Source: Candidatus Brocadiia bacterium
GTDB lineage: Bacteria > Planctomycetota > Brocadiia > SM23-32
Reading direction: 5' to 3'
Length of the DNA stretch: 20,026 bases
Assembly: GCA_046538485.1 (NCBI GenBank)
Contig: JBKHIT010000076.1
Location: forward strand, 1-20,026
In this document: piece by piece, positions 1-20,026 of the stretch
Position numbering within the stretch: position 1 is the first letter of the stretch
Layout of the letters: every line of letters starts with the position of its first letter
Notes under the pieces: generated by a model
Seen by the model: only the letters and a program-made list of their open reading frames with translations
Told to the model about the DNA's origin: nothing
The model's database searches: none
Translations under genes and position numbers: made by a program

Positions 1-41
1 GCCCCACTTTTAGTTCAAATCCAAAGTTCAAAAAGCTTGTT

Positions 42-260
42 TTGGACAGGCCTGGGCTACCCCCATACAGCCCTGAACTGAACCTTATCGAATACGTCTG
101 GGGTTACCTGAAGGAAAAGGTAACGAACAACTACTACTTCGGCGAGATGGATCATTTGCTCCGGGCACTGAAAAAAGCGTGCAGGCAACTTGCTGCACCT
201 GAGAGCAAAATCCTTTCCGTGGATTTCAAAACACACAATTACTTACCTGAGGCCGCTTAG
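42..260 (+). mobile_element. IS630-family transposase, C-terminal fragment (DDE_3 end)
   Basis: Translation contains LPPYSPELNLIEYVWGYLKEK, the typical IS630/Tc1 C-terminal motif carrying the third catalytic residue (E). The TAG stop at 258-260 contains a TA, the IS630 target dinucleotide. The frame is open to the window start, but residues before LPPY do not look like typical IS630 sequence. Confidence 0.85.
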
Positions 261-277
261 CAAGCAGTACTGCCAAG

Positions 278-1384
278 ATGAGTGCGCTACAAAGTGACCT
301 CTGGCGTATGGTTGAATCGTACGGTTTGATGGATGGTAAGATCAAGAATATCAGAAAAAAGGATTCTTATGGCCTTCCCTATTTATTGCTTTTTGCACAG
401 GCGGTGGGTGGCGATCCCCAAAGCTATGTAAATTACATGAAAAAAAATCCGATAGATGCGTTTTTTTGCCTGGACGCGTTGAAGTTTCGCCGCTACGGCT
501 ACAAATACTGCAAAGAGGTAATTGAATCGATGCTGGCGAATCGTTCGTTAAGACTTGAACATTTCCTTCTCACTGCCAACCTTTTAAGGTATTTGCCTGC
601 AAATGAAGCTGTCCAACTCTGGGATAAAATATGGGATGTCGTTCCAGACGATTACCGTAACATCCATGATGAAAAGGAACGAGAGTACTGGCGGAGATTT
701 CACATGGCCCTCAGCCAAATTGCCCCTCGTCCCGTAACCCGAAAACTTTATGAAAAGAGCAAAAAAGAAGGCAAACTCGTTTCTTTTTTTAAAAGTCGCC
801 AAACGCGGGACAACGGTTGGTTACTTTACAGGTATCATCCCGATATTGCGGAATCTTTGATGAACGAAGGTCTTCAAAGCAATGAAATCTTCTACAACTC
901 ACCCTATCTCTATTGGTCTGTCCAAATGGCATTTAAGCACGCGGAAATATATGATGGTTTCATGCCACGTTATGATGAAATGCGCAGCAAGGTGAAACGA
1001 CAGGCTTTTGGGAGCAAAAATCCCGTTAAAAAAGCCAATGCGTTGAACATGTTCGTGGCGAGAAAAGAAGATGTTTCGAGATTGAAAGAATTGGTGCGGG
1101 ACCATTCGAAGGTCAAGTATTCGAAGATCCATTGGCCGCCTGACAAGAAAAAAGAGGATTATGTTGTTGCGAGGGAGGCTTTGCACACCCTTGACGACCT
1201 ACGCATTGATGAACGATCGAGGGTGTTGCGCCAGATTGCACTTGATGATGAGGTTCCCGAACCAATAGCAAAGCTGGCAAATACCATGTATGAACGCCAC
1301 GAAGGGGAGTATGCAATCAAGGCGGAGGACAAAGACAGCAACAGCAAAGGTGCCACAGGATCTAAAGAAAACGTTGAAGACTAA
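278..1384 (+). CDS. Hypothetical protein, probably alpha-helical; possibly the 3' part of a gene interrupted by the IS630
   Basis: 368-aa ORF, visibly AT-richer than downstream genes. No recognisable motif and no Shine-Dalgarno before ATG 278. The frame stays open upstream through the TA at 258-259. Confidence 0.7.
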   Translation: MSALQSDLWRMVESYGLMDGKIKNIRKKDSYGLPYLLLFAQAVGGDPQSYVNYMKKNPIDAFFCLDALKFRRYGYKYCKEVIESMLANRSLRLEHFLLTANLLRYLPANEAVQLWDKIWDVVPDDYRNIHDEKEREYWRRFHMALSQIAPRPVTRKLYEKSKKEGKLVSFFKSRQTRDNGWLLYRYHPDIAESLMNEGLQSNEIFYNSPYLYWSVQMAFKHAEIYDGFMPRYDEMRSKVKRQAFGSKNPVKKANALNMFVARKEDVSRLKELVRDHSKVKYSKIHWPPDKKKEDYVVAREALHTLDDLRIDERSRVLRQIALDDEVPEPIAKLANTMYERHEGEYAIKAEDKDSNSKGATGSKENVED

Positions 1385-1742
1385 GAGGAGCTTGAGCGGT
1401 TTTTATAAGACTGGAACTATTCTTTGAGGTTCAAGGGGGGAAAGGAATAGGAGCGGCAGAACATAAAGTGGGCCAAAAATGGATAATTTGCGGCCGGACC
1501 GAACGGGAACCAATGGCAATCACAAGTAAATGCATGATGGTCAAACCGGGAAACGATCCTCAGCGCAAAGTCCTCGGCCGGTTTGTCTTTGTAGCTCGCT
1601 CGGGTTACGATTAGAATCCCTTTGACGGCTCTTATTTGCGGTAATAATTACTCGGGCATGTTGTCGTTGCGCTCCGGGTGTCGGTCTGAGACGGGAGAAA
1701 ATTTGTAATTGTTTTGCACTAATCCTGAAGGAGTATAGCTGG

Positions 1743-3464
1743 ATGGCTTCGCATATCGTTGAACCCCACGGGGGGAGACTCATCAATTTGATGGTGGCGC
1801 AGGAGCGGGCGGACGAGCTGAAAAAAGCCTCACGAGATTGGCCCTCATGGGATCTCACGCAGCGTCAGCTCTGCGATCTGGAACTTTTGCTCAATGGGGG
1901 ATTCTCACCCCTTCAAGGTTTTCTTAAACGCGATGATTACGAGTCCGTCTGCCGTAAAATGCGACTCGCAGATGGCACGCTCTGGCCGCTGCCCATTCCC
2001 CTCGATATCCCCCGAGAACGCGCCGAGGAACTGGAATCCGGCTCGAAACTTGTCCTGCGGGATCCGGAAGGTGTGGCACTTGCGGTTCTTCACGTGGCTG
2101 AAGTCTGGGAACCTGACATCGATGAGGAGGCAGTCCAGGTCTACGGAACCGACGATCCCGCCCACGCGGGTGTGGGGTATTTGAAAGAGAGGGTTAATCC
2201 CTGTTATGTCGGCGGAGATCTCGAGGGAATTCAGCTTCCCCGTTATTTCGACTTCAAGACCTATCGTTTTACTCCGGCTGAACTGCGAAAACGATTTGCC
2301 GATCTCGGCTGGTTCCGCACGGTCGGGTTTCAGACCCGCAACCCGATGCACCGTGCCCACTTCGAACTGACCATGCGCGCGTGCCGTGATCTCGAGTCAA
2401 ATCTGCTGGTCCATCCCGTCGTGGGAAAAACAAAGCCCGGAGACGTCGACCATTACACCCGTGTGCGGTGTTATCAGGCTCTTTTGCAGCACTATCCCCA
2501 TAACACCGCGATGCTGAGCTTGCTTCCGCTGGCGATGCGAATGGCCGGTCCGCGGGAAGCCATCTGGCACGCGTTGATCCGCAAAAACTATGGTTGCAGC
2601 CACTTCATCATCGGCCGCGATCACGCCGGGCCGGGTTCTGACGCCGACGGTGAACCGTTTTACGGGCCGTACGACGCCCACGATCTTGTTGAGGAAACAG
2701 CGGACGATCTGGGGATCGAGGTGGTGACGTTCGAACACATGGTCTACGTGCCGGAAAAGGACAAATATCTGCCCGTCCCGGAAGTTCCCGCGGGAACCGA
2801 GTCAATGTACATCTCCGGCACCGAACTCCGCAGCCGACTTGCGGAGGGACGTTCGATTCCAGAATGGTTTACTTTCCCGGAAGTCGGTGAAGAACTGCGC
2901 CGGACATATCCTCCGCGGAACGAACAGGGATTCACAGTCTTCTTCACCGGTTTGCCCAGCGCGGGGAAATCCACGATTGCCAACGGGTTGATGGTGAAAC
3001 TGATGGAAATGGGTGGCCGGCCTGTTACGTTGCTCGACGGCGATATTGTGAGGAAGAACCTGTCGTCGGAACTCGGTTTCTCCCGCGAGCATCGCGGTCT
3101 CAATATTCGCCGAATCGGCTTTGTTGCCTCTGAGATCACGAAAAACGGCGGCATAGGGATCTGCGCTCCTATCGCACCTTATGCGTCGGTCCGCCAGGAG
3201 GTCAGGGAGCTAATCGAGCCACTGGGCGGGTTTATCCTGATTCATGTCGACACTCCCGTCGAAGTCTGCGAACAAAGGGATCGTAAGGGAATGTATGCGA
3301 AAGCCAGGGCCGGTATCATCGAAAACTTCACCGGTATATCGGATCCCTACGAGGTCCCGGAGAATCCGGAAGTGGTGGTTGATACCACGGAATTGACCCC
3401 AGAGGAATCCGTCCAAAAAGTCCTGCTATACCTGGAAAAAGAAGGATATGTCGGGGCGAGTTGA
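1743..3464 (+). CDS. sat: Bifunctional sulfate adenylyltransferase / adenylylsulfate kinase (Sat-CysC fusion)
   Basis: ATP sulfurylase motifs GFSPL, FQTRNPMHRAH, MRMAGPREA and IIGRDHAG. C-terminal APS kinase P-loop FTGLPSAGKST, LDGDIVR and FTGISDPYE. RBS AAGGAG upstream. Confidence 0.96.
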   Translation: MASHIVEPHGGRLINLMVAQERADELKKASRDWPSWDLTQRQLCDLELLLNGGFSPLQGFLKRDDYESVCRKMRLADGTLWPLPIPLDIPRERAEELESGSKLVLRDPEGVALAVLHVAEVWEPDIDEEAVQVYGTDDPAHAGVGYLKERVNPCYVGGDLEGIQLPRYFDFKTYRFTPAELRKRFADLGWFRTVGFQTRNPMHRAHFELTMRACRDLESNLLVHPVVGKTKPGDVDHYTRVRCYQALLQHYPHNTAMLSLLPLAMRMAGPREAIWHALIRKNYGCSHFIIGRDHAGPGSDADGEPFYGPYDAHDLVEETADDLGIEVVTFEHMVYVPEKDKYLPVPEVPAGTESMYISGTELRSRLAEGRSIPEWFTFPEVGEELRRTYPPRNEQGFTVFFTGLPSAGKSTIANGLMVKLMEMGGRPVTLLDGDIVRKNLSSELGFSREHRGLNIRRIGFVASEITKNGGIGICAPIAPYASVRQEVRELIEPLGGFILIHVDTPVEVCEQRDRKGMYAKARAGIIENFTGISDPYEVPENPEVVVDTTELTPEESVQKVLLYLEKEGYVGAS

Positions 3465-3502
3465 GTGAGTCAGAGGTGAGCAGCACAAATGCAGGAGGTA
3501 TG

Positions 3503-4531
3503 ATGAATATCCGCCAGCGAATTGCAACGGCACTGCGGGGCGAACAGCCAGACCGTGTGCCGTTTACAGCTTACGAATGGATGTGGGGCGACGAAGAAAA
3601 GGCAGATGTATTGATCGAACGCGGATTGGGACCTACACGCCATGTAGAGACCTGCCGGCGACAGGTCCCGGAGCTCCAGGTGGAGGAGGAAGTCTGGGAA
3701 GAGAATGGTCACAACTGGAGCCGGAGGATAATGCACACTCCAGCGGGGGAGCTTGAGAGAATTTCAATGGACGGGTGGACGCAGGAATATTTTGTGAAAG
3801 ACCCTGAAGACTATGAAGTTGTGGAATGGATTGCGCGGAACACCCATCTGGAAGAGAACTTCGCTGCCTTCCTGCGGGAACAAGAAGCCATGGCTGACCG
3901 GGGTATTGTGGTTGTGAGCGCCCACAGAACGCCAATCCAGGAGATTATGGTTGAGCTGACGGGCATAGAGAATTTCTGTTATCACCTAGCCGATGAGCTG
4001 GAAGAACTCGCCCGGGCTCATGAAGCTATGCTCGACCGGACTCTCCGTGAGATTGAAATCGTCGCCCGCGGCCCGGGGGAATTTGTGAAACTCTGGGAGA
4101 ATTTTACCGATGAGCCTTTCGGGCCTGACAGATTTCGCAAGTTTCACCTGCCCGTATACCAGAAAGTAGCTTCCGTACTACACGAAGAGGGCAAGATTTT
4201 GGCGGCACATACCGATGGTTGGCTTTCGAGGGTCAAAGAAATAATCCCCGATACCGGAATTGACGTGCTTGAGTCACTGACGCCTCCTTCAGAAGGGGAC
4301 GTCCCTCCAGAGGAATGGAATGAAATCTGGCCTGAAACCGTGTACTGGAGCAACATTCCGGTAAGCTGGTATCTGGAACCGGTGCCGATTTTTGCCGACC
4401 GACTACGCGTGCTTCTGGACAGAATTGGCACGCAGCGGGGTCTATTGTTTGAAATATCCGAGGACCTGCCGCGGAATTGGACAGAGAGCGTTCCGGTGGT
4501 GCTGGAAGTCCTGGAGGAATATAGCGTCTGA
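3503..4531 (+). CDS. Uroporphyrinogen decarboxylase (URO-D/MtaA-like) family protein of unknown function
   Basis: N-terminal RQRIATALRGEQPDRVP, central GIENFCYHLAD, FRKFHLPVYQK and AHTDG are typical of URO-D-like TIM barrels. Start moved from the ORF-track TTG 3461 to ATG 3503 (or 3500) because AGGAGG lies at 3493-3498. Confidence 0.7.
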   Translation: MNIRQRIATALRGEQPDRVPFTAYEWMWGDEEKADVLIERGLGPTRHVETCRRQVPELQVEEEVWEENGHNWSRRIMHTPAGELERISMDGWTQEYFVKDPEDYEVVEWIARNTHLEENFAAFLREQEAMADRGIVVVSAHRTPIQEIMVELTGIENFCYHLADELEELARAHEAMLDRTLREIEIVARGPGEFVKLWENFTDEPFGPDRFRKFHLPVYQKVASVLHEEGKILAAHTDGWLSRVKEIIPDTGIDVLESLTPPSEGDVPPEEWNEIWPETVYWSNIPVSWYLEPVPIFADRLRVLLDRIGTQRGLLFEISEDLPRNWTESVPVVLEVLEEYSV

Positions 4532-4567
4532 TGAGAATGCGGGATAGGGGCTGGCCACAATTCCATG

Positions 4568-4596
4568 TTGTCAAGATGCTACTGGCTCGCTATAAT
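4568..4596 (+). promoter_or_regulatory. Sigma70-type promoter for the pyrE-purB operon
   Basis: TTGTCA (4568-4573), 17-nt spacer, TATAAT (4591-4596), about 70 nt upstream of the pyrE ATG. Confidence 0.75.
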
Positions 4597-4665
4597 CCCT
4601 TCCCGCGGGGGATACCTCCGATCGGTCATTAATTTCCCTGACGCCTATCTGTTAAATGGAGAGTT

Positions 4666-5196
4666 ATGGATCGAAACGCGCTCGCCCAACGATTGAAGGA
4701 AGTTGCTTACATCGAAGGTGATTTTACACTTCGTAGCGGTCGGGAAAGCCACTACTTGATTGACAAATACGAATTTGAAACCAGGCCAGAGCTACTGAAT
4801 GATGTTGCGGAACAACTGGCAGAGATGGTCCCGAAAGACACAGATCGGCTGGCCGGAGTTGAGCTGGGAGGAGTGCCGCTTGTTGTTGCTGTGGCTTTGA
4901 AGACCGGGCAACCGTACGTGATTGTACGTAAGGGGGAGAAAGGGCACGGACTTGACCGGCCATACGAAGGCCAGTTCGAAGAAGGGGAGCGGGTTGTGTT
5001 AATAGAAGATGTTACGACGACGGGAGGGGCGGCGGTGCGGGCGGCGAAAATCCTTCGGGATTATGGAGCGGCGAGAGTAACCGTGCTGGTTGTTGCCGAC
5101 CGCCAGGAAGGTGGAGAAGAAGCCATTCGGGATGCCGGTTTCGGATACAAAGCGCTCTTTACCAGAGATTCACTTGGTATCGAGGCAGATCAGTGA
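4666..5196 (+). CDS. pyrE: Orotate phosphoribosyltransferase (short type)
   Basis: GDFTLRSGRESHYLID, GVELGGVPL, VRKGEKGHG and the PRPP-binding motif VLIEDVTTTGG. Confidence 0.93.
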   Translation: MDRNALAQRLKEVAYIEGDFTLRSGRESHYLIDKYEFETRPELLNDVAEQLAEMVPKDTDRLAGVELGGVPLVVAVALKTGQPYVIVRKGEKGHGLDRPYEGQFEEGERVVLIEDVTTTGGAAVRAAKILRDYGAARVTVLVVADRQEGGEEAIRDAGFGYKALFTRDSLGIEADQ

Positions 5197-6647
5197 ACGC
5201 ACAGAACAAAGATCATAAGGGAAGACTTTACAGGTCGCCTTTCGTGACCCGATGGGCCAGCGAAAAAATGCTGGAGCAGTGGGGGGACCTCAAAAAGTTC
5301 CGCCTCTGGCGAGACCTGTGGATTGCTCTCGCAGAGTCAGAGAAAGAGCTTGGTCTGGAGATTTCTGACGAAGCTATTGAGCAGATGCGGGAATACCGTG
5401 GTGATGTGGATCTGGGTCGGGCGTCAGAAATAGAAAAAGAGCTTCGTCACGATGTAATGGCCCACGTACACACCTACGGGGAACAATGTCCTGCCGCGAA
5501 AGGAATAATTCATCTGGGCGCAACCAGTTGTTTTGTGGCGGATAATGCCGACTTGATTCGCGTTCGGGAGTCGCTACAGCTTCTCATTGAGCCAATTGCG
5601 ACTGCGTGCCGCCAGCTTTCGGATTTTGCTCTCGAATACGCGGATCTTCCCTGTCTGGGGCTGACCCATTATCAGCCGGCTCAGCTCACGACGGTTGGTA
5701 AGCGGGCCTGCCTGTGGTTGCAAGATCTTGTGGGAGCTTTGAGAGATATTTCCGATATGGCCGAGAACGTGCCATTTCGAGGAGTGAAAGGAACAACAGG
5801 AACGCAGGCGAGCTATCTGGCATTGTTTGATGGTGATGAGGAAAAGGTCTGTGAGCTGGAGCAAAAAGTTGCGCAGAAAATGGGTTTCGATCGCGTGTTT
5901 CCCGTCACGGGACAAACATATCCCAGGAAGTACGATCATGAACTTCTGAGCACACTCGCATCCTTTGGAGTGGGATGTCACAAAATGGCGGCCGACATCC
6001 GACTTCTGGCCGGTGGGAAAGAGGTGGAAGAACCGTTTGGTAAAAAACAGGTTGGTTCCTCGGCGATGGCTTATAAAAGGAATCCGATGCGTTGCGAGCG
6101 AATGACGGCTCTGAGCCGTTTTCTCATAAACAACGTTCAGAACGCAGCATTTACGGGCGCGGACCAATGGATGGAACGCACGCTGGACGATTCGGCGAAC
6201 CGGCGTCTTTCCCTGGCCGAAGGTTTTCTCGCGGCCGATGCTGTCGCACAACTTGCGGCAAACATTAGCGATGGGCTCGTTGTCAATTCGGGTGTAGTGG
6301 CGGAACGAGTGGCAAAGGAGTTGCCATTTATGGCGACGGAGAATATCATTATGGCAGCCGTAAAAGCTGGCGGAGATCGCCAGAAATTGCACGAGAGAAT
6401 TCGACAGCACTCGATGGCCGCGGCCCGGCGCGTGAAAAAAGAAGGCGGCGAGAACGACCTGCTGGAGAGGATTCAAAAGGATGATACGTTCAGTGCGGTG
6501 AAAGGCCGCCTTGAGGAAATCGTTGACCCGCGGAGTTTCACTGGCCGAGCCGGACAGCAGGTTAAAGATTTTGTGCGAACAGATGTGGAGCCGACCCTGG
6601 AACGTTTTGAGGGAATCGGCGGTGAGGAAACAGAACTGAGAGTTTAA
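5193..6647 (+). CDS. purB: Adenylosuccinate lyase
   Basis: RHDVMAH, IIHLGATS, THYQPAQLTTVGKR, signature GSSAMAYKRNP and ERTLDDSANRR. GTG start overlaps the pyrE stop (GTGA). Confidence 0.96.
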   Translation: MNAQNKDHKGRLYRSPFVTRWASEKMLEQWGDLKKFRLWRDLWIALAESEKELGLEISDEAIEQMREYRGDVDLGRASEIEKELRHDVMAHVHTYGEQCPAAKGIIHLGATSCFVADNADLIRVRESLQLLIEPIATACRQLSDFALEYADLPCLGLTHYQPAQLTTVGKRACLWLQDLVGALRDISDMAENVPFRGVKGTTGTQASYLALFDGDEEKVCELEQKVAQKMGFDRVFPVTGQTYPRKYDHELLSTLASFGVGCHKMAADIRLLAGGKEVEEPFGKKQVGSSAMAYKRNPMRCERMTALSRFLINNVQNAAFTGADQWMERTLDDSANRRLSLAEGFLAADAVAQLAANISDGLVVNSGVVAERVAKELPFMATENIIMAAVKAGGDRQKLHERIRQHSMAAARRVKKEGGENDLLERIQKDDTFSAVKGRLEEIVDPRSFTGRAGQQVKDFVRTDVEPTLERFEGIGGEETELRV

Positions 6648-6685
6648 TGCTTATCTCGAATCATTGATTATCACGGAGGTCGGAT

Positions 6686-7957
6686 ATGGGAAGTTACGGA
6701 ACCCCGAGCGGCGATGGCGACGGAAATAAAATGTTGTGGGGTTGTTGCGGAGGTTGTGCTGGATTGCTGGCGATAATAATGGTTGTTGTCGGGGCTTTCC
6801 TTTATTCATTTGCCCGCCCCCGGCCCGAGGTCAGACCGGAGACTTTTTTGACGTCAGAAGCGGATGCTTTTGCTATCGGACGCATCAGTCCCGATGATGA
6901 ATGGGTTAAGGCCCCCTTGAAAAAGTTCGCTGAAAATCCTCCAGAAAGCCTGGAACTCGACGAGAGTGCGAAAAAGCAGTTGAAAGAGCATTCAGGGGAG
7001 TTCCATAAGAACCTAGGACACTTTTCACCGGCTCAGTTCGTCCTGCTGGTAAAGCATAAAGGAAAAGTAACTGCTTCTGAGAAAGAGGACAAAAAGGCAT
7101 CGTCGGCAGAAAGCGCGGAAAAATCTGCGGAATCTGATCCCCCAAAAAGTGAGGAATCCGAAGAGGTTGAAAAGCCCAGAACGGCTTCCGATCAGGAGCC
7201 GTTCGATAAAGCGGTTGTGTTCTCGGTTTGGCCCCAGCGTTTTATGGGGCGCTTGATGGTGGGGTTTGTGCGTTTGGTGGTGAACAAATCGATTGGCAAA
7301 ACGCCTGAACAAAACGGGGAAATTGTTAAGTACAACGGACTGAAAATTGCTGTCACAAAAAAGGGCAAAGCATTCAGTCAAAAGGGCAACAACTTCATGA
7401 TGTCCGATGATCCAGAGACGATTAAAACGTGGCATGACCAGCTGGTGGCCCGTCTCAAAGCCAAAGATAAGGACAAGTTTGAATACAGTGGTCCAGCCAA
7501 CCTCAAGTGGATGTACGGCCAGCTAGATCCGGAAGCGCCCATTGTGTTTGCAAGTACAAATAAGCATGGGGAGATAAAACGGTTTCTGACATCAGTAAAA
7601 CAGATGAAGTCGAGCGGCGATAACAAGGAAGCGCAGGAGAAACTCAAAAAGACAGCCGAACGTTTGTTAGGGACCAGGATTGTTTCGAACAACGTTGAGA
7701 GCGTGGGCGGTCAGGCGCAGTTGGTGGACCCTGATACCGTACGGGTGGAGTTTTATTGCAAGTGCCACGGAAAAGAATTTGCCAAAGGGCTGTCCGAAGA
7801 CCTCCAAAAAGCTTTCAAGGCGGCCACGGAAGATTGGAAAAGTACGAATGTTGACGCCAGCCGGACAAATACCCTTGTCAAAATAAAGATCGTCAAACAG
7901 GGATTCCAGAAAGCGTTACAGAAGGCTTTAGAAAAGTCCCAGAAGGAAAGTCAGTGA
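6686..7957 (+). CDS. Hypothetical membrane-anchored protein
   Basis: 423-aa ORF with RBS GGAGG. Cys/Gly-rich WGCCGGCAG precedes one hydrophobic segment (LLAIIMVVVGAFLYSF). The body is Lys-rich with a Ser/Glu/Lys low-complexity insert. Confidence 0.8.
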   Translation: MGSYGTPSGDGDGNKMLWGCCGGCAGLLAIIMVVVGAFLYSFARPRPEVRPETFLTSEADAFAIGRISPDDEWVKAPLKKFAENPPESLELDESAKKQLKEHSGEFHKNLGHFSPAQFVLLVKHKGKVTASEKEDKKASSAESAEKSAESDPPKSEESEEVEKPRTASDQEPFDKAVVFSVWPQRFMGRLMVGFVRLVVNKSIGKTPEQNGEIVKYNGLKIAVTKKGKAFSQKGNNFMMSDDPETIKTWHDQLVARLKAKDKDKFEYSGPANLKWMYGQLDPEAPIVFASTNKHGEIKRFLTSVKQMKSSGDNKEAQEKLKKTAERLLGTRIVSNNVESVGGQAQLVDPDTVRVEFYCKCHGKEFAKGLSEDLQKAFKAATEDWKSTNVDASRTNTLVKIKIVKQGFQKALQKALEKSQKESQ

Positions 7958-8216
7958 TAGCCCGTTCTATTTGCGGAGCGGTTCCTATCGGTCGTTCTGG
8001 CTGTCCGATGGCCTCTGGTGTATTAATCTTGCTTTCCTGCTTTTTTTGATTAGGTTTTGCGGGTCAGGACTACCAACGGCCCGGGCTAAATGCCCGTCCG
8101 GTCTGCGGCCTTTCGCTTTCATTTTGGTCGCTATCAATCCCCCTCCTGGATAGGCTTATGTTTCGGGGCGGATATCGTTTTTTATTGAGCGGAGCAAAAC
8201 CGCTGAAAGCACATTT

Positions 8217-9557
8217 ATGGTTGCGGAGAATTATCAGCAGGCTCGCGTGGCAATTATAAGTCTTGGGTGTGCCAAGAACCTCATCGATTCAGAACATATA
8301 GCATCTCTGCTTGAGGACACGGGTGTAGAGGTTTGCAGCGATCCTGCGGCGGCGCAGGTTGCAATTGTGAACACATGTGGTTTCATCGATATTGCGAAAG
8401 AAGAGTCGATCGAGGTTATACTCGAAGCGGCTGCGATGAAAAAAACGAGCGATCTTCACCGGCTCATTGTGACGGGATGTCTATCGGAACGCTACGGTGA
8501 GGAGCTAAGAGAATCGCTCCCGGAAGCGGACATTTTGCTGGGAATTGACCCCCATGGCGCGGCACGAGCTGCCCTCTGGGCTCTTGGGAAAGGGGATGTT
8601 TTGCCGTCCCGTTGCAATATGCGGGCGTGCCGGTTTACTCCACGAGCCTGGACTTATTTGCGCATAGCGGAAGGGTGCAGTAACCGGTGTTCCTATTGTG
8701 CGATTCCGGATATTCGTGGGCCGCTTGTGAGTCGCCCCATGGGCGAAATCCTTGATGAAGCCGAAGGGCTACTGGAATCCGGCGTGCGCGAATTGAATAT
8801 TATAGCGCAGGATACGACAGCTTACGGTCAGGACGAAGGTGATCCAAGGCTGCATGAATTGCTGCAGACGCTCGCATGGATGGACTCGGGGCACTGGATC
8901 CGACTGCTCTACACGCACCCGGCTCATTACTACCCGCAGTTGATAGATGTCCTGGCCGGGGAGGAGAGCATTTGCCCTTACCTCGATATCCCGTTTCAGC
9001 ATATCAGTAATCCTGTTTTGGAACGGATGGGGCGAAACGTTTCACGCATGGGAATTCAGAAACTACTGGACACTTTGCGTGACCGGATATCAAATCTCGT
9101 CCTGAGAACAACCTTTATTGTTGGGTTTCCCGGGGAAACGGAAGAGGATTTCACGGAACTTCTCGACTTTGTGCGGGAACAGCGTTTCGATCGTATGGGT
9201 GTTTTCCGGTATTCCTGCGAGGACGAGACGCCGGCTGGAAGGTTTGAGAATCAGGTTCCCGAAGATGTGAAACAGGAGCGCTATGATGAACTTATGCATT
9301 TACAGATGGAAATCGCCTTTGAAAAAGCATCTGAGCGTATAGGGGAGAGTGTAAAAGTATTGGTAGAGCCCACCGAGTTGCATCCTGAGAAAACCCCGTG
9401 GGGTCGCAGCCGCTGGGAAGCGCCGGATGTTGATCCCATCATTTTCCTCCAGGACACCCCCGGTTTGCAGGACGGAGAAATGGTTGATGCGAAAATCATG
9501 GACAGCCGGGACTATGACTGCGTGGCGCGTGTTTTGGAAGGAGAAAGTGAGTGCTGA
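8217..9557 (+). CDS. rimO: Ribosomal protein S12 methylthiotransferase
   Basis: SLGCAKNLIDSE, NTCGFIDIAKEES, radical SAM CxxxCxxC (CSNRCSYC), IAQDTTAYG, IVGFPGETEEDF and C-terminal APDVD in a TRAM-like domain. Confidence 0.95.
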   Translation: MVAENYQQARVAIISLGCAKNLIDSEHIASLLEDTGVEVCSDPAAAQVAIVNTCGFIDIAKEESIEVILEAAAMKKTSDLHRLIVTGCLSERYGEELRESLPEADILLGIDPHGAARAALWALGKGDVLPSRCNMRACRFTPRAWTYLRIAEGCSNRCSYCAIPDIRGPLVSRPMGEILDEAEGLLESGVRELNIIAQDTTAYGQDEGDPRLHELLQTLAWMDSGHWIRLLYTHPAHYYPQLIDVLAGEESICPYLDIPFQHISNPVLERMGRNVSRMGIQKLLDTLRDRISNLVLRTTFIVGFPGETEEDFTELLDFVREQRFDRMGVFRYSCEDETPAGRFENQVPEDVKQERYDELMHLQMEIAFEKASERIGESVKVLVEPTELHPEKTPWGRSRWEAPDVDPIIFLQDTPGLQDGEMVDAKIMDSRDYDCVARVLEGESEC

Positions 9558-10057
9558 AAGGAGACCTTTTCCGCAAGACCGCTGCGAGTTTTCTCGGGTT
9601 GGGATACCTCCCGATTTGCCCCGGAACCTGGGCGTCAGCAGGGGCGGCGGCTCTGGCGTATGTATTTGGTCATTATATACCTCAGCCGACCGGGATTCTG
9701 CTTCTCGCGGCGGCTTTTGTTGGCGTCCTGGCAGCCGGACACCGATTGGCTGAATGGGCCCAAAAGCGTTTTGCTGATAGTGACCCACACGTGTTTGTGC
9801 TTGATGAGGTCGCGGGTCAATGGTTGACCTATTTACTGACTCTACTGGTGGTTGTGGGGTGGTACGGACCTTTTACGCGGGTTGCCGTTTGTTTTGTAGC
9901 ATTTCGGTTCTACGACATCTTTAAGCCTTCTCCTATAGGTTTGATAGACCGGCGTCACGATGCTGAGTCGATAATCATGGATGATATTGCTGCCGGTGTG
10001 CTCGCGGCGATGGCTGTTGTTATTATCGAAGTTATACTGTTTTATTTCCACGCGTAA
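9551..10057 (+). CDS. pgpA: Phosphatidylglycerophosphatase A
   Basis: GLGYLPICPGTWAS, DPHVFVLDEVAGQ, FRFYDIFKP and MDDIAAG, with hydrophobic segments. Confidence 0.92.
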   Translation: MLKGDLFRKTAASFLGLGYLPICPGTWASAGAAALAYVFGHYIPQPTGILLLAAAFVGVLAAGHRLAEWAQKRFADSDPHVFVLDEVAGQWLTYLLTLLVVVGWYGPFTRVAVCFVAFRFYDIFKPSPIGLIDRRHDAESIIMDDIAAGVLAAMAVVIIEVILFYFHA

Positions 10058-10084
10058 GTGGTGGAGGAATAAGAAGACTGACAG

Positions 10085-10900
10085 ATGAATGAGCTTGATG
10101 CTGAAAAAATATTTTCGGAATCCGGGCGGCCACGTTTGATCGGTAAAACCGGGGAAGTCCGAGAGGTGGTGGAGTCGTGCATGAACACAGCACGGCGGCT
10201 GGTAGGTCGGGATGTCCCGGATGGGTATGTTATCCTGGCCGAAAGGCAGCGAAACGGGCGTGGTCGGACCGGCGAATGGGAATGCCCCGCGCGCCAGGGA
10301 ATCTTACTTGCTGTGATTCTACGGCACGGGCTGCGGGCGGAAAACCGGTGGTTGACGGGATTGATGGGAGCGGTCGCAACGGGCGAAACGCTTTCGCAGT
10401 TCGGACCGAACGTACAAATAAAATGGCCCAACGATCTGGTTGTTACCCGTCACAGCAGAGGATTCAAGATTTACAAAGTTGGCGGGGTTCTTGTCGAACA
10501 AGAGGTGTCGGGGGATACAGCACCGGATCACATTCTTGGCATCGGAATCAATGTAAATCAAGATCAGCGTCAATTGCCAGAGAACACGCTTTTGCCGGCG
10601 ACCTCAATGAAAAGCGAGCGGAAAGGAAAGGCTCTGGACCGAAATGAAGTATGCCGAAAACTGTTCGAAAAATTGGACTTTTGGTATGCCAAACTCAAAT
10701 TTGGAAAGACGGAGGAATTGCTGGCACGCTGGCGAACGTTGAGTTGTTTGCTGAACAAATGCGTTCAAGCAGAAGTCAAAGGAGAACGGGTATCGGGCGA
10801 AGTTGTTGGTGTGAAAGCAACGGGGGAGCTGATTCTTAAAGAGAAAAACGGACAGAAAACTTTCCTCTCCTGGGAACGGTCCACTCTGTTGCTCAGCTGA
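10085..10900 (+). CDS. birA: Biotin--[acetyl-CoA carboxylase] ligase, class I (no N-terminal HTH)
   Basis: AERQRNGRGRTG, IKWPND, KVGGVLVE and LGIGINVN, plus a C-terminal SH3-like region. RBS GGAGG upstream. Confidence 0.92.
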   Translation: MNELDAEKIFSESGRPRLIGKTGEVREVVESCMNTARRLVGRDVPDGYVILAERQRNGRGRTGEWECPARQGILLAVILRHGLRAENRWLTGLMGAVATGETLSQFGPNVQIKWPNDLVVTRHSRGFKIYKVGGVLVEQEVSGDTAPDHILGIGINVNQDQRQLPENTLLPATSMKSERKGKALDRNEVCRKLFEKLDFWYAKLKFGKTEELLARWRTLSCLLNKCVQAEVKGERVSGEVVGVKATGELILKEKNGQKTFLSWERSTLLLS

Positions 10901-10921
10901 ATGGTGTTGGAGGGATAGGTT

Positions 10922-11572
10922 TTGAAGGACTACTCACAATTATTCAGGCGTTTCTGGTTCAAGGCCGGGAGTACAGGCCGACACGTTCTGCACGTAGTTA
11001 TTTTGTTGCTGTTGACCTTTTCATTTGTGGCGATCACACGATCTTGCATGCGGTTTTTCCCCGCTTATCGACCCGCTCCAGAAAATAACCACAATTCGCA
11101 TCTTGAAAAGCTACTGGAACCGCGGAAGTCTCGACCGCGGGATTGGAAATGGATCGTAATCCACCACAGCGCCACACGAGAAGGCAGCGCGGCTGCGTTC
11201 GATCGCTACCACCGATGGCACAAAGGCTGGGATTCCCTGGGCTACCATTTTGTGATCGGAAACGGTACGCAGACCCCGGACGGACAGATCGAGGTCGGTA
11301 GTCGATGGTCTGAGCAGGAAATCGGTGCTCATGCGGGAGTTTGTGAATTCAACCAACGGGGGATTGGAATATGCCTCGTTGGCAATTTTGAGATTGATAA
11401 TCCGACCAGTCACCAGCTGCACAGCCTGCGGGTACTTCTGCAATACCTGATGCGGCAGTACCGAATACCAGCGGAACGCATTGTCGGGCACCAGGAAGTG
11501 CCCGGTGCGCACACGAAATGTCCCGGGGCAAATTTTCCGATGGCCGAACTGCGTCAATCTCTGGAGCACTGA
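10922..11572 (+). CDS. N-acetylmuramoyl-L-alanine amidase (Amidase_2/PGRP-like) with N-terminal membrane anchor
   Basis: IVIHHSAT, GYHFVIGNG, GAHAG, IGICLVGNF, IVGHQE and TKCPG zinc-amidase motifs. Hydrophobic VLHVVILLLLTFSFVAI near the N-terminus. TTG start uncertain. Confidence 0.88.
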   Translation: MKDYSQLFRRFWFKAGSTGRHVLHVVILLLLTFSFVAITRSCMRFFPAYRPAPENNHNSHLEKLLEPRKSRPRDWKWIVIHHSATREGSAAAFDRYHRWHKGWDSLGYHFVIGNGTQTPDGQIEVGSRWSEQEIGAHAGVCEFNQRGIGICLVGNFEIDNPTSHQLHSLRVLLQYLMRQYRIPAERIVGHQEVPGAHTKCPGANFPMAELRQSLEH

Positions 11573-11663
11573 TGGACGCATACGCAAACAGATGCGGAAG
11601 AATTGGAGAATACTGAAAATTGAAAAGGCCGGTGGGCTAATGAAGGGAATGTCCCCATTGTTT

Positions 11664-11755
11664 TTGCGCTCCGATACGGATGAATTTATATTATATTAAG
11701 GGTTCCCCCAAGAATTTGATGTCTCGTTGCAAATGTTTGCTACTTTAGTTATAAA
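11664..11755 (+). promoter_or_regulatory. Two candidate sigma70-like promoters upstream of the FHA-kinase gene
   Basis: TTGCGC(11664)-17nt-TATATT(11687) and TTGCAA(11727)-17nt-TATAAA(11750) in an AT-rich intergenic region. Confidence 0.4.
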
Positions 11756-11910
11756 TTGATTTGTACCCGCGTTGAGTCTCCCAGGTCGCGCAATGTCAGC
11801 AATTCGTATTACCCAGATGCAACTGGGCAAGCCAAGTGCGGAACAGTGCCCTGCAAACCTGTGGTAATGTTGGAAACTAAAAAATATCTATGACCCCGGA
11901 GAAGTAAATT

Positions 11911-13179
11911 ATGATTCCACGTCTCTTTGTTGAAGCCGGCGGCGAAACCGGACGGGAAGTGGAGGTGCCTCGTTGGGAGGAGGCGGGTCCCGTTGTTCTC
12001 GGGCGGTCAGATGAATGCGAGGCATATTTCGAAGATCCTCAAATTTCTCGTCGACACTGTGAGCTTCGTTTTGAGGATGACCACCTTTTGATCGAGGATC
12101 TTGACAGTAAAAACGGCACACGGGTGAATGGAGAGTATATTGATAGGGCTGTTGAGCTTTTCGACGGAGATCGAATTGAAGTCGGAAATATTCTGCTTGT
12201 GGTAAGATTCCCTCTGCGGGAAAGACCCAGGGAAGCAAAAACTTTTACCAGGGCAGAAACACAGGAGAATGTGCTGGGTGAAAAAGGTTCTATCGCTGAG
12301 GAAAGGGAAGAATTTCAGAAAGAGGCGGCGGGTACAAATGTACATTTTGATATGGAAGAATTTGCCGGTTGTCGGGTGAATAATCCGTTGTCAGAAGGGA
12401 AGCAGACTGCGGTATATACAGCGTATGATCGCGAAAAAGGAGAAACCGTGGCCCTGAAAGTTATCCCGGGGGAGAGCCCGGCAACTGAGAAGGACAAAGC
12501 CCGGTTTTTGAGGGGGGCAGAGTGTGCCAGTCAGTTCGAGCACTCGAATATGGCGGAGGTGTATCGATTCGGGGAGGAAGAAGGCGTTCCTTTTATTTGC
12601 CTGGAATTTATCGAAGGAGCTCAACTCGAGCGGGAAATACAACGTGCCGGGGAGCCCATGGATTTGGAGGCAGCGTTTGTGGTTGCCCAGCAAGTTCTGG
12701 AAACGATCCAGAGTGTTCACGACCAGGGCTTTCTGTTGCGTTCGGTCCGTCCTGATAACCTGATACTGACGCTTGACATGCAGATAGTGATGGTTGATTT
12801 CGATTTGGTGAAACCTCTCGAGGATGCCGGGGAAGAGATAACGGGGATCACAGATTTTGGGCCTGTCGGAGATCCTCGTTACGCTGCCCCTGAGTTGCTG
12901 AGCCGCCCTTTTTTGGCCGATCAGAGGACGGATGTATTCGGAGCCGGACTCACGCTTTACTATATACTGACAGGTACGCTTCCTTTCTCAAAGCGGGGAA
13001 AGGATTGGGTCCCGCACATGGCATTTCGCCGGGCCGCGATTCCGTTTCGAGAAAGGGGCATCCAAATCCCTGATCCCGTATGGAATGTTGTTGACAAGTC
13101 GCTGTCCAATTATTTAGACAACCGCTACGCTACTGCAGAGGAAATGCTGGTGGAATTGCAACGCGTTATGGAGGAATAG
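11911..13179 (+). CDS. FHA domain + Hanks-type Ser/Thr kinase-like domain (probable pseudokinase)
   Basis: FHA motifs LGRS, ISRRH and DLDSKNGT are intact. Kinase-fold markers VALK, LEFIEG, YAAPE, DVFGAG and LTGTLPF are present, but the catalytic loop reads LRSVRPDN and DFG reads DFD. Confidence 0.88.
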   Translation: MIPRLFVEAGGETGREVEVPRWEEAGPVVLGRSDECEAYFEDPQISRRHCELRFEDDHLLIEDLDSKNGTRVNGEYIDRAVELFDGDRIEVGNILLVVRFPLRERPREAKTFTRAETQENVLGEKGSIAEEREEFQKEAAGTNVHFDMEEFAGCRVNNPLSEGKQTAVYTAYDREKGETVALKVIPGESPATEKDKARFLRGAECASQFEHSNMAEVYRFGEEEGVPFICLEFIEGAQLEREIQRAGEPMDLEAAFVVAQQVLETIQSVHDQGFLLRSVRPDNLILTLDMQIVMVDFDLVKPLEDAGEEITGITDFGPVGDPRYAAPELLSRPFLADQRTDVFGAGLTLYYILTGTLPFSKRGKDWVPHMAFRRAAIPFRERGIQIPDPVWNVVDKSLSNYLDNRYATAEEMLVELQRVMEE

Positions 13180-13186
13180 AAAGAAA

Positions 13187-13510
13187 ATGTCTGAAGATGA
13201 AGAGCGAAAGGGTATTTTGCGCGTGGCATCCGGCAAATCCAAAGGAACGGAGTTGGAGGTCGATCGGCGCGGAACGTATTCCGTCGGGAGGGGAGATGAT
13301 ATGGACCTGCAGGTGCGCGGTAAGGGCGTTTCACGGGAACACTGCGAGTTGCAATACGATGGCGACCATTTCTGGCTGATCGATGTCGACAGCGTAAACG
13401 GGACGTATGTGAACAACCAGCGCGTTCGCCGGTATATGCTTTACGATGGCGATCAAGTGCGTCTTGCCCGTACGTTATTGTTGTTCTCGGTTGAAGACGA
13501 GGAAGAATAA
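13187..13510 (+). CDS. Stand-alone FHA domain protein
   Basis: VGRG, VSREH, DVDSVNGTYVN and LYDGDQVRL; 107 aa; begins 7 nt after the upstream stop. Confidence 0.9.
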   Translation: MSEDEERKGILRVASGKSKGTELEVDRRGTYSVGRGDDMDLQVRGKGVSREHCELQYDGDHFWLIDVDSVNGTYVNNQRVRRYMLYDGDQVRLARTLLLFSVEDEEE

Positions 13511-13628
13511 AAGGACTCACCATCCTGACGAGGGGTTCGTTGATCGAGAACAGGGTTTTGCTGTAAGCTTAACTCATAATAAGTACCCGTTTCTTGTATC
13601 TCTCCACAGCTTAAACGGCAAGTCATAT

Positions 13629-15158
13629 ATGCCCGATGAGAACTCAGACAATATGCGTAAGTGCCCCGGGGAAAAATACCCGATTACACTTGCCGTCTGC
13701 CAGGCCCGTCAGGCGAAGAACTATCCGAAATGTTTGCTGTGCAAATATTATACGGGGCAGGGACCTTCGACGGATCCTAAGGTGAAAAAGGCCATTTTCC
13801 GGACCGCTTCTATCGCAGGTGAGGTATCTGAAGAGATCAACGAATATGTGGTCCGGAAACTGGGTACCGCTACCGCCCAGTATTTCCGTGCGGATTCGAC
13901 GAAAGGGTCTTCCCTGGTGGTGGGGTGCGATCTTCGGGAGAATTCGCGGCATTTCGCTCGGGTTTTCTCCGAAGGTGCCAATGCCGGTGGAATGCACGTG
14001 GTGTCGGTCGGCCCGTCGTTGCCCGAAATCGTTCGTTTTGCGGTCGGGGCTGGTAATTTTGCCTGTGGAGCTTTCATTACCGGCTGCCACGCCCCGGCTG
14101 ATGTCAACGGGATCCGGCTCTGGGATGCCGATGCACGGCAGCTTACTTTTGATCATGGTTTGGACAAAATAGGCCTTATCGCGCGGAGAATCAAACCCGG
14201 ACATACAAAGGTCACTGGTAAAACCGAGACAATTGATCCGATGGAGGATTATCGGAAATACGTCCAGAAGTTTGCCCTCAATCTGGAACCACTTGTTATT
14301 GCTCTGGATGGTTCTTGGGGAGTAGCCGGGAAGGTTCTTCCGCGGGTCCTTGCAAAGCAGCCTGTTGAATTGGTAAAAGTGCATTGTGGCGGAAAATCAA
14401 AGGACGATTTTCTCGGCCGACGTTTTCCGGCCCAGAGCGTCCAAAATGCGTTAGAAAATGCCACCATTTCCAACGGGGCGGACCTCGGCATTGCCCTGGA
14501 TTTTGATGGCGATATATGTGCGTTTTTCGACGAAAAAGGTCAACCCATCCGCACAGATATAGCCGCAGCGGTGCTCGCCAGAGAATTGCTCCAGCGCATT
14601 CCAGGAGCCAAGATTGCCTATGACCTTCGATTCACCGCGGCCGTGCGTGAAGAAATCCTTAAGTCTGAAGGCCAGCCCCTCCGAACATCGACCGACCCAC
14701 ATGCTGTTGCCACCAAGATGCGTCGCAGCGATGGCATCTACGGTGCGCATCTGAGCGGACGGCACTTTTTCCGCGATATGTTCGGCGGCGAATCGCCGGT
14801 AATCGCCCTCCTTGTTATGTGTTCGGCGATCAGCCGACAGGGTGCGCCGTTGTCGGAAATCGCCGGCGAAGTTACCCGTTACGCCCATAGCGGAGAATTG
14901 CGATACCAGATGCCCTCCCCGGAGGCCCTCGAAAGGGCCGTCTTCGATATCCAGGGAGAATTTCCCAATGCAGAACGCGATACGCTCGAAGGGCTGACCC
15001 TCCGTTTTTCTAACTGGTGGTTCAACCTGAGGCGACAAACGGGCAGCAGCGTTATTCTGCTGAATATTGAAGGACGAATGCCGAACGACGAATCTCGCGG
15101 GCGCAAGCGACTCGAAAAACTCATCAGAAACCACGGCGGGCAAAAAGCGGCTCGATAA
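13629..15158 (+). CDS. Phosphomannomutase/phosphoglucomutase-like protein with N-terminal Cys4 module and degenerate active site
   Basis: VVGCDLRENS, NGIRL, GADLGIALDFDGD, YAHSGE and WWFNLR match the alpha-D-phosphohexomutase fold. The ORF-track start at 13446 overlaps the FHA gene, so ATG 13629 (or 13653) is preferred. Confidence 0.85.
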   Translation: MPDENSDNMRKCPGEKYPITLAVCQARQAKNYPKCLLCKYYTGQGPSTDPKVKKAIFRTASIAGEVSEEINEYVVRKLGTATAQYFRADSTKGSSLVVGCDLRENSRHFARVFSEGANAGGMHVVSVGPSLPEIVRFAVGAGNFACGAFITGCHAPADVNGIRLWDADARQLTFDHGLDKIGLIARRIKPGHTKVTGKTETIDPMEDYRKYVQKFALNLEPLVIALDGSWGVAGKVLPRVLAKQPVELVKVHCGGKSKDDFLGRRFPAQSVQNALENATISNGADLGIALDFDGDICAFFDEKGQPIRTDIAAAVLARELLQRIPGAKIAYDLRFTAAVREEILKSEGQPLRTSTDPHAVATKMRRSDGIYGAHLSGRHFFRDMFGGESPVIALLVMCSAISRQGAPLSEIAGEVTRYAHSGELRYQMPSPEALERAVFDIQGEFPNAERDTLEGLTLRFSNWWFNLRRQTGSSVILLNIEGRMPNDESRGRKRLEKLIRNHGGQKAAR

Positions 15159-15189
15159 TAGTCGTTGTTCTCTTCCGCCCGTTAAACCT

Positions 15190-16530
15190 ATGAACGAAAC
15201 GTTCCATATCATCACTTTCGGCTGTCAGATGAATAAACTCGATAGCGAGTTGCTCCAGACGGCCCTGCAAAAACATGGAATGACGCGCGTCTCCAGTCCG
15301 GCAGAGGCCGATGTGGTTATTTACAATACCTGCAGCGTCCGAAAACATGCTGAGGACCGTGTTTTCTCCCACCTTGGGCGTTGGCGCGGGCGGGCAGAGC
15401 AGGACCCTGATTTTATTCTTGGGGTTGTCGGGTGCATGGCCCAGAGACTCGGATCCGAAATCACCGAGCGGTTTCCGTTTGTGCGGTTCGTGCTGGGAAC
15501 GCGCAGTTTCCTGAAACTGCCGCATTGTCTGGATGAAATCAGAAAGGGACGGGAAACGCTCATCGACCTTGAAGAGAATCCGCTTACCTTCGATAGAAAT
15601 GTCGGTTTGCGACCGGAATCTCACCACGCCTACGTCAGCATTATGCGCGGATGCGATAATTATTGCGCCTATTGCATCGTGCCATACGTGAGAGGAAGAG
15701 AGACCAGCCGATCGCCGGGGGAAATTGTGGAAGAAATTGAGCGGTTACGGGATGAAGGAGTAGTCGAGGTGACGCTTTTGGGACAAAATGTTAATTCCTA
15801 CGGCAAAAACCTCGCTGCAGACGTTAACCTTGCGCGTTTGCTCGGGGATGTGAACGAACTGGATGGACTCGAGAGAATACGGTTCATTACCAGTAATCCC
15901 CGGGATATGGAAGAGAACGTTCTGCGTGCCGTCGGAGAACTCGAAAAAGTCTGCGAGCACATCCATATGCCGGCGCAGAGTGGATCGGATTCCGTTTTGG
16001 AACGGATGAACCGCGGATACACTCCTTCGCGTTATCTCGAACTGGTGGAAAAAGCCCGAAAATATGCTCCGAACGTCGAAATTGCGAGCGATTTCATTCT
16101 GGGATTTCCCGGAGAAACCGAAGACGATTTTGCCGCAACACTCCACCTTGTGGAACAGGTCGGTTTCCAGCAGAACTACATTTTTCGATATTCTCCCCGG
16201 CCCGGTACGCGCGCGGCCCGTTGGGACGACGACGTTCCGGATCAAGTCAAGCGCGATCGCCAACAACGCTTGCTCAAGGCCCAGGAAGAAATTGATCGCG
16301 AACGAAGAAAAGCTCTGATTGGCAGCACGATGGAAGTCCTGTGCGACGGACAAAATGAAAGCCACCCCGAAGAAGGGCAGTTCAAAGGCAGGACCCGGCA
16401 GAACGATATTGTCGTTTTCGAGGCATCCAAAACACAACCGGGTGACGTTGTGGAAGTGAGAATAAATGATGCCACCTCGCTGACGTTATTTGGGACTGTT
16501 CGGGCGGGCGATGGAACAGAAATTCTTTGA
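15190..16530 (+). CDS. miaB: tRNA-2-methylthio-N6-dimethylallyladenosine synthase
   Basis: TFGCQMNKLDSE, NTCSVRKHAE, GCMAQ, CDNYCAYCIVPYVRG, LLGQNVNSYG, YSPRPGT and a TRAM domain. Start moved from 15067 to ATG 15190. Confidence 0.96.
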   Translation: MNETFHIITFGCQMNKLDSELLQTALQKHGMTRVSSPAEADVVIYNTCSVRKHAEDRVFSHLGRWRGRAEQDPDFILGVVGCMAQRLGSEITERFPFVRFVLGTRSFLKLPHCLDEIRKGRETLIDLEENPLTFDRNVGLRPESHHAYVSIMRGCDNYCAYCIVPYVRGRETSRSPGEIVEEIERLRDEGVVEVTLLGQNVNSYGKNLAADVNLARLLGDVNELDGLERIRFITSNPRDMEENVLRAVGELEKVCEHIHMPAQSGSDSVLERMNRGYTPSRYLELVEKARKYAPNVEIASDFILGFPGETEDDFAATLHLVEQVGFQQNYIFRYSPRPGTRAARWDDDVPDQVKRDRQQRLLKAQEEIDRERRKALIGSTMEVLCDGQNESHPEEGQFKGRTRQNDIVVFEASKTQPGDVVEVRINDATSLTLFGTVRAGDGTEIL

Positions 16531-16620
16531 AATAGGTCTCCGCAGCCATTAGGCTGCCCTCGTTATTCTGAGGGTTCGGGGGGTACCCGAACAGAATGTA
16601 AACTCTCGGAGGAGAGTCAG

Positions 16621-17481
16621 TTGAAAGACGTTAAACGGCGGTCTCATCCTGGGTTCACGTTGATTGAACTGCTGGTTGTCATCGCTATTATTGCTATCCT
16701 GGCGGCGATGCTTATGCCGGCGCTGGAAAGAGCACGGGCATCGGCGAGGAAGATCCGCTGCATTAATAATCTGAAGCAGATCGGTCTCGCAGAAATCATG
16801 TACACAAACGACTGGAACGGGAAGCTACCGTTGGCCCGGTACATCAACCGCAACGGGGATCATGTGAAAATGGTGTACGGCCCGAAAATAAAGGATACCA
16901 GCGGGAATTTTATCGAGGTAAAGGGACAGGTCCCCCGTGCCGGACAACAACCAGTGCTGATGGAAGGCGGGTACCTCGAGGTTAACGTCCCCCTTTTTTG
17001 TGCGGACAATCAATCTCGGGTCGAGCAGGCAGCTAAACCGTTGTGGCCCAGTCGGGAAGTTGTCCCCGGCTACGCCGCGCATGAGGATACGTTAAAGTAC
17101 TACCAGTGTTCGTTGCTTATCTCGATGGGAGCAACCCCGGGAACGGGACAAAGCGAAGAAGTTTTCAGGGCTCCATTCGCGCATATCGGGTCCTATAACA
17201 ACATTGAAAATACCTGTCCTCATGCCGCATCTCTCGATTGGTATCCTCCGAATGCGATACTTCAGGGTGAGCGCTGGCATGACAGATACAAAACCAGCCT
17301 GCCTATGTATAGTCATCTGCCGTTTAACGAGTATGCTGCAAATGGTGTTGTCTTTCGCCACCCCGGTCCGACAGCCAATTTTCTCCTGATGGACGCATCC
17401 GTTCGCTCGGGCGATGTGTCCTGGTGGCGCTCTCATCCATGGGGTGTCAGAGGACACGAGGGAGGCTTTCGTCCCCGATGA
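16621..17481 (+). CDS. Prepilin-type N-terminal cleavage/methylation domain protein (DUF1559-like) with a variant H-X9-DG C-terminal motif
   Basis: [47 protein letters not shown] and C-terminal [26 protein letters not shown] before the TTG start. Confidence 0.92.
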
Positions 17482-17738
17482 ATTGGGCTCACCTGGCTGG
17501 CAGGGCTTTCCTGGATGGGGAAGCAAATGGAGCAAATCGCACTGTACGTGCTGCGATGACTCCGATACGGTTTGTGGTCCAATCCCTCCTCAATGATACA
17601 GAGGGCGCCGTGGCTGTTGGAGGGCAATGCTTCCTGTTGATACCCAACCGGGTCACGCAGATCTTTTCCATCATATCCCCGACCCCAATGCCCGCAGCAA
17701 AAATGTGGAATTTAGAGCCTTGAATCCTTTTTGAAAAG

Positions 17739-19373
17739 GTGCTTTTGATGTCTGCTTTACCGTCGAGTGCTGTTGAGATGCCTGCGTGGGCGCAGAACCA
17801 GTTCGATCTGCGGAGCGAAATGAATGCGTGGATCGAGTTCAGCATGCGCTGGCAGCGGGGAACGCCCTGGTACGGCATCCACGATGAAGGGACTTTTGCG
17901 GAGTCCTGGTTTTCCTACTATCTGATGACCGGCAACCGCGATATCCTCGATTTCCTCTACCACATGCGGGACGGCTTCCTGAAATGGAGCGATACGAATT
18001 TCTACCACGGGTACTATCCGGAAGGGGAAGCGCATCATCAGGTGGAGACCTTCTTTCAGTTCTTATGCCACTTCTGGTCGCTGGACGAAGACCGAGAGCG
18101 GGATATTGAGATCGTGGAGGATGCCGCGCATCACGTCGGCAACTGGGTGCCGGGTATCCCCGCGTGGTACGATTGGGAGCGGCACCGCATGCTCAGTTAC
18201 TGGTTGGGGACCCGGACAGTGCGGGATGAGCCGCCGTACGACTACGAATGCTTCGACCATTTTCGCTTTATCAAAATCTGCCTGAATACATACCTGGCCA
18301 CCGGGGACCCGCGCTACCTGGAGTGGTCCGTCGATTACGCGGACGGTTGGCGGGACGTGCTGATGGCCCCTCACCATGCGCCGATGGTGTTCCGATTTTG
18401 CACGGACGATCCGGAAGAAATCGACCATTTGTATTTTACTGAAGAGGCGAAAAGGAAGATCGGGCGCGGATTTGATATTCACTCCGCGGTGAACTACGCA
18501 CTCAAGCGCGGGGCCAACTGGGAGGAGTTGCGGGAGGATTACAACGGGGCGCTGGGACGCAGCACGGCAATGATCGAGAGCCTCCAGGAACTCTTCGTTC
18601 TCACCGGCGAAGATCGCTTTCTGGAGACCTCGTTGACGCTGATGGACCGTTTTGAAGAACACAGCCGCCGGACCGCGCCCCGGCGCTGGAAGAAGATCCT
18701 CCGGGCGACCACAGGGAACACGCGCTACGATGCAGAACTCCAGACCGTCCCCGGTGATACGGATGCTCCACCGCCTGACGTGATGCTTATCGAAAGCCCT
18801 TTTGCCAACGAGCATCCCACCCAGTCGTGGGGCAACCGGGAAGCGAACGAGACGGTAGTTCCCTATACGGGCCCCGACGTGGACGATCTGGTAACGGCGT
18901 ATCGGCTTTCCGGCGATATTTCGCGGGTGAAACACGCCTATCGGCTGGCCCGACCGATGCTGCACATGGCCCGAGTTTCCCTGCGTGACGGGCGAGAGCA
19001 CGGTTGCGCCAGTGGTAATTTCGCGGCGGGCCCTGGCCGGACTGCGGGTTATGCTTTGACGAAAACGGCCTTAGGGTACCGGGAGTTCTGCTGCACGCTC
19101 CGTCCGAAGATCCTTTACCGCCATGACGGTGTGCTGGGTTTGCCCGAAAAGGTCGCTGCTATCTACTTGCCGGAGGGAGACAATAAGCGAGTTGTGCGCC
19201 TCTACAACGCAGGAGAGGAGAGTGTGGAACTGGGCGTCTGCGCGAAAGATACGGACCGGAAGATCACCTCGGCCACGGTGGACGGCGAGCCCCATATGAA
19301 TATTAAGGGGAACGTTGTATCCGTAAAGCTGCTTCCAGGCCGGGAATACCGGGTCGCAGCAAGGCTGGGATAG
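17739..19373 (+). CDS. Hypothetical protein, possibly an (alpha/alpha)-barrel glycoside hydrolase/lyase-like fold with a C-terminal beta domain
   Basis: 544-aa GC-rich ORF rich in W/Y/H/D/E. Recurring helical-turn motifs YYLMTGNRDIL, YLATGDPRYLEW, FVLTGEDRFLE and YRLSGD are typical of six-hairpin glycosidase-like barrels. Start uncertain (17739, 17748 or 17778). Confidence 0.7.
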   Translation: MLLMSALPSSAVEMPAWAQNQFDLRSEMNAWIEFSMRWQRGTPWYGIHDEGTFAESWFSYYLMTGNRDILDFLYHMRDGFLKWSDTNFYHGYYPEGEAHHQVETFFQFLCHFWSLDEDRERDIEIVEDAAHHVGNWVPGIPAWYDWERHRMLSYWLGTRTVRDEPPYDYECFDHFRFIKICLNTYLATGDPRYLEWSVDYADGWRDVLMAPHHAPMVFRFCTDDPEEIDHLYFTEEAKRKIGRGFDIHSAVNYALKRGANWEELREDYNGALGRSTAMIESLQELFVLTGEDRFLETSLTLMDRFEEHSRRTAPRRWKKILRATTGNTRYDAELQTVPGDTDAPPPDVMLIESPFANEHPTQSWGNREANETVVPYTGPDVDDLVTAYRLSGDISRVKHAYRLARPMLHMARVSLRDGREHGCASGNFAAGPGRTAGYALTKTALGYREFCCTLRPKILYRHDGVLGLPEKVAAIYLPEGDNKRVVRLYNAGEESVELGVCAKDTDRKITSATVDGEPHMNIKGNVVSVKLLPGREYRVAARLG

Positions 19374-19440
19374 GACCCTCGATTGTGCCGAAACAATAAC
19401 AACCGTATATTTGGCAGGGCTCCCTTGATTTTTCTACTAG

Positions 19441-19536
19441 CCCGGATTTTACGGATAAGTGGAAGCCATTGTTGTCAAATTACGGTAGAATCTTGATTGA
19501 ACACTATTCCCAGCCCTTCTCAGCCAAAAATCCGGG
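19441..19536. mobile_element. 96-bp MITE-like element / internally deleted IS remnant (IS1380-like ends)
   Basis: Terminal inverted repeats CCCGGATTTT (19441-19450) and AAAATCCGGG (19527-19536), flanked by CTAG and CTAA. The perfect IR is 13 bp including the flanks. No ORF inside. Confidence 0.55.
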
Positions 19537-19541
19537 CTAAA

Positions 19542-19735
19542 AAAACAGCGCATAAATCTGACAACTTAAAATCAGTGCTCAGCAACGAGGCGAATGATAC
19601 ATTGAGAAATGATCGACTCTAAAGGCTTTTTCACAAACAGGATACCTTCATCTTCCGGCACGGTAACAGCCGCCGGACATGGCGAACAATTCTTGTTGTT
19701 GTAAATTGTTATGCCTAAACGGCATGCGCTGTTTT
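19542..19735. repeat. 12-bp perfect inverted repeat bracketing 194 bp of non-coding DNA
   Basis: AAAACAGCGCAT (19542-19553) and ATGCGCTGTTTT (19724-19735). Confidence 0.55.
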
Positions 19736-19738
19736 ATA

Positions 19739-19765
19739 TAGCCTGCATCCGTAAGATGCAGGCTA
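19739..19765. repeat. Perfect hairpin (11-bp stem, 5-nt loop)
   Basis: TAGCCTGCATC-CGTAA-GATGCAGGCTA, with no adjacent U-tract on either strand. Confidence 0.7.
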
Positions 19766-19935
19766 GGAATTTGAGAAGCGCAACTCCCTTGCTCAGGAGA
19801 AGTTCTTTAATAAACTTGTCGTACAGGGTAAACTATTAGCACGGACGGATTGGTTTGCAGCTGATATTGAATGTGTTTTGTGGTACGGCCTGCGAGCGCA
19901 ACTGGTGGTGAAGAAACTGCCGGGGGAGGGTGATT

Positions 19936-19984
19936 GTGAAGAAAATAAAAAAGAATGCCGAAGCCGGATTCACTCTGATCGAAC
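19936..19984 (+). CDS. 5' exon/fragment of a second prepilin-type (DUF1559-like) gene, interrupted after GFTLIE
   Basis: GGAGG (19925-19929), 6 nt, then GTG start. Translates MKKIKKNAEAGFTLIE: a basic leader plus the prepilin cleavage motif. It then continues RVPS-stop (TAA 19996-19998) instead of LLVVI. Too short for the ORF track. Confidence 0.8.
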
Positions 19985-20026
19985 GTGTGCCCAGTTAAGG
20001 CTGGGTAAACTTGTTGGGTGTAAGTC
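19985..20026 (+). mobile_element. Probable 5' end of a group II intron (runs off the window)
   Basis: Begins GTGTG (group II 5' consensus GUGYG) exactly where prepilin homology stops. Followed by a CCCAG/CTGGG stem and GGGTGTAAGTC, resembling the GGGTGNRAGTCCC element near the 5' end of bacterial introns such as class IIC. Only 42 nt visible. Confidence 0.65.

Follow-up and report, generated by a model that had tools for sequence, protein, structure and literature searches.

The analysed window is a stretch of 20,026 nt from a Candidatus Brocadiia bacterium; it is one entire contig (C42) of the host bin (5.19 Mb, 143 contigs, 88% complete, 4% contamination). At its end a prepilin-type gene is interrupted by the beginning of a group II intron, and an intact paralogue stands upstream. 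The features are as follows:

16621..17481, + strand: neighbouring intact paralogue (N_methyl + DUF1559) with an unoccupied site; Pfam N_methyl 2.5e-9, SBP_bac_10 3.1e-8.
19922..19930, + strand: Shine-Dalgarno-like GGGGGAGGG of the interrupted gene; direct read, 5 nt upstream of the GTG at 19936.
19936..19984, + strand: 5' exon with GTG, leader KKIKKNAEAG, FTLIE and the first base (C) of a Leu codon; direct read.
19985..20026, + strand: first 42 nt of a group II intron of subfamily A with GUGUG start; identical to five other copies of the genome.

The interrupted gene starts with GTG at 19936-19938 and its frame runs K K I K K N A E A G F T L I E; the lone C at 19984 is the last exon base, and the 5' exon encodes 16 residues. 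The intron (GTGTGCCCAG...) opens at 19985 and continues to the last base of the window, 20026, where it stops because the assembly of the contig ends there. The gene start had been described in this way (ribosome-binding site, GTG, lone C at 19984, GTGTG element) in a preceding sequence-only reading, and the direct read confirmed it. Just 42 nt of the element are carried by the window; the other intron features were read in sister copies.

Search of the 5.19-Mb genome with the 42-mer gave six exact occurrences (C42, C56, C49, C38, C54 and C20:82316, the last designated C20a), and two diverged copies of the 5' end were found in the same genome (C20:86865 and C44:128384). Directly before each of the eight 5' ends stand (G/A)FTLIE and a single base (C or T), and the eight insertions follow eight different leader peptides and upstream regions, each of another prepilin-type gene. 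The GTGTG boundary (group II GUGYG) is present in the window and in every copy. With seven junctions from elsewhere included, 15 of 15 readable 5' junctions are at the same nucleotide of the motif; 13 readable 3' junctions gave continuation with L-LVV (10), entry into another intron copy (2) and unrelated sequence (1, decayed C20a). The insertion point proposed earlier, directly behind the first base of the Leu codon that follows Glu in FTLIEL, was thus confirmed at the readable junctions, and the 42-mer search, suggested as a means to tell motif targeting from insertion at unrelated sites, spoke for the motif at every readable 5' junction. Two details predicted for the downstream sequence were also found: CC after AAGTC in the four longer subfamily-A copies (C56, C38, C54, C20a), and an A-Y 3' end followed by T-N-CTN-GTN-GTN in C44 and at five contig ends.

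These contig ends bear on the missing half of the window's gene. Five of the eight 5' junctions of the host genome are at contig ends, since a multi-copy repeat breaks short-read assembly, and five contig ends with a matching intron 3' end were found (starts of C99, C140 and C143; ends of C118 and C138). The latter share the same 48-54 nt, which fold as a compact domain VI with bulged A (z = -7.4), and behind each of them stands a different T-N-CTN-GTN-GTN... exon (L-LVVIAII type). Because the 5' junctions at contig ends (C42, C56, C49, C38, C54) equal the 3' ends in number, the gene of the window should continue on one of the latter; its downstream exon is very probably at the terminus of C99, C118, C138, C140 or C143. 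Subfamily A comprises at least five near-identical insertions with interiors collapsed in the assembly, and its predicted spliced junction is ...ATCGAAC joined to TNCTNGTN.

Seven downstream-exon proteins (the five 3'-junction ORFs, the C40 end and exon 2 of C44) were scanned for the host family: DUF1559 was over cut-off in two, sub-threshold in three and without match in two; it was over cut-off in the neighbour gene as well. N_methyl was over cut-off in the neighbour gene and in five downstream-exon ORFs when read from an internal ATG (see below). The description of the host as DUF1559-type holds for the neighbour and two of the seven downstream-exon proteins; with its 16 residues, the exon in the window gives too little sequence for scoring. 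In-frame "double leader" genes (FTLIEL-21..., a 63-nt insert) and orphan leaders broken at exactly E + 1 nt were also observed.

Outside the host genome, the nearest RT relative among 185,579 species genomes (L025, 72% identity) sits behind M-F-T-L-I-E + C. The label of the L025 genome, Bacteroidales, may come from binning. In G024, a related genome of the host's family, a single copy stands behind E-F-T-L-I-E + T, and a genome of another family of the same phylum (G076) has three, two behind G-F-T-L-V-E + C and one with 6 nt of flank. Metagenomes were searched with a pattern built from conserved domain I blocks, and four contigs were obtained; three with at least 16 exon bases all show FTLIE + C, and the fourth shows just GAAC. 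Readable junctions outside the host genome: 7/7 at the motif (L025, L103, L119, L121, L122, G076:C134, G076:C260; from two other genomes, one other MAG contig and three metagenome contigs); two further flanks of 4-6 nt agree with it. Public contigs from runs of two other studies, an RNA library included, show the same junction behind other leaders. The motif plus intron start was found at none of the 76 other RT loci of the species-genome search (identity ≤46%); among 29 further RT loci of a 401-genome sample of the phylum it was found in the G076 copy only (0/28 others, ≤49% identity). The insertion site is a property of the lineage and not of one genome. An LLVV exon was found behind none of the six other domain V matches of the host genome, which belong to other introns, and the domain I pattern gave no match in viral contigs. 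Phylum-wide search with the 20-mer behind domain V (≤2 mismatches) gave 25 places vs about 10 matches of the reversed-pattern control; only L148 (G076) and possibly L130 were taken as real, the remainder being in unrelated sequence.

The C44 copy is complete: 2,067 nt, GUGUG...AC, encoding a 424-aa RT/maturase (Pfam RVT_1 1.6e-41, GIIM 3.7e-11) without endonuclease domain; the 3' end ...AATAGTAC is followed by the exon TG CTG GTG GTC. Removal of this copy in silico joins GAA T to TG CTG and restores the prepilin motif exactly, and the restoration of the frame by precise removal, anticipated from the lone C of the window, was in this way seen on the DNA sequence of a complete copy. In C44, domains V and VI adopt the canonical paired fold, and one A is bulged out 8 nt from the 3' end (z = -5.7); unconstrained folds of domains V + VI with one bulged A gave z = -5.7, -5.9 and -7.4; domain V of the sister copies has the AGC triad and a 2-nt bulge. 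In G076, copy C496 encodes an RT of 60% identity (RVT_1 4.1e-47, GIIM 9.6e-10) and gave 36.6 bits with RF00029 and 44 bits with RF02003. RF00029 (gathering score 40): 33.6 bits (C44, domains V/VI), 36.6 (L158), 33.7 (L119), 32.9 (L025). RF02003 (gathering score 49): 39.2 bits, E 5e-6 (domain I of the C20 sister copy, subfamily A). All Rfam scores of the lineage are below the gathering score (RF00029, 33-37 vs 40 bits; RF02003, 32-44 vs 49 bits), and identification therefore rests on the combination of features and not on any single score. Many copies of the lineage are truncated. An RNAalifold pairing of the 5' GUGUG with columns 232-236 was not accepted as real.

The group II intron call made on the window was borne out by the RT/maturase, domain V, domain VI and EBS1 of the sister copies. 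The predicted RT ORF is present, with F-A-D-D in place of the expected YADD; domains V/VI were found by RF00029 and by folding, with Rfam scores under the gathering score. By this anatomy the element would be a self-splicing ribozyme whose complete copies encode an RT/maturase lacking the endonuclease domain, and splicing and retrohoming of the lineage are presumed. Expression that depends on splicing, and recombination between paralogues, both suggested in the earlier reading, may follow from such an insertion. The spliced exon junction and an empty-site allele were looked for in the public (Logan) contigs covering the region, and neither was seen, a result that counts neither for nor against splicing.

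The hairpin with EBS1 is located about 280-325 nt into the intron. Its closing stem covaries (CG to UA, two columns), and its loop, GUUCGAU in 7/7 aligned copies, is complementary to the exon end AUCGAAC. The last 7 nt of the window exon, ATCGAAC (IBS1), form 7/7 Watson-Crick pairs with this domain I loop of the sister copies; all eight occupied sites of the host genome pair 7/7, with 4 to 7 of the pairs Watson-Crick. The synonymous positions of the exon (Ile third base, Glu third base, Leu first base) face G, U and G of the loop, and transitions at them are therefore tolerated as G-U pairs; one intron would read most codon variants of AUY-GAR-Y through this wobble. Copy C260 of G076 combines the exon GUCGAGC with the loop GUUCGAC, and copy C496 the exon (A)UAGAGC with the loop GUUCUAU. 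These are two independent compensatory EBS1/IBS1 switches, which are decisive for EBS1 and which, together with the eight host junctions, verify the complementarity to the exon end that had been named as a check. A candidate for EBS2, CAGAGU, was rejected: it pairs with ACUCUG in only 2/8 exons, overlaps a predicted stem in part and shows no covariation in G076. Partners for EBS2, EBS3 and delta were sought in the lineage copies, and none could be assigned.

The host genome contains 134 intact, unoccupied motifs, of which 124 give one same 10-residue reading and 88 pair 7/7 with GUUCGAU; the commonest non-pairing variant has the ATA Ile codon (41 sites; ATAGAAC alone 30). The unoccupied site of the neighbour gene, ATTGAAC followed by TG at 16663-16670, would pair 7/7 with one G-U. 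Only 8 of about 96 pairable motif sites are occupied in this genome, and other determinants or selection must therefore act. The homing target would be the class-III signal motif of DUF1559-like genes, entered behind GAR and the Leu codon's first base, with the remainder of FTLIE-L-LVV on the downstream side.

Domain VI was readable in 11 copies, and in 11/11 its 3' strand pairs with the strand behind domain V (5 bp, bulged A, 8-11 bp). Pairing was found at 13-16 of 16 positions in ten copies and at 8/16 in the decayed C20 copy. Register control (first nine copies): 128/144 positions paired in register vs 42-75 shifted; permutation control: mean 15.1/16 for own strands vs 12.7 for strands mixed between copies; in the upper helix, 1/90 mixed strand pairs attained the own-pair mean. 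The same 3' strand, in frame with the downstream exon, encodes G/R/K/E-F-(T/S/L)-L-I-(E/V) in all 11 copies, the last 18 nt of the intron reading GF(T/S/L)LI(E/V) in four and (R/K/E)FTLIE in the others. Compared with the 5' exon end of the same copy, the last 20 nt of the intron agree at 10, 14 and 16 of 20 positions, and in each of the distant relatives L159 and L160 at just 2/20. In C44 the motif is degenerate (GFLLIV) and the helix perfect (16/16), and in some copies the coding content may therefore be no more than a relic.

Two forms of domain VI were distinguished, a compact one (57 nt; C44, G076:C496 and the subfamily of the window) and an expanded one (175-215 nt; eight copies); the unconstrained fold of the expanded domain VI of L025 regains the long-range helix (z = -6.3). 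Expanded forms end with ATCGAAC, the EBS1 match, which in L121 and L122 is followed by another intron 5' end, head-to-tail; compact forms end with ATAGAAC or ATAGTAC, a mismatch to GUUCGAU. This distribution fits the EBS1 pairing rule. Over about 200 nt, L110, L113 and L121 share about 85% identity in the interior of domain VI, and the sequences downstream of their 3' splice sites are unrelated (two different genes; in L121 another intron); the identity aligner yields about 70-75% for unrelated stretches at low coverage, and only the value of 85% over about 200 nt was used. Five copies (L110, L113, L126, L104, L124) have only domains V + VI, before an intact gene or at a contig end. Since reverse transcription begins at the intron 3' end, they are presumably 5'-truncated products of retrohoming.

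The domain VI loop of subfamily A contains a GGTGA-type Shine-Dalgarno-like run and an in-frame ATG, and the internal ORF reads M-R-L-W-R-R-G-F-T-L-I-E joined to LLVV...; the five subfamily-A ORFs read from this ATG gave 34 bits with Pfam N_methyl (cut-off 21.2). A GGAGG-type Shine-Dalgarno, an in-frame ATG and a longer leader are present in 8/8 expanded domain VIs, and the four expanded copies with a normal 3' exon have ORFs of 323, 304, 400 and >196 aa. Promoter scan: three sites in L110 (0.3 expected); no site passed in the expanded domain VI of L025. The promoter-like sites of the expanded forms are suggestive only. The ATG is absent from the loop in two full-length copies with intact RT (C44, G076:C496), and internal translation is therefore not universal. 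By its coding content the intron appears to bring a replacement N-terminus for the host gene, and the internal start would permit translation of the downstream exon without splicing. It is tentatively proposed, as a reading plausible in itself and somewhat short of probable, that the lineage is "self-complementing", with domain VI doubling as a spare 5' end (Shine-Dalgarno, ATG, leader and FTLIE codons; a promoter in expanded forms).

Alternatively, the motif copy in domain VI would be a historical by-product without present role in expression, e.g., an exon captured by recombination when the 3' splice site was re-formed, and the expanded versions would have arisen by deletion, which joined the intron to sequence upstream of an adjacent paralogue. 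Such fusions are plausible, the prepilin genes being clustered, and the loops of C44 and G076:C496 without start codon, the weak promoter signal in L025 and the decay of the C44 motif on an intact helix, which suggests selection on the helix and not on coding content, all agree with it. A by-product of this kind does not readily account for the same domain VI interior before unrelated downstream sequences in L110, L113 and L121, for the retention of Shine-Dalgarno, ATG and open frame in the eight expanded copies and subfamily A, or for the copy-specific covariation of the domain VI 5' strand with the leader codons; this explanation is regarded as possible, if doubtful.

If the lineage is self-complementing, the interrupted pilin-like gene would be expressible without splicing, even when the intron is reduced to domains V + VI, and invasion of a coding motif would cost little. 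With every insertion a homing site would be formed anew, in agreement with the head-to-tail arrangement in L121 and L122, and leaders and promoters would be shuffled among >100 paralogues; the "double leader" genes and orphan leaders mentioned above would then be scars of the process.

For subfamily A, the only interior pieces in the bin are C20:82316 onward and C120:50-565 (98% alike); both are without about 1.3 kb of the RT and retain its last 109 codons, and domain V of C20a is disrupted/degenerate. Because most of the RT is absent from these pieces and domain V of C20a is degenerate, the copy of the window may be non-autonomous or dead. On a broader explanation the whole of subfamily A, the window copy included, would be an RT-less non-autonomous derivative, mobilised in trans by the RT of another intron or already immobile, and the gene would be split unless a trans-acting maturase splices. 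The bin contains no subfamily-A RT beyond these fragments, and an intact related RT is available in the C44 copy (86-87% identical to the remnant); however, a high-coverage collapsed 2-kb repeat often drops out of bins, so that no conclusion can be drawn from the missing RT, five identical 5' ends and as many identical 3' ends point to recent copying, and C20a is visibly decayed, in contrast to the compact domain VI of the five contig ends, which is intact. A derivative of this type is considered unlikely.

The resemblance to class IIC introns, noted earlier from the layout of the 5' end, did not hold. A IIC intron recognising a hairpin of terminator or attC type, with an only incidental association with the motif, would agree with the nearest solved RTs, which are IIC maturases (7uim 4e-61, 6ar1 9e-58; IIB 6me0 9e-49, IIC being only modestly ahead), with the absent endonuclease domain and with the EBS2 not found. 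The last 45 nt of the eight exons were folded in search of a stem-loop target (z -2.0 to +1.1) and gave different folds without common hairpin, in line with the earlier remark that no strong hairpin is seen in the 5' exon. The EBS1 pairing is 7 nt long and covarying, and 15/15 junctions are at one codon position. Domain I of this lineage and of its relatives of 48-49% RT identity matches RF02003, whereas IIC-like Firmicutes relatives match RF02001, which we take to be the IIC type of domain I, at 134-150 bits. The IIC assignment is not supported, and a hairpin-directed IIC intron is very improbable. According to PMC4424553, class IIC introns target terminators and attC hairpins; this lineage is like them in the endonuclease-less RT, the nearest solved maturases and the absence of an identified EBS2, and unlike them in having no target hairpin, an EBS1 of 7 nt that is not short, and domain I of RF02003 and not of RF02001/RF01998 type. 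An assembly artefact, or a chance GTGTG behind a truncated gene, can be given practically no weight, for although the window stops inside the element and the bin is fragmented, the junction is crossed by two contigs of the host genome and is identical in independent assemblies (other genomes, metagenome contigs, public runs of other studies).

It is concluded, with high confidence, that the end of the window is the 5' end of a mobile group II intron that homes to one nucleotide of the prepilin signal motif by means of a wobble-tolerant EBS1, and that has as domain VI 3' strand an in-frame copy of this motif, with Shine-Dalgarno and ATG in subfamily A and the expanded forms.

Bacterial target types given in PMC4424553 are homing sites, terminators and attC sites. 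Endonuclease-less retrohoming group II introns, as described in PMC4424553 and PMC12584367, share with this lineage GUGUG, an exon-binding loop in domain I, RVT_1 + GIIM, domain V, the bulged A, 3' A-C and many truncated copies. Here the target is a short coding motif of >130 paralogues, not a unique site or a mobile element; domain VI carries coding sequence, and EBS2 was not found. A specialised IIB1 lineage sits at start or stop codons, e.g., of groEL (PMC12584367); both lineages are monophyletic and occupy one precise position in protein-coding genes, and both spare the host frame, the IIB1 introns by regenerating the stop codon and the present ones by supplying an N-terminal motif copy. 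In the same source, the IIB1 introns occupy the extreme termini of single-copy genes, and their domain I has at its base a subterminal insertion of 300-700 nt, whereas here the signal motif of a multicopy family is split and the insertion, when present, is in domain VI. No large domain I insertion was found in this lineage; the RF02003 match begins about 27-30 nt from the 5' end, and the seven-copy alignment is continuous from nt 1. B.c.I4 of Bacillus cereus (PMC1865049) likewise has non-canonical extra 3' sequence, in that case 56 nt behind domain VI; here the extra 120-160 nt are inside the domain VI loop, with canonical branch geometry.

Restoration of a displaced gene part by the inserted element is likened here to that by integrative elements at tRNA genes by analogy only: there the mechanism is unrelated (site-specific recombinase) and the 3', not the 5', end is replaced. 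Integrative elements may carry a replacement end of the target gene, e.g., the 3' part of a tRNA gene. In a literature search with most subscription journals outside its scope, no paper linking group II introns to prepilin, pilin, pseudopilin, DUF1559 or H-X9-DG genes was found, nor an intron with promoter or leader in domain VI. Two points were not found described: homing to a coding motif of a multicopy family by a wobble-tolerant EBS1, and a domain VI that repeats the displaced exon end in frame and, in the majority of copies, contains a start codon.

In the general view, bacterial group II introns either stay out of coding genes or, inside one, depend on efficient splicing. The present lineage follows a contrasting strategy: it inserts at the codons best conserved in a very strongly expanded gene family and has the motif copy placed in the very helix that defines its own 3' splice site, and it offers a testable model for how a retroelement lowers the cost to its host. 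For annotation, such genes are miscalled as truncated leaders or N-terminally odd proteins, and assemblies break at them. In the DUF1559/prepilin-like families of PVC bacteria, the lineage could drive exchange of leaders and promoters and rearrangement.

Double-leader genes (n = 4) were found in G000, the genome that holds the window; each reads FTLIE-L, an in-frame insert of 21 aa and FTLIELLVV:

C19, oriented coordinate 4069, + strand: double-leader gene
C73, oriented coordinate 36579, + strand: double-leader gene
C73, oriented coordinate 27780, - strand: double-leader gene
C73, oriented coordinate 39048, - strand: double-leader gene

The first nucleotide of the 63-nt insert falls at the intron insertion point (E + 1 nt); its 5' start resembles intron bases 4–8, its 3' end the domain VI 3' strand, and it contains GAGGA, ATG and a short hairpin resembling the upper domain VI helix. 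Loss of the intron could have left this insert as a scar; alternatively, it could represent an extreme 5'-truncated insertion. A doubled motif of similar kind was also observed at L104, a locus with domains V and VI only.

Four orphan leaders of the same genome stop precisely at FTLIE/FSLIE + one base (plus-strand coordinates):

C44:138767, orphan leader junction
C7:12632, orphan leader junction
C112:39553, orphan leader junction
C20:83239, orphan leader junction

Intron similarity was absent from the sequence after these four breaks; the leader at C44:138767 runs on as GTGTGT..., resembling a short intron stub. Deletions or rearrangements associated with the intron may have left these orphan leaders behind as relics.

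In the group of organisms represented by L025, L103, L110, L113, L121, L122 and L124, FTLIE is preceded by M, E, R or K, not G/A, in ordinary and domain VI-encoded leaders alike; such residues before F would be unusual for prepilin-peptidase substrates.

Two further elements lie near the interrupted genes:

window 19720–19768, upstream of the interrupted gene: palindrome (GCCTGCATCC...GATGCAGGC)
L010 1715–1779, - strand (G000 C44 ~125214–125278), downstream of the C44 gene: Acido-Lenti-1 RNA motif match, 30.2 bits, sub-threshold (gathering score 37)

The palindrome is multi-copy in the public sequencing run X1 (summed depth ~17 vs 5 nearby), and on a second contig it adjoins the sequence that begins C120; its possible identities are a small repeat and a terminator-like element.

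Distant relatives were found at L159 (G332:C176) and L160 (G338:C47): RTs 48–49% identical to those of the prepilin-motif lineage, RF02003-type domain I above threshold, insertion immediately 3' of ...CATG. This site is reminiscent of the published start-codon-associated intron lineage (PMC12584367). G000 also contains a separate intron family:

C65:5580–5669, copy
C65:8344–8433, copy
C79:9446–9526, copy
C113:36673–36753, copy

The copies have in common ~70 nt of conserved sequence 3' of the Rfam domain V/VI match; this family may thus have a 3' extension, with its true 3' end beyond that match.
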